A stretch of 64,000 nt of DNA from the NCBI GenBank assembly GCA_977020255.1, contig CDROCS010000122.1:124001-188000 (forward strand), given 5' to 3'. Position 1 is the stretch's first letter. Each line of letters starts with the position of its first letter. Both the position numbers and the translations under genes were made by a program. The DNA comes from Obrimoposthia wandeli. Taxonomy: Eukaryota. Under the pieces are notes generated by a model. That model saw nothing but the letters and a program-made list of their open reading frames with translations, was not told where the DNA came from and ran no database searches. This document shows positions 1 through 64,000 of this stretch, piece by piece.

Positions 1-1135
1 AGCGATAAACGAAAAAGCCTACCCCGCTGAAATTGCGGGTATGTCATATAATTTATACGCGCATCAAGGCGGTGTAACACTGCAACTGTCTGGCTTCAGT
101 GAAAAACAGCCCTTATTGATGAAGTTGATATTGGAATGCTTTGCCAGCCGTAAATTCGATAAAGATCGTTTCACGAACATCAAAGCACAAATGCTACGTA
201 ACTGGCGTAATGCGGCAGAAGATAAGCCCATCTCACAGCTTTTTAATGAGCTTACTGGCTTACTTCAACCCAATAACCCGCCCTACCCGGTATTAATTGA
301 AGCACTTGAATCTATCGATGTTGATGAGCTTCCGTCTTTTGTTGAATCAATGTTTGCAGAGCTGCACATTGATACCTTTGTTTACGGAAATTGGTTAAAA
401 GAAGACACGCTAAAGTTAGCTGAAATACTGAAAGATGCATTCCGTGTTACCGATCAGCTTTATGGCGAATCCCAACGACCACTGGTTCAGCTTAATAAGT
501 CAGGTACGCTACATTACGAAATCAATGGCAAGCATGCCGATTCCGCGATTCTAATGTATTACCAATCACGTGAAGTTACCCCGCGTAAAATTGCGGTATA
601 CACGTTAGCCAATCATTTAATGTCGACAACGTTCTTCCATGAGCTAAGAACGAAGCAACAGTTAGGCTATATGGTCGGTACCGCCAATTTACCCCTAAAC
701 CGTCACCCCGGTTTAATTTTATATATTCAATCTCCAGTAGCGGGTCCACTACTGTTATCTGAGGCTATCGACGATTTTACCAATGCCTTCTCGCTCGTAT
801 TATTAGAGCTAAATGAAGAACAATGGCTAGCAAGTAAACAAGGGCTAATCGCGCAAATCTCAGAGCCTGATACCAACCTTCGTAGCCGTGCGCAGCGGTT
901 CTGGGTCAGCATCGGCAATAAAGACGAAACATTTAGCCAGCGTAAAAACGTCGTTGAAGCACTCAAAAATGTAAGCCGTGCCGATATGGTGCGATTTATC
1001 GTCGATATTATAAAACCACGTACCGCAAACCGTGTAGTGATGCATTACCAAGGCCAAGCACATCAAAACTTTGAACCGTTGGATATAGGTCAACCCATTG
1101 AATCAATAACTGAGTTCCAGCAAAACGCACGTTAA
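1..1135 (+). CDS. M16 (insulinase/pitrilysin-like) zinc peptidase, C-terminal part; 5' end outside the window
   Basis: The frame is open from base 2 (AINEKAYPAEIAGM...). It contains the M16 C-terminal motif FFHELRTKQQLGYMV. The HxxEH active site would lie upstream. Confidence 0.85.
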   Translation, partial: AINEKAYPAEIAGMSYNLYAHQGGVTLQLSGFSEKQPLLMKLILECFASRKFDKDRFTNIKAQMLRNWRNAAEDKPISQLFNELTGLLQPNNPPYPVLIEALESIDVDELPSFVESMFAELHIDTFVYGNWLKEDTLKLAEILKDAFRVTDQLYGESQRPLVQLNKSGTLHYEINGKHADSAILMYYQSREVTPRKIAVYTLANHLMSTTFFHELRTKQQLGYMVGTANLPLNRHPGLILYIQSPVAGPLLLSEAIDDFTNAFSLVLLELNEEQWLASKQGLIAQISEPDTNLRSRAQRFWVSIGNKDETFSQRKNVVEALKNVSRADMVRFIVDIIKPRTANRVVMHYQGQAHQNFEPLDIGQPIESITEFQQNAR

Positions 1136-1212
1136 AGCTAGCGACTTTTACAACCTTCATTACGGCATTTATGCAGTAATGAATACGTATATAGAAGGAT
1201 ATAAGCACTTAT

Positions 1213-1252
1213 AAAAAAGGTCTGCCGCTATAAGAAACAGGGCAGACCTTTT
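1213..1252. terminator. Bidirectional intrinsic terminator between the convergent peptidase and fadJ
   Basis: AAAAGGTCTGCC ... GGCAGACCTTTT inverted repeat with A/T tails. Confidence 0.75.
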
Positions 1253-1301
1253 GAATGCACATTTTGAATAACAAATGGCACATATTCAGATTTTATAGGC
1301 G

Positions 1302-3449
1302 CTATGAATAGAAAGATTGCTCTTCATTCGCCATCGCAACCAACTTATTACACGGTGCAAAACGCTTACCGTATTTGTCTGAATGATCCTTCAGCATTTC
1401 GACTACCCTTTTAGCCCCCAACGTATCCATATAACGGAATGGACCACCAAGGAATGGCGGAAAGCCAATGCCGAAGATTGCGCCGATATCACCATCACGT
1501 GCTGATTTAATAACACCTTCATCAAGGCATCGTGCCGCTTCATTCAACATCATTAGCGTACATCGCAGCGCAATATCTTGCCCCGCAGCTTTTTGCGATG
1601 GCTCTAGAGAAAGCAGCTTATAAACACTTTTATCGACTTCTTTCTTCTTCGTATTGTATAGGTAGAATCCTTTGCCGCTCTTACGTCCTTTACGACCATC
1701 ACTCAGTAATAGATCGAACACATCAGGCGCTTTAAATCGTTCGCCTAATTCAGCCAATAATATCGGGCTGATCTTCGCACCAATATCGACACCGACTTCA
1801 TCAAGCAAGGTTATCGGCCCTACAGGGAAACCGAAATCCAATAATGAACGATCGATATGTTCGATAGGCTCACCGCTTAATAACACGGCAGCGGCTTCAT
1901 TCATATATGGCGCTAAAATGCGGTTAACATAAAAACCCGCTTTATCAGCGACAACAATGGGGGTTTTACCCTGCTTCTTCGCCAAAGCAACAACCGTTGC
2001 GATGGTTTGATCAGAGGTCGCTCCCCCATTTTCAGTGCCTTCATGGGGAATAACTTCAACCAATGGCATTTTTTCTACTGGGCTGAAATAGTGTAAACCC
2101 ACCACATTTTCAGGTCGCTCTGCTGCAGCGGCGATTTGATGAATAGGCAATGACGATGTATTACTCGCAAAAATCGTGTCATCCGATGTTTGCTGCTCAA
2201 TGTCTTTTACCATTTGGTGTTTTAAATTGATGTCTTCAAATACCGCTTCTATCACCACATCGACATTCGCGAATCCAGTGAATGTTGTTCCACCCGTAAT
2301 ACTGAACATTTGGCTTTGTAGCTCAGCTTTACTAATGATTCGGCGTTTATATTGCTTGTCGAGTAACTTGAAATTATAAACGAGGGCATTTTTAATGCCT
2401 TCATTTGATATGTCTTTAATTCGAACTGGGTAGCCGGCTTTCGTTGCCGTTACATGGCTGATACCACCACCCATTAAGCCACCACCTAGCACACCCACCT
2501 TCTTGATTGTTGCAGGTTGCGCATCAGAACCTGATTCTTTTTTCATGGCTGTTGTAGCAAAAAATATACTGCGTAAAGCGGCTGATTCAGACGTCATCAC
2601 CAGCTCACCAAAACACTTGGCTTCTTCCACTAAACCTTTCTTCATACCGTGTTGCAGACCATATTTAATCACATCTAAAATGGCATCTGCAGCAGGGTAA
2701 TTTCCGCGCGTTTTTTCATGGGTTTTCTTCGCAGCTTGATCAAAAACAACAGAACGACCCAGTGCATTACCGCCCAAAGCCCACTCTTGGAATGAGCTTT
2801 TGTGTTTTGGCTTACTTTTTAGGGCTTGTTTTTCAGCGATATCAAGCAAGATACTTAATGGCACTACTTCTTCGACAATACCCAGTTTTTTCGCTTTCTT
2901 TGCACGTAGCTGTTTGCCCGTTAGAATCATATCTAACGCATTAGCCACGCCAATTAAACGCGGTAAACGCTGTGTACCACCAGACCCTGGCAGTAAACCT
3001 AATTGTACTTCTGGCAGACCTAAGCGCGTTTTATCATCATCACTACATACTCGGCTATGACAAGCTAAAGCGAGCTCTAAGCCACCGCCTAAACAAGGGC
3101 CATGAATCGCTGCTACAACATGAAACGGCAACGCTTCTAATTGACCAAATAGCTCTTGCCCTTTTGCGGCTAATTGCTGCGCTTCATCTGCCGTTTGGCA
3201 TGCTGCCAGCATTCGAATATCTGCGCCAGCAATGAAATTATCAGGCTTGCCGGAATACACCACCATGCCTTTAACGTCTTTCTTTTCTTTCAACTGTGCC
3301 AGAACATCTGTGATTTGATCAACAAATGCAGACTGCAGCGTGTTCATTTTTTCGTTGGGTACATCAATTTTCAACCAAGCAACACCGTTATCGCCAAACG
3401 TTAGCGAGAAAGCGGAAGGTTGTGAATTTGAAGATTCATGATCTGTCAT
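1302..3449 (-). CDS. fadJ: Fatty acid oxidation complex subunit alpha (enoyl-CoA hydratase / 3-hydroxyacyl-CoA dehydrogenase)
   Basis: Crotonase motifs ([26 protein letters not shown]), NAD-binding GGGLMGGGI and [15 protein letters not shown]. Start moved to ATG 3449, which overlaps the fadI stop as TAATG. Confidence 0.95.
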
Positions 3450-4759
3450 TATTCTGCCTCCAAAATCATTGCTGCACCTAGCCCACCTGCAGCACAAGCG
3501 GTATTCAATGCAAAGCCACCGCCACGACGTTGAAGCTCTCGCAGTGTTTGCGTAATCATTCGTGCGCCTGTTGCTGCAAATGGGTGACCATAGGCTAATG
3601 AACCACCAAGCACGTTGAACTTATCCATATCAATTTCACCAATCGCTTGGCTACGACCCAGTTTTTCTTCGGCAAATTTCTTTGAACCAAACATTTTCAC
3701 ATTCGCTAATGTTTGCGCAGCAAATGCTTCATGCATATCAATCAACGTAAGATCTGACAAGCTGATACCAGCACGATCCAGTGCCATTGGCGTCGCATAA
3801 GATGGCCCCATCAGCATATCTTGCTCGACACCAATCGCTGAAAATGCATAAGAACGAATATAACCTAATGGTGTAAGACCAAGCTCTTTTGCTCGGCCTT
3901 CACGCATTAACAAAATCGCCGCTGCACCATCGGTTAATGGCGTACTATTTGCTGCCGTTACAGAACCAAATTTACGGTCAAAAGCAGGACGTAGCTTGGC
4001 ATAAGACTCTAAGGTTGAGTCTTCACGAATATTATTATCTTTATCAATCCACTGGCCATACGGTTCAGGGAAAGCCGTCATCACTTCGCCACGTATTAAA
4101 CCGTCTTTCCATGCTTTAGCCGCTAACGTGTGTGAACGGTACGCCAATGCATCTTGCTCTTGACGGGTAATGCCGTGACTTTTTGCCATTTGTTCAGCGG
4201 TTTGACCCATGCTAATACCCGTTGAATATTCAGCAACAGCAGGTGGTACAGGCATAAGATCTTTAACGCTTAATGTACTAAGTAGTTTTAAACGCTTGCT
4301 CATTGTTCGTGCTTTACTCAGCGCTAACAAGGTTGCAGCTAACTTCTTTGACACGCCAATCGGCAATACTGACGATGAATCAGCACCACCAGCAATACCA
4401 ATGTCAATCGTGCCAGAAATGATACTTTCTGCCACATTCGCGGCGGCTTGAAAGCTAGTGGCACAAGCACGTGTAACACTATAAGCATCAGTGCCTATGT
4501 TCATGCCCGTACCCAGCACTATTTCTCGTGCAATATTAGGCGCTTCAGGCATTTGAACTACTTGACCAAATACAACTTGTTCAATTAATTTAGGGTCAAA
4601 ATCGAGCTCTTGAAGCATCTCATTGACAACCATTTTCCCCATATCGAGTGCAGGCACGCCATTAAAGGCAGTAGCCTGACGAGCAAACGGGGTACGTAAT
4701 CCACTTACAACGGCGATGCGCTCACCCTGACGAGTGGTGAGGTTTTGGAGACGTGTCAT
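3449..4759 (-). CDS. fadI: 3-ketoacyl-CoA thiolase
   Basis: Thiolase motifs RACATS, HEAFAAQ and GHPFAATG; adjacent to fadJ. Confidence 0.95.
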
Positions 4760-4834
4760 CGCTACTCCTTATTAATGTTAGTTACCAGTTTAAAACTGCC
4801 GATATTGGCATGCAGAACACAAGCATATGCAATT

Positions 4835-4851
4835 TAGAGGTCAGACCACAA
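4835..4851. promoter_or_regulatory. FadR operator upstream of fadI
   Basis: TAGAGGTCAGACCACAA carries the GGTC-N-GACC core of the FadR consensus (AACTGGTCnGACCAGTT), just downstream of the predicted -10. Confidence 0.8.
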
Positions 4852-4853
4852 TA

Positions 4854-4881
4854 ATTGTAATCAAATTGTTATTAATATCAA
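4854..4881 (-). promoter_or_regulatory. sigma70 promoter of fadIJ
   Basis: Minus strand TTGATA-N16-TACAAT. Confidence 0.6.
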
Positions 4882-5110
4882 ACGAATGTTTTATTTTTGT
4901 GGAGCAGATACACTAAACATGGATCATTTATAAGATAAAATCCAAATCACCCCTCTAAAAACATATAAGATATGAATATTAGTTAAGGCAAAGAGATAAC
5001 AAAGAAATAAGTCAATACGAAGAAAGCCGATATACTGTGGAGGAATGGTTTGGGGAAGCTAAAGCAAGCTGGTACAAGTTAACATTTGCACTCTATACTT
5101 TTCTTTAGAC

Positions 5111-5138
5111 AAAAAAAAACCATACCCTAAGGTATGGT
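5111..5138 (-). terminator. Orphan intrinsic terminator on the minus strand
   Basis: Minus strand ACCATACC-TTAG-GGTATGGT followed by a T run. No annotated minus-strand gene ends here. Confidence 0.75.
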
Positions 5139-5325
5139 CACTATTGTATAGACAGTTAAAAACTATCTAATCTAAGTATTAAGTCAATCAACATAAAGCC
5201 AATTGCAAATCAGGATAAACCTGATAAGAGAAAGTAAAGTCAGCCTTCAAAAGGAAGTTGTCATCTTGCTCAACAGACGATAAACACAGAATGTAATACT
5301 GTTCCACAGAAACTACATTCGTACT
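5111..5325 (-). ncRNA. Candidate sRNA divergent from the ECF sigma gene
   Basis: Lies between an ECF-like promoter (5331-5358) and the orphan terminator and contains internal hairpins. Inferred only; no family recognised. Confidence 0.4.
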
Positions 5326-5330
5326 CATCA

Positions 5331-5358
5331 TCAGATGACAGGGACTACTATAACTTCC
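5331..5358 (-). promoter_or_regulatory. ECF/sigmaE-type promoter
   Basis: Minus strand GGAAGTT-N16-TCTGA, one mismatch from the RpoE consensus GGAACTT-N16-TCTGA. Confidence 0.45.
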
Positions 5359-5477
5359 CGCTGAAGTCAGAGTTTGAACCAGATCAATTTTATGGCTGAT
5401 TATTCATTTATTCGCGCATCCGATGAAAAAAAACGAACAATAGTCGCGATGTCGACACCAAGTTAACGGGCAAATTC

Positions 5478-6050
5478 ATGATTAAACAATTTTTCCGTAA
5501 GAAAACGCCAGATGCCACGGTCTCTGTAGATATGAATAAACAAAGACGTTATGAAGCCCTTGTCAGGGCGTGGCATCGAGACTTATACCGTTATGCATAT
5601 TGGTTATGCCATGATCCTCATATAGCAGAAGATCTGGTACAAGAAACATGCTTAAGGGCTTGGCGTTCTTTAGATAGCCTACAAGATGACAAAGCAGCGA
5701 AATCATGGTTGATTACAATTTTACGCCGGGAAAATGCACGGCGCTTTGAGCGTAAACAACTCGATCTTGTCGACATAGATGACTATGCCATTGCTGATCC
5801 CCACCAACAGGGAACAGAAATGGAAATGGAACAACAAATGTTGCACCGTCAAATTATGAAGCTCGCACCTGAATATCGTGAGCCTCTGGTTTTACAAGTT
5901 ATGGCCGGTTTTAATGGTGATGAAATTGCAAAAATATTGGGGTTAAACCGTAACACGGTGATGACGCGTTTATTTCGCGCAAGAAATCAGTTAAAAGACC
6001 AAATAGAAAAGCAATCTGAGCGGAGGGATCACCACAATGGACGATCTTGA
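5478..6050 (+). CDS. ECF-family sigma-70 factor
   Basis: Region 2 (AEDLVQETCLRAW, SWLITI) and region 4 (YREPLVLQ...EIAKILG...TVMTRLFRAR); 190 aa. Confidence 0.92.
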   Translation: MIKQFFRKKTPDATVSVDMNKQRRYEALVRAWHRDLYRYAYWLCHDPHIAEDLVQETCLRAWRSLDSLQDDKAAKSWLITILRRENARRFERKQLDLVDIDDYAIADPHQQGTEMEMEQQMLHRQIMKLAPEYREPLVLQVMAGFNGDEIAKILGLNRNTVMTRLFRARNQLKDQIEKQSERRDHHNGRS

Positions 6051-6750
6051 ATTCCGTCGTCGAATTTTGGCTGATCCAAACGATAACAGCCCAGATTTGT
6101 CGACAGCCAGAAATGAATCAATAGTCAATCGAAAGTTATACGACGAACTATTGCAATTAGATGCCCAGCTAGAAAAAACCATGAAGGTCGATGTACCCGA
6201 TGACTTAGCCGATCGCATTCTATTTCATCAATCAGGGCAACCTAACGAAAAACCCAAAAATAATCGTTTCCATATGGCTATTGCGGCATCCGTTGCGTTA
6301 GTAGTCGGCATTATGATCGGTCAGTTTAATCACTTTGCATTACCTTCTGCACAAGCTGCGGGGATTGGGCAAATTGCGCTGCAACATGTCCACACCGAAG
6401 CGCCTTTTGTTAATACTGTTGATGAGTCTGTTAGCTTGCAACAAGTAAACGCAAAATTATTACCCTTTGGCCCTAGCTTAAGCGATTTACCTGGACATGT
6501 ATCCTATGTAAACCACTGCGGGTTTGGTGACAAAAATGCATTACACATGGTAATGGATACACCGCAGGGTAAAGTCACGGTTTTCATCGTACCTGAAGTA
6601 AGCAAAACCATGACGGCATTTAACGATAAGCAAATGGATGGCATTGTGATGCCGATTAAAAATGCGAGCTTAATCGTGGTCGGTGAAAAAGGGCAAGACG
6701 TTATGCCTATTATTAAAAGCATCGAATCAGATTTACACTGGCAAATTTAA
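6037..6750 (+). CDS. DUF3379-like single-pass membrane protein, putative anti-sigma factor
   Basis: N-terminus MDDLEFRRRILADP, one TM segment (MAIAASVALVVGIMIG), overlaps the ECF stop codon. Confidence 0.75.
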   Translation: MDDLEFRRRILADPNDNSPDLSTARNESIVNRKLYDELLQLDAQLEKTMKVDVPDDLADRILFHQSGQPNEKPKNNRFHMAIAASVALVVGIMIGQFNHFALPSAQAAGIGQIALQHVHTEAPFVNTVDESVSLQQVNAKLLPFGPSLSDLPGHVSYVNHCGFGDKNALHMVMDTPQGKVTVFIVPEVSKTMTAFNDKQMDGIVMPIKNASLIVVGEKGQDVMPIIKSIESDLHWQI

Positions 6751-6793
6751 TCATCTAGTCAGCCAAAGGCTGGCTTCAAACTTTATACTGCTT

Positions 6794-6829
6794 AAAAGCC
6801 ATCATTATTTTAAATAATGATGGCTTTTT
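6794..6829 (+). terminator. Terminator of the ECF/anti-sigma operon
   Basis: AAAAGCCATCATTATTT-T-AAATAATGATGGCTTTT perfect inverted repeat. Confidence 0.75.
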
Positions 6830-6966
6830 ATTCTTATCAGTCATATCACAAGTATTTATGTTACACCTGTTGCATAATTGGCGATTACCCATCCACCACC
6901 TCACTCAATTTATGTACAATCTTCCTCGTTAAGCATTAACTAATCGATAACAATCAACAAACTAAC

Positions 6967-7006
6967 AACTGGTCAGATTTGATAGACTGGCTAACACTCT
7001 TACAAT
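6967..7006 (+). promoter_or_regulatory. FadR operator overlapping the sigma70 promoter of the first fadL
   Basis: AACTGGTCAGATTTGAT (6967-6983, left half perfect) overlaps TTGATA(6979)-N16-TACAAT(7001). Confidence 0.7.
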
Positions 7007-7067
7007 CATCCGCGATCTATCAATATAGATAGACATGCAGTGTAAATGATTAGGAATAATAATAAAT

Positions 7068-8294
7068 ATGAACAAGAAGCGTCTGTTTACTAAAACGATG
7101 ATTGCTGCAGCAATCACACTAACATCTCAGCAAGCCCTTGCTGCTGGTTTCCAAGTTAACGCACAATCAGCAACCGGCCTGGGTCGCGCATTTGCTGGTG
7201 ACGCCGTTATTGCTGATAACGCATCAGTAATGTCACGTAACGCCGCGGCAATGTCTTTATTCGATGCACCATCACTATCGTTAGGTATTAACGTTATTGA
7301 TTCAGATATCGATGTTAAAGATGCAACATACACCAATGGATTTACTGGTGTTTCTTCATTAGAAGATCAATCAACTGGTGCTTCATCTTTAGTACCAAAC
7401 TTTTATTATATTCATCCAATTAATGACCAGTGGGCTGTTGGTGCTAGCATCTATTCAAACTTTGGTACCAAAACTGAATTTAGTAGCGACTACCCTGCAA
7501 ATGAATATGGCGGTTTAACCGACGTTAAAAGCATGAACTTTGGTTTAAGTGCTTCATACCGTATTAACCAGCAATGGAGTGTCGGTGCTGGTTTAGACAT
7601 CGTCTACGGCGAAGGTAAGCTTCAACGAAATGATCCAATACTTGAACAGAAATTCGGTGGAAAAGTATTAGATGTTGATGCAGACGGTGTTGGCTTTGGC
7701 TGGAATATTGGTACAGTATTTGAGCTAGATGACCGCAACCGTTTCGGTCTATCATACCGCTATAGCCCTGAGCTAGAAACTGAAGGTGATATGACTTATG
7801 GTGGACAAGATATTAGCTCTCAAAAATTGCTAATGCCTTTACCTGATATGGCTGAATTTTCTGGTTTCCACAAGCTAAACGATCTATTTGCCGTTCACTA
7901 CAGCGTACAGTGGATTGGCTGGAGTGCATTCGACAAGTTAGCAACCGACGGTGGTGTTACACTTAATGACTACGAATGGCAAGACGGCTGGCACTATGCG
8001 TTAGGTGGTACTTACTACCTAAACAATGATTGGACACTACGTGCTGGTTACATGTACGACACCAGCGCACAAGATCAAAAAACATCGATATCTGTACCAG
8101 ATTCCGATCGTCAATGGTTCTCAGGTGGCTTTACCTATCACCTAGATGCCAAATCTAACATTGATTTCGGTCTAACTTATCTAGTAGGGCAAGATGTAGA
8201 TGTTAAAGAGAGTACTCCTGGCTACTCAAGCATCACAGCTACAACTCACGCAAACGCATTACTATACGGTATTCAGTACAGCCGTTCGTTCTAA
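7068..8294 (+). CDS. fadL: Long-chain fatty acid outer membrane transporter, copy 1
   Basis: Signal peptide, AGFQV...SATGLGRAFAG hatch motif, NAA motif, C-terminal Phe. Confidence 0.9.
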   Translation: MNKKRLFTKTMIAAAITLTSQQALAAGFQVNAQSATGLGRAFAGDAVIADNASVMSRNAAAMSLFDAPSLSLGINVIDSDIDVKDATYTNGFTGVSSLEDQSTGASSLVPNFYYIHPINDQWAVGASIYSNFGTKTEFSSDYPANEYGGLTDVKSMNFGLSASYRINQQWSVGAGLDIVYGEGKLQRNDPILEQKFGGKVLDVDADGVGFGWNIGTVFELDDRNRFGLSYRYSPELETEGDMTYGGQDISSQKLLMPLPDMAEFSGFHKLNDLFAVHYSVQWIGWSAFDKLATDGGVTLNDYEWQDGWHYALGGTYYLNNDWTLRAGYMYDTSAQDQKTSISVPDSDRQWFSGGFTYHLDAKSNIDFGLTYLVGQDVDVKESTPGYSSITATTHANALLYGIQYSRSF

Positions 8295-8326
8295 TTTCAG
8301 CGAACATATAACTGACTATTTGTATT

Positions 8327-8351
8327 AAGGGAGCCTAAGGCTCCCTTTTTT
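8327..8351 (+). terminator. Intrinsic terminator after fadL copy 1
   Basis: AAGGGAGCC-TAA-GGCTCCCTT followed by a T run. Confidence 0.8.
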
Positions 8352-8650
8352 ATGACCCATTCAATGCATTGTTTATAGCCATAAAAAGCACATTTATAAC
8401 AAAAAACAATCAATCACCTCTTACTTTCAGAGTACAGCTGAACGCTGAAACACGCTTTTACATACACACGTGTACGCCCAATTATCATCATTTAAAAAAA
8501 ATTGATGCTAATTTCATCGCATTATCACCACTAACTTTCGATTAATTAGCATAAACGTCCAATTAGTGCGCGATAACGAATAAAGAAATGAAGTATTTAC
8601 CCTAAGTAGTATTATTCGCGGTATTAGAATTCAGCGAACAAAGCAGAACA

Positions 8651-9871
8651 ATGAATAAGAATAAAATAACATTATCTTTAGCAGCAGCGTTAATACTGGG
8701 CATGAGTGCCAATACAATGGCGGCTGGTTTTCAACTTGCAGAATATTCAGCAACAGGCTTAGGCCGTGCGTTTGCTGGTGAAGCTGCAATGGCAGACAAT
8801 GCTGGCGCACAATTTCGCAACCCAGCAATGCTGACGTACCTTGAAGGTACACAAGTATCAATGGGTGCTATTTATGTCGATCCAAATATCGATGTTGATG
8901 GGTCAGTCAATGGTACACAAACAAAAGCCAGCGATATTGCAAACTCAGCCGTTATCCCTAACTTCTATTTATCCCACCAGCTTAACGACAAAGTCTTCCT
9001 GGGTTTAGCGTTCGGTACGAACTACGGCATGGAAACGGAACTAGCGGGTGATTACCAAGCTACACAGTTTGGTAATCAAGCAAAAGTAATGTCGATTGAA
9101 ATTAACCCTAACATTGCTTACAAAATTAATGAGCAGTTTAGTGTGGGTGGTGGTATTCGTTACGTTATAGGTGAAGGTCACTTTGGTGCCGCATTACCGA
9201 ACAACGGACCTGACCTTAAGTACATGGAAGGTGATGATACATCGTGGGGCTGGCAACTAGGTACAGCATGGCAAATCAATGAGAATAACCGTATTGGTTT
9301 CAACTACCGTTCTGAAGTTGAACTAAACCTTAGTGGTAGTGCTTCAGGTCTGGTTTACGGTGGTAAAACACAGCCTGGTAGTATGGATTTGACACTTCCA
9401 GCAACCGCTGAATTAGCAAGCTTCCACCAGCTAACAGACAAAGTAGCAGTACACGCTAGCTTTAACTGGACAGATTGGAGCAGCTTTGAAAAATTGGAAG
9501 CAAATATCCCGTCTTACTCTTCGTCTCCCGATCTGATTAAAGAAGAAAACTGGGAAGATAATTACCGTTTAGCAGTGGGTACAACTTACCAATACACGAA
9601 CAAGCTCGTGCTGCGCTCAGGTATTGCTTACGATACATCAGCAGTAAGTGATGAGCACCGTACACAAACGATTCCAGAAACTGACCGTCTATGGTTAAGT
9701 GTGGGTGCTGGTTATAACTGGTCACAAAACCTAACACTTGATGCAGGCTTGACTTACATCTTTGCCAAAGATGCACCAATGAACGAAGTGGACCCAAGCC
9801 TTGGACAATTTAAAGGTGAAACCACTGGTAACATATGGCTTGTTGGTATACAAGCAAGCTACCGCTTCTAA
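8651..9871 (+). CDS. fadL: FadL/OmpP1-family outer membrane transporter, copy 2
   Basis: AGFQLAEYSATGLGRAFAGE motif, NPA motif, C-terminal YRF. Confidence 0.9.
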   Translation: MNKNKITLSLAAALILGMSANTMAAGFQLAEYSATGLGRAFAGEAAMADNAGAQFRNPAMLTYLEGTQVSMGAIYVDPNIDVDGSVNGTQTKASDIANSAVIPNFYLSHQLNDKVFLGLAFGTNYGMETELAGDYQATQFGNQAKVMSIEINPNIAYKINEQFSVGGGIRYVIGEGHFGAALPNNGPDLKYMEGDDTSWGWQLGTAWQINENNRIGFNYRSEVELNLSGSASGLVYGGKTQPGSMDLTLPATAELASFHQLTDKVAVHASFNWTDWSSFEKLEANIPSYSSSPDLIKEENWEDNYRLAVGTTYQYTNKLVLRSGIAYDTSAVSDEHRTQTIPETDRLWLSVGAGYNWSQNLTLDAGLTYIFAKDAPMNEVDPSLGQFKGETTGNIWLVGIQASYRF

Positions 9872-9905
9872 AGCCCAGCAAACATCAATCTAAAAAGTTA
9901 TTAAT

Positions 9906-9935
9906 AAAAAAGCGACCTATTTGGTCGCTTTTTTT
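9906..9935. terminator. Bidirectional terminator between fadL copy 2 and mlaA
   Basis: AAAAAAGCGACC-TATTT-GGTCGCTTTTTT. Confidence 0.8.
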
Positions 9936-9985
9936 AACCCATCAATATCTCTGCTCTTAGATACTAAAACTCTGGGCACTTAAAT

Positions 9986-10810
9986 TTAGTAATCGTCTAT
10001 TTCATCTAAATAGTCATCAAACTGTTCTTCATTTTCAGGCTCATCAACGGGAGTTTCGCCACCAGTCGCTCTGAAGTTTTTATGCTGGATATAAGCATCA
10101 CGAGTAAATACATAAGGATCAGGAGAATCTTCTAGCAGCGCTTCTTGTTTAACTAACGCTGCACGATCTTCCATGCCTTCAAATGCCCACTTACCTAAAC
10201 TCTGCCAAAACGAGAGTAAACTTAGTGGTAAATAAAGATCATCAGCAGCATCACCAACACCTTCACGTAAAGTTACGGGGCCATAAAACGGCACCATAAA
10301 ATATGGCCCATTACCCACACCGTAATAACCTAATGAGTCACCAAAAGCCCGACTGCTAGGGGGGGGAATATCAGCGGCAGAGGCAATATCGATCAAGCCT
10401 GCAATACCAAACACAGTATTAATCCAAAAACGGTTGAAATGAGCAACCGCATCTTGAGGATTTTGCATGATGAGGCTATTCACCATACTTGCTGGCTCAT
10501 CGAGGTTCGAAAAAAAGTTAGCAATACCTAACCGAACAGGATTGGGCGTGTAATCAACATATGCCAATGAAATAGGTCGAGCTAAATATGGGTCAAGGTA
10601 ATCATAATTTAAATCCCACATTACACGGTTGAACCCTTCTAATGGGTCATACACATCATTTACCGATTCGAATTCTTCAGCATTAATCTGTTCTGCAACA
10701 TTTGTTGCAACTGTTTCTTCTTCCTGATTCTCAGGCGTATCAGCACAACCAACGAGGCTAGCTGTAAGCAAAACAGAAAAAATAATATTCTTAGTCAAGT
10801 GGTTACTCAT
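9986..10810 (-). CDS. mlaA: MlaA/VacJ lipid asymmetry lipoprotein
   Basis: Lipobox SLVGC and motifs DPLEGFNR, RFWINTVFGIAGLID, FGDSLGYYGV, GPYFMVP. Start moved to ATG 10810. Confidence 0.92.
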   Translation of the reverse strand: MSNHLTKNIIFSVLLTASLVGCADTPENQEEETVATNVAEQINAEEFESVNDVYDPLEGFNRVMWDLNYDYLDPYLARPISLAYVDYTPNPVRLGIANFFSNLDEPASMVNSLIMQNPQDAVAHFNRFWINTVFGIAGLIDIASAADIPPPSSRAFGDSLGYYGVGNGPYFMVPFYGPVTLREGVGDAADDLYLPLSLLSFWQSLGKWAFEGMEDRAALVKQEALLEDSPDPYVFTRDAYIQHKNFRATGGETPVDEPENEEQFDDYLDEIDDY

Positions 10811-10816
10811 TGATAT

Positions 10817-10854
10817 AAAAAAAAGCAGGCTGGACAATGATATCCAGCCTGCTT
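10817..10854 (-). terminator. Intrinsic terminator after ccmI
   Basis: 12 bp stem AAGCAGGCTGGA/TCCAGCCTGCTT with a T run on the minus strand. Confidence 0.75.
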
Positions 10855-10874
10855 CATTTGTGCCAGTAATGTTA

Positions 10875-12143
10875 TTAATATTGTTTATTTATTGTCACAA
10901 TAGTAGAAGTACCTAACGATAATACATCACTTTGTCCGTACCAATCACCTTGCTTTGTCATCACATTTCCATCTGAATCGATTCGTGCTTTCACAATCAT
11001 TTCAGATAAAGACGACATCTTACGCTCTGGAATCATACTGTCTTTATCATCTAACGTTACCGTTATAGGGAACTGAGATGAAAGCGGTATACGACGAGCC
11101 GCAATCGGCATAGGTGCGCCATCTGCAGAATGAACTGAAAGAATAAGGAAACCTTGTGCCGGTAATAAGACAGCAGGATCGAGCGTAACATTAACCGTTA
11201 CACTGTCAGCTGGAACATCAACTACACTCACTTTATCAGTTACACTATCAGCTGAAACATCTACCGTACTCACTTTATCAATACGTGATTGTGCGCGCTC
11301 AATACTACGAGTCAACATATTTGCGCGCGGGTCATTCTCTCCAATGACATTCTTCATCATGGTCCAGTATGACACTGCCTGCTGGTACTCATTTCGCTCA
11401 AAAGCATCAAAGGCGAGTAATGACAATGCACGAACATCGCTTGGGTCGTACTTCACGACTGAACGCAGTATCTGGCGAGCAAAGTCACCTTGGTTAGGAT
11501 CACCAACCAACATAAGCGTTTGCGCGTAGCCTACCTTAATTTCAGGGTTGCTAGGATCAAGCTTATAAGCACGAAGCATTGCACCTTGCGACGTTTCAGC
11601 ATCACGGTTCGCCATGCCAATACGCCCCAGTAATAGCCAACCAGTCGCATCATTTGGGGTATCGTGCAAACGAGTACGCAAAGCCAGTGTTAAGTCATCC
11701 ATTTCTTGATCACTTAACGGTTCTGCATTTTGATCATCCATTAAACGCTTTGACAGGTCGGGTAAACGCGATACCGTCTCTTGCCAAGCTTCAACTTTAT
11801 TCAAGCTGCCCACGCTTAAGTACATGCCGTAACAGATGCCCACAAGTAAAATCAGACCAGGCAGCACCATTAATGGGCTAATTCCAACAGCTTGTTGTTT
11901 CGCCTGCAAAGGTACATCATCAAGTAATGACTGTTGCAGTTCAGAAACCAGTTCATCTTGATTAACAACCAAGCCTTCACTGTTTTCTTCCTCTAGCTCG
12001 CTAATACGATCTTTAAAGAAAGCTTTATTCAGTTCATCGCGGCTAGCTACATCGTCTTGTTCTTTCCCTTTGTACATAGGAATAACAAAAATAGCGCCTG
12101 CAATTAAAACCAAAATAACTGTTACAATCCAAAACAGTGTCAT
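10875..12143 (-). CDS. ccmI: Cytochrome c maturation TPR protein CcmI
   Basis: Two TM segments, TPR region (GWLLLGRIG, YAQTL, AVSYW), last gene of the ccm operon. Confidence 0.9.
   Translation of the reverse strand: MTLFWIVTVILVLIAGAIFVIPMYKGKEQDDVASRDELNKAFFKDRISELEEENSEGLVVNQDELVSELQQSLLDDVPLQAKQQAVGISPLMVLPGLILLVGICYGMYLSVGSLNKVEAWQETVSRLPDLSKRLMDDQNAEPLSDQEMDDLTLALRTRLHDTPNDATGWLLLGRIGMANRDAETSQGAMLRAYKLDPSNPEIKVGYAQTLMLVGDPNQGDFARQILRSVVKYDPSDVRALSLLAFDAFERNEYQQAVSYWTMMKNVIGENDPRANMLTRSIERAQSRIDKVSTVDVSADSVTDKVSVVDVPADSVTVNVTLDPAVLLPAQGFLILSVHSADGAPMPIAARRIPLSSQFPITVTLDDKDSMIPERKMSSLSEMIVKARIDSDGNVMTKQGDWYGQSDVLSLGTSTIVTINKQY
11197..11280. repeat. 42 bp in-frame tandem duplication in ccmI
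   Basis: Encodes DKVSTVDVSADSVT / DKVSVVDVPADSVT. Confidence 0.85.
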
Positions 12144-12667
12144 GATTTCACCTTACCGTTTTTATTCTGAGGGTGTTGCTCCGCTTTTTCTTGCTGTTCT
12201 ATCTCATTTAATAATTCTTTGAGACGTACTTCTTCATCTGCAGCCAGCTTAATTTTACTCTTCGCATCTTCAGTCTTACGTGAGCGAACAACTAACACAG
12301 TGAAACCAACAAGGATGAATAAGAAAGGCCCCATCCACAGAACTAAGGTAGAAGCCATCAACGGTGGATCATAGGTTACGAAGTTACCGTAACGTGCAAT
12401 CATGTAGTCAATGATTTCTTGTTTACTCTTGCCTTCTTCTAACATTTCAAACACTTTCTGGCGCATATCTTGCGCCAATGTTGCATTAGAATCGGCAATC
12501 GTATTGTTCTGGCACTTAGGGCAACGAAGAGTTGCTGTCAGATCTTGAAACGTTTTCTCTTCCTTAGCACTGTCAAACTTATAAACATCAATAGATGCTA
12601 AAGCAGGTAGTGCTGAAATAACGATTAAGCCAAAAGCAAAAAACATGGCAATCACACGTTTCATCAT
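12140..12667 (-). CDS. ccmH: Cytochrome c biogenesis protein CcmH
   Basis: LRCPKCQN motif and RYGNFV. Confidence 0.93.
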   Translation of the reverse strand: MMKRVIAMFFAFGLIVISALPALASIDVYKFDSAKEEKTFQDLTATLRCPKCQNNTIADSNATLAQDMRQKVFEMLEEGKSKQEIIDYMIARYGNFVTYDPPLMASTLVLWMGPFLFILVGFTVLVVRSRKTEDAKSKIKLAADEEVRLKELLNEIEQQEKAEQHPQNKNGKVKS

Positions 12668-13218
12668 CCTTTTGCTTCCTCTTGAAGTGCTTTGAACATT
12701 GGTTCTAATGTTTCAGCCCAGTTTCGCGGGTTTACATCACCAACATGACGATAACGAACAATACCTTTAGCATCGATAAGGAACGTTTCTGGTGCACCGT
12801 ATACACCTAAATCCATTCCTAACATACCGTTACCATCGAACAAGCTATGAATATAAGGGTTACCTAACTCATTAAGCCATTGAACGGCCTTTAGACGTTC
12901 GTCTTTGTAGTTCAAGCCAATAATCTTAACGCCTTGACCTGCTAATTCATTAAGGTATTTATGCTCGGCATAACAAGTAGGACACCACGTTGCCCATACA
13001 TTCAACAGTAGTGGTTCACCTTTAAAAATGTCTTGCTCGTAAAGTTTACCCGCTTCTACCAAGTCTTCTAGTTTAAAGTTTGGTACAGGTTTACCCACTA
13101 GCACAGATTCTAGTTTTGTCGGATCGTCACCATCGGCATTACGTGTAAGTTGAATAATGAAAACAACAGCTAACGCTAAAAACAACGCCAAAGGTATAAA
13201 TAAAATTTTCTTATTCAT
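12664..13218 (-). CDS. dsbE: Thiol:disulfide oxidoreductase CcmG/DsbE
   Basis: WATWCPTC and GVYGAPETF. Confidence 0.95.
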   Translation of the reverse strand: MNKKILFIPLALFLALAVVFIIQLTRNADGDDPTKLESVLVGKPVPNFKLEDLVEAGKLYEQDIFKGEPLLLNVWATWCPTCYAEHKYLNELAGQGVKIIGLNYKDERLKAVQWLNELGNPYIHSLFDGNGMLGMDLGVYGAPETFLIDAKGIVRYRHVGDVNPRNWAETLEPMFKALQEEAKG

Positions 13219-15199
13219 TCGTTACCTCTGCTTGCTTAGCTGTTGACCCTGTTTTCTCACTCGCTTTTTTACGAAAACGGTAGCGCTTATCACTGATTGC
13301 AATTGCACCACCAAGCCCCATTAATGCGGCACCAAACCAGATCCAATTAATAAACGGTTTGTAGTAAATACGCACAGCCCAAGCGTGATCATCCAGTTTC
13401 TCACCCATCGCAACATACAGGTCGCGGGTAACACCACTATCAATCGCCGCTTCAGTCATCATTGACCCAGTAGTACTGTAGAAGCGTTTCTCAGCATGTA
13501 ATGTCGTTACCGACTTACCATTACGCGTAACAGTGAAGTCTGCAATGTAACCATCGTAGTTTGGTCCATCGGCATCACGTAAGCCGTCAAAGTAGAAATC
13601 GTAACCTTGAACTTGCGTTGTTTCACCAGGTGCTAAACGAACATCACGTTCTAGATCGTAATTCGAGACTAATGTTATACCGATAACCGATACCGCTAGA
13701 CCCATATGGCCCAATATCATTGCCCAATGACTGCGACCCAGTTTACCGACCCCCTTCAGGAAGGTATGGCGGTGCGTTGCACGTTGATATAACTCAAAAC
13801 CGTGCATTGTGACGATCCAAATAGACATTGTTAAACCAAGTACAGCCATTGGTTCTAGTGAATCAGTAAAAATGGCAATACATGCAAAGGCTAAAGGTAA
13901 CGTTATTGCACCAGAAATCAGCATTGGTTTACGTACATTAGCGACTTCGTCGCGCTTCCAACGAACCAACGGACCAATACCTAAAAGAAAGGCAAACGGA
14001 ATCATTAACCATGTAAACAAAGTATTAAAGAAAGGCACACCAATAGAGACTGAACCTAAACCAATTTGCTTGTGCACTAATGGTAGTAATGTACCGATAA
14101 GTACCACTAACAATGCTGCTATTAACAAAATGTTATTTGAAAGCAGTAAGTTTTCACGGGAGAACAAACTGTAACTACCGCGTGATTTAATTTTGCCGCC
14201 TCGTAAAGCGTACAGTAGTAATGAACCACCAATAACAACGATCAAAAAGCCTAGAATAAACATGCCACGAGCCGGATCTGACGCAAAAGCGTGAACCGAG
14301 ACTAAAACACCAGAACGAACTAAGAACGTACCTAATAAGCTTAAAGAGAAAGCTGAAATAGCTAATAAAACGGTCCACGCTTTAAACGTGCCACGTTTCT
14401 CGGTAACCGCTAATGAGTGCATTAACGCTGTACCCGCCAACCAAGGCATGAAAGATGCGTTTTCTACTGGATCCCAGAACCACCAGCCACCCCAGCCAAG
14501 TTCATAGTAAGCCCACCACGAACCTAGCGCGATACCTACGGTTAAAAATGACCATGCTGCAATTGTCCAAGGGCGAGACCAACGCGCCCATGCAGTATCA
14601 AGACGACCAGTCATTAATGAAGCAATAGCAAAAGAGAAGGCAACAGAGAAACCCACGTATCCCATGTAAAGCATAGGAGGGTGAATAATCAAACCAGGAT
14701 CTTGCAGAAGAGGGTTAAGATCGCGACCATCGACAGGGAAATAAGGCAGCGTACGTAAAAATGGGTTAGAGGTAACAATGATAAACAGTAGGAAACCCAC
14801 TGAAATCATACCCATAATAGCCAAAACACGCGCTACAGATTCGAGAGGCATATCGCGGCTAAAGCGCGCAACCGCTGCAGCCCAACCAGCTTGAATCAAC
14901 ACCCATAATAGAAGAGAACCTTCGTGCCCACCCCATACGGCCGTAACTCGGTAATACCAAGGCAACAAGCTGTTTGAATTACTCGCGACATATGTCACCG
15001 TAAAATCATTCGTATAGAAAGACCAGCACAAGGCAAAAAACGACAATACCAGCATGCCGAAAGCACCGTATGACAGCGGTCGTGCCATACGCATCATTGG
15101 CTGGTTACCAATAGAGGCCCCATACAATGGATAGATGCTGGCCAAAGCTGATAGCCCCAACGCAACAATAAGGGCAAATTGCCCTATTTCAGGAATCAT
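13211..15199 (-). CDS. ccmF: Heme lyase CcmF
   Basis: WGGHEGS, HPPMLY and [12 protein letters not shown]. Confidence 0.97.
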
Positions 15200-15681
15200 T
15201 GAACCTTACCTTGTGTTTGTTCATCTGAGTATTGAAGAGGCTCATGCGTCTTCTTCATCGCTTCAGCAATTTCAGGAGGCATATATTCTTCATCGTGTTT
15301 TGCTAACACTTCATGCGCTTCAATCGTTGTAGGGTTAACCAACACACCTTGAGCAACAATGCCCTGCCCTTCACGGAATAGATCAGGCAAAATACCGTTA
15401 TAGGTAATTGTGACAGCTGGACCGACATCAGCAACATCAAATCTAACGATTAATGACTGAGGGTCACGCTTTACAGACCCTTCAACCACCATACCGCCAA
15501 TTCGTAATCGTTGACCGACCTCTGGCTTAGTACCGTCTGGTTTACCCTGCACTAACTCTGTTGGTGTATAAAATAAATCCATATTTTGGCTTAATGCGTA
15601 AAGCATTAGACCAATGGTTGAGCCAAGGCCAAAGACAAGCGCTACAGCTAACGTCAGGCGCTTTTTACGTCTAGGATTCAT
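15196..15681 (-). CDS. ccmE: Heme chaperone CcmE
   Basis: [10 protein letters not shown] and VLAKHDEEY. Confidence 0.97.
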
Positions 15682-15884
15682 AATGTATTCTCCAATTTTT
15701 TCGCTTCTTCAATTCGTTGTTCTCGAGCCATTTTATTATGTATATCCGCCATTAGGCGCTTTCTTCTATTTAGGCTCGACAATAAAACCCATAGTAATGC
15801 GACAGTTGAAATTCCGTATGCACTCCATACATAGGGCGCATACCCTCCCATCGCTAAAAAATCACTGAATGATTCAAAATGCAT
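15678..15884 (-). CDS. ccmD: Heme exporter protein D
   Basis: [13 protein letters not shown]; small membrane protein between ccmC and ccmE. Confidence 0.92.
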
Positions 15885-15891
15885 ATTGGCC

Positions 15892-16623
15892 TCACTTCAC
15901 TAAGTTACGTACCCAAGGTCGATGACTTTCACGGGCAATAATTTCATTACGTAGACGTACTAACGTCACAGCACCAAAGAAACATCCGAAACCAATCACA
16001 TTGATCAGTAAAGGCCAGAGCATGCTGGAATCCATTGATGGCTTATCAAATTTACTAATCGTTGCACCTTGGTGCAGTGTATTCCACCACTCAACCGAGT
16101 AGTGAATAATCGGTAGGTTAATCACGCCGACAATCGCTAAAATACCCGCCGCTTTAGCCGCTGTTTTTTGATCATCAAACGCACTATAAAGCGCAATAAC
16201 ACCAAGATATAAGAAAAGAAGAATGAGTTCTGATGTTAAACGTGCATCCCATACCCACCAAGCACCCCACATAGGTTTACCCCAGATAGCGCCAGTTAAT
16301 AAGGCTATAAAAGTAAAAACAGCGCCAATAGGCGCCATAGCTGCAGCAGCCATATCAGACATCTTCACTTGCCATACCAGACCAATAAATGCAGCAATGG
16401 CCATTGATAAATATGCCCCCATCGACAACATTGCAGCAGGTACATGTAAGTAGATGATACGGAAACTATCACCTTGCTGATAATCCGTCGGTGCGAACAT
16501 TAACCCCCATATAGACCCTATAATCAGGGAAGAAAAGGCTATGATAGAAAACCATGGTAATAGCTTGCCGCATAAACGGTAGCAATTTTCAGCTTTAGCG
16601 TAGGGATGTAACCACTTCCACAT
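15892..16623 (-). CDS. ccmC: Heme exporter protein C
   Basis: WGKPMWGAWWVWDARLT and IHYSVEWWNTLHQ. Confidence 0.97.
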   Translation of the reverse strand: MWKWLHPYAKAENCYRLCGKLLPWFSIIAFSSLIIGSIWGLMFAPTDYQQGDSFRIIYLHVPAAMLSMGAYLSMAIAAFIGLVWQVKMSDMAAAAMAPIGAVFTFIALLTGAIWGKPMWGAWWVWDARLTSELILLFLYLGVIALYSAFDDQKTAAKAAGILAIVGVINLPIIHYSVEWWNTLHQGATISKFDKPSMDSSMLWPLLINVIGFGCFFGAVTLVRLRNEIIARESHRPWVRNLVK

Positions 16624-16788
16624 AAGTCCACTCTATTCAGTTTATAGTTGTAAGTACGTTGAAATCTAGACGCATTTTTCATGCTGAGGGCCAAAAGATA
16701 AATACCTCTGTTTGGGTATTTATACTTCTGATTCATCATTCATTGTCTTTGCTCAATAAATGGTTCTCCCTCATAAATTCAATATTTG

Positions 16789-17457
16789 CTAGTTCACACT
16801 TATACGCAAAGATGCCGCGACTGCAAAAGGAGATAACGTTGCCGAACCAACCAACATTGCCCCCATTAACGCGAGTTGTCCATTATATGGCATACCTAAA
16901 CTTGCTGCTTCAATCGCTGAGGTTGCAAAAATAAGTACGGGTATATAGAGCGGTAAGATCAGAAGGCTCAATAAAACACCACCTTTTCTCAAACCAACCG
17001 TTAGTGCTACACCAATGGCACCTAAAAAGCTCAATGTGGGTGTACCAATAAGTAATGTCAGTACGACCGCTTTCCAAGTCACCCAATCTAACGACAATAA
17101 AATCGCTAACAGTGGGCTAATAATCAATAAAGGCACACCCGTTAATAACCAATGCGCGATCATTTTTGCTAACGCTAATGCGGGTAAAGGCGTAGGCATT
17201 AGTAACATTTGCTCTAGCGAACCGTCGACAAAATCATCACGAAATAAACGCTCTAGCGATAACAATGCCGCCAGTAATGCAGCAACCCATACGATGCCTG
17301 GCGCAATACGCGCTAATAAATTAGGCTCTGGACCAACGCTTAACGGAAATAGCGTAATAACGATGATGAAGAACCACAGTGGGTTGAATACGTCAGCTTG
17401 ACGACGAAACGCGATAAGTAATTCACGTCGTACCACTTGAGTAATAGCTTTTATCAT
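16789..17457 (-). CDS. ccmB: Heme exporter permease B
   Basis: LFRDDFVDGSLEQ and LPLYIPVLIF. Confidence 0.96.
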   Translation of the reverse strand: MIKAITQVVRRELLIAFRRQADVFNPLWFFIIVITLFPLSVGPEPNLLARIAPGIVWVAALLAALLSLERLFRDDFVDGSLEQMLLMPTPLPALALAKMIAHWLLTGVPLLIISPLLAILLSLDWVTWKAVVLTLLIGTPTLSFLGAIGVALTVGLRKGGVLLSLLILPLYIPVLIFATSAIEAASLGMPYNGQLALMGAMLVGSATLSPFAVAASLRISVN

Positions 17458-17462
17458 CCTTG

Positions 17463-18113
17463 TTACTGCCCTAGCTTGATTTTTCGTAAATGGTTGCTGT
17501 CTGCAAACATGTCTTGGTGTGTAGTGAGTAAAACAATACCCCCTCGTTCTACATGAGAAAGAAACAGGCTTTCTAACACTTTTACACCTTGTTTATCAAT
17601 GGCAGTAAGGGGTTCATCAAGAATCCATAACTTATGGTTACTAATCCATAACCTTGCAAGTGCAACACGCCGTTGTTGCCCCGCAGATAATTGCCCAGCA
17701 AGCACATCTTCACGCCCAGCAAGACCGACTTGTGCTAGCGCCAGCCATAAGCTTTCATCACCAAGCACGGGGGGCGTTCCACTCATGTCTTGGTCAATAC
17801 TTTCATTATGCATGGCTTGAAAGAATGCTAAATTTTCGTAAGCTGTCAGCTCGCGCTTCACACCGGTTTGGTGCCCTAAAAATAACAAGTCTTGATAATA
17901 ATCTTCACGAGCAGACTCAATATTTTCACTTTTCCAGCATACCTGCCCACTATCAGCACGCCCTAAGCCAGCAATAATTCTTAATAAGGTCGTTTTACCG
18001 GCACCGTTGTGACCTTCGACCTGAATGAGTTCTCCAGAAGAAATCGTAAAACTCAAATTATCAAATAATACTCGTTCATCGCGAACACAACTTAGCTTTT
18101 CTACTGACAGCAT
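17463..18113 (-). CDS. ccmA: Heme exporter ATP-binding protein A
   Basis: Walker [17 protein letters not shown] and LDEP. Confidence 0.96.
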
Positions 18114-18342
18114 ATGAAATGATGCATCCTAAGTGACACAATTAATCCCGCATATTACCACATAGGTCTTCATTTTAGTTAGACGCTGCGTTGCATATAT
18201 TTCGTATAAATCTAAGTAAATGTGATGTGGGTACACATCTTTTCCCCCACAGCAGTCTCTACAGTAAAAAACATCCAAATAAATAGACAACAGCAAACTC
18301 AAAAAGTGAACTTTTATTCTACATCTCAATCGGTTAACGTTA

Positions 18343-18363
18343 ATGCAATATGCAATATGCAAT
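18343..18363. repeat. (ATGCAAT)x3 direct repeat upstream of ccmA
   Basis: Read directly from the sequence. Confidence 0.7.
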
Positions 18364-18648
18364 TTAAACAACGACTTAATTTACGTATTCAAATGCAAAA
18401 GCAACAAGAAACATTCCTTACACTTACTGACATAAATTGCGAATTAAGGTACTTGCCATGAGGTACTAGTACATCATTTATGTCTTTTTAAAACAGTTAT
18501 ACTCACTCAATACCGCAATAAATTCCTATTAAAATATTAGCGTAAAATCAATTTATTTGAATACAAAACAAGAAAGTCCTAAAAATAATAATTCAGCTAC
18601 TCACGTGGATATTCGTTGAACCCTGAACTTAACATTTCGCTATAAACG

Positions 18649-18677
18649 AAAAAACCCCTTCCAGATGGAAGGGGTTT
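18649..18677 (-). terminator. Terminator of the che operon
   Basis: AAACCCCTTCCA-GA-TGGAAGGGGTTT with a T run on the minus strand. Confidence 0.8.
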
Positions 18678-18728
18678 CAATTATTCGTATCACATTAATG
18701 TTCGCTATCAATGAGTCATTAGATGCGA

Positions 18729-19163
18729 TTATCTACGCCTTGGTGGTGCCATTTTCTGCTGAAGCCGAAGCAGTAATTCTGCTTCCGCTTTAGGTAAATC
18801 ACATTCTTGCATGAGCTCATTAACATCAGCACCCAGCTCAACCATTTTACTGGCTCGGCTATAGAGCTTGCCTTCAGGATCTTGCATCGCCATCTCACCT
18901 TGTCGATCTGAAAGATCTTCAAGCTGCTGTGCCATATCTGCCATCTTTTGGCTCATGCCCATCGTACCAGCACGCAATTCGTTAAATTGTTTAGAAAAGC
19001 TTTCTTGCTGTTGACGGGCATTTTTTAGCACCACTTCAATCGCTGAAAATTTCATTTCTAACGCTTTACGAGCAGTACGCTCTCGAAGAACCATGACAAT
19101 CGCAAAAATGATTGCAACTAGCGAGAACACAACAGGTAGCCAAAGCATAATCTGGCTAAGCAT
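18729..19163 (-). CDS. DUF2802-domain membrane-anchored protein
   Basis: N-terminal TM segment, coiled coil and C-terminal LYSRASKMVELGADVNELMQECDLPKAEAELL; typical position after cheW. Confidence 0.85.
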   Translation of the reverse strand: MLSQIMLWLPVVFSLVAIIFAIVMVLRERTARKALEMKFSAIEVVLKNARQQQESFSKQFNELRAGTMGMSQKMADMAQQLEDLSDRQGEMAMQDPEGKLYSRASKMVELGADVNELMQECDLPKAEAELLLRLQQKMAPPRRR

Positions 19164-19657
19164 TATAAGTATGCCATCTCATCCCATTCGTCATCTGATA
19201 ATAATTTATTCAGATCAACGAGAATAAGTAGCTCTCCGTCACGGTTACTTACGCCTTGAATGAATTTCGAGCTCTCTTCCGTACCAACACTCGGCGTACT
19301 ATCAATTTCAGAGCTACGTAGATAAACGACTTCCGCGACGCTATCGACTAAAATGCCAATCACTTGCTTGTCAGCTTCAATAATCACAATACGGGTATTA
19401 TCAGAAATTTCACCCGGCATTAAACCAAAGCGAGAACGCGTATCTATCACTGTGACAACATTGCCACGTAAATTAATAATACCTATAACATAATCAGGGG
19501 CACCGGGTACTGGCGCGATTTCTGAATAACGCAATACTTCACGTACCTGCATTACATTAATACCATAGGTTTCTGATTCCAACTGGAAAGTAACCCACTG
19601 TAAAACTTGATCGGTGCCGTCTTCTTTTTGGATCTCGGCTACGCTAACCTGCGACAT
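19163..19657 (-). CDS. cheW: Chemotaxis coupling protein CheW
   Basis: GIINLRGNVVTVID; start moved to ATG 19657. Confidence 0.95.
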   Translation of the reverse strand: MSQVSVAEIQKEDGTDQVLQWVTFQLESETYGINVMQVREVLRYSEIAPVPGAPDYVIGIINLRGNVVTVIDTRSRFGLMPGEISDNTRIVIIEADKQVIGILVDSVAEVVYLRSSEIDSTPSVGTEESSKFIQGVSNRDGELLILVDLNKLLSDDEWDEMAYL

Positions 19658-19680
19658 ATTGTTTCCTTTTAGTCTCACGT

Positions 19681-20832
19681 TCATACAACACTCTTAACAT
19701 CTAACCCCTCGTTTAACATCGAGATGAGAGCATTAACATGAATTAGAGCACACATTTTTTCTTTAACCATACCGGCAAGCCAAGGGCGTTTTCCCGCCTT
19801 CTCCCTCCACCGAACACTTTGTGAAGTCAGAACTTCAGTTCCATGGAGCTTATCACAAGCCAAACCCCATTTACTGTCACCTAACATCACGATATAACTA
19901 AAATTATCTTTATAATCGTCATTTTGTAGTTTATCTGCCATCACCCAACGAGCAGTATCAACCACATCGAATTGCTGCTCTTTGCTGGTGAGTAAGCCAA
20001 GATACCAAGCTGGTCGCCCCATTAGATGGTTTAAATCCATCATTTGGTGGATACCACCAAGCTCTGTCAATGCCACCGCAAAGGTAACACCACACACTTC
20101 AAAAAATAACGCTTGAAACTTTTGTTCTTTATCTAATTGTTGCCATTGCTCTGGTGGTTGCTCACCCCCCGCTTCCATTTGAGCAGCAACCTCTGTTTTT
20201 GTATCTGTATCTTTATCTGTATTTATGCCCGCTGTTTCAGATATTGATTCACTTATGACTACGTCAATATCATCAGAGGCTGTACATTGCGTATCTTGTT
20301 GTGTCGCCGTCAGTGATTCTGTGTCGACCTCTGCGGTACTGACACGCTCTTCAACCTCAACCACCTCAGTCTCAGTCTCAGTCTCAGAGTCTGTCGAGAT
20401 CGATGTCATTTGACTCAACAATCGCTGAACACTATTCAACTCTGCAAAATTTTCGTCACACGCTGCCTCTTCATCAAAAGCTCGTGGTGATTCAGGTAAT
20501 GCCTGCTCACTAAGACTTGCAGGTTGTGCTTTTATGGCGAGCACTGCTTCAGGCTCTGGTCTAGATGATGATGTCCAATCTAGCCCTTGATGGGCTTTTT
20601 TCGACCAGCGATCTACATCAGCTAAAATAGGTTGTTCGGCTAAAGGAGAAGGTGCTGACTCTAATTGAGTATCAGTATCATGATTTCTCGATTCTGCCAA
20701 TTGCCCAAAATCAAACGGAATACTGGTTTCATCAGAAGCTACTTCATCTTCAACAACAGAAGACTCTACCAGTAAATCATTAAAATAATCATCCAGCGCT
20801 TGTTCACTGGATAAACGACTTTTATCGTTCAT
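19681..20832 (-). CDS. CheW-domain protein with long acidic N-terminus (ParP-like)
   Basis: C-terminal CheW-like domain (FQALFFEV...KRPWLAGMVKEKMCALI); follows the ParA-like gene as in Vibrio parC-parP. Confidence 0.8.
   Translation of the reverse strand: MNDKSRLSSEQALDDYFNDLLVESSVVEDEVASDETSIPFDFGQLAESRNHDTDTQLESAPSPLAEQPILADVDRWSKKAHQGLDWTSSSRPEPEAVLAIKAQPASLSEQALPESPRAFDEEAACDENFAELNSVQRLLSQMTSISTDSETETETEVVEVEERVSTAEVDTESLTATQQDTQCTASDDIDVVISESISETAGINTDKDTDTKTEVAAQMEAGGEQPPEQWQQLDKEQKFQALFFEVCGVTFAVALTELGGIHQMMDLNHLMGRPAWYLGLLTSKEQQFDVVDTARWVMADKLQNDDYKDNFSYIVMLGDSKWGLACDKLHGTEVLTSQSVRWREKAGKRPWLAGMVKEKMCALIHVNALISMLNEGLDVKSVV
20365..20387. repeat. (CTCAGT)n in-frame hexamer microsatellite encoding an ET run
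   Basis: About 3.8 copies; protein TETETETE. Confidence 0.75.
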
Positions 20833-21601
20833 CTTGATCCAACCGCTCTAAATAATTTAATAATGTTTTATACGCAAAAACACCACGACAATTACGTGCA
20901 AACAGTGACGGTGGCATATGCTTCATACTTGCATCACGAAACTTTGTATCTATTGGTACTGCTGATGCCCATATTTGATCAGGAAAGCGCATTTTTAATT
21001 CTTGTAATGTCTGCAATGAGGCACGTGTACGTTTGTCGTACATCGTCGGCACAATGCTTACCTTAAAACCTGATGGACGTGATTTTTGCATAATCTGGAG
21101 TGTTCGCATCATACGTTCAAGCCCTTTCATGGCTAGAAATTCGGTTTGAACGGGGATCAAAATACGATCACTGGCCGCTAATGCATTCACCATCATTACC
21201 CCTAGTACCGGCGGGCAATCAATCAAGACATAATCATAATCGTCGATTAGGTTATTCAAGGCTTTTTTAAGCACTAATCCCATACCACCACGGCTTCCCA
21301 TTACGCGATCTAACGTCGCCAGAGACATATGAGCTGGTATAATATCAATATTTTCAAACGCTGTATTAAGAATCAAAGGCTGTACTGCGCTTCGAGTCAC
21401 CTCAGGCAACTGAAATAAATCGAAAAGACTTGCAGGCAAAGAGTCCGAATCAAACTTTAGATATGTTGTCAACGAAGCATGTGGATCGGTGTCGACTAAT
21501 AACACTCGCTTTTTCCGCTCACTTAATAAACCAGCAAGAGTGACAGTCGTGGTCGTTTTACCGACACCACCCTTTTGATTAGCAATGCTCCAGATTTTCA
21601 A
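20822..21601 (-). CDS. ParA-family ATPase for chemotaxis array positioning (ParC-like)
   Basis: ANQKGGVGKTTT and DCPP; TTG start at 21601 with AAGGAG upstream. Confidence 0.88.
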   Translation of the reverse strand: MKIWSIANQKGGVGKTTTTVTLAGLLSERKKRVLLVDTDPHASLTTYLKFDSDSLPASLFDLFQLPEVTRSAVQPLILNTAFENIDIIPAHMSLATLDRVMGSRGGMGLVLKKALNNLIDDYDYVLIDCPPVLGVMMVNALAASDRILIPVQTEFLAMKGLERMMRTLQIMQKSRPSGFKVSIVPTMYDKRTRASLQTLQELKMRFPDQIWASAVPIDTKFRDASMKHMPPSLFARNCRGVFAYKTLLNYLERLDQDER

Positions 21602-21611
21602 AGCCGACTCC

Positions 21612-22796
21612 TTACAGTCCAACTTCCACTAAAATACGTTCAGCAAAACGTTCTAATGGTAAATCTTCCGTTGAGATACCGGCTTTTGCAACAGCTTGCG
21701 GCATACCGTAAACCACACAACTATCTTCATCTTGTGCCCAAACAGTTGAACCATTTGTCTTTAACATTCGCGCACCCTCACGCCCATCAGCCCCCATACC
21801 AGTAAGGATCATCGACAATACTTTATCGTTATAAACCTTAGCGGCAGAGCCAAATGTCACATCCACACACGGTTTATAGTTCATGCGATCGCCGCCATCC
21901 AATATACGAAGGCGAGCAGAACCAGGTCGTCCTTCAAGCATCATTTGCTTGCCACCAGGTGCTAAATAAGCGACACCAGCACGCAATGTATCGCCGTCTT
22001 CTGCTTCTTTCACACTAATTTTGCTCAGATTATTCAAACGAGCAGCAAATGCAGCAGTAAACGTTGCTGGCATGTGTTGAACTAACACGATTGGGTACGG
22101 AAAGTTTGCTGGCAATTTCGTCAATATTTTTTGCAACGCAACAGGCCCTCCCGTCGATGTACCTATTGCCATCAATTGGTATTTCTTACCCGATGCTTTA
22201 AAGCGTGCCATTGGCTTCGCGGCTACGGCAGAATGCATCGTCTGTCGAGTCGTCGAAGTCGGTGCTACGCGTGCCGCTATGGTTCGAGGCGTTGTCGTAA
22301 GAGCAGCTTCGCGAGTTAATGCCGTGTTTGCAGGTGCTGAGTGGCGACTAACAGGTGCAACGGCGGGTGTCGTTCTTAGAGGGCGGCGCATAAACATGCG
22401 TTTCCGTGCTAATTCACCGACACGCTTTTGCAACAAACTAATGGCATCATCGCGATTTCGCGCAATATCTTCAAATTTCTTAGGCAGAAAGTCTAAAGCC
22501 CCCGCATCTAATGCATCAAGTGTCGCTTTTGCCCCTTCTTGGGTTAGCGATGAAAACATTAAAATAGGTGTTGGCAAAACCTTCATTATTTCCCGAACCG
22601 CTGTAATGCCATCCATTACAGGCATTTCAATGTCCATGGTAATAACGTCTGGTTGCAGCTTCTGCGTTAATTCAACGGCTTCTTTGCCATTAACCGCATT
22701 GCCTATTACCTCTAAACGAGGATCAGCATTTATAATTTCACTTACTCGGCGACGGAAAAAACTGGAATCGTCCACCACCAAAACTTTAACTGTCAT
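21612..22796 (-). CDS. cheB: Chemotaxis methylesterase response regulator
   Basis: REC domain plus GTSTGGP, QHMP and LTGMGADG. Confidence 0.97.
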
Positions 22797-22881
22797 GTAG
22801 TTATAATCCCGTATCTACCTGATCTTAATGGCTAGGGGCATGCCTTGCCCCTACTATTATAATAATGAGTGATCAGATTAA

Positions 22882-25134
22882 TTAGTTGCCAGCGTAATGC
22901 TTTAATAAATTGGGCACATCAAGAATAAGTGCAATATGGCCATCACTTGTAATGGTTGCACCTGCCATACCTGGCGTACCTTGAAGCAAATCATCAAGAG
23001 GCTTTATTACGACTTCTTCTTGACCAATTAACGTATCAACCACAAAGCCTACACGCTGGTGACCAATCTGCACGATAACAACATGGCCATGTACACGCTC
23101 GCTCTTCAACGCAGCTCTACTTCCCGATAACCAATCTTGGAGGTAAAACAGTGGAATCGCTTTATCACGAACAATGATGGTTAATTGCCCATCGACTTTA
23201 TTCGTTTTACGCAGATCTAAATGGAAGATTTCATTCACACTCGCTAAAGGCAATGCAAAAGGCTGTTCAGAAACGCCAACCATCAATGTCGGAAGTATGG
23301 CGAGAGTCAGTGGCACTTTAATATCAATTCGGGTGCCTTTTCCTAAGGCGGAATCAATATAAATTGAACCATTTAATTGGTTAATCGCTGTTTTCACAAC
23401 GTCCATGCCAACACCTCGACCCGAGATATCTGAAATCTCTTTCTTGGTCGAGAACCCCGGTGCAAAAATCAGGTTATAGGCTTCGTTATCTGATATTCGA
23501 GAAGCTGAATCAGCATCCATCACACCGCGTTCGACTGCAATTGCGCGTAATCTGTCAGCATCCATACCACCACCATCGTCTTCAATGACCAGCAATATGT
23601 GATCACCTTCTTGAGACGCTGATAACAAGATAGTGCCTACAGGCGGCTTACCTGTTTTTGCACGAACATCTGGCATTTCGATACCATGATCGACAGAGTT
23701 TCGCACCAAGTGAACTAATGGATCCGCAAGTGCTTCAACCAAGTTTTTATCAAGGTCGGTTTCTTCACCACGCATTTCCAACACGATGTCTTTCTTTAAG
23801 GTGCGTGCTAAATCTCGTACAACGCGAGGGAATCGACCAAAGACTTTCTTGATCGGTTGCATGCGGGTTTTCATTACCGCACCTTGTAAATCAGCCGTAA
23901 CTACATCAAGGTTAGATACCGCTTTTGACATATCTTCGTCATTATTGTTTAGCCCTAAACTGACTAAACGGTTTCTAACTAAAACAAGCTCACCTACCAT
24001 ATTCATGATGTTATCAAGCGTTGCGGTATCGACTCGTACTGTTGAATCTGTTTGGACTTTCGGCTTCACTTTTTCAGGCATAACTTGCTGAGGTTTACGT
24101 TCAGCAACAGGCTGAGGAATCACGGCTGCAGCGACTACTTGTTCGGTCTGCATGACTGGTGATGCTTGAGTAACAGCTGGCGAATTACTTTCAGCTATCA
24201 TTGCTTCAACAGGCTTAGTCGCGGCTTCTAATTCATCTTCTGACGGCCCCTTACCACTGCCATGCAAATCATCTAACAGACGTTCAAATTCATCATCTGA
24301 CATTAAATCACCATCACTATCAGCCACATCTATAGAGGCCGCAGCAACGGGAGTTGGCTGTGGAATCGGATCAGCAATCGTGGTTTGATTCACTGCCGGG
24401 CTATTACCCACACCATGCAGTTCATCCAGTAATCGTTCAAATTCATCATCAGTGATATCACCGCTTTCAGCTTGAATTTGAGATATCACACTCATGCCAG
24501 CAGGTACTGACTCTGGCAAATCTAGGCTGGCGGTTGGGCTCAAACCTTGACCGTGTAGTTCATCAAGCAGACGGTCGAATTCGTCTTGTGTCATATCATC
24601 CACAGAACTGCCAGCCATAGCAGATGTATTACTCTGAGCTACTGGTGGAGTGACAGGTGATAACACGGGTGTTTCAACAACAGATGTATCAACAACAATA
24701 GCAGGTTCAGCTGCTGGAATTGGCTGAGTCAGTTCTTGTGCCGTGGGTGGCTTACTGAAACGATGCATCGCTTCAAGTAGACTCGGCTTTGCTGGGTCTA
24801 ATGGCTTACTCTCTTGAACTTGCCCAAACATAATGTTGATGGCATCTAACGCTTCAAGAATAACATCCATCAGTTCAGGCGTTATTTTACGCTTACCAGT
24901 ACGCAATAAGTCGAACACGTTTTCCGCACCGTGGCACGCATCAACCAGTTCGCCTAAAGAAAGAAAACCAGCACCGCCTTTTACTGTGTGAAATCCACGA
25001 AAAATAGCATTCAGTAAATCTGAATCATCAGGATTACGCTCTAGCTCAACGAGTTGCTCCGAAAGCAACTCTAAAATTTCCCCAGCTTCAATTAAAAAGT
25101 CCTGTAGGATATCTTCGTCTAAATCAAAGCTCAT
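22882..25134 (-). CDS. cheA: Chemotaxis histidine kinase
   Basis: HPt (FRGFHTVKGGAG), HATPase (LVRNSVDHG, GRGVGMDVV) and CheW-like P5 domain. Confidence 0.97.
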   Translation of the reverse strand: MSFDLDEDILQDFLIEAGEILELLSEQLVELERNPDDSDLLNAIFRGFHTVKGGAGFLSLGELVDACHGAENVFDLLRTGKRKITPELMDVILEALDAINIMFGQVQESKPLDPAKPSLLEAMHRFSKPPTAQELTQPIPAAEPAIVVDTSVVETPVLSPVTPPVAQSNTSAMAGSSVDDMTQDEFDRLLDELHGQGLSPTASLDLPESVPAGMSVISQIQAESGDITDDEFERLLDELHGVGNSPAVNQTTIADPIPQPTPVAAASIDVADSDGDLMSDDEFERLLDDLHGSGKGPSEDELEAATKPVEAMIAESNSPAVTQASPVMQTEQVVAAAVIPQPVAERKPQQVMPEKVKPKVQTDSTVRVDTATLDNIMNMVGELVLVRNRLVSLGLNNNDEDMSKAVSNLDVVTADLQGAVMKTRMQPIKKVFGRFPRVVRDLARTLKKDIVLEMRGEETDLDKNLVEALADPLVHLVRNSVDHGIEMPDVRAKTGKPPVGTILLSASQEGDHILLVIEDDGGGMDADRLRAIAVERGVMDADSASRISDNEAYNLIFAPGFSTKKEISDISGRGVGMDVVKTAINQLNGSIYIDSALGKGTRIDIKVPLTLAILPTLMVGVSEQPFALPLASVNEIFHLDLRKTNKVDGQLTIIVRDKAIPLFYLQDWLSGSRAALKSERVHGHVVIVQIGHQRVGFVVDTLIGQEEVVIKPLDDLLQGTPGMAGATITSDGHIALILDVPNLLKHYAGN

Positions 25135-25143
25135 ATGTTTCCC

Positions 25144-25863
25144 CTAAAATCCAAGACTTGATAGCAAATCGTCAACATCATCTTGCGTAGACATGACATC
25201 TTCACGCTCTTCTGCATTAACAATTGGACCTTCAGGGGTCAGCGCTGCTGTTACCTTGAGGGTGTCTACTCTATCGTCTTGTTCCATGCCAAAGGCTTTA
25301 AGAATATCGACCAGTCGATCTTCGACTTCATGTACCAACTCAATCACACGACAAATAATTTGTCCGGTTAGGTCTTGGAAGTCCTGTGCCATCATTATTT
25401 CTGTCAGTTGATTGCGAAGTTCACCGCTATCACCTTCAACCTGTACCAATAGATGATCAATGTCGTGGCACATTGTTTTGAACTCTGAGAGTTCAATTTT
25501 GCCAGCCATTAAACGCTTCCATTGAGGGTGAACTTGAAGCAATGTTTCGTGAAGTTTATCGGCGATCGGTAAAGCACTTTCGACCGCATCCATCGTTTTA
25601 TTCGCTGCCGCTTCCGTTTTCTCAATCACATAAGAAAGACGATCGCGGGCGTCAGGTATTTCAGTTTTAGCTAAATCATTAATACGAGGATCGAGGCGAA
25701 AGTTTGCAAGCGAATCATGTAATTGCCGGGTTATTTTACCCACCTCTGCAAACATCGGTTCCTGTGAATCAGAAACAACAGTCTGCACAAATACGTTGGC
25801 TTCAGCTTGCTTACCATTTTCCAGTAAGCTAACAAGCTGTTTTGCCTGTTCGAGTGAAATCAT
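25144..25863 (-). CDS. cheZ: CheY phosphatase
   Basis: AQDFQDLTGQ and C-terminal QDDVDDLLSSLGF. Confidence 0.96.
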   Translation of the reverse strand: MISLEQAKQLVSLLENGKQAEANVFVQTVVSDSQEPMFAEVGKITRQLHDSLANFRLDPRINDLAKTEIPDARDRLSYVIEKTEAAANKTMDAVESALPIADKLHETLLQVHPQWKRLMAGKIELSEFKTMCHDIDHLLVQVEGDSGELRNQLTEIMMAQDFQDLTGQIICRVIELVHEVEDRLVDILKAFGMEQDDRVDTLKVTAALTPEGPIVNAEEREDVMSTQDDVDDLLSSLGF

Positions 25864-25904
25864 TATTATTATTACCCTTACCCTTTACACTCAATCAGCA
25901 GCCG

Positions 25905-26300
25905 TTATTGCATACGCTCGAAAACTTTATCCAGCTTCGTTTTCAGCGTTGCTGCAGTAAATGGTTTAACAATGTACCCATTCACACCAGCTTGTGCCGC
26001 TTCTATGATTTGCTCGCGCTTTGCTTCTGCCGTGATCATAAGAACAGGTAGATGCTTCAATTTTTCATCAACACGGATGTGTTTAAGTAAATCGATACCT
26101 TGCATACCTGGCATGTTCCAATCTGTAACGACAAAATCAAAATCGCCTTTTTTCAACATTGGTAATGCCGTTAAGCCATCATCAGCTTCATGGGTGTTAT
26201 TAAAGCCCAGATCACGTAATAAGTTTTTAACGATACGGCGCATTGTCGAGAAATCATCAACAATTAGGATCTTCATATTTTTGTTCAAAGTTGCCTCCAC
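25905..26300 (-). CDS. cheY: Chemotaxis response regulator
   Basis: [18 protein letters not shown] and YIVKPF. GTG 26300 taken as start; TTG 26288 is also possible. Confidence 0.95.
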
Positions 26301-26350
26301 TGAGGTCACAGTGTTTTTATCTAGGTTTTATTTAGTAATACTAAACAGTA

Positions 26351-27073
26351 TTAAGCAGTCCAAGCGGTTAGCTTAGTGCGCAAACGTTGCATAGCCTGAC
26401 TATGAATCTGGCAAATTCGGGATTCACTCACCCCAACAACGGCTCCAATCTCTTTAAGATTAAGTTCTTCGTCATAATAAAGAGATAGAACCAATGTCTC
26501 TCTTTCAGGGAGCGTTTCAATGGCATCAGCCAAAGACTGACGGAAATTATCATCTACAACACCCTGAAAGGGAAGATTTTCTTCTCGTGACGCCTCGGTT
26601 GTCACTGCATCTTCTGATACGCCAAGATCATCCATGCCAACAAGACGCCCACAATTAACATCATTTAATGCTTGATGGTACTGATCGAGCGTCATTTCGA
26701 GATGTTCAGCAATTTCTGTATCTGTAGGGTCGCGACCTAACTTATTTTCAAGCTGTGCCATGGCCTCGGTAATGCGTCGGTTATTCTTATATACAGATCG
26801 AGGAACCCAGTCACCGCGACGAATATCATCCAGCATGGCTCCTCGAATACGAATACCCGCAAAGGTTTCAAAACTCGCCCCTTTGGTTGGGTCATAATTC
26901 TGCTGTGCTTCTAGCAAACCAATCATACCTGATTGAATCAAGTCTTCGACTTGTACGCTAGAGGGAAGCCTTCCCATCAGATGATACGCAATGCGTTTAA
27001 CCAGCGACGAATAGCGCTCGATAAATGCTTGCGGGCTTTCCTTATATTGCCCATAAGCAAGCGCTTTATTCAC
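26351..27073 (-). CDS. fliA: Flagellar sigma factor sigma28
   Basis: EDLIQSGMIGL, RIRGAMLDDIR and ESRICQIHSQA. Confidence 0.97.
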   Translation of the reverse strand: MNKALAYGQYKESPQAFIERYSSLVKRIAYHLMGRLPSSVQVEDLIQSGMIGLLEAQQNYDPTKGASFETFAGIRIRGAMLDDIRRGDWVPRSVYKNNRRITEAMAQLENKLGRDPTDTEIAEHLEMTLDQYHQALNDVNCGRLVGMDDLGVSEDAVTTEASREENLPFQGVVDDNFRQSLADAIETLPERETLVLSLYYDEELNLKEIGAVVGVSESRICQIHSQAMQRLRTKLTAWTA

Positions 27074-27953
27074 CTCGTGGCACCTCTGAAGACGTTGGCC
27101 TTACCAGTAATCTTTCAACAAAAAATTCTAAATGACCACCGGGGTTATGTGGAACCGGCCAGGTTAACGCTTTGTTTGATAATGACGTTAACGCCAACGC
27201 AGCTGGGCTACGCGGGAAGGCATCAACAACAATCTTCTGCCGTTTAACCGCTTGGCGAACGCGGTCATCTAGAGGCACACAAGCAACAAGTTCAAGGTTG
27301 GCATCTAAAAAGCGTTCAGTGACTCGCGTCAACTTCGTGAATAAATCACGACCCTCACGGTAGCTTCGCACCATATTAGCAACAATTTTAAAGCGTTGTA
27401 CGTCGTATTCACGGCTTAATACTTTGATGAGTGCATAAGCATCTGTAATCGAGGTGGGTTCATCACATACGACCACCAACACATCTTGTGCTGCTCGAGC
27501 AAAGCTTAATACCATATCCGAAATACCGGCTGCAGTATCAATAAGTAACACATCAATGTCATCTTGCAAGTTACCAAAAGCGCGAATTAACCCAGCATGT
27601 TGTGCCGGAGATAGCTCTGCCATTTTTTGAGTACCTGATGAACCAGGAATGATTTTAACACCGTACGGACCTTCAAGAATCACATCTTGCAAGTCACACT
27701 GTCCTGCAAGTACATGCGATAGATTGCGCCCAGAGCGTAGACCTAACATCACATCAACGTTTGCCAACCCTAAATCGGCATCGAGCACCATCACTTTTTT
27801 ACCTTGGCGCGCCATTGAAATAGCCATGCTTAACGTCACGTTGGTTTTACCCACGCCACCTTTACCGCCAGTTACAGTAATCACTTTCGTTGACGATAAC
27901 TTTGTCATACGGCGCAAGCCGCTTGCTTGATCGTGCATCATGTTCTCAATCAT
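27066..27953 (-). CDS. flhG: MinD-like flagellar number regulator
   Basis: DQASGLR and GGKGGVGKTN; start moved to ATG 27953. Confidence 0.94.
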   Translation of the reverse strand: MIENMMHDQASGLRRMTKLSSTKVITVTGGKGGVGKTNVTLSMAISMARQGKKVMVLDADLGLANVDVMLGLRSGRNLSHVLAGQCDLQDVILEGPYGVKIIPGSSGTQKMAELSPAQHAGLIRAFGNLQDDIDVLLIDTAAGISDMVLSFARAAQDVLVVVCDEPTSITDAYALIKVLSREYDVQRFKIVANMVRSYREGRDLFTKLTRVTERFLDANLELVACVPLDDRVRQAVKRQKIVVDAFPRSPAALALTSLSNKALTWPVPHNPGGHLEFFVERLLVRPTSSEVPRGE

Positions 27954-29724
27954 AATAATCCGCCGCCTTATTATCTGAACTATCACTACTCCAGAAATGA
28001 GATTGCTGACTAATTTCTTGTTCTAATAATTCATTAGCGCGTGAGACAAGATAGTTACCAGTCGCAACTTTAATGTCTTCTGGGACACGCTGACCATCAG
28101 CTAAGTAAGCAATAGGTAATGCATTTTGTATTGTCACACACATTACCTCACCTAAACTTAGTGATTCATCCAGCTTTGTCAGCACACACCCTGAAAGCGG
28201 TATCCGACGGAAGTGTTCAATGGTTTCTTGTAATACTCGACGCTGAGCTGTTGAAGGCAAAACAAGGAAGCTACGAATATGCGCGCCACTGTTCTGCATT
28301 AAAGTATCAAGCTGCTCTGATAAACGAATATCTCGCTGCCCCATACCCGCAGTATCGAGTAGTATTAAACGTCGATGTCTTAACTGATGAAGTATATCGG
28401 CAAGTTCTTCAGCATCTTTAGCAACTCTTACCGGACATCCCATAATTCGCCCATAAGTGGCCAATTGTTCATGTGCGCCGATACGGTAAGTATCGGTTGT
28501 AACCAGTGCAATTTCATCAGCACCGAAATCCATCGCCGCTCTTGCAGCCAGCTTGGCAATGGTGGTTGTTTTACCTACACCTGTTGGCCCTAATAAAGCA
28601 ACCACTCCACCAGTTTCTAAAATACAATCATTGGTCGTAATAATTTGATCGGCTAATAAATCCAATAATGCTGGCCATGCTTCATGAGCGGGTACATCTT
28701 CTGGAATATAGCTTGCAAATTGGTCGGCAAGTTCTGATGATAAGCCCATTTTTTCTAATCGCTTTATCAACATTGCACGCATCGGTTCACGCCTTTCGAC
28801 TTCTTGCCACATCAAGCCAGATAACTGATGTTCAAGCAAACGGCGGATCGATGACATTTCTGAACGCATTGTATCGATTTCATCGTTTGAACCCGCCGAC
28901 TTCGCATCATAACGCGACGGATCTAAACGCGCCTGATTGTGACGCGAGCTATTATGGCTAAAAGAGGATTCCGTTCGACTCTGTCGGTTATCACGCCCAC
29001 GACCAAAATCAACGGCTTGCTCGCGCTGTCGTAATGCATTTTTTTGCTGTTCATTGCGTCCTGAATACGGACGTCGATTGTCACCAAAATCTAATGAATT
29101 AACCTTAGATTGTTGCGGTGAATTCATACCACGTGCAGAGAATCCTGACTGACGATTATCATTATTATCGCCACTGAAACGATCGGAAGCTGCTCGATGC
29201 CCATCGCCCCTATTCTGATAACTGTCTTGCCCTTGAGGTTCTCTTTGAGAATAAGGTTGGTTACGCGATTGCCCCGGTGAACCTGAAGGCGAACGGCCAC
29301 CACGATTATCACGGCTTGTGCGATCGTTGTTATGACGTTCAGAGGGCTCACCGTGCTGTTTAGACTGACGGTTCAATAATGCCGATAACGAATCAACATC
29401 AGCCTCTGAAGGACTATCTTTTTGCTTATCGCCAGTATAGTTCTGCAATACATTGGCAAAACGACTCGCTGCTGATTGCTTTATCTGTACCTGATCTTCA
29501 GCCAGCTTTCGCTTTGCTTGACCAAGACGATTAGCCAAAGCATCACGTGTATTTTGAGATGCTTTTGGTGGTTCATTCGCAATGTCTGTATCAACGGCAG
29601 CAACAATTTCGACTCCGCCTGTCACTTTTTTATTGGACATGATTACCGCATCAGCACCAAGCTCTTCTTTTACTTCGCTGAGTGCTGTTCGCATATCTTT
29701 GGCAAAAAATCGTTTTATTTTCAC
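27946..29724 (-). CDS. flhF: SRP-family GTPase for flagellar placement
   Basis: N-terminus MKIKRFFAKDMR, GPTGVGKTT, DTAG and TKLDE; long low-complexity insert. Confidence 0.95.
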   Translation of the reverse strand: MKIKRFFAKDMRTALSEVKEELGADAVIMSNKKVTGGVEIVAAVDTDIANEPPKASQNTRDALANRLGQAKRKLAEDQVQIKQSAASRFANVLQNYTGDKQKDSPSEADVDSLSALLNRQSKQHGEPSERHNNDRTSRDNRGGRSPSGSPGQSRNQPYSQREPQGQDSYQNRGDGHRAASDRFSGDNNDNRQSGFSARGMNSPQQSKVNSLDFGDNRRPYSGRNEQQKNALRQREQAVDFGRGRDNRQSRTESSFSHNSSRHNQARLDPSRYDAKSAGSNDEIDTMRSEMSSIRRLLEHQLSGLMWQEVERREPMRAMLIKRLEKMGLSSELADQFASYIPEDVPAHEAWPALLDLLADQIITTNDCILETGGVVALLGPTGVGKTTTIAKLAARAAMDFGADEIALVTTDTYRIGAHEQLATYGRIMGCPVRVAKDAEELADILHQLRHRRLILLDTAGMGQRDIRLSEQLDTLMQNSGAHIRSFLVLPSTAQRRVLQETIEHFRRIPLSGCVLTKLDESLSLGEVMCVTIQNALPIAYLADGQRVPEDIKVATGNYLVSRANELLEQEISQQSHFWSSDSSDNKAADYYD

Positions 29725-29797
29725 TCTTATATTCCCGTCAAATCACGCTATAACCAAAGTCGAGATTCTCATCCAATTCAAGTAATTGACCAAGCGA

Positions 29798-31894
29798 TTA
29801 ATTACCAACCGCATTCACAATGCGTATTTGCTTCTCATCAGGCACTTCTTGATAAGACAGCACGCGCAAGCTTGGTATTGTATTTTTAACAAACTTAGCA
29901 AGTGTTGAACGTAAGACACCAGAAGTCAGTAATACTGCAGGCTCCCCTTTCAACTCTTGCTGTTGCGTTGCTTCAGTCAGTGAACGTTGAAGTCGTTCAG
30001 CTAAACCAGGTTCAATACCTGACGATTCACCACCAGCAGATTGCATTGTTTTATGCAAAATTTGTTCCAACTCTGGGACTAATGTAATCACTGGTAATTC
30101 AAGTTCTATACCATTGATTTCTTGTACGATTAAACGTTTTAAGCCAATTCTAACCGCTGCTGTCAAAATGTCAGGATCTTGACTCTTTGATGAATACTCC
30201 GACAATGTCTGAATAATTGTTCGAATATCGCGGACAGGAATTGCCTCATTCAGCAAGTTTTGCATCACTTTAACCACCGCGCCTAACGGCAACTGATCCG
30301 GCACAAAACCATCAACCAGTTTCGGTGTTGATCTACCTAGCATCTCAAGTAGGTTTTGTACTTCTTCATGTCCGAGTAACTGTGATGCACTATTGGTCAA
30401 GATTTGACTTAAATGTGTTGCTAATACCGTTGCTGAATCAACAACGGTATAACCTAATGCTTGCGCATGCTCGCGCTGTGATTCCATGATCCATACCGCT
30501 TCTAATCCAAAAGCGGGATCGGTGGTTCTCTCGCCATCAATCGTACCAAACACCTGTCCTGGGTTAATTGCCAACTCCATATTGGGGTGAATATTGGCTT
30601 CGCCACATGCAACACCCATTAAGCTGATACGATAACTATTCGGTGGCAACTCTAAATTATCGCGAATGTGCACTGGAGGTATAAGAAATCCAAAATCTTG
30701 TGATAGTTTTTTACGCACCCCTTTCACTCGATCAAGCAACTCTCCGCCTTGTTCTTTATCAACCATAGGAATTAAGCGGTAACCCACTTCAAGCCCGACA
30801 ATGTCGATCGGTTGAACATCATCCCATGAAAGATCTTTCTGCGAAGTTTGCTGTGCCAATTCTGTGGATGGTGCTTCTTTTTCAATAAGCGCTTCTCGTT
30901 TTTCTTTCTTCATCCGCCAATAAGCGAAACCACCGATCATGGCCGCTAATAACAAGAAGGGTATATGCGGCATGCCGGGTACGATACCCATTACAAATAA
31001 AATACCGCCAGTCACAATCAACGCTTGCGGATTATTGAACAACTGAAAATACAGTTGCTCCCCCATATCTTCGTCAGTATTTTGACGGGTCACCATCATT
31101 GCCGCACCAATCGACAGTAACAGTGATGGTATTTGAGCGACTAACCCATCACCAATGGTCAGCAAGCTATATATTTGAATGGCTTCACCAAATGGTAAGT
31201 CATGTTGCACCATACCAATGATCAATCCACCAATAATATTGATGCAAAGAATCAAGATACCCGCAATGGCATCACCTTTTACAAATTTCGACGCACCATC
31301 CATCGAACCGTAAAAATCGGCTTCTTTTGTCACTTCGAAACGTCGGGTTCGCGCTTGATCTTGATCGATTAGCCCTGCATTCAAATCCGCATCAATCGCC
31401 ATCTGTTTACCGGGTAAAGCATCCAAGGTAAAACGCGCGCTCACTTCTGAAATACGCCCTGCACCTTTCGTCACAACCATGAAGTTAATGATCATCAAAA
31501 TAAGGAATACAACCAAACCAACCGCGTAGTTTCCGCCTATCACGACTGAACCAAATGCATCGATCACTTGCCCTGCCGCATCAGGGCCTTCATGACCATA
31601 GAGTAAAACAACTCGGGTCGAGGCTACGTTAAGGGCTAATCGCAACAAAGTGGCAATCAACAGTACAGTTGGAAATGCAGCAAAGTCGAGTGGACGGCGG
31701 GTATAAATAGTAACCAGCAACACCACCAGCGATAGTGCGATATTAAAAGAAAATGCCATATCCAATAGCATTGGAGGCATCGGCAAGATAATCATTGCCA
31801 ATGTTGCCAATACCATGAATGGTGCGCCTACTGCAGGCAAAGACTGTAACCGGGATAACGGTAATTTATCCAAAAATGGTAGCGATAGTTTCAT
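29798..31894 (-). CDS. flhA: Flagellar export gate protein
   Basis: FHIPEP motifs RFTLDALPGKQMAIDADL and DFYGSMDGASKFVKGDA. Confidence 0.98.
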   Translation of the reverse strand: MKLSLPFLDKLPLSRLQSLPAVGAPFMVLATLAMIILPMPPMLLDMAFSFNIALSLVVLLVTIYTRRPLDFAAFPTVLLIATLLRLALNVASTRVVLLYGHEGPDAAGQVIDAFGSVVIGGNYAVGLVVFLILMIINFMVVTKGAGRISEVSARFTLDALPGKQMAIDADLNAGLIDQDQARTRRFEVTKEADFYGSMDGASKFVKGDAIAGILILCINIIGGLIIGMVQHDLPFGEAIQIYSLLTIGDGLVAQIPSLLLSIGAAMMVTRQNTDEDMGEQLYFQLFNNPQALIVTGGILFVMGIVPGMPHIPFLLLAAMIGGFAYWRMKKEKREALIEKEAPSTELAQQTSQKDLSWDDVQPIDIVGLEVGYRLIPMVDKEQGGELLDRVKGVRKKLSQDFGFLIPPVHIRDNLELPPNSYRISLMGVACGEANIHPNMELAINPGQVFGTIDGERTTDPAFGLEAVWIMESQREHAQALGYTVVDSATVLATHLSQILTNSASQLLGHEEVQNLLEMLGRSTPKLVDGFVPDQLPLGAVVKVMQNLLNEAIPVRDIRTIIQTLSEYSSKSQDPDILTAAVRIGLKRLIVQEINGIELELPVITLVPELEQILHKTMQSAGGESSGIEPGLAERLQRSLTEATQQQELKGEPAVLLTSGVLRSTLAKFVKNTIPSLRVLSYQEVPDEKQIRIVNAVGN

Positions 31895-31979
31895 GAAATC
31901 TTAATTTTTCAACACGGCACACATGACAATAGTGGCTCAGATTAATGTATTCGAGCGACCAGAAAGAATAACTATCGAA

Positions 31980-31994
31980 GCAAGAATCATGCCC
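31980..31994 (-). promoter_or_regulatory. sigma54 promoter of flhA
   Basis: Minus strand GGGCAT-GATTC-TTGC with correct -24/-12 spacing. Confidence 0.75.
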
Positions 31995-32002
31995 ATATAA
32001 TT

Positions 32003-32016
32003 GTCATTTTTTTGAC
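32003..32016. promoter_or_regulatory. Putative FlrA (FleQ-type) box
   Basis: GTCA-TTTTTT-TGAC palindrome 8 bp upstream of the -24. Confidence 0.55.
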
Positions 32017-32186
32017 GCCAATGGAGGTTAACAGATATTTATATAAGCGATTAAAAAAGGAGTGTATTTTGTGATTATTGCCATTATTTATAACATTATA
32101 AGTTACCGCGTAAATTAAAAAAGTCCTAAAGCGAACATTATTTAATCAATATACCCAATCAGACTCATAACCAAGATATCCCCCCT

Positions 32187-33323
32187 TTAATGACGTAGTT
32201 CCGGCGGGATTGTCATGGCTTCTTTTGCCAACTTAGGCCGCTGCCCTTGCCCTTTTCGATATTGCTTCAATTGGAAAATAAACGCTAACACCTGAGCAAC
32301 CGCGACAAATAATCCATCTGGAATATGTTGTTCTAACTCAGTGGTATGATAAATGGCACGTGCCAACGGCGGTGCTGGCACAATATCGATATTGTGTTTA
32401 TTCGCGATTTCCCGGATTTTCAACGCAGTATGATCCACACCTTTGGCAATAACTATGGGGGCTGAATCGAGTTTAGGATCATAACGTAGCGCAACAGAAA
32501 AGTGCTCTGGGTTCGTGATAATAACATCTGCTTGAGGCACATCTGCCATCATTCGACGCTGTGCCATTTCACGCTGAAGCATACGAATACGCCCTTTTAC
32601 TTCAGGCTTACCCTCGGTATCTTTGTATTCGTCTTTCACTTCTTGCTTGGTCATTTTTAATTGTTCATTATGCTGCCAAATTTGATACGGCACATCAATC
32701 ACAACAATCACCAGTAATGAACAACAAATCAATAAGATAAACTGCATCAAAATATCGAGCGCATGAAAGATATTAGAAGGGTAAATTTCCATACCCAATA
32801 ATAAAAAGTCGTTCAAACTTGAAGACATTAGGTGAGCTGCAACACCCGCAACCAACAAAACCTTAAGAATTGATTTAATGAGTTCAACCCAACTTTGCAT
32901 GCCAAACATGCGCTTAAATCCGCTCATCGGATTCATTTTTGACAGTTTTGGCATTGCCGCCTCAGCAGAAAAGCTAACGCCACCTAAGCCAGCTGCACCA
33001 ATAAGTGCCGCTACAAATAGAACGATCAATACCAAACCAAGCGGTAAAACGACATTCCATATTGCAGTGAGTATAATTAAAAATAATTTGCTTAAATCGT
33101 AAATTTCTTCACGACTAAGCGAAAACATTTGTGCCATGACTTCAGATAATGCTTTACCCAGCCCTTCGCCGAACCACATAAGTGAAACAGCCCCCATCAC
33201 TAATACAGCAACAGACGCTAATTCTTTGGAACGTGCCACTTGCCCTTTTTCTCGAGCTTGATCGAGCTTTCTGGCCGTGGCGTCTTCGGTACGTTCCTGC
33301 CCATCAGACTCAGCCATCAGCAA
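32187..33323 (-). CDS. flhB: Flagellar export specificity switch
   Basis: EGKPEVKGRIR and autocleavage motif NPEH. Confidence 0.97.
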   Translation of the reverse strand: MLMAESDGQERTEDATARKLDQAREKGQVARSKELASVAVLVMGAVSLMWFGEGLGKALSEVMAQMFSLSREEIYDLSKLFLIILTAIWNVVLPLGLVLIVLFVAALIGAAGLGGVSFSAEAAMPKLSKMNPMSGFKRMFGMQSWVELIKSILKVLLVAGVAAHLMSSSLNDFLLLGMEIYPSNIFHALDILMQFILLICCSLLVIVVIDVPYQIWQHNEQLKMTKQEVKDEYKDTEGKPEVKGRIRMLQREMAQRRMMADVPQADVIITNPEHFSVALRYDPKLDSAPIVIAKGVDHTALKIREIANKHNIDIVPAPPLARAIYHTTELEQHIPDGLFVAVAQVLAFIFQLKQYRKGQGQRPKLAKEAMTIPPELRH

Positions 33324-34099
33324 TCCACCCTAATCAGGCTACAGATCTGCTGAAAACCAAAGTTCCAAGCATGCTCATACTGAGGCAGCATTCCCATAAC
33401 CAAATACCAACTGATTAATAAACCCAGCAGCAATGCAAATGAAAAACCTAATGCAAAGATATTTAACTGTGGTGCAGCTCGCGTCATTACGCCAAACGAT
33501 AAGTTTACCGTCAACAAAGCAATAACACCGGCTAATGCCATGTTAAGTGCCCCTTTAAACATATGACCAAACCAACCCGCCAATTGGTAATAATCATCAG
33601 GGCGAAACATTTCTTGCCCTATCGGCAATGTTTTAAAACTCAGTACGATAACATTTAGCATTTCAAGGTGACCATCTGTTGCCAAGAACAGCATGATTGC
33701 AAGAAACAGATAAAGCTGACCAAGCACAGGTGTATTCTGGCCATTAGCCGGATCAACCATGGATGCAAAACCTAAACTAGACTGCATACCCAATATTTGC
33801 CCAACCAAGACAAAGGTTTGTGTCACAAATTGCGTCACTAACCCAATGGATACACCAATAACAATTTGTTGCGCCGTGATTAAAAAGCCCGGCAAAGACA
33901 ATAATTCAATGTTAGCTGGCACTGCGGGTAAGGCAGGCATCACCGCAAAAGTAACGGTTAAACCAAGATACAAACGAATTTTAGGCGAGACAAAACGGGC
34001 ACCAAAAAACGTCATTGTCATCATCATCGATGAAATGCGCGTAAAGGGCCAAAAATAATTAGCAAACCAATCGAGTATGAGTGCTGACGGGTAAGCCAT
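33317..34099 (-). CDS. fliR: Flagellar export protein
   Basis: GMQSSLGFA, FLATDGH and RAAPQLNIF. Confidence 0.96.
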   Translation of the reverse strand: MAYPSALILDWFANYFWPFTRISSMMMTMTFFGARFVSPKIRLYLGLTVTFAVMPALPAVPANIELLSLPGFLITAQQIVIGVSIGLVTQFVTQTFVLVGQILGMQSSLGFASMVDPANGQNTPVLGQLYLFLAIMLFLATDGHLEMLNVIVLSFKTLPIGQEMFRPDDYYQLAGWFGHMFKGALNMALAGVIALLTVNLSFGVMTRAAPQLNIFALGFSFALLLGLLISWYLVMGMLPQYEHAWNFGFQQICSLIRVDC

Positions 34100-34156
34100 T
34101 GTTACAGGTAAGCCATTGTTATAAATAAACCATTGTTATAGATAAACCACAGGTTA
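34088..34156. repeat. 17 bp tandem repeat x4 spanning the fliR start codon
   Basis: cgggtaagccattgtta / caggtaagccattgtta / taaataaaccattgtta / tagataaaccacaggtta. Confidence 0.85.
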
Positions 34157-34185
34157 TGCGTAATCCAAAAAAATCATAAGCAACG

Positions 34186-34455
34186 CTAATATAAAAGTTG
34201 GGGGATACGATCTATGATGCGAAAAAAATAATCCATCAGCATCCCTGTCATCATATGCCCAAAAAACATCAACGCTAATAAGGTCACAATTAATCGGGGC
34301 AAGAAACTTAATGTTTGTTCGTTGATAGAGGTGGCCGCTTGGAAAACGGCAACGACTAGACCAATTAATAAACCAGGCACAACAATGGCACACACCATGA
34401 TAAGTACCATAAACAAAGCTTCTTGAAATATTTCGACAAACGCTTCAGGTGTCAT
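34186..34455 (-). CDS. fliQ: Flagellar export protein
   Basis: FQAATSINEQTLSFLPR. Confidence 0.97.
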   Translation of the reverse strand: MTPEAFVEIFQEALFMVLIMVCAIVVPGLLIGLVVAVFQAATSINEQTLSFLPRLIVTLLALMFFGHMMTGMLMDYFFRIIDRIPQLLY

Positions 34456-34517
34456 AACACTTCCTTTTAGATTCGATACTCAATAAGAAACCAGATGCAT
34501 CAATAAACATCTAACAA

Positions 34518-35372
34518 CTAAGTACCAAAACTTCCCGCCAACGTGGTCAAGATAAGGTTCCAGCCATCAACTAGAACAAACAACATTAACTTAAAGGGTA
34601 ACGATACGATCATCGGTGACAACATCATCATACCCATTGCCATCAAGACAGATGCAACAACAAGGTCAATGATCAAAAAAGGTAAAAACAACATAAATCC
34701 AATCTGAAATGCTGTTTTCAATTCAGAAGTAATAAACGCAGGAATCAATACCGTAATCGGCACATCTTCGGGTGCAGTCGCTGTTGAACCTGACATATTA
34801 ACGAAACTTTCTAAGTCTTTAACACGTGTTTGTTTGAGCATAAATTGGCGTAATGGCACTTGGGCTGTTTCAAATGCCTGCACAGCGGTAATTTCTTCAT
34901 TGATATAGGGCTGAATAGCATCAGCATTTATCTTATCGATGACTGGCGACATCACAAAGAATGTAATAAACAGTGTAATACCAATAATAACCTGATTCGA
35001 TGGCGTTTGTTGTAAACCCATCGCTTGTCGAAGAATGGATAACACCACGACAATACGTGTAAATGAAGTCATCAAAATAACAATGGCAGGTAGAAAACCC
35101 AATGCCGTCATTAAACCGAGGATCTGCAAAGTTACCGAATAATCTTCGCCGCCATCAGGATTAGTGGTGACAGAAAAAGCAGGAATACCACCACGACTTG
35201 CAGATTGAATAAAGCTCGCTGCGCCTTGATCGTTTTGCATGCTACTCACGGTTACGCTTTCACTGGCTGACGTCGCAGGCAGTATCATTGCATCTGCTTC
35301 TGCCATTACAGGTAAACTGACAAAGAAAGCAAAAGCTACCAGAACAACAGCAATAAGGTTATTTTTTATCAT
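34518..35372 (-). CDS. fliP: Flagellar export protein
   Basis: [22 protein letters not shown] and [11 protein letters not shown]. Confidence 0.97.
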
Positions 35373-35763
35373 TGGTCTTTAATAATTTACTTAAGTGGTT
35401 CGCAAAATCACCACTCGGCTGTGCATCCATAGCCAAAGGCTGTGCCAATTTCGTTAGTAAAGAAATATTGTGCTGAGTAACACCAACCAATAATTGCTCT
35501 TCACCAACTTGTAATAAAACAATACGTTCGCGCTGCCCTATGGGGAGCTGCTTCAGGACCTTAAGTGCCCCATCAGCCCCTTGAATACCTGGCAACTTCA
35601 TGCGTTTTAGTAACCAAGCTAAAAAAACAATTAAAATAACCACCAACACTAATGAGGCTAATGTCGTGGCTATATTCATGTCGGGAGCCACAGAGGCAGC
35701 CAAAGCAGGCACAGTGAAAACGATCAAGCAAAAGCTGACCAATGCTAAAAAAGGGGATTTCAT
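35359..35763 (-). CDS. fliO: Flagellar protein FliO
   Basis: TM segment plus [13 protein letters not shown]; lies between fliN and fliP. Confidence 0.9.
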
Positions 35764-35771
35764 AACAAACC

Positions 35772-36161
35772 TTAACGTAATTTCTTAATGCGCTCTGTCT
35801 GGCTAATGACATCGGTAAGACGAATACCGAACTTATCATTCACGACAACAACTTCACCATGCGCTATCAATGTACCGTTCACCATAACATCCAATGGCTC
35901 ACCCGCAATGCGGTCAAGCTCAACAACGGAACCTTGGTTCAATTGCAGCAGATTACGAATACTAATTTGAGTGCGCCCTACTTCCATTGAAATAGTAACC
36001 GGAATGTCCATGATCGTATCAAGTTTACGACGTTCATCGTCCGTAATCGGCGTACTTTCATCAACAAGCTCTTCTAAAGGTGCGGGTTGTGCACCGTCGA
36101 CAGTTTGCTCAGCAAGTGCCGCAGCCCAATCATCGGCCATTTGTTGATCATTCTGAGACAT
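35772..36161 (-). CDS. fliN: C-ring switch protein
   Basis: SpoA domain DIPVTISMEVG...GEVVVVNDKFGIR. Confidence 0.97.
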   Translation of the reverse strand: MSQNDQQMADDWAAALAEQTVDGAQPAPLEELVDESTPITDDERRKLDTIMDIPVTISMEVGRTQISIRNLLQLNQGSVVELDRIAGEPLDVMVNGTLIAHGEVVVVNDKFGIRLTDVISQTERIKKLR

Positions 36162-36178
36162 AATATTACCTATGTTTT

Positions 36179-37225
36179 TTAATCGTCTGATTTATTAATA
36201 TTGAGTAACGCAGCGCCAAGTTCATCACGGTCTAGAAATGCTAAATCCGTTTTCACCATATCTGGTCGCTTGAGTTTTTCCGTAATTTTTAAGGCGATAT
36301 TATCACCCGATTTACCCATTTTGGCACGATAAGACGGTAGATCTTCCACGAATACTGTTGCCGATTCAGGTACATCAATCGGAATAATATCGCCAGCTTG
36401 TAATTCCATTAAATCGCGTAAGGATAAATCGACATCCAATAATTTAGCACGAAGATTCACCGGTACATCCATGATCTCATCACGTAGCGCCATACTCCAA
36501 CGGACATCGGTGTCCATCTTGTCACTTTGAACACCTGCATCTAACAATTCGCGGATCGGTTCGACCATTGAATACGGCATAACAACATGGAAATCACCCC
36601 CGCCGCCATCGACTTCTATATGGAAAGAGCTCACCACAATAACTTCTGTTGGGCTCACGATGTTAGCCATAGTTGGGTTAACTTCTGAGTCTAAATACTC
36701 GAATTCAACGCCCATAACGGGAGACCACGCTTCACGGTAATCTTCAAATACTAATTTCAGTAACATTTGTACAATTCGCCGCTCTGTTGGCGTAAATTCA
36801 CGTCCTTCAATTTTGGCGTGAAAGCGACCATCACCACCAAAAAAGTTTTCTACTAAAATAAACACTAAACGTGCTTCCATGGTAATCAATGCCGTGCCTT
36901 TTAAAGGACGGAATCGCACCATGTTTAAACTTGTAGGGACATACAGCGTATTTTGGTATTCACCAAATTTGATCATTTGCACGCCGTTAATCGACACCTC
37001 AGCGGTTTTACGCAGCATGTTAAACAAGCTGATCCGCATATGACGAGCAAAACGTTCATTGATCAATTCCAGCGTAGGCATTCGACCACGGACAATACGG
37101 TCCTGTGACGAAAAATCGAACGATGATACTCCCGTATCACTTAGGCCATGTTCATCGTCATCTTCTACGTCATCAACACCGTGTAAAAGGGCGTCGATTT
37201 CATCTTGAGTTAATAAGTCACTCAC
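36179..37225 (-). CDS. fliM: C-ring switch protein
   Basis: N-terminal CheY-binding peptide LLTQDEIDALL; GTG start. Confidence 0.97.
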   Translation of the reverse strand: MSDLLTQDEIDALLHGVDDVEDDDEHGLSDTGVSSFDFSSQDRIVRGRMPTLELINERFARHMRISLFNMLRKTAEVSINGVQMIKFGEYQNTLYVPTSLNMVRFRPLKGTALITMEARLVFILVENFFGGDGRFHAKIEGREFTPTERRIVQMLLKLVFEDYREAWSPVMGVEFEYLDSEVNPTMANIVSPTEVIVVSSFHIEVDGGGGDFHVVMPYSMVEPIRELLDAGVQSDKMDTDVRWSMALRDEIMDVPVNLRAKLLDVDLSLRDLMELQAGDIIPIDVPESATVFVEDLPSYRAKMGKSGDNIALKITEKLKRPDMVKTDLAFLDRDELGAALLNINKSDD

Positions 37226-37232
37226 ATTTAAC

Positions 37233-37724
37233 CTACTGCATTACGAAGCCAGTAAATAGCACACGATCGACTACTTGCTGGCCAGAGATTTTTTCCATCG
37301 TAGATTGAATAGCAAATAATGCCTGCTTACGTAAATCAATACGGCCATTTGGTGTACGTAACTGCTCGACAGTTGCGGCACCGAATGATTGCAATAATGT
37401 ACTTTCAATCAACGGTATATGTTGCTGTGCGAGAGCTTCATTGTTGTTACCACGCACCATTATCTGAACTTTGACTTGCACGACACGATCACGCTTGTCA
37501 CCCATCACATTAAAAATAAAGGGTTGCGGCATGATGACATAATACGCAGGCTCGTCCACTGCCGAAGCTGGTTGGTTTGCTGATGCCGCCATCTCGGGTT
37601 CAGGTGTGTCATCACCCATAAAAAGCCATGCTGCTACCCCAACACCAATCAAAAGCGTTACAGCCAATGCAATCAGAATAAAAAGCTTTTTTTTACTTCC
37701 CGTATTTTCAACACCATCAGCCAT
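37233..37724 (-). CDS. fliL: Flagellar basal body protein
   Basis: N-terminal TM segment and C-terminal VLFTGFVMQ. Confidence 0.93.
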   Translation of the reverse strand: MADGVENTGSKKKLFILIALAVTLLIGVGVAAWLFMGDDTPEPEMAASANQPASAVDEPAYYVIMPQPFIFNVMGDKRDRVVQVKVQIMVRGNNNEALAQQHIPLIESTLLQSFGAATVEQLRTPNGRIDLRKQALFAIQSTMEKISGQQVVDRVLFTGFVMQ

Positions 37725-37806
37725 TCGTTTTTCTATCCTTACTTTGAAATCAGCTTTAATTCATAGATTATTTTATATCGATACCCTAGGTAGCGATTCT
37801 AACGCA

Positions 37807-39564
37807 TTAAGCATAATAGTCGACACTATCATCCGCAGGTTTCACATACATATCGACAGTTTCGCCTCCCGACATAAAGTTATCATCGTGGTTATCAGCA
37901 CCAGCTTGAGCACCGTTACCTGAATGATTGCCAGATTGCTGTGCACCCGAACCATTTTGATTTTGCTGACCAGACTGCCCTGAAAACGCCTGACGTGATG
38001 CATCTTGATGCACTGAGTTTTGTGCTAATTGTAAGCCTTGTTGGTGTAACATTTCGCGCAACCTTGGCATTGAATGTTCAACTAAATCACGGGTTTGCTG
38101 GTTACCTACGGTAAATTGAACAGATGCCTGATCTTGGTTAAGCGACAATCTAATTTGTAATTTGCCAAGTTCAGGTGGATCAAGTCGAATATCAACATGC
38201 TTTAAGTTTTTCGACAGCATCATATTGATACGTTCTGAAACCTGATCACCAGCTTGCTCTTTAGATAGCTGCAGCGGTGACTGTGCTTGGGCTAATGCTT
38301 CACTTTTTGCCTGCGTATTCAAACCACTTTGCTGCCCACTCAAGCTACTGAGCTGTTGAGAAAAATCATTTGTTTTATTATCGGTATTCGCCGTCGTGTT
38401 AGTTAACGCACTGTCTATACCTGTCGCCAACCCTGAATTAGCACTGGCACTGTTTATTTCTTTCGATTGAGTTCCATCTGTATTTTCGGTATCCGTTATA
38501 GCCGCTGCGGCACCTGCGATACCTGCACCCGCAATACCCATTCCCGCTCCCATCGCTGAATGACTAGCAAGCGTTGAGGCTACAGCCTCTGTTGGACTAG
38601 CGACAGGCGCTGCTGCTGCCCCAGATGAAGCGCTTGCTACTGAGGGGGATGTCGACCAAGGTATTGCTGATGTAACATTTGCTTCTACGGATGGCGAGGT
38701 ATTTGTTTCAGCCGATTTGGCTTGTTCATTTCCTGGCATCGCCAATACGCCAGCCATAGCAAGCTGACCATTATCAAGTGACGGTACACTCGCAACATCT
38801 GATTTATCGAGCCCATTTTCGGATAATGGAATAGGACCGTCATTTTTTTGACTGTCAATATTAGCACTGGATGATGCAAACACTTTTGCTAACTCATCAT
38901 CACTTAACCCGCTTGAGCCCTGAGTTTCTACCATTTGTTCTTTGGTTGTACTAGGGTTGTTTTTTTGCTGAAGAGTCCCATTTTGAGTTAACGTAACTGA
39001 AGCAGGTAATTCCCCCTCAACATGACTGTCGCTTTTTTGACGGTCAAGTTGAGAGGTTACGGCTTGTTCACCCTCTTCCAGTCTTTGCTGTGGTGGCAAT
39101 AACTTGCCATCTTGCTCACTTGGCGTTGCTAACTGCTTATTCGATACCGATAGCTGGTTAAGAAACGCTTCCCCATCGGTCATTACTTGCTGTTTGGACT
39201 CAACATCAGAAGCGGCGGCATTCTCACTATCAAGAGAAATTTCTTTACTACCTTTAACCTCTAACGCATGTGTTTCATCTGGTTGAATCTTAAGATCAAC
39301 CGTTTGATTATTAGTAATATTTTTATCATCAGATGGTTTTTTCATCATCTCTGTTAAAGGTTTTTTATCGCCCTTAACTGCTGCTTCGTACTCACTCGAA
39401 AAACGATCAGCTTGAGTGCTTTTTTCAGTCGATTTATCTACTGATGACGATTCAGTAACAGTATTATTGGTTACAGAAGCACTTTTAGAAGAACTCGCTG
39501 CGGCAGCGACCTTCGAAGGTGATGCCAAATCTGCTGACAATAAGTTGGACGATTTCATGGCCAC
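37807..39564 (-). CDS. fliK: Hook-length control protein
   Basis: C-terminal domain IRLDPPELG...PRLREML. Start is GTG 39564 or ATG 39558. Confidence 0.92.
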   Translation of the reverse strand: MAMKSSNLLSADLASPSKVAAAASSSKSASVTNNTVTESSSVDKSTEKSTQADRFSSEYEAAVKGDKKPLTEMMKKPSDDKNITNNQTVDLKIQPDETHALEVKGSKEISLDSENAAASDVESKQQVMTDGEAFLNQLSVSNKQLATPSEQDGKLLPPQQRLEEGEQAVTSQLDRQKSDSHVEGELPASVTLTQNGTLQQKNNPSTTKEQMVETQGSSGLSDDELAKVFASSSANIDSQKNDGPIPLSENGLDKSDVASVPSLDNGQLAMAGVLAMPGNEQAKSAETNTSPSVEANVTSAIPWSTSPSVASASSGAAAAPVASPTEAVASTLASHSAMGAGMGIAGAGIAGAAAAITDTENTDGTQSKEINSASANSGLATGIDSALTNTTANTDNKTNDFSQQLSSLSGQQSGLNTQAKSEALAQAQSPLQLSKEQAGDQVSERINMMLSKNLKHVDIRLDPPELGKLQIRLSLNQDQASVQFTVGNQQTRDLVEHSMPRLREMLHQQGLQLAQNSVHQDASRQAFSGQSGQQNQNGSGAQQSGNHSGNGAQAGADNHDDNFMSGGETVDMYVKPADDSVDYYA

Positions 39565-39598
39565 TCGAGATAATGAGAATAACAGTTAGCCATTAAAT

Positions 39599-39613
39599 GC
39601 AAGAATTGCGCCA
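39599..39613 (-). promoter_or_regulatory. sigma54 promoter of fliK
   Basis: Minus strand TGGCGC-AATTC-TTGC. Confidence 0.75.
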
Positions 39614-39615
39614 AA

Positions 39616-39685
39616 TGCTATCGTTATCAAGTGCTATCGTTATCAAGTGCTATCTTATCAAGTGCTATCTTATCAAGTGCCATCT
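39616..39685. repeat. 15-16 bp tandem repeat TGCTATC(G)TTATCAAG x4 plus a degenerate fifth copy
   Basis: Read directly from the fliJ-fliK spacer. Confidence 0.9.
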
Positions 39686-39697
39686 TTATTATGAGGC

Positions 39698-40138
39698 TTA
39701 TAAGTTTCGTCGTGCAAATTGCAGAGTCGAAAATTCATCCATCATTTTCTGCTCTTGTCGGTCGAGCATTTTTTGTCGTTCTGTTTGCTTTTTCTCAAGC
39801 AACCATTCGATTGAACGACGCTTTTTTCTTACTTCATTCCAGTGTTCGCTGCATTGTTCAATTTGAAATTCAAACTGATGCCCTGCTTCTTTTTGTTTCG
39901 CGAGCGTTTCGTCTAACTGAGTAAGAAATTTTTGTAAATGCCCATACGAACTGGCCGTTAAACCTTCCTGCCCACGCGTCGATAGTTGCTTACAATAATC
40001 TAATCGATACTGTTCAATTTGCTGTAACTGTTGTAAGTAATTCTGACGTTCAATACGAGCTTGATTTAGCGCAAGTGAAGCCTGATACTCTTCTTCTTTA
40101 GCGTGCTCTAAAATCAAATTTAATGCGTTATTTGACAT
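39698..40138 (-). CDS. fliJ: Flagellar export chaperone/escort
   Basis: Coiled-coil protein ending EQKMMDEFS; lies after fliI. Confidence 0.92.
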   Translation of the reverse strand: MSNNALNLILEHAKEEEYQASLALNQARIERQNYLQQLQQIEQYRLDYCKQLSTRGQEGLTASSYGHLQKFLTQLDETLAKQKEAGHQFEFQIEQCSEHWNEVRKKRRSIEWLLEKKQTERQKMLDRQEQKMMDEFSTLQFARRNL

Positions 40139-40145
40139 AATAATT

Positions 40146-40181
40146 CCAACTAACTATACCAATCCAACTAACCGTACCAAT
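40146..40181. repeat. 18 bp tandem duplication in the fliI-fliJ spacer
   Basis: CCAACTAACTATACCAAT / CCAACTAACCGTACCAAT. Confidence 0.8.
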
Positions 40182-40186
40182 CTAGC

Positions 40187-41509
40187 TTACCCACCAAGGG
40201 TCGAACGCAGCATATTCACACACATTGCATACGGAACGACTTCTTTCATTTCTTGCTGTAAGTACGCATCTAATTTTGGCTTAAAACTGAATGCCTGATC
40301 GATATTAGGGTCGGTGCCCGGCTTATAAGCACCAATTGACACCAAATCTTGGTTCTTACGGCAAATAGACAATATTTGTCTTACCGCTTTCGACATCAGC
40401 ATATGCTCATCATCAACAATCGCAGGCATAACACGGCTGACTGAACGCTCAACATCAATCGCAGGATAATGCCCTGCATCTGCCATTTCACGAGACAATA
40501 CTATATGACCATCAAGGATGGCACGAGATGCATCAGCAATAGGATCTTGCAGATCATCACCTTCGGTTAATACGGTAAAAAAGGCGGTAATAGAGCCTTG
40601 ACCTCCAGAACCGTTACCGGCACGTTCAACTAAAGCGGGAAGCTTTGCAAATACAGATGGCGGGTATCCCTTGGTTGCTGGCGGTTCACCGACTGATAAT
40701 GCGATCTCTCGCTGTGCTTGGGCAAAACGGGTCAGTGAATCCATGAGTAACAACACATCTAAGCCTTGATCGCGAAAATACTCCGCTATGGTCAACGCTG
40801 TTTGACAGCCCTTTAAGCGCATTAACGGTGATGTATCCGCTGGTGCCGCAATCACCACCGCACGCTTACGCCCTTCTTCCCCTAGAATTTCATCAATAAA
40901 TTCTTTCACTTCTCGACCACGTTCGCCGATCAGCCCAACAACGACAACCTGAGCTGTGGTTCCTCGGGTCATCATGCCAAGCGTGACAGATTTACCCACA
41001 CCAGAACCTGCAAATAAACCAATTCGCTGCCCTTTACCCACAGAGAGCAAACCATTAATGGCTTTAATGCCGACATCTAGCGGCTCTTTAATCGGTTTAC
41101 GTGAGAGAGGGTTGATCGCGGGGGATGTAAATGAGGCACGTTTTTCAGTAAAAATATCACCCAACCCATCAAGCGGGTTGCCCACGCCATCAATGACGCG
41201 CCCAAGTAATTCAGGGCCAACAGGTAAGCCATTATCATGTAATACAGGGGTCACTTTAGCCCCGGGCATAACACCTAACAATTGTTCACTCGGCATTAAG
41301 AATAGTATTTCACCGGAAAAGCCAACGACTTCGGCTTCTAAATCACCATTCAGGGTTTCAACGATGCATAGGCTACCGACAGGCGCACGACAGCCAATGG
41401 CTTCTAGCGTAAGACCAACAACACGCACAAGTCGCCCAGAAGCAATTGGACGGCACGCAATGCCTTGGGTTTGATATTGAGAAAGACGGCTAGCAAGTGG
41501 AGAAGACAT
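40187..41509 (-). CDS. fliI: Flagellar export ATPase
   Basis: [16 protein letters not shown] and MDSLTRFA. Confidence 0.98.
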
Positions 41510-42309
41510 TACAGCGCTTCGCCTCGTTGACTGTTTACACCGCTAAATTGTTCTAACAAATGGCGAATACGATCGTCGATATAATAATCGACGGTTGAGT
41601 CACCGGATTGAACTTGTAGATCACCACGATTCAGCGATGGCTCGCCAATCAATGTCCATTTACGTTCAACAAGGTTTTCATCACCGTAGGCTTGGCGAAC
41701 ATTTTCAAGATCATCAGGATGAATACTTAATCGTGTTTTCCGTTCAGCGATCGGCAATGTCGCAACCACTTCACGGATGGTATTCAATATCACTTTCGGG
41801 TTGGTCTGAACTTCAACTCGAATCAGTTCACGCGTTAAGCTCGTCACTAAATGTAGCACTTGGCTTTCCACTTCTGCATCAAGCTGTTTCAGTGGATTTG
41901 CTAACTTCTCAACTAATTGAGTAAGGTGCAACACATGCTCTGTTATTTGTGCCTGCCCTTGCTCTAGCCCTTGAGCTAACCCCTGTTCAATACCTTCAGC
42001 ATGTCCTGCTTCAAGGCCTTCAATTTTACCGACATCGAAGCCTTCCGTGTGACCTGTGGCTTTGCCTTCATTAAAACCTTCATCACTCGCAGACTGACGA
42101 ATATCTTCCAGATCGGCAGCCGTAAGGGGCGGTGGCCCCTGTTCTTCTTCCTCTTCCAACTCTTGTGGTTGCCAACGAGGATCATAGTTTAAGGCGTTAT
42201 CACGTGGTGCTTCTTGTGACTTGCTGTAATCTGGATATGCCCAGCGCTCAAGCTCTTCTGCTTGATGCTCTGATACACGTAAAAAACCACGACGGCGATC
42301 ATCATTCAT
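41509..42309 (-). CDS. fliH: Flagellar assembly protein
   Basis: GxxxG repeats and position between fliG and fliI. Confidence 0.93.
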
Positions 42310-42343
42310 AACAAAACCCTGCTATCAATCTGCGAAAAACGGA

Positions 42344-43387
42344 TTATAAGAACTCATCAGCACCGCCGTTACCTGTCAGCATAATTTCACCAGCATCCGC
42401 TAAACGACGAGCAACCGATAGAATTTCTTTTTGTGCCGTTTCTACATCAGCCACACGAATGGGTCCCATGGCTTCCAAATCATCTTGCAGCATTTCAGCC
42501 GCACGTTTAGACATATTACGTAAAATTTTCTCACGCAGCATATCATCAGCACCTTTAAGGGCTTTTTGTAGTAGCTCTTGTGGCACATCACGTAAGATAA
42601 CCTGAATACCACGATCATCCACTTCTGCAAGGTTCTCGAACACGAACATCAGATCTTGAATTTGTGTTGCAGTATCTTCATCATTCTCTCGAATTTGATC
42701 CATCAACATACCTTCAACACTGTTGTCGAGATAGTTCATGATTTCTGCCGCCGCTTTCATACCACCAATCTTCGCCGCTTGCGCGCCCGCTTGACCAGCA
42801 AACTGTTTCTCCATGATGTCATTCAATTCATGTAGAGCGGCTGGTTGTACTTCTTCTAAGTTCGCAATACGCATCATTAGGTCGAGTCGTACACGCTCAG
42901 GAAACTGTGCCAGAATTTCAGCAGATTGCTCTGGTTCTAAATACGATAATACAATGGTTTGGATCTGCGGGTGTTCATTCAAAATGATGCTAGCAACCTG
43001 ACGGGGATCCATCCATTTCAATGAATCTAGACCACGAGAGCCACTGCCCATCAAGATTTGGTCAACCAAGTTGTTGGCTTTATCTTCACCTAACGCAGCA
43101 ATTAAGGTATTACGAACAAAGTCTTCACTGCCCATACCAATGCTGGTGTATTTCTGAATATCTTCAAGAAAATGTCGATGCACTGCCGATACTTTATCTT
43201 GGCTTAAATCTGACATGCTTGCCATCGAACCACCAACCCGTTGTACTTGCTTGGGTTCTAGGTGGCGAATAATACTCGCGGCATCTTGTTCACTTAGGCT
43301 TAATAACAGAATGGCTGCTTTCTCAATACCTGATAGCGAGCTAGCATCAAATTTTTTGTCTTCTGTTGTTGCAACTTCATTAGCCAT
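42344..43387 (-). CDS. fliG: Rotor protein
   Basis: KAAILLLSL, EHPQIQ and MFVFENL. Confidence 0.97.
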   Translation of the reverse strand: MANEVATTEDKKFDASSLSGIEKAAILLLSLSEQDAASIIRHLEPKQVQRVGGSMASMSDLSQDKVSAVHRHFLEDIQKYTSIGMGSEDFVRNTLIAALGEDKANNLVDQILMGSGSRGLDSLKWMDPRQVASIILNEHPQIQTIVLSYLEPEQSAEILAQFPERVRLDLMMRIANLEEVQPAALHELNDIMEKQFAGQAGAQAAKIGGMKAAAEIMNYLDNSVEGMLMDQIRENDEDTATQIQDLMFVFENLAEVDDRGIQVILRDVPQELLQKALKGADDMLREKILRNMSKRAAEMLQDDLEAMGPIRVADVETAQKEILSVARRLADAGEIMLTGNGGADEFL

Positions 43388-45119
43388 CTTCGTTCACCCA
43401 ATTTTTCACAACTTGAGCCGCTAAATCAGGCTCGTTAGCAACCAGTGCTCTGACTGCTTTTAATAAATCTTCATCTTTATGCAAATTAGGTAAATCTATA
43501 TTACTGCTGCTAAGTTCAAAGCCATCAACGCTGTCTAATTCAGAGCCAATAAGATCTATCTCATCACCAGATAATATTGGTAAACCGTTCTGATCTAATG
43601 GTGTACCGTCTGCGGCTTGATTCGGATATAGCAGTTTTTTCATTGCAGGGCGAATCAATACAACCACGATAACAATAATAACCAGAGCAGCAGCTAACCA
43701 ACGCACCCATGTATTGAAATTTGGGTTTTCCCAAATAGGTAACTCAGCAATCAGTTCTTGTGTCGGTAAAGCAAATGGCATCGCGATAACTTCTAACGTA
43801 TCGCCACGGGCCTCAGAGAAACCGACACCGCCCATCAACAAACGACGTAACTTAAGTAACTCTGCTTCGCTTACGGGTACGCGTGTTACTTCACCCGTTT
43901 CAGGATTTGTTACTGATTTATAATCAACCGCGACCGAAACGGTTTGACGGCTCACGGTACCGGTTTGAGCACGTCGATGACTGATTACAGTATCAAGCTC
44001 AAAGTTACGGGTTGCTTCTCGGTGAGATGCACCGTCGCTAGAACCTCGACCCGATTGCATGTCAGCAATATCTTGAGGGATAGATGCATCGGCTGGGGGC
44101 TGATTACTCAAAGCCCCCGGAATACCGGCAACAATATTACCGTTATTGTAATTCTCCACCGTGTATTCACTTCGCGTTGACGGCGTCGATGGATCAAAAC
44201 GTTTGCGGGTTTCTTCTTGTGCACTGAAATCCATCGAGACATCAACTTGCGAGGTATAATTACCAAAACCAAGGATCGGGATTAAAATCGAATCAATTTT
44301 TTCGCGCATCGCTTGTTCTTGCTTACGCTCTAACTCATATTCTTTTCGTTGTGCAGTCGCTGATGCGTCTTCTGTACCAGAGCTCAGTAGACGGCCATGT
44401 TGATCCGTCACCGTAACCCGATTCGGTTTTAAACTTGGTACAGCACTCGCTACCATATCAACAATTGAATCAACTTCTGGCTGCTTCAAAGAACTATTGG
44501 TACCTAACGTTAAAAAGACCGTGGCTGATGCATCTTGGTTATGACGAACAAAAACACTTTGCTTAGGCATCGCCAATAGCACCTGCGCTTTACGTACTTG
44601 ACGAATTTGTTCAATAGCACGCGCAAGTTGTCGCTCTCGACTTAATTTTAGCCGTTCGCCTTCTAAGCGTTGAGAAACACCAAACCCCATATCTTGTAGT
44701 AAGATTTCATCGCCTTCGGAAACGGCGTTGTTCAAGCCTGCGCGGGTGAGCCCTAATTGAATCGAAGAAAAATCATCTGCAGGTACGCGAACAGTATTGC
44801 CATCTAATTCGTACTTAATTTTCGTTTGATCGAAATGGTCAAGAATTGTAATCAGTTCGGCCGTGTCATAAGTACCCAAAGGACGCATTTCGGGTTCTTT
44901 AATCCACATCACCATCATCACGATTAACGCTACGCAAATAGAGACCGACAGCACAAGAATAACCTGACGTAATAAGTCTAGGTTTCCGAGTACACTATCG
45001 ACGCGTGTGGCACTTTGTTCTTCTGCATCAGGATTCTGCAATTCAAGATCATTGTCTGTGATCATTTGAGTTGATGCATCATTGCCTGCAACAGCTAATT
45101 CGCGGTTTTGTTCCGACAC
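43380..45119 (-). CDS. fliF: MS-ring protein
   Basis: Two TM segments, RERQLARAI and AQVLLAMPK. Confidence 0.97.
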   Translation of the reverse strand: MSEQNRELAVAGNDASTQMITDNDLELQNPDAEEQSATRVDSVLGNLDLLRQVILVLSVSICVALIVMMVMWIKEPEMRPLGTYDTAELITILDHFDQTKIKYELDGNTVRVPADDFSSIQLGLTRAGLNNAVSEGDEILLQDMGFGVSQRLEGERLKLSRERQLARAIEQIRQVRKAQVLLAMPKQSVFVRHNQDASATVFLTLGTNSSLKQPEVDSIVDMVASAVPSLKPNRVTVTDQHGRLLSSGTEDASATAQRKEYELERKQEQAMREKIDSILIPILGFGNYTSQVDVSMDFSAQEETRKRFDPSTPSTRSEYTVENYNNGNIVAGIPGALSNQPPADASIPQDIADMQSGRGSSDGASHREATRNFELDTVISHRRAQTGTVSRQTVSVAVDYKSVTNPETGEVTRVPVSEAELLKLRRLLMGGVGFSEARGDTLEVIAMPFALPTQELIAELPIWENPNFNTWVRWLAAALVIIVIVVVLIRPAMKKLLYPNQAADGTPLDQNGLPILSGDEIDLIGSELDSVDGFELSSSNIDLPNLHKDEDLLKAVRALVANEPDLAAQVVKNWVNEDG

Positions 45120-45135
45120 TAACTAACTTCCTGCA

Positions 45136-45447
45136 TTATACGGGCATATTCATTAATTCTTTGTACGCTTCAACCATCTTGTTGCGTACCTGTACCGTCG
45201 CTTCAAAAGCCACGCTCGACTTATTACGGGCAATCATGACATCAGATAACGACACACTGTGATCGCCTTGATCAAAGCGGGTACTTAAATCGCTCGACTG
45301 ACCTTGTAGCTGATTCACAGATTTAACAGCATCATTAAACAAAGCACCGAAATCGGCACTGACTTGCTGCCCAGTTGCTGGACGAGACGTATTTTTAGCC
45401 TCTAAGCCCAGCGCTTGCATCTCTGCTTGTAGTCCATTAACGTTCAT
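45136..45447 (-). CDS. fliE: Hook-basal body protein
   Basis: VQVRNKMVEAYKELMNMPV. Confidence 0.97.
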   Translation of the reverse strand: MNVNGLQAEMQALGLEAKNTSRPATGQQVSADFGALFNDAVKSVNQLQGQSSDLSTRFDQGDHSVSLSDVMIARNKSSVAFEATVQVRNKMVEAYKELMNMPV

Positions 45448-45462
45448 TCTATTCCTCGCAAA

Positions 45463-45476
45463 GTCAGCGTGTTGAC
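45463..45476. promoter_or_regulatory. Putative FlrA box in the fliE leader
   Basis: GTCA-GCGTGT-TGAC between the promoter and the start codon. Confidence 0.45.
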
Positions 45477-45512
45477 GTTTTTATCGATTATCACCGCTTA
45501 AGCCTTAATACT

Positions 45513-45527
45513 GCAAGCTTAACGCCC
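45513..45527 (-). promoter_or_regulatory. sigma54 promoter of fliE
   Basis: Minus strand GGGCGT-TAAGC-TTGC. Confidence 0.6.
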
Positions 45528-45568
45528 GTTTTAAACAGTAATCGCATTAAGTGGTCATTATTTATTAA

Positions 45569-46972
45569 TCAGAGTGGGATCTCTATTCCGGCATCGCGCA
45601 TTTTAGCTAATTTATAGCGTAAGGTTCGCGGACTGATTCCTAGCTGTTCAGCAACATCTTTTCGACGTCCTTCGCACGCTTTTATGGTGTCGATAATAAT
45701 AATAAATTCTTGTTCGCGTAGCTCACTGCCGAGTCCATCACGTGCAGGTGCCGTTTGTAATGGTTCAATGTTGGGTACAACAGATTTACTGCCTGTATTT
45801 AATTCTGACTGAACGGCATTTTGTAAACCAATAGCATCTAGCCAATCTAGGCCTTCCAGTAAAATATGCTCACTTTCAATGCTACGGCTATCACATAAAA
45901 TGAGTGCACGTTGAATAACATTATCAAGCTCTCTTACATTACCTGGCCAATCATATTGCTGTAATTTCACTTCTGCATTCACACTGATTACTGGTACGGG
46001 TAACCCTTGTTTCATGCAATGGCGTTCTACAAAAAATCGCGCTAACGGAGTGATATCACCTTTACGCTCAGACAATGCAGGCCAGACTAATGGAAATACA
46101 TTTAAGCGGTAATACAGATCTTCTCGGAAGTGCCCTTGTGCAACATATTGCTTGAGATCGCGATTACTGGTTGCAAGCACTCGAACATTCAACTTAATGC
46201 TTTTTCGGCTACCCAGACGTTCAACTTCCCGCTCTTGCAATATGCGTAATAATTTGGCTTGTAGGCTCAGTTCCATTTCACTGATTTCATCCAGTAAAAT
46301 TGTCCCGCCTTGTGCTTGTTCAAACTTCCCTGGACAAGCTTGAATAGCGCCAGTAAAAGCCCCTTTTTCATAACCAAATAATGTTGCTTCCAGCATGTTA
46401 TCTGGAATTGCCGCGCAGTTAATGGCAACAAAAGGCCCATCACTACGGGTAGAGTGATCATGTATATAACGTGACATGACTTCTTTACCAGAACCGCTAG
46501 GTCCAAGCACCATAACATTGGCATCGGTTTTGGCGACTTTCTCAGCTAAAGCGAGTAATTTTAGACTTTTATCATCAGCAACAATAGCTTGGCTTGAGAC
46601 GCAGCGAGCAGGTGCATAACGGCTCACCATATTCAGTAACACTTCAGGTGCAAATGGCTTCGCCATATAATCAATGGCACCTTCTTTCATGGCAGAGACT
46701 GCATCTTCAATATTCGCGTAGGCCGTCATCAACAAAACCGGCGTTTTAGGCCAATTTTGCTTAATATTACGTAATAAACCTAATCCGTCCATGCCTGCCA
46801 TTTGTACATCTGAAACCACAATATCGACGGGTTCTGATTTTAAAATAAGCAATGCTTTCTCGGCACTATCAGCTTCTAACCATTGGTAACCCGCTAATGC
46901 TAATGTATCAACTAATGCTTCACGAAGACCTTTGTCATCCTCGACTACTAATACGCGGCTTTGATTCATCAA
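45569..46972 (-). CDS. flrC: sigma54-dependent response regulator
   Basis: REC domain, AAA+ (GPSGSGKE, GAFTGA) and HTH; follows flrB. Confidence 0.95.
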   Translation of the reverse strand: MMNQSRVLVVEDDKGLREALVDTLALAGYQWLEADSAEKALLILKSEPVDIVVSDVQMAGMDGLGLLRNIKQNWPKTPVLLMTAYANIEDAVSAMKEGAIDYMAKPFAPEVLLNMVSRYAPARCVSSQAIVADDKSLKLLALAEKVAKTDANVMVLGPSGSGKEVMSRYIHDHSTRSDGPFVAINCAAIPDNMLEATLFGYEKGAFTGAIQACPGKFEQAQGGTILLDEISEMELSLQAKLLRILQEREVERLGSRKSIKLNVRVLATSNRDLKQYVAQGHFREDLYYRLNVFPLVWPALSERKGDITPLARFFVERHCMKQGLPVPVISVNAEVKLQQYDWPGNVRELDNVIQRALILCDSRSIESEHILLEGLDWLDAIGLQNAVQSELNTGSKSVVPNIEPLQTAPARDGLGSELREQEFIIIIDTIKACEGRRKDVAEQLGISPRTLRYKLAKMRDAGIEIPL

Positions 46973-47014
46973 AATTCCCTTATCGCTTATTTTTATTATT
47001 CATTGTGATCTCGC

Positions 47015-48094
47015 TTAACGGCTTTCAGTACTCGCTTCTGTTGCTAGCGGCATTTGATCTTGTGCTAAAGGCATTTGATCTTGCGCGAAAGGCATCGTGA
47101 TACTAAAGCAAGCTCCTTGCCCTAGTTCAGAGACCAATGACAGTTTACCGTCGTGTGCATTCGCAACCATTTGGACAACCGCTAGGCCAAGCCCAGTACC
47201 TTGTTGTCGTGTGGTATAAAAGGGTTCTAAAATTTTCGCCTGCATATCTGACGCAATGCCGGGGCCATTATCTGAAACGGATAAACATATATTGTCACCT
47301 TGCACTTCACAGGTGATGGCAATTTTACAGGTTACCTCAACATACTCTGACATTTGAATAGCATTTGTGATCAAGTTACTCAGTGCGCTAGCCAGTGCAT
47401 TTTCGTTGCCTAAGATCATCACACTTTCATTATCACAATCAATGCTGAAATCAATCTTGTTTGTCAGAACTTGCGCTTCGACCATGCATTCTAATTCATT
47501 GAGTAAACTTTCGATGCTAAAGCGACTGATAACTTTGTTATCGCCCCCTTTGGCGAACAACAACATATCATTGACTTGTTTTTCCAAGTCATGCAATCGA
47601 TCAACCAACTTGGTTTGAAAACGTTCACGGGTTTGGGTGTTCAAATTCGGCGTCGACAAATTAGCGGCATATAACATAGCACTAGATAATGGTGTTCTAA
47701 CTTGGTGCGCTAACGATGCAACCATTTTTCCTAACGATGATAAACGTTGCATCTCACTAATACGTGATTGCAAAAGACGGGTTTCAGTCATATCGGTAAT
47801 AAAAATCAATTGCCCAGTATCAGAAGCAGAAATAGCTAACTTTACTTTACGCCCACTGCGTAATGATACTTCATGACCATCGTCGTCTTGCGGCGCAAAA
47901 GCACGCTGAATAACCGCAAACCATCGCTCACCTTCTAACGGTGTACCCAATAAACGGTATGCCTCAGGATTGGCTTCGCAGACACACCCCATAGGATCAA
48001 GCAAAATCACACCTGAAGGCATAACTTCCACTACTTGTTTATAACGACTGACTTGTTGGCTCAGCGTTCCCAACGGGGATTCTATCTCGTCCAT
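47015..48094 (-). CDS. flrB: Cytoplasmic PAS sensor histidine kinase
   Basis: PAS domain, H-box LAHQVRTPL and G-boxes GTGLGLA. Confidence 0.93.
   Translation of the reverse strand: MDEIESPLGTLSQQVSRYKQVVEVMPSGVILLDPMGCVCEANPEAYRLLGTPLEGERWFAVIQRAFAPQDDDGHEVSLRSGRKVKLAISASDTGQLIFITDMTETRLLQSRISEMQRLSSLGKMVASLAHQVRTPLSSAMLYAANLSTPNLNTQTRERFQTKLVDRLHDLEKQVNDMLLFAKGGDNKVISRFSIESLLNELECMVEAQVLTNKIDFSIDCDNESVMILGNENALASALSNLITNAIQMSEYVEVTCKIAITCEVQGDNICLSVSDNGPGIASDMQAKILEPFYTTRQQGTGLGLAVVQMVANAHDGKLSLVSELGQGACFSITMPFAQDQMPLAQDQMPLATEASTESR
47049..47090. repeat. 21 bp in-frame duplication at the flrB C-terminus
   Basis: Protein ...FAQDQMPLAQDQMPLA... Confidence 0.85.
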
Positions 48095-48130
48095 TTCACA
48101 CCGAATAATAGCGCATAAAAGCCATATAAA

Positions 48131-48145
48131 GCATTTTTCATGCCA
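48131..48145 (-). promoter_or_regulatory. sigma54 promoter of flrBC
   Basis: Minus strand TGGCAT-GAAAA-ATGC. Confidence 0.7.
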
Positions 48146-48198
48146 AAATATAATAAATAATATCAGTTAGTTACAAAGTAATAAGTATAAAACGCAAA

Positions 48199-48212
48199 GT
48201 CAAAAAAATGAC
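48199..48212. promoter_or_regulatory. Putative FlrA box upstream of flrB
   Basis: GTCA-AAAAAA-TGAC; the exact reverse complement of the flhA box. Confidence 0.55.
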
Positions 48213-48272
48213 ACTGATAAAAACAAACAGTCAAAATGTATGCACGAAAGCGATTATTAGAATAATCAATAC

Positions 48273-48310
48273 ACAAACAGCCCTTATTTTTCCAAATAAG
48301 GGCTGTTTGT
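48273..48310 (-). terminator. Hairpin/terminator after flrA
   Basis: 17 bp perfect stem ACAAACAGCCCTTATTT/AAATAAGGGCTGTTTGT. Confidence 0.7.
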
Positions 48311-48333
48311 AATATATCAAAGCGGTGTCGGTA

Positions 48334-49791
48334 TTAACGAATATCTTCTTTGTTCAACCCGTATTTTCGCATTTTTTCAACCAAGGTGGTACGGCGCATG
48401 CCCAGCATATCAGCGGCACGAGCAACCACCCCCGCTTGTGCTTCTAGTGCTTGACGAATCATTTCCACTTCTAGCTCGGCTAACATCTCTTTTAGATTTA
48501 AGCCTTCAGGTGGTAAATCATTCAAACCTGCCGGATCCTCTTCTTCAACATAGGTAGAAGCAAACATATCAGCCAATGCAGATTGTTCTTGCTCTTCTGT
48601 TGATAAGAAGTTGTCTTCCGGTTGAAAATCAGGAATATGGCTATAGCGATATTTCATCGGTAAATGGTTCACATCAACCATTTCACCAGGATAAAGAATG
48701 ATCAAACGCTCAACCAAATTAGCTAATTCACGAACATTACCCGCCCATTCATGCTCCATCAGTGATGTAATCGCACGAGGAGTGAAATGAATAAGTTTCG
48801 CGCCTTCAGCTTCCATTCTTGCTAATAATTCTTGAAGCAATAATGGAATGTCTTCAATGCGCTCACGCAATGCTGGCATTTCGATTGGGAATACATTCAA
48901 GCGATAGTAAAGATCTTCGCGGAATGTATTGTCAGCAATCATTTCATCAAGGTTACGATGCGTTGCCGCAACAATACGTACATTGACTTTGATTGTCTTA
49001 TTACCACCAACACGCTCAAAACTACGTTCTTGTAAAACGCGTAATAATTTAACTTGCATTGACATCGGCATATCACCGATTTCATCAAGAAATAATGTGC
49101 CACCATCAGCTAATTCAAAACGCCCTTTACGGGATGAAATAGCGCCCGTAAATGCGCCCTTCTCATGACCAAAAAGCTCACTTTCCAATAAATCAGGAGG
49201 AATTGCACCGCAGTTAACCGGCACAAAAGGCCCTTTACCACGCGAAGAATGATAATGAATATTACGTGCGACAACCTCTTTACCAGTGCCTGACTCACCA
49301 AGAATCAACACACTCGCATCAGTTGATGCTACTTGCTCAATTAATCGTCGAACTTGGCTAATGCTATCACTGCGACCCACCATACTTCGGAATAACGTAT
49401 TTTTTCTTCCTAGCTGTGGAATATGCAATGTCTGTTTACCAAGAAACTCCTGACAATGACGAAGTGCATCAGTTAACTGACTGTAATTAAGAGGCAGTGA
49501 TAACTCCCCTACATAATTAGGTAAACCCGCTAATTCATGATCATGGTTTGATAGTGCGATCACTGGAATATGATTATGAATGCGTAAAAAATCGAGAATT
49601 TTATTCAGTGATTTACCAGAGTTTATTTTCCCCAACAGACAGGCACCCCAAGCCTTCTCCCAAAGAGAGCTATCAACTTCATTTGTTGAAACGGCTTCAT
49701 GCTGTTCACCAACAAAATTAAGAATGACACTTAAGTCATGACGATGCTGCAGATCGTCATCAATAACGAGGGTCTTTGCTAAACCTTGCAT
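48334..49791 (-). CDS. flrA: Flagellar master regulator (FleQ/FlaK family)
   Basis: Degenerate FleQ N-domain, [14 protein letters not shown] and C-terminal [15 protein letters not shown]. Confidence 0.96.
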
Positions 49792-50126
49792 AATATTGAT
49801 ATTGCCTGCCTTTAAGATAATTTTCTATTTTGTGGCGTATTCGAGAGGAACAGCAACCAGAGGTATGCTGCTATTGTAATAAATGCACAGCATAAGGCAA
49901 CCAAAGACAGACAAAACCTGTGATACCAGTACAAGGTAAAATGAAAATAGAGGCAAAAATTAGTAAAAAACAATCAAAAAAACATGTTCTTAACGTGAAC
50001 AATAAATATATCTGATTAAATTTTGCATTTATTTCTGCATATAATAATCAAATTCTTTATTTTTAAATGAAAACGATTATCTCTCGCTACACACCAGAGA
50101 TAATCGAAACAATTCTTTCACTACAT

Positions 50127-50531
50127 TTAAAACTGAGTAATGTTATGAAATTCAGTCGGAATTTGCTCCCAAGCTGATTTAATCTCACGCAACATATGAA
50201 TGACGTCATCTATTGGCTCAGAGATGTTTTCTTGGTTTGCTTTATAGGTTTGCTGAATCATAAATTCGTATAATGCATCAAGATTCGTTGCAATATCGCC
50301 GCCATCTTCCATTGATAAGCTACTGCGTAAACAAATAATGATGTCTAGCGCTTTCCCTAAACGTTCGCCTTTAACAGCAATGTTGCCTTGCTCCATTGAC
50401 GCTTTACCTTGAATAAGGCGTTCGATTGCACCTGCCATTAGCATCTGAATCACACGGTGTGGTGATGCTGATGTTAGCTGACTATCAACAGAGACTCGTT
50501 TATAAGCCTGTAGAGATCCTCTCATTGCCAT
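50127..50531 (-). CDS. fliS: Flagellin export chaperone
   Basis: ASPHRVIQMLMAGA and IATNLDALYEF. Confidence 0.96.
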   Translation of the reverse strand: MAMRGSLQAYKRVSVDSQLTSASPHRVIQMLMAGAIERLIQGKASMEQGNIAVKGERLGKALDIIICLRSSLSMEDGGDIATNLDALYEFMIQQTYKANQENISEPIDDVIHMLREIKSAWEQIPTEFHNITQF

Positions 50532-50540
50532 ATTATTACC

Positions 50541-50840
50541 TTACCGAAATTTATTATAAGCCTGCATCGAGCGTTGCCCGTGCTGAAACCGTTGTAATTG
50601 ACCTGCCGAGTTATCTCTATGATGACGAATTCGAGCAAGCAAACTCGACGTTCGCTCAACTGCGACCTGCCACTCATCTTTTTTTAGGCGTTCAGGCTCA
50701 GCCATCAGCTTTTGTAAAAGAGATTCACGTTGCTGTAATAACTGTTGCAACTTATCAGAAGCAACGTCACCTTCAACCGCTAAAATTGCCTCCAGTTCAT
50801 TGTCTAACTGGCTTAAACGTTGCATAAAGACTCTCTTCAA
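50541..50840 (-). CDS. FlaI/FliT-like flagellar protein
   Basis: 99 aa helical protein with LLQQRESLL and YNKFR; lies between fliD and fliS. Confidence 0.75.
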   Translation of the reverse strand: MKRVFMQRLSQLDNELEAILAVEGDVASDKLQQLLQQRESLLQKLMAEPERLKKDEWQVAVERTSSLLARIRHHRDNSAGQLQRFQHGQRSMQAYNKFR

Positions 50841-50868
50841 TCACACTTATTAATTATGCCAATTAGTA

Positions 50869-52242
50869 TTACATCTGGGGCATCATGCTCATCATAGAGC
50901 CAAACTGACCTTGCATTTTTCCCATTGCAGAATCCATAGCCATAAATTGATCATGCGTGCGCTGTTGTACACTATCCATTCGACGATCTAACTTTGTTTG
51001 ATCCGAATTTAAACGCATAACCTGATCATTTAAACTGTTTTCCCGACCTTTGATACTGCCAGTGATCCCAGTATGTGAGTGGATCAAATCTTCAACTCTA
51101 CGAGCAAAACCATTTCGACCACCAAAAAATTCCCCTACATCAGTGAAATTCTGATCAAGCTGTTTGTCCAGCATGTCATAGTCAACCTCTAGCCGCCCGC
51201 CAATAGTCGTGGTGATCCCTAATTCACTCAGGGTTTTAACCGACGCTGGCGCGCCATCAACGGGGGTCGAAAAAGCCGATCGCAGTTGGTTAGTCACAGA
51301 CCTGACAATGCTATCGCCGACCAACGGACCTTTTTCTTGAGTTTGCGTATCAAACTTAGCGAGTTCCAGGCTGACATCAAAAAACTGATTATAAGCATTT
51401 ACAAACTGCTCAATAGCCCCGCCTACCTGATTGCGATCATAAGTCACATCAACAATGGCATGGGGCGTCTCCAGACCATCCGTTAACTGAACCAAATTCA
51501 GATCGACCCCTTTAATCGCATCTTCAATCACATTCGCACTGCTGGTGACCACCGCTAACCCATCTATCAGCACTTTTGCATCTTTCGCTTGTTGCATCTC
51601 AGTCATGGAGTTAACGTCTTGATTTTTGTTAAAACCGAACTTTTGCAACGTGCTGGAGGAAGGCGCATCAACTTTAACCTTGATACTGTTCTGCTCACCC
51701 GTTTTATCGGATGCTAATACTAAACGCGCGCCCACATCGTCTTTAATGATTGAAGCCATCACCCCGGGGTTAGAAGGGTGTCGGTTGATCAGGCGAACAA
51801 CATCAAGAATTTTGCTTTCATCCTCTGGGATATCAACGGTAAATTGCGAACCAGCTAACCCCATAGCAAGTTTACCGGCACCCAATTTCTCTTTTTCATC
51901 AAAAGAGCTTGAAACAATTTTATGAGATTGGGCGAGTTGCTGAACGTTAACCGTATATTTACCAGGAATGGCTTCGGATGAGGCAATGGCGGTTAAAACA
52001 TCACTGTTATTAGAGCTCGCCAGTCGCGCAGATAATGTATCATCACGACGAAACTCTGACGCCAAATTTTTCATGGTGTCTAGCGAACCTTTCAGCCGCC
52101 CATACGCACTGAGGCTGACATCAACCTGATCTCGCTGCTGATTAATACGCGCTTCTTTTGGAACTCGCTCAGATTCCACGATCTTATTAACCATGCCGTT
52201 AATATCAAAGCCTGATGCGGTGGCCGCTGCGCCTATGTTCAT
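50869..52242 (-). CDS. fliD: Filament cap protein HAP2
   Basis: SAYGRLKGSL, VQQLAQSHK and QFMAMDSAM. Confidence 0.95.
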   Translation of the reverse strand: MNIGAAATASGFDINGMVNKIVESERVPKEARINQQRDQVDVSLSAYGRLKGSLDTMKNLASEFRRDDTLSARLASSNNSDVLTAIASSEAIPGKYTVNVQQLAQSHKIVSSSFDEKEKLGAGKLAMGLAGSQFTVDIPEDESKILDVVRLINRHPSNPGVMASIIKDDVGARLVLASDKTGEQNSIKVKVDAPSSSTLQKFGFNKNQDVNSMTEMQQAKDAKVLIDGLAVVTSSANVIEDAIKGVDLNLVQLTDGLETPHAIVDVTYDRNQVGGAIEQFVNAYNQFFDVSLELAKFDTQTQEKGPLVGDSIVRSVTNQLRSAFSTPVDGAPASVKTLSELGITTTIGGRLEVDYDMLDKQLDQNFTDVGEFFGGRNGFARRVEDLIHSHTGITGSIKGRENSLNDQVMRLNSDQTKLDRRMDSVQQRTHDQFMAMDSAMGKMQGQFGSMMSMMPQM

Positions 52243-52266
52243 TAACTACCTCAAATGATACCAGAA

Positions 52267-52707
52267 TTACACTTTCGTCGTGACCAGCCCACCAGAATGC
52301 GCTGCTATCTGCCGAGAGAACTCTAACATATCTTCATCAGGGATCTGCCGAACCACATCGCCACTACGTTTGTCATAGATAGTAACAACATCACGACCTG
52401 ATTCTTCATCGATACGAAATGCGAGCCCTTTATTCAATGTGCCTACAAACTCTTCTATTTTCTCAACCATTTTCTCAAGCTGTTCACGTTGCATCTCACT
52501 GTGCTTTTCCAGCACAGCAGAATGCTCTACGCGACGAATATCCGTTTTGCCTTTATCACTGCTGTGATCAATATTAGCTTGATTTATAGGTTTGGAGACT
52601 GACGGCAAGCCCTGAGAATCATCTGAAATACTAGCAACATTTGTGCCGCTTATTGATAACGGTGAGGGCTGAGATGAGTTTGATACAGATTTCATATCCA
52701 TAATCAT
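52267..52707 (-). CDS. flaG: FlaG family protein
   Basis: LAFRIDEESGRDVVTIYD...RQIPDE. Confidence 0.92.
   Translation of the reverse strand: MIMDMKSVSNSSQPSPLSISGTNVASISDDSQGLPSVSKPINQANIDHSSDKGKTDIRRVEHSAVLEKHSEMQREQLEKMVEKIEEFVGTLNKGLAFRIDEESGRDVVTIYDKRSGDVVRQIPDEDMLEFSRQIAAHSGGLVTTKV
52634..52648 (-). promoter_or_regulatory. sigma54 promoter embedded in flaG, predicted to drive fliD-flaI-fliS
   Basis: Minus strand CGGCAC-AAATG-TTGC. Confidence 0.6.
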
Positions 52708-52740
52708 TCACCTTCTTCATTTTCTGTAAACTGCATATAG

Positions 52741-52774
52741 AAAAAAGCGGCAAGGGAATACCCTTGCCGCTTTT
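52741..52774 (-). terminator. Terminator after flagellin 2
   Basis: AAAAGCGGCAAGGG-AATA-CCCTTGCCGCTTTT. Confidence 0.85.
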
Positions 52775-52781
52775 AGTGGAA

Positions 52782-53948
52782 TTAACCTAGTAAGCTTAGT
52801 GCAGCTTGTGGTGCTTGTTTTGCTTGCGCAAGAATTGACGTAGAAGCCTGAGAAAGAATCTGGTTCTTGGTCATATTCGTTGTTTCTTTCGCGAAATCAG
52901 TATCACGAATACGGCTGTTAGAGGCAGAAACATTTTCGTTAGCGTTATTTAAGTTATTAATGGTGTGGTTCAGACGGTTCTGAGAAGCACCTAACTGAGA
53001 ACGCTCTGAATCCACATACTTCATTGCAGAATCAAGGGTCGCAACGGCTTTTTGTGCGCCGCCAACAGTACTGACATCGATGCCTGCCACTTTTTCTGTA
53101 CTAGCCGTACCAACTGCTAAGTCGACTGCTCCAGCTTCAGGTACACCTGTTGTAGCATTCTTCAAGCCTGCGGTTACCAGGCTGCCGGCTGTCACTGCCA
53201 CAGCGCCATCATCAGAGACAAGTTGAAGCTGACCCTTTTCGGTTATCGATGCATTAACTTGATCAGTCTGACCATTGATACGAGTAGCAATCTCTTCAAT
53301 GTCGTCACCACCTTTTAAGGCAACTGTATGCTCTACATCTGCACCATCAACTTTTATGGTGAATTTAATATCCGTATCAGCTGCCAGTGTTTCTATACTG
53401 CTCATACCCGCAGTTACGGTAAAGGCTTCAGCACCCATGCCTTCAGAGTCAGCACGAGTATTATTAATCGTCATCTGTACCGCTTCACCAGAATCGGCAC
53501 CAACTTGGAACGAACGTGTATTGAAAGTACCATTTAGCAACTTAGTACCACCAAAAGACGTGGTTTCTGCGATTCGGTTCAACTCATCGCTCATGGCAGT
53601 CATTTCGCCCTGAATCGAATCACGGTCTTCTTGTGAGTTTGCGCCGTTCGATGCTTGTAGAGACAAGTCACGCATACGCTGTAGAATACTGGTGGTTTCT
53701 TGCATCGAACCTTCAGCAGTCTGCGCCATAGAGATACCATCGTTGGCGTTACGTACGGCAACGTCTAAGCCACGGCTCTGAGTCATCAAACGGTTCGAGA
53801 TTTGTAGACCAGCGGCATCATCTTTCGCACTGTTGATCTTGCTACCCGTAGACAAGCGCTCCATTGATTTACCTGTAGCTTCGGTTGCCTGGCCAAGGTA
53901 ACGCTGAGCGGTCATCGCAGAAACGTTAGTATTTACTGTAACTGCCAT
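52782..53948 (-). CDS. Polar flagellin 2 (sigma28-dependent)
   Basis: [22 protein letters not shown] and SRIRDTDFA; species-specific fla name not assigned. Confidence 0.97.
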
Positions 53949-54025
53949 AATTGTATCTCCTTAATTATTTTTAATGGCTTAACCAGCCCAGCCGGCAAGA
54001 CCTCTATAATCTTTATTCAAGAGTT

Positions 54026-54052
54026 GTAACGGCATGGAATAGAAAACCTTTA
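54026..54052 (-). promoter_or_regulatory. sigma28 promoter of flagellin 2
   Basis: Minus strand TAAAG-N14-GCCGTTAC. Confidence 0.8.
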
Positions 54053-54138
54053 AGCTTTTTTTAATTTTTTTTACAAAAGAGACAAAAGTGTGACTCAGAA
54101 AGGTTTAATGATGGATAGTAAGGGGATTATCAGGCAAT

Positions 54139-54172
54139 AAAAAACGGCAAGAGGTTGCCTCTTACCGTTTTT
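54139..54172 (-). terminator. Terminator after flagellin 1
   Basis: AAAAACGGCAAGAGG-TTG-CCTCTTACCGTTTTT. Confidence 0.8.
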
Positions 54173-54205
54173 AAAAGCTAAAACTGAACAATTTTACTGC
54201 CGTGT

Positions 54206-54265
54206 TTATTGCAGCCATGTTTACTGTAGCAATATTTACTGTAGCCATGTTTACTGTAGCAATGT
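54206..54265. repeat. 15 bp tandem repeat x4 copying the last 4 codons and stop of flagellin 1
   Basis: Minus strand ACATTGCTACAGTAA / ACATGGCTACAGTAA / ATATTGCTACAGTAA / ACATGGCTGCAATAA. Confidence 0.88.
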
Positions 54266-55420
54266 GAGTGCAGCCTGTGGAATCTGTTTCGCTTGAGCCA
54301 AGATTGACGTACTTGCTTGCTGTAGAATCTGGCTTTTTGTCATTTCAGTCGATTCTTTGGCGAAGTCCGTATCACGGATGCGGCTGTTCGAGGTCGATAC
54401 ATTTTCAGCAGTATTGGCCAGATTATTGATGGTATGACCTAAACGGTTCTGTTTTGCACCTAAGTCTGCACGCTGAGAGTCAATATACTTCAGGGCTGCA
54501 TCAATAACACCCACGGATTTTTGTGCACCACCAACCGTACCAACGTCGATATCCTGTACCGTCGTATCTGTACTGACGGCACCGGAAGCAAGAATATCTG
54601 TAGCAGCACTCGCTGGGTCATTCTTATCCGCCAACCCCTTAGTCAAGACGGTATCTGCAGTTATTTTAATTTCTTGATCTTGAGCAAAAAGTTGTAATTC
54701 GCCATTTTCAGTAACAGATGCAGCAACTTTCTCTGTTTGACCATTAATGCGGGTTGCAACTTCCTCTATATCATCACCTTCAGCTAAATCGATAGTGACA
54801 AGGTTTTCCGGCTTAGTCGCATCACCAACATGGAAAGCAATTTTGTTATTAGCACCCGTTTTCCAATCTGCCGTCGCTTGACCTTTACCACCAAGTATCT
54901 CACCGCCCATATCTTTATGATCCGCACGAACACTGGTCAGGCCCATGATGATCGCTTCACCAGAATCGGCACCAATCTGGAAGGCGGCTTCACCAAACGT
55001 ACCGTTCAGTAACTTACGGCCACCGAATGCTGTTGTTTCGGCAATACGATTCAGCTCGTCCTGCAACGCAGTGACTTCACCCTGAATTGCCTCGCGATCT
55101 TCATTTGAGTTGGCACCGTTCGCTGACTGCAATGACAGATCTCGCATACGCTGCAAAATACTGGTTGATTCTTGTAATGCGCCTTCTGCCGTTTGGGCAA
55201 TCGAAATACCATCATTGGCATTACGTATGGCGACGTTCAAACCACGAGTCTGAGCAACCAAACGGTTTGAAATTTGTAGGCCAGCTGCATCATCTTTTGC
55301 GCTGTTGATCTTACTACCTGTCGATAGACGTTCCATTGATTGACTAAGATCGTTAGATGCTTTATTCAGGTAACGCTGCGCAGTCATGGCAGACACGTTG
55401 GTGTTTACAGTTACAGCCAT
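54251..55420 (-). CDS. Polar flagellin 1 (sigma54-dependent, V. cholerae FlaA-like position)
   Basis: Conserved flagellin termini; lies after flgL and has a sigma54 promoter. Confidence 0.97.
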
Positions 55421-55550
55421 TTTGCTCTCCTTTGACTTTTCACTCTTAGGTGAAACAGACTACCCGCAACGTCAATCTTTCAGACAGTGAAGTGGGACCA
55501 GCCATATTAAGTTATTTAATGGGTAATTTTTTGCCACTAGTCCATTTAAA

Positions 55551-55565
55551 GCAAACTGTATGCCA
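55551..55565 (-). promoter_or_regulatory. sigma54 promoter of flagellin 1
   Basis: Minus strand TGGCAT-ACAGT-TTGC. Confidence 0.8.
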
Positions 55566-55653
55566 ACAATTAACATTACGGTGTTAAACGTACGTAATTC
55601 AAAAATATTTAGTTAAATCTAACGTCATCAAGATGGGTTTATACCCCTTCCCT

Positions 55654-56844
55654 TTAAATATAATTAAATAAATTCAGGTCTTTTGTTTTCGCAAACGCTT
55701 GCTGTGATGCTTGCAATGCCGTCATATTTTGGTTCAGCTCAATCACTGCGGTAGCGTAATCAAGATCTTCTAATGTGCCGCGTGCTTCATTCATTACAAT
55801 TTTAAAATCTTGGTGCATATCTTCTTGGCGATCTAACGTTTGCAGTCGAGTACCCACTTCCGATCTTGCTCGGTTAATGTGCTTAAACCCTTGCGATAAT
55901 TCTTCAGCAACCTGATGCAACTCCGCTGTTGCAGACGCGTCAGAAACATCGCTGTCTGATAGCTCGATACCGCGCTTAAAAGCATCAAAGACACTGACAT
56001 TCTCTTGTCTGTTTAACGAGATACTATCGCCATTTTTTATTTCCCCTTTAAGATCAATCTGTAAAGTATTCCATTGAATACCTTTATGAGGATCAAAAGG
56101 TGCAGTGCTAACTAACGCCCCGTCTTGATATAGTTCATATGACGTACTACCCGACGATGTTGAAAAATCGACACGGTATTTTGATTGGTCGGCATCATTG
56201 CCATTTTTCGCTTGTGAAAGCAGTAATAACGAACCACTTTCTAGCGCATAATCAGGCTGGTAGTCGCCAAAGGGGTTCGCAACTTCAAGGAAAAGTTTGT
56301 CACCTGCATCATTGATTGCCACATCAACCGACGGGGAAATTTTTGCCATTCGTTGATAACTATCACCGACATAAGCTACCTCGCCATTGTTATCACGGAA
56401 AAAAGGCTGTTGACTATATTGCGTACCCGCGAAAACATAGTTGCCAGATTCATCACGCGTGTTAACCACATTCATAAATGAATCAAATGCCCCCTGCATA
56501 TCTTGCTTATGCGCCACACGATCATCGCCAGATAATGAACCGTTCACCATCATCATGGATCTACGTTTAGCATCATCAAGTAGATTTTCGACTTCAGTGA
56601 TTGCCGCTTCTTCATTATTTAGGCGATTTCTTGCCATGGTAATGCTTTTTACTGATTGGTCGATCTGGGTGTTTTGCTGATCAAAATTCTGGATATAGAT
56701 AGACGCAACAGGATCATCCCCCGCCGTTAATAAGCGCTTACCAGAAGCTAATTGCTGCTGGTTTTCTTGCACTTTTATTTGCTGGCGATTCATATCATTA
56801 GATACAGAGTTATAATGATGGAAATTTGCAATACGACTAATCAT
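55654..56844 (-). CDS. flgL: Hook-associated protein 3
   Basis: QQLASGKRLL, GNYVFAG and EDLDYATA. Confidence 0.95.
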   Translation of the reverse strand: MISRIANFHHYNSVSNDMNRQQIKVQENQQQLASGKRLLTAGDDPVASIYIQNFDQQNTQIDQSVKSITMARNRLNNEEAAITEVENLLDDAKRRSMMMVNGSLSGDDRVAHKQDMQGAFDSFMNVVNTRDESGNYVFAGTQYSQQPFFRDNNGEVAYVGDSYQRMAKISPSVDVAINDAGDKLFLEVANPFGDYQPDYALESGSLLLLSQAKNGNDADQSKYRVDFSTSSGSTSYELYQDGALVSTAPFDPHKGIQWNTLQIDLKGEIKNGDSISLNRQENVSVFDAFKRGIELSDSDVSDASATAELHQVAEELSQGFKHINRARSEVGTRLQTLDRQEDMHQDFKIVMNEARGTLEDLDYATAVIELNQNMTALQASQQAFAKTKDLNLFNYI

Positions 56845-56856
56845 GGCTGTTCGTTC

Positions 56857-58737
56857 CTATCGTATATTTAACAAAGTATCGAAGGTTTCAGTCGCAACAG
56901 ACATGATGCGCGACGATGCCATATACGCTTGTTGAAACTTCATCATATTGGCTGCTTCCTCATCCATGTTTACGCCAGCAATTTCAGCCACTCGACTTTG
57001 TGCGGCATCTTTTTCAACTAAGCCCACTTCTTTTAATCGTGAAGCCGATGCTTTTTGTACACCCATTTCAGTATTCAGCCCTTCATACACATCAATCACA
57101 CTAGAACGTCCATCGTTCATGATTTTCTGATCTTGAAGATCTTGCATTTTAATAAGGTTGCCATTGTCGCCATCAGATGCATTAAGGTTAACGGCAAAGA
57201 CATCGCCCCCCATTGCACCTGACGATAAGGTAAAACGTGTCCCCCCCACATTTACCTCACCACTAGGTGGGTATACTTGCGGAGCCTGCAAAATATTGCC
57301 TTTCATATCGAGTACGGCAAACTGGCTTGCATCAGGCGACACGGCAACCTGAAACTCATTTGGGCCGCCCGCTGCGTTAATTGCTAAATCTGCATTGCCG
57401 TTCACTTTAGTCGCAGAGCTTAAAAAATTTTGCGCCGCAATTTTTGCCGGATCATCCAATAATGCTTTAATGTTACCCGCACCATCGCGCGTTGGGCGAA
57501 TAGCAATACGCTCACCAATGCCTATCGGTGAATCCATCTGAATACGTAATCCATCAACAGAAAATGCTGCTGGGTTACCGCTGGGTACAACGCTCTGACG
57601 TGATCCATCAGGTGAAGTTAACGTGTGTTGGCTACCATCAAACGTGAGCCCATATTCGCCCACTTTTAGCTGGTTAATGTCTTCAATATACACTTTTAAA
57701 TCAGCAGTCGATCCAGTAGGAATACGAGCACGTGCGGCGGCAGATGCAGGGTCATTCACATCATGAAATAGGTTGCCACCGACATCACCGTTTAAATCTA
57801 ACCCTTGCGATTGCAATTCATTAACCGAATCAGAAAAACCGATAGCAATACGCCCCATTTCATCCATCGCTTGAGACAGGGTTTCATCACGATATTGAAA
57901 TAAAGCTGCCAGCTTGCCGCCAATATCGTCGTTACGAATCGGTTTTAAAGCTTTGCCCTCAACAATCGCTAACTGGGTTTGCTGTGGATCGGGCTTACCA
58001 TTGATCATGCGTAATTCACTAGATTCAGTACCCGATACCAAGGTATGCCCACTGCCAATCATGACGTTGAAGGTTTCATTATTTTTTGGGGCTACCGTCA
58101 CTTTGGTGTATTGGGATAACTCATTAATCAAGTTTTGATGGCGATCCATCAGGTCATTATCAGCCCCTGAAGCCGGTGTTTTAATGAGTGCTTTGTGCAC
58201 TTCTACCAGTTCACGACCAATGTCATTCACCCGATTTAATGCACCTGACAGCACTTCATTCGTTTCATTTTTTTGCTTCGCTAATGTGCCATAACTGTCA
58301 TTTAATCCCGATGCCACCAGCTTGGCTTTTTCTATCACAACTTTACGTGAACCCAAATCATTCGGGCTATCGGCCATCGCTTTTACTGCGTCATACCACT
58401 GATTCATATCTTCAGGGATTTTCTTAGAACTGTTGGCTAGCATATTATCTAGTCGTCCTAATTGCCCTTCTCGTTCAGTTGCATAACTTAAATTCGTAGT
58501 GGTTATATTTAATTCATTAGTGGCAAATTGATCGTAGCCACGGCGAACTTCTGCCGCATGCACACCCGTACCATGTTGGCTACCGCCCGACCAAATGGGA
58601 TCATTGGTTTGCTGCACCACAGACTGACGGCTATACCCTTCGGTATTAACATTATTAATGTTATGGCTGGTCGTATTGAGCTGTCGCTGTGCAGTCAATA
58701 AACCTTGAGAGCCCATATTGAGCAAATCAAATGCCAT
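56857..58737 (-). CDS. flgK: Hook-associated protein 1
   Basis: NVNTEGYSRQ and GVNMDEEAANMMKFQQAY. Confidence 0.97.
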   Translation of the reverse strand: MAFDLLNMGSQGLLTAQRQLNTTSHNINNVNTEGYSRQSVVQQTNDPIWSGGSQHGTGVHAAEVRRGYDQFATNELNITTTNLSYATEREGQLGRLDNMLANSSKKIPEDMNQWYDAVKAMADSPNDLGSRKVVIEKAKLVASGLNDSYGTLAKQKNETNEVLSGALNRVNDIGRELVEVHKALIKTPASGADNDLMDRHQNLINELSQYTKVTVAPKNNETFNVMIGSGHTLVSGTESSELRMINGKPDPQQTQLAIVEGKALKPIRNDDIGGKLAALFQYRDETLSQAMDEMGRIAIGFSDSVNELQSQGLDLNGDVGGNLFHDVNDPASAAARARIPTGSTADLKVYIEDINQLKVGEYGLTFDGSQHTLTSPDGSRQSVVPSGNPAAFSVDGLRIQMDSPIGIGERIAIRPTRDGAGNIKALLDDPAKIAAQNFLSSATKVNGNADLAINAAGGPNEFQVAVSPDASQFAVLDMKGNILQAPQVYPPSGEVNVGGTRFTLSSGAMGGDVFAVNLNASDGDNGNLIKMQDLQDQKIMNDGRSSVIDVYEGLNTEMGVQKASASRLKEVGLVEKDAAQSRVAEIAGVNMDEEAANMMKFQQAYMASSRIMSVATETFDTLLNIR

Positions 58738-58792
58738 TACGCCTCCAGTTAGTCATAAAGTTCATAGAATCAAATAATTAACAAAGTTAGAT

Positions 58793-58807
58793 GCAATATT
58801 CATTCCA
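58793..58807 (-). promoter_or_regulatory. sigma54 promoter of flgKL
   Basis: Minus strand TGGAAT-GAATA-TTGC. Confidence 0.75.
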
Positions 58808-58965
58808 ACTCTGAAATTAATATAACTGTATGATTTTATTATATTTTTAAGTTTAACAAGCAAGAGAAAAGTAAGAAGAGGCAAAGGCTTGCCTGACAAA
58901 GATTTAAGAAGGGAATAATGTAAAAAGCCGGGATCTAGCCACACAGATAGTAGTGGCTATTCGTA

Positions 58966-59919
58966 TTACTTCATCAACGACTTAACGGTATCCATCACAC
59001 TCAATACTTTTTCAGTATATTTAGGGTCCGTCGCGTAACCGGCATTATGGATATTACGAATAAATTGTGATGGCTCTTTCGAGCTTTCAAGTGCTTTAGA
59101 ATAACGCGGGTTATCATTTAAAAAACGCACATAATCATTAAAGCTGTCTTGGTAGTTATCATAAGAGCGGAACGCAGCTTTTTCTTGTACTGCAATACCT
59201 TTATGAAATTCAAGTGTATTAGTTGCGACTTTATTGCCAGACCAACGGGGATCGGCTTTGATATTAAAAAGATTATTACTTGAACCCGCTGCATTTTTTA
59301 TGACTTTTTTGCCCCAGCCCGTTTCTAAGGCTGCTTGTGCAATTAACACGGAAGGATCGGTGCCAATCGCCTTGGCTGCCTTTTCAGCATACGGACGCAT
59401 GCGTGCAACAAAATCTTTTGGCGTATCGAAGGTTTCAACTGAACGTGCCATTGGCGCCTTGGCTGTATTCAATGTACTTGCTTGCATGGCTTTTAATGCA
59501 TTATCCGTCGCTTGGTTAATCACATTTTGATCAGGTTGCTTGTTGTTTGGATTAACGGGTAAACGTAATGTTGTGTCGGTCATTACTGTACGAATTGCAT
59601 TTTCAGAGACTTTATCTTCTTCAGTACCGAGTTGCTGAACAATAAGATCAGCAAGCCCTAATGACCCTGTCGAACTCAACTCGCTGGCAAGTTGCTCGTC
59701 ATGCATTTGTTCAAAGAATTTTGAATTACTATTGCTGGTTAAATCAGATTCGAATGCTTCATTCGCCTGACGCATCGATTTAAAGAGCATCTGGGTGAAA
59801 ATAGCCTCAAACTGCTGAGCTGCAGCGCGTAACGATCCGCTTTCATCATCACCAATGCCCGCTCTAAGGCGGTCAAGGCTAGATATATCATGTACAAAAC
59901 CAGGATCGATACTTTTCAT
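58966..59919 (-). CDS. flgJ: Rod cap / peptidoglycan muramidase
   Basis: QQFEAIF rod-binding domain plus AQAALETGWG, NLFNIKA and GYATDP. Confidence 0.96.
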   Translation of the reverse strand: MKSIDPGFVHDISSLDRLRAGIGDDESGSLRAAAQQFEAIFTQMLFKSMRQANEAFESDLTSNSNSKFFEQMHDEQLASELSSTGSLGLADLIVQQLGTEEDKVSENAIRTVMTDTTLRLPVNPNNKQPDQNVINQATDNALKAMQASTLNTAKAPMARSVETFDTPKDFVARMRPYAEKAAKAIGTDPSVLIAQAALETGWGKKVIKNAAGSSNNLFNIKADPRWSGNKVATNTLEFHKGIAVQEKAAFRSYDNYQDSFNDYVRFLNDNPRYSKALESSKEPSQFIRNIHNAGYATDPKYTEKVLSVMDTVKSLMK

Positions 59920-60004
59920 TGTGTGAGTTCTTTACCGTAAATTCAGTGTAGTGACGAATAACATTAGCGTGATATCGAGGTGGCTTAAATAACCTCAGCA
60001 GAAG

Positions 60005-61096
60005 TTAGATAATAATGAGCTGCCCTTCAATCGCACCCGCTTGTTTTAACGCTTGTAAGATAGCCATTAAATCTGATGGCGCAGCCCCAACTTGGTTAAC
60101 TGCACGTACTAACTCATCAAGTGTAATGCCCGGTTCAAACTTAAACATGCGTGAGTCTTTCTCTGTAACGTCAATTTCAGAGTTCGGTACAACAACCGTT
60201 TCCCCCCCTGAAAAAGGCGCAGGCTGACTCACTTGGTAATTCTCTTTGATTGAAACCGTCATACCACCGTGCGTAATCGCCGCAGGTTTTAATTTCACAT
60301 TCTGACCGATCACTATGGTGCCAGTACGTGAATTAACGATGATTTTTGCCGCCCCAACACCAGGGTCAAATTCGATATTCTCTACGGTAGCAAGGAAGGC
60401 AACACGTTGACTCACATCTCTGGGCGCGCGTACTCGCACTGACGTTGCATCGATCGCCGCAGCCATTTGAGGACCAAGAAATTCATTCACCGAATCAGCC
60501 ATACTCTGTGCTGTCGAAAAATCTGAATCAAATAAGTTAAAAGTAAGAAAGTCTCCTCGCCCAAAAGGATTCGGGACTTCTTGTTCAACCATAGCACCAT
60601 TACTAATGCGCCCTACAGTTGGAATGTTACCGACGAGCTTTGAGCCATCTGCCCCAGTAACACTGAAGCCGCCCACCACTAAACTGCCTTGTGCTACCGC
60701 ATATACTTTACCGTCTAAACCCTTTAAAAATGTTTGCAATAACGTACCACCACGCAAACTTTTCGCAGAGCCAATAGACGAAACAGTGATATCAATACTT
60801 TGACCTTGCTTAGTAAACGCGGGCAATGTGGCATTGACCGCCACCGCAGCAACATTTTTTGTTTTGGGTTTCGTGCCAGCAGGTAATTGGATACCAAAAT
60901 TTTGCAACATGGCATTAAAGCTTTGATCAGTAAATGGTGTCGTTTCACCCGTACCAGGCAAACCGACAACGAGGCCATAGCCCACTAATTGGTTACTACG
61001 TACCCCAGCAACTTCTGATACATCCTTAATTCGAGCAGCTTGCAGCGGCAACGCTAGCAGTAACATAAGGCTGATACAACAGGTACGTAATTTCAC
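60005..61096 (-). CDS. flgI: P-ring protein
   Basis: [17 protein letters not shown] and [10 protein letters not shown]. Confidence 0.97.
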
Positions 61097-61152
61097 TCTA
61101 CTGCTCCGGGTTACTCATTAATCACAAACGGGGTATCTACTATTTTTTACTG

Positions 61153-61419
61153 TATATACCCATGTTACCTCAAGATGCTTTGTCAGGCACAAGCTCGATA
61201 ATCAGAGCAAGGCGTAACATGAGGTAATTGTTATTCACTTTTTGAATGTTACAACGCAGGGCTGGTTTTCGAGCTTGCGCCCCGTAGGGCAAGGCAACTT
61301 GCACCAATCTGCGTTGTTATAAAATCTCTATGTAGAATAACTATACTTCAATTTTATGCCTAGCATATTGGCACAATTTGCCTTGCTGACTTTGCATCTT
61401 GAAGTATCATGGGTATATA
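61153..61419. mobile_element. MITE / ERIC-like miniature inverted-repeat element
   Basis: 26 bp terminal inverted repeats TATATACCCATGTTACCTCAAGATGC ... GCATCTTGAAGTATCATGGGTATATA (2 mismatches), TA ends, internal inverted repeats, no ORF. Confidence 0.8.
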
Positions 61420-61432
61420 TATGTCATTTCAT

Positions 61433-62203
61433 TTATAAACTGACATTAAAGAAATTGGCTAGCCAGCCTTGTTCTTGCACATCTTGCCGATCGCCCGTGC
61501 CTGAATATTGAATGCGGGCATTGGTTATACGTGTCGATTCAATGGTATTTTCTTGGCTAATATCATCAGGACGAATCGTGCCACTAACACGAATATATTC
61601 ATCCCCCGTATTCAAGGTTAACCATTTTTCACCCCGTACCATCAGGTTACCGTTAGCAAGCACATCAATGACTTCAACTGAAATCGAACCTTTAATACTG
61701 TTACTTTGATCCGCAGAGGTGGTTCCAGAAAATTTATTGGCATTCACCACTTCATACGATAAATCACGATCACCAATGGTAAGCGGTTTACCACCAAGTA
61801 CTAATGGATCCATCGATAAATCTGTCGACTTATCTAAATCTGAACTCGCACTTTTTTTGGCTTGCGTCTTCTCTTCCAGCATCACGGTGACAATATCACC
61901 TATACCGCGAGGCTTAGTGTCATCATATAAATCTTGTGCTTGCACCGAGCTAAATAATGACCCCGTTGCTGTCGCGTAATGCTCAGGTTTTGCTTGAGGA
62001 CGGATAGAGTTCCATTCAGGATCACCAGCTTGTGGATCTTCACGACGACGCAACATATCAATTAAGCCTGAATCTTGCTCTGTCGACCCTTCAACCGCGT
62101 CTACTGTTGTGGTGGCTTTCTCTATATCGGATGGAACCAAGTCTGGATCCATTGCACAACCATTCAACAGAAGCATGACAATACCAGCAAGTACCTTTTT
62201 CAT
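61433..62203 (-). CDS. flgH: L-ring lipoprotein
   Basis: Lipobox [21 protein letters not shown] and ARIQYSG. Confidence 0.97.
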
Positions 62204-62220
62204 TGTTAACTTACTTCCCG

Positions 62221-63009
62221 TTATAACTGTTGGTTTACGTAGCTCAACATCTGATCAACGGTTGAAATCACTTTAGAGTTCATTTCATACACACGCTGAG
62301 CTTCGATCATGTTGACCAATTCTTCTGTTACGTTAACGTTCGATGTTTCTAGCATCGATTGACGAACAGCCCCTAGACCATCAAGACCCGGTACACCTTC
62401 TTGGGCATCGCCACTCGCGCCCGTTGGTAAGAATAGGTTCTGACCAATAGGCTCTAAACCACCTGGATTAATAAAGCCAACCGTTGTTAACTGACCCAGC
62501 ACTTGGTTTGCTTGCTGTCCACGAATACGTGCCGATACTTCGCCATCATTACCAACAGTAATACCAACGGCGTCTTCTGGAATAGCAATCTCGGGTTGCA
62601 CTACATAGCCAGACCCCGTAGTTACCATTTGACCATCGCCATTAATGGTAAATTGACCATTACGGGTATAGCCGATATTGCCGTCGGGCAGTAAAATTTG
62701 GAAGAAACCTTCACCCTCGATCATCATATCCATCGAGTTATTGGTGGTTTGCGTATTACCCTGTGTAAACACTTTTTGGGTTGCGACAACTTTAGAACCT
62801 GCACCCAGCATTAAACCCGATGGTAATTCCGTATCTTGAGAAGATTGACCACCCGGTTGGTTAATATTTTGATAAAAAAGATCTTCAAATACAGCACGAC
62901 TTTTCTTAAAACCAATGGTTGAGGCGTTAGCCAAGTTGTTTGAAATAGTTGATATATTTGTCTGTTGAGCGTCAAGACCGGTTTTACTTACCCATAAAGC
63001 TGGATGCAT
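62221..63009 (-). CDS. flgG: Distal rod protein
   Basis: [14 protein letters not shown] and [15 protein letters not shown]. Confidence 0.97.
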
Positions 63010-63029
63010 GTGAATTACCTTTTATTGGA

Positions 63030-63779
63030 TTAGCCTAAACGCAACAATGAAGCAGAAGCTTGATCCATTTCTTCTGCTGTTTTCATGATTTTTACTTGCA
63101 TTTCAAAATGGCGCTGCAAATCAATCATACTTGTCATTTCACCAACAGCATTGACGTTACTGCCTTCTAACGCACCTTTTAACAAGGTGACGCCAGCATC
63201 AGCACCGTACGTTTCGCCTGGTGTTTTCGACTTAAATAAACCGTTAACATCTTTGAATAAATCACGGTTATCAGGGCGAACTAACTTTAATCGATCGACA
63301 ATTTCCATCGCTTCTGGCGGCGCACCCTGTGGTAATACAGAGATAGTACCGTCGTTGCCGACTTGGATTTTACTGATAGGAAGAGGGATAAAGATTGGAC
63401 CGCCATTTTCACCTAACATTAAATTACCGTTGCTGTTTTGCAGCATACCAGTTTCATCAATTTTTAGATGACCCGCACGGGTGTAAGCTTCTTGACCAGA
63501 GGCGTCAAGTACAGCAAGCCATCCATCACCTTCTACTGCAACATCAAGATCACGACCAGTAGTCATCACTGAACCTTGAGAAAAATCTTGTCCGGGCCGC
63601 TCTGTCATGGCAAAAACACGAGACGGCAAACCTTCACCATACGCTTGCATGCTACGCGCTTGTTCCAAGTCAGCTCGGAAACCGGTAGTTCTAACGTTAG
63701 CGAGGTTGTTGGCATGTGTTTGCATACCATACATGTCTTGCTTTGCACCACTCATTGCTAAATAAAGCGCACGATCCAT
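63030..63779 (-). CDS. flgF: Proximal rod protein
   Basis: MDRALYLAMSGAK, NNLAN and LEGSNVNAV. Confidence 0.96.
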   Translation of the reverse strand: MDRALYLAMSGAKQDMYGMQTHANNLANVRTTGFRADLEQARSMQAYGEGLPSRVFAMTERPGQDFSQGSVMTTGRDLDVAVEGDGWLAVLDASGQEAYTRAGHLKIDETGMLQNSNGNLMLGENGGPIFIPLPISKIQVGNDGTISVLPQGAPPEAMEIVDRLKLVRPDNRDLFKDVNGLFKSKTPGETYGADAGVTLLKGALEGSNVNAVGEMTSMIDLQRHFEMQVKIMKTAEEMDQASASLLRLG

Positions 63780-63812
63780 TATTGCTCTCCCATCTTATCT
63801 GAATGGTTTAAA

Positions 63813-63827
63813 GCAATAAGCGTGCCA
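63813..63827 (-). promoter_or_regulatory. sigma54 promoter of flgFGHIJ
   Basis: Minus strand TGGCAC-GCTTA-TTGC, a near-perfect consensus. Confidence 0.85.
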
Positions 63828-63927
63828 ATGCAATAAGTTACTTACAAATCAATACTTTGGATTGTTACAGCAAGAGTTTTTAGAATGAGACGGAAATGAA
63901 AAGACGTTTTTTTGGCAGGTTAAGACA

Positions 63928-63961
63928 AATATTGCCGCTTAAAAAGACAAGCGGCAATATT
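63928..63961. terminator. Hairpin upstream of the flgF promoter, probably ending the previous (flgE) transcript
   Basis: AATATTGCCGCTT ... AAGCGGCAATATT 13 bp stem. Confidence 0.55.
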
Positions 63962-64000
63962 GACAATAAAGCTGATACAGATTGGCTAAAGAAAGAATCT

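What the first reader, a model, noticed from the sequence alone, without database searches (positions are those of the whole stretch)
5111..6829. Candidate ECF sigma / anti-sigma / divergent sRNA module inside the fatty-acid uptake and degradation locus
Seen: a strong minus-strand terminator at 5111-5138 that no annotated gene uses. About 190-215 nt upstream on the same strand is GGAAGTT-N16-TCTGA (5358-5331), one base from the RpoE consensus. Head-to-head with it are an ECF sigma gene and an overlapping single-TM DUF3379-like gene. The module sits between FadR-controlled fadIJ and two fadL porins. Established: sigmaE-type factors often act through sRNAs that silence outer-membrane protein mRNAs (MicA and RybB in E. 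coli; VrrA and MicV in Vibrio). Inference: this ECF drives a ~215 nt sRNA, possibly tuning FadL or envelope lipid genes in response to a periplasmic signal. I do not recognise the RNA as a known family.
Basis: partly seen in the sequence, partly recalled or inferred. Interest (0 to 1): 0.7.

Follow-up and report, generated by a model that had tools for sequence, protein, structure and literature searches.

The report
Photobacterium copy of sRNA Vcr043
The unannotated terminator belongs to a real 229-nt small RNA, the Photobacterium counterpart of the Vibrio cholerae Hfq-binding sRNA Vcr043. Its conserved promoter looks oxygen-sensor (FNR) dependent, not driven by the neighbouring ECF sigma factor.

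Summary
The intergenic region does encode a minus-strand small RNA that ends at the 5111 terminator.

It is not a new RNA. It is the ortholog of V. cholerae Vcr043, an Hfq-binding, RNase E-processed sRNA between VC1045 (sigma) and VC1046 (fadI). The published Northern probe matches window 5238-5259 at 21 of 22 bases, and synteny holds across six Vibrionaceae genera.

The proposed RpoE/ECF promoter fails:
- Its -35 (GGAAGTT) lies in a 21-nt stretch that varies freely. It has 2-5 mismatches to GGAACTT in every other species, and none keeps AAC.
- Its -10 (TCTGA) lies inside the RNA, in a 5' stem (GUCAUCU:AGAUGAC) kept in 17 of 17 sequences, with compensatory changes in Salinivibrio.

All 27 sequences examined instead share TTGAT-N4-TTCAA, exactly 21 variable nt, TA(T/A)AGT, 6-7 nt, then GTCAT. 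This is the layout of a sigma-70 promoter with no -35 and an FNR-type activator site centred at -41.5 (inferred, not tested). The start is near 5339 and the RNA is 229 nt.

The validated V. cholerae targets (sdhC, grxA, vc0036, vc1051, rpoS) fit an FnrS-like role. Nothing links the sRNA to fadL. The family is known; the FNR link is a new, testable prediction.

The parts
5111..5339 (-). The small RNA itself, the Vcr043 ortholog: 229 nt from the conserved G at 5339 to the end of the T run. The true start may be 0-2 nt upstream.
   Evidence: Found by nhmmer in all genera and as a single copy in the window. Probe match. Lengths are 211-247 nt in Photobacterium, 155-160 nt in Vibrio, and 160 nt in V. 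cholerae against ~160 nt published.
5374..5387 (-). TTGAT-CTGG-TTCAA, an FNR-type inverted repeat centred 41.5 nt upstream of G 5339.
   Evidence: Both half-sites are identical in 27 of 27 sequences. Only the two middle bases of N4 vary. The box sits a fixed 21 nt from the -10.
5353..5373 (-). 21-nt spacer of free sequence but fixed length.
   Evidence: Per-column identity falls to 30-70% here. GGAACTT mismatches are 2-5 in all other sequences.
5347..5352 (-). -10 hexamer TATAGT, with a conserved G two bases upstream at 5354 (position -14/-15, extended -10-like).
   Evidence: Invariant apart from TAAAGT in Salinivibrio.
5333..5339 (-). 5' arm of stem P1 (GUCAUCU).
   Evidence: Pairs with AGAUGAC in 17 of 17 sequences, with two compensatory pairs in Salinivibrio. 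The next 7 pairs covary within Photobacterium.
5276..5332 (-). Variable long hairpin P2 enclosed by P1. It is ~40 nt longer in Photobacterium than in Vibrio.
   Evidence: Each ortholog folds to a hairpin here although the sequences are unrelated.
5260..5275 (-). Invariant 9-nt bulge UGUUGAGCA (5267-5275) followed by the 3' arm of P1, AGAUGAC (5260-5266).
5226..5259 (-). Mostly unpaired, invariant C/U-rich stretch (ACUUCCUUUUGAAGGCUGACUUUACUUUCUCUU). These are candidate seed regions complementary to ribosome-binding sites.
   Evidence: Invariant in Photobacterium and nearly so in five other genera. The published Vcr043 Northern probe matches 5238-5259 at 21 of 22 bases.
5149..5225 (-). Three 3' hairpins: AUCAGG..CCUGAU, CAAUUGGC..GUUGAUUG, and a variable one.
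   Evidence: helix 3: 92.6% of cells paired.
5111..5139 (-). Intrinsic terminator: stem 5139-5118, T run 5119-5111.
   Evidence: The stem has 5 pairs with changes on both sides across genera.
5478..6050 (+). ECF-type sigma factor gene (ortholog of VC1045), divergent from the sRNA.
6037..6750 (+). DUF3379 gene, a putative membrane anti-sigma factor (N-terminal helical domain, TM segment, periplasmic domain).
6794..6828 (+). Terminator that closes the sigma/DUF3379 operon ahead of fadL1.
   Evidence: A hairpin plus T run at the same place is visible by eye in the other genera.
4838..4881 (-). fadIJ promoter (TTGATA-16-TACAAT, 4881-4854) with a FadR-type operator (GTGGTCTGACCTC). It lies downstream of the sRNA terminator and is not part of the sRNA.

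Best explanation
Window 5339-5111 (minus strand) encodes the Photobacterium ortholog of V. cholerae Vcr043, a trans-acting, Hfq-dependent small RNA.

Shown here:
- Orthology, by probe and primer matches and by synteny.
- Conserved secondary structure.
- A conserved promoter layout.

Taken from the V. cholerae literature:
- Hfq binding and RNase E processing.
- Repression of sdhC, grxA, vc0036 and vc1051.
- Activation of rpoS.

Inferred: the RNA is made by sigma-70 RNA polymerase from a promoter that has a good -10 (TATAGT, with a G two bases upstream) but no -35. In place of the -35 sits an FNR-type dimer site (TTGAT-N4-TTCAA) centred at -41.5, the standard class II activator position. On this reading the RNA is switched on when oxygen is low. 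It then uses its invariant unpaired C/U-rich stretches and the UGUUGAGCA bulge to pair with ribosome-binding regions of mRNAs for aerobic and redox functions. That would make it a working counterpart of enterobacterial FnrS.

The neighbouring ECF sigma factor does not drive it. The two genes share only a compact divergent control region.
For: Identity with Vcr043:
- Probe AGTCAGCCTTCAAAAGGAAGTG (PMC8545128 supplement) matches window 5238-5259 at 21 of 22 bases and exactly in three Vibrio loci.
- In the V. cholerae locus L027 the reverse cloning primer is exact just past the terminator.
- The 17 sRNA-specific bases of the forward primer start 2 nt before GTCATC.
- The V. cholerae RNA measures 160 nt against ~160 nt published.
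- Gene order fadJ-fadI / sRNA / sigma-DUF3379-fadL holds in Photobacterium, Grimontia, Enterovibrio, Thaumasiovibrio, Salinivibrio and Vibrio.

Structure:
- 96.7% of cells paired.
- 9 pairs changed on both sides against 2.5 in shuffles (0 of 500 shuffles reach this).
- Slid controls give 22-45% paired.

Promoter:
- 27 of 27 sequences have box, 21 nt, -10, 6-7 nt, then G.
- The hexamer at the -35 position averages AAAATC, so there is no -35.
- The box keeps its distance to the sRNA while its distance to the sigma start codon ranges from ~97 to ~350 nt.
- Both half-sites carry TTGA. T rather than G at this position is what separates FNR sites from CRP sites (established knowledge).
- E. coli fnrS has TTGAG-N4-GTCAA centred at -42.5 from its annotated start.

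Function:
- GFP-reporter repression of sdhC (~5-fold), vc1051 (~180-fold), vc0036 (~2-fold) and grxA (~1.7-fold) by Vcr043.
- The authors note an electron-transport theme among these targets.
Against: - No experiment links this promoter to FNR. I found no paper that does.
- Vcr043 is readily detected in V. cholerae grown in LB, at similar levels in all growth phases. It is also among the most abundant RIL-seq partners. That is more than expected for a strictly FNR-dependent promoter.
- A single TTGAT-N4-WTCAA match per 64 kb is what chance gives (1.02 expected). The case therefore rests entirely on conservation and spacing.
- One half-site is TTCAA rather than ATCAA.
- If the start is 2 nt upstream of the G, as the V. 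cholerae primer suggests, the site centre is -39.5.
- Targets have not been tested in Photobacterium.
Confidence: 0.6

Rival explanations
1. One reading: the neighbouring ECF sigma factor (or RpoE) transcribes a ~215-nt sRNA from GGAAGTT-N16-TCTGA, starting near 5325, as with MicA, RybB, VrrA and MicV.
For: - The motif is present and is one mismatch from a sigmaE-type consensus.
- The sRNA and the ECF gene are neighbours in every Vibrionaceae genus examined.
Against: - The -35 heptamer has 2-5 mismatches in all 19 other distinct sequences, and none, including the window, has the AAC core.
- A match this good is expected 0.2 times per window.
- TCTGA lies in the 5' arm of stem P1, and the bases just downstream covary with their partners. 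They are therefore transcribed.
- The V. cholerae sRNA was cloned from a 5' end upstream of this element.
- Under this model the invariant TATAGT would sit in a promoter spacer with no role.
Confidence: 0.03
2. Same sRNA, different control. The conserved inverted repeat could be bound by CRP or another regulator. Or it could serve mainly the divergent sigma-gene promoter, as a -35 (TTGAAC on the plus strand) or an operator. The sRNA promoter would then run constitutively on its extended -10-like element.
For: - Vcr043 is abundant in aerobic LB cultures at all growth phases.
- On the plus strand, TTGAAC followed 17-18 nt later by GATTAT or GATTA is partly conserved (read by eye from the sequences).
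- Han and Lory report the VC1045 and Vcr043 starts only 25 bp apart, with overlapping promoters.
- CRP also uses class II sites at -41.5 (established knowledge).
Against: - Both half-sites keep T, never G, at the position that separates FNR sites from CRP sites, in 27 of 27 sequences.
- The box tracks the sRNA at a fixed distance, not the sigma gene.
- The lack of any -35 hexamer argues for dependence on an activator.
Confidence: 0.3
3. The transcript is an mRNA for a small protein (the 47-aa ORF at 5331-5188) or a dual-function RNA.
For: An ATG-started 47-codon ORF lies within the transcript.
Against: - The ORF exists only in the P. profundum group. Elsewhere the start codon is absent and indels break the frame.
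- The longest ORFs in Vibrio orthologs are 9-14 codons and in other frames.
- The core is invariant at all three codon positions.
- No Pfam or NCBIfam match.
Confidence: 0.03
4. The conserved block is a leader or cis-regulatory element of fadIJ, read through into the operon, rather than an independent trans-acting RNA.
For: It has the same orientation as fadIJ and lies immediately upstream.
Against: - A strong conserved terminator (9 bp plus T9) ends it 350 nt before fadI.
- fadIJ has its own conserved promoter and FadR-type operator downstream of that terminator.
- In V. cholerae the RNA is a discrete ~160-nt Hfq-bound species with trans targets.
Confidence: 0.03

Closest known systems
Vcr043 of Vibrio cholerae (found by dRNA-seq, Papenfort et al. 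2015; studied in PMC8545128, PMC9732341, PMC7398697)
   Same: - Same position and orientation, between fadI (VC1046) and the divergent sigma gene (VC1045).
- Same promoter layout, 5' stem, invariant core and terminator.
- The published probe and primers match.
   Different: - The Photobacterium RNA is 229 nt against 160 nt. It has a much longer P2 hairpin and one extra 3' hairpin.
- Hfq binding, processing and targets are known only for V. cholerae.
FnrS of Escherichia coli (Rfam RF01796)
   Same: - Promoter with an FNR site at the class II position: -42.5 in E. coli by the annotated start, -41.5 here.
- A 5' stem-loop followed by an unpaired C/U-rich stretch containing ACUUCCUUUU(UU)GAA.
- Reported V. 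cholerae targets are in respiration and redox, as for FnrS.
   Different: - No detectable homology. There is no Rfam hit at E up to 10 and no nhmmer hit on fnrS.
- The local alignment covers only 10-15 nt and is no better than shuffles for the window (63 of 500) and V. aestuarianus (37 of 500) copies. It is borderline for Grimontia (7 of 500).
- Different genomic context.
- Vcr043 also activates rpoS, which FnrS is not known to do.
SigmaE-dependent sRNAs (MicA and RybB in E. coli; VrrA and MicV in Vibrio)
   Same: Intergenic, terminator-ended, Hfq-type sRNAs. This one lies next to an ECF sigma gene.
   Different: There is no conserved sigmaE-type promoter. Known V. cholerae targets are not outer-membrane proteins.
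ArcZ of enterobacteria
   Same: Oxygen-linked, RNase E-processed and an activator of rpoS. The eLife authors themselves compare Vcr043 processing with ArcZ and RprA.
   Different: ArcZ is repressed by ArcA under anaerobiosis, and no ArcA-type repeats were recognised here. There is no sequence similarity (no Rfam hit).

Membership tests
Vcr043 sRNA family (Vibrionaceae) | Located between fadI and the divergent ECF-type sigma gene, transcribed away from the sigma gene | tested here: met
.
Vcr043 sRNA family (Vibrionaceae) | Sequence identity with the published V. cholerae RNA (probe and primers) | tested here: met
   Probe matches 21 of 22 bases at 5238-5259. Probe and primers are exact, or exact in their specific part, in Vibrio and V. 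cholerae loci. The profile search gives E 4.4e-49 in the window.
Vcr043 sRNA family (Vibrionaceae) | Shared secondary structure with covariation | tested here: met
Vcr043 sRNA family (Vibrionaceae) | Hfq binding, RNase E processing and trans regulation of sdhC, grxA, vc0036, vc1051 and rpoS | not testable with these tools
   Known only from V. cholerae experiments.
SigmaE/ECF-dependent sRNA | Conserved GGAAC-type -35 and TC-type -10 at the right distance from the start | tested here: not met
   The -35 is not conserved in any of 19 other sequences and the AAC core is never present. The proposed -10 lies inside the RNA stem.
FNR-activated class II promoter | TTGAT-N4-ATCAA-like inverted repeat centred near -41.5, a -10 hexamer and a weak or absent -35 | tested here: met
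   TTGAT-N4-TTCAA (9 of 10 bases) at -41.5 or -40.5 from the conserved G in 27 of 27 sequences, TATAGT as -10, no -35.
FNR-activated class II promoter | FNR binding and oxygen-dependent expression | not testable with these tools
   No data were found. Aerobic abundance in V. cholerae is a caveat.
FnrS (Rfam RF01796) | Match to the family covariance model or sequence homology | tested here: not met
   No hit at E up to 10. nhmmer and local alignment are negative apart from a 10-15 nt shared motif.
ECF (group 4) sigma factor | Regions 2 and 4 only, and a match to ECF models | tested here: met
   Sigma70_r2 plus r4_2 with no r3. TIGR02937 scores 78.9 bits against 42.9; PRK12517 scores 332 against 197.
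Membrane anti-sigma factor (RseA/RsiW type) | Gene coupled to the sigma gene; N-terminal helical anti-sigma domain, one TM segment and an extracytoplasmic sensor domain | tested here: inconclusive
   - The genes overlap by 14 nt.
- The N-terminal model has four helices.
- Its only three PDB fold matches are RsiW and RseA, but they are weak (E 1.1-4.6, TM 0.5).
- The C-terminal domain's best coherent matches are RseB and MucB (E 0.014-0.044).
- There is no sequence-level match to any solved structure.

The most novel reading that the evidence does not exclude
Vcr043 would be the Vibrionaceae equivalent of FnrS, switched on by FNR at low oxygen. Its promoter is also interlocked back-to-back with that of the ECF sigma/anti-sigma operon: the -10 boxes overlap on opposite strands, and the FNR site falls just downstream of the sigma-gene start. 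FNR binding would then toggle the locus between making the sRNA and making an ECF system whose anti-sigma factor combines RseA-like and RseB-like (lipid-sensing) parts in one protein. That would tie oxygen supply to fatty-acid uptake and envelope signalling.
Probability: 0.25. Interest if true: 0.6.

Novelty: new member of a known kind. Interest (0 to 1): 0.35.

Why it matters
The sRNA is real but is a family already found in V. cholerae, and the ECF promoter is a chance look-alike.
- The comparison adds something the papers I could search do not report. The RNA occurs in at least six Vibrionaceae genera, has a defined structure, and carries an invariant FNR-type class II promoter.
- Vcr043 is described in those papers as uncharacterised with respect to its own regulation. 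Its validated targets point to electron transport.
- An FNR link would give it a physiological role (an anaerobic switch, like FnrS). It would also explain why it activates rpoS and represses sdhC. The link can be tested with one mutant and one Northern blot.

Tried and rejected
- **Rfam.** Searches at permissive thresholds on 4700-7100 and on 5095-5350 gave only chance-level hits.
- **Small-protein reading.** The ORF is not conserved.
- **FadR at the conserved box.** The true FadR-type operators at fadIJ and fadL1 read TGGTC(T/A)GAC. The box matches them poorly, judged by eye.
- **Autoregulated ECF promoter.** I looked upstream of the sigma gene and upstream of fadL1. The regex scan upstream of the sigma gene found no conserved GAAC...CGT-type motif. 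Reading the fadL1 upstream sequences by eye found none either. fadL1 has a sigma-70 promoter with a FadR-type operator and is separated from DUF3379 by a terminator.
- **Homology to E. coli FnrS.** Rejected; only a 10-15 nt shared motif.
- **Pairing scan against 58 start regions in the window.** This crude duplex energy gave no support for fadL, fadI or the sigma gene as targets. The top hit, fliA, could not be checked in other species and is absent from the held part of the RIL-seq table.
- **Papers not held.** The Papenfort 2015 and Durand and Storz 2010 papers are not in the library. The exact dRNA-seq start and the published FnrS promoter description could not be read, so the FnrS geometry was taken from the RefSeq annotation instead.
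- **Covariance model.** None was built; nhmmer and the pair counts answered the question.
Full report
**What is in the sequence**

The window comes from a Photobacterium of the profundum group. The DUF3379 protein is 97% identical to those of P. profundum, P. frigidiphilum and P. indicum.

The gene order is:
- fadJ 1302-3497 (-)
- fadI 3449-4759 (-)
- a 718-nt intergenic region
- an ECF-type sigma gene 5478-6050 (+)
- a DUF3379 gene 6037-6750 (+), overlapping the sigma gene by 14 nt
- a terminator at 6794-6828
- two fadL genes (7068-8294 and 8651-9871, +)
- mlaA and the ccm genes

The minus-strand terminator is real: stem 5139-5118, then nine T at 5119-5111. The letters GGAAGTT-N16-TCTGA are at 5358-5331 as stated. 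However, a match that close to the sigmaE-type pattern is expected 0.20 times per 64 kb and appears in 20 of 100 shuffles.

**A conserved non-coding element**

In ten Photobacterium genomes the stretch 5091-5440 is 75-84% identical at DNA level. This holds even where the DUF3379 protein next door is only 53-56% identical. An alignment shows four features:
- a core of about 100 nt that is almost invariant
- an invariant terminator stem with a variable loop
- a variable 5' part with indels
- three invariant blocks upstream

A profile of this alignment finds the element at the same place, between fadI and the divergent sigma gene, in Grimontia, Enterovibrio, Thaumasiovibrio and three Vibrio species. 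It finds it weakly in Salinivibrio and also in seven metagenome contigs. The window holds a single copy. Rfam has no family for it.

**It is Vcr043**

Han and Lory (PMC8545128) place the V. cholerae sRNA Vcr043 between VC1045 (a sigma factor) and VC1046, transcribed opposite to VC1045, at about 160 nt.

- Their Northern probe matches window 5238-5259 at 21 of 22 bases, with no match in shuffles. It matches exactly in three Vibrio loci.
- I fetched a V. cholerae locus (L027). Their reverse cloning primer is exact just beyond the terminator.
- The 17 specific bases of their forward primer begin 2 nt before the conserved GTCATC.
- The RNA from that G to the end of the T run is 160 nt.
- The RIL-seq coordinates, 1114589/93 to 1114750, agree.

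The window RNA is therefore the Photobacterium ortholog of Vcr043. It is 229 nt (5339-5111) because hairpin P2 is longer and there is one more 3' hairpin.

**Why the ECF/RpoE promoter fails**

There are two independent reasons.

1. The -35. It has 2 mismatches in its closest relatives and 3-5 elsewhere, and none contains AAC.
2. The -10. TCTGA sits in the 5' arm of a stem. GUCAUCU pairs with AGAUGAC in 17 of 17 sequences, and Salinivibrio keeps the stem through two compensatory pairs. The seven pairs that follow covary within Photobacterium (AU to GC and similar). Bases that covary with a partner in the RNA must be transcribed, so the start lies upstream of them, as in V. cholerae.

For the structure as a whole, 96.7% of cells pair. 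Nine pairs show changes on both sides against 2.5 in shuffles (0 of 500 reach this), and sliding the partners drops pairing to 22-45%.

**What the promoter looks like instead**

All 27 sequences share the same layout:
- TTGAT-N4-TTCAA
- exactly 21 nt of unconstrained sequence
- TATAGT (TAAAGT in Salinivibrio), with a conserved G two bases upstream
- 6-7 nt
- then GTCAT

The hexamer at the -35 position averages AAAATC, so there is no -35. The inverted repeat is centred 41.5 nt (40.5 in five sequences) upstream of the conserved G. Only the two middle bases of N4 vary, as expected for a site read by a dimer through its two half-sites.

The box keeps this distance to the sRNA. Its distance to the sigma start codon runs from about 97 nt here to about 350 nt in Grimontia and Enterovibrio, so the box belongs to the sRNA.

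From established knowledge of the CRP/FNR family, TTGAT-N4-ATCAA is the FNR consensus. T rather than G before the GA is what separates FNR sites from CRP sites, and -41.5 is the class II activator position. E. coli fnrS, read from RefSeq, has TTGAG-N4-GTCAA centred at -42.5 from its annotated start.

This is inference from sequence only. One such box per window is what chance gives, so the argument rests on conservation and spacing.

**How it probably works**

Low oxygen activates FNR. FNR binds at 5374-5387 and recruits sigma-70 polymerase to TATAGT. A 229-nt RNA is made, ending at the terminator.

The RNA has these parts:
- a closed 5' domain (P1, plus a species-specific P2)
- an invariant 9-nt bulge, UGUUGAGCA
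- an invariant, mostly unpaired stretch, ACUUCCUUUUGAAGGCUGACUUUACUUUCUC, whose C/U runs are complementary to ribosome-binding sites
- two or three hairpins and the terminator

In V. cholerae the RNA binds Hfq and is cut by RNase E into stable forms. It represses reporter fusions of sdhC, vc1051, vc0036 and grxA, and activates rpoS about 3-fold. Repressing succinate dehydrogenase and redox genes when oxygen is scarce is what FnrS does in E. coli.

The two RNAs share the motif ACUUCCUUUU(UU)GAA but nothing else that can be detected. I therefore call them analogues, not relatives.

**Caveat**

Vcr043 is easily seen in LB cultures at all growth phases. Control by FNR may be partial, or another regulator may use the site. 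I give the FNR step roughly even odds or a little better, and the identity with Vcr043 near certainty.

**The ECF module**

- The sigma factor is a clear ECF type. Han and Lory's reference to VC1045 as the housekeeping sigma-70 looks like a misreading of the annotation.
- A model of the DUF3379 protein (pLDDT 79) has three parts: an N-terminal four-helix domain, a poorly modelled linker containing the hydrophobic segment, and a confident C-terminal helix-plus-sheet domain.
- Modelled alone, the N-terminal domain has only three fold matches in the PDB: two chains of the anti-sigma factor RsiW (5wuq) and RseA (1or7). All are weak (E 1.1-4.6, TM about 0.5).
- For the whole model, ranks 2-11 are all RseB or MucB, also weak (E 0.014-0.044).
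- This fits a membrane anti-sigma factor with an RseB-like, possibly lipid-binding, sensor domain. It does not prove it.
- I found no conserved ECF-type promoter upstream of the sigma gene or of fadL1. fadL1 and fadIJ have sigma-70 promoters with FadR-type operators. The regulon of this ECF factor remains unknown.
- Han and Lory report the VC1045 and Vcr043 starts 25 bp apart. On the plus strand the complement of the sRNA's -10 reads TACTATAAC, which could serve as the sigma gene's -10, and the FNR box would then lie just downstream of that start. A toggle between the two genes is possible but untested.

**No link to fadL found**

In a crude duplex scan of the sRNA core against 58 start regions in the window, fadL1 and fadL2 rank last, fadI ranks 54th and the sigma gene 49th. 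The held part of the V. cholerae RIL-seq table has no Vcr043 chimeras with VC1042-VC1046, and there fadL (VC1043) pairs with FarS. That table was cut when stored, so this is weak negative evidence.

**Verdict**

The proposed ECF/RpoE mechanism is not supported. The new and testable point is the invariant FNR-type class II promoter.

Noticed in passing
window 6037-6750: The DUF3379 protein models as three parts: an N-terminal four-helix domain, a TM linker and a confident periplasmic domain. The N-terminal domain's only PDB fold matches are the anti-sigma factors RsiW and RseA. The periplasmic domain's best coherent matches are RseB and MucB, the lipid/LPS-sensing partners of RseA and MucA. All scores are weak. 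It may be an RseA-plus-RseB-like sensor in one chain, next to fadL and mlaA.
   Followed up: partly
window 6960-7006 and 4838-4881: The fadL1 and fadIJ promoters are sigma-70 type (TTGATA-16-TACAAT in both). Each has a conserved FadR-type operator: AACTGGTCAGATTTGAT at fadL1 and GTGGTCTGACCTC at fadIJ. A terminator separates DUF3379 from fadL1 in all genera, so fadL is not simply part of the ECF operon.
   Followed up: partly
window 5346-5354 (+): The complement of the sRNA's -10 region reads TACTATAAC on the plus strand. It could be the -10 of the divergent sigma gene. This would fit the 25-bp distance between the two transcription starts reported for V. cholerae and would put the FNR-type box just downstream of the sigma-gene start.
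   Followed up: no
window 26351-27073 (fliA) start region: The best predicted duplex of the sRNA core with any of 58 start regions in the window is with fliA, the flagellar sigma-28 gene. The energy is -39.5 kcal/mol against a mean of -24.3 (sd 4.6). The measure is crude. fliA is absent from the held part of the V. cholerae RIL-seq table, and conservation could not be checked.
   Followed up: partly
window 5226-5259 (-) and L026 5130-5251: The sRNA and E. coli FnrS share ACUUCCUUUU(UU)GAA in their unpaired regions. Both also have an FNR-type site at the class II position, yet there is no other detectable similarity. This may be convergence on an anti-ribosome-binding-site seed.
   Followed up: yes
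window 5188-5331 (-): A 47-codon ATG-started ORF lies inside the sRNA, but it exists only in the P. profundum group. It is most likely a by-product of the expanded P2 hairpin.
   Followed up: yes
window 10875-18113 and 19163-63779: The rest of the window is mostly on the minus strand. It holds the ccm cytochrome c maturation genes (CcmI and CcmH confirmed), then a large polar-flagellum and chemotaxis cluster. Confirmed genes there are cheA, cheZ, fliA, flhG, flhF, flhA, fliJ, fliG and fliD.
   Followed up: partly
literature, PMC8545128: VC1045 is discussed there as the housekeeping sigma-70. Its orthologs here have only regions 2 and 4 and match ECF models, so it is an ECF-type factor.
   Followed up: yes
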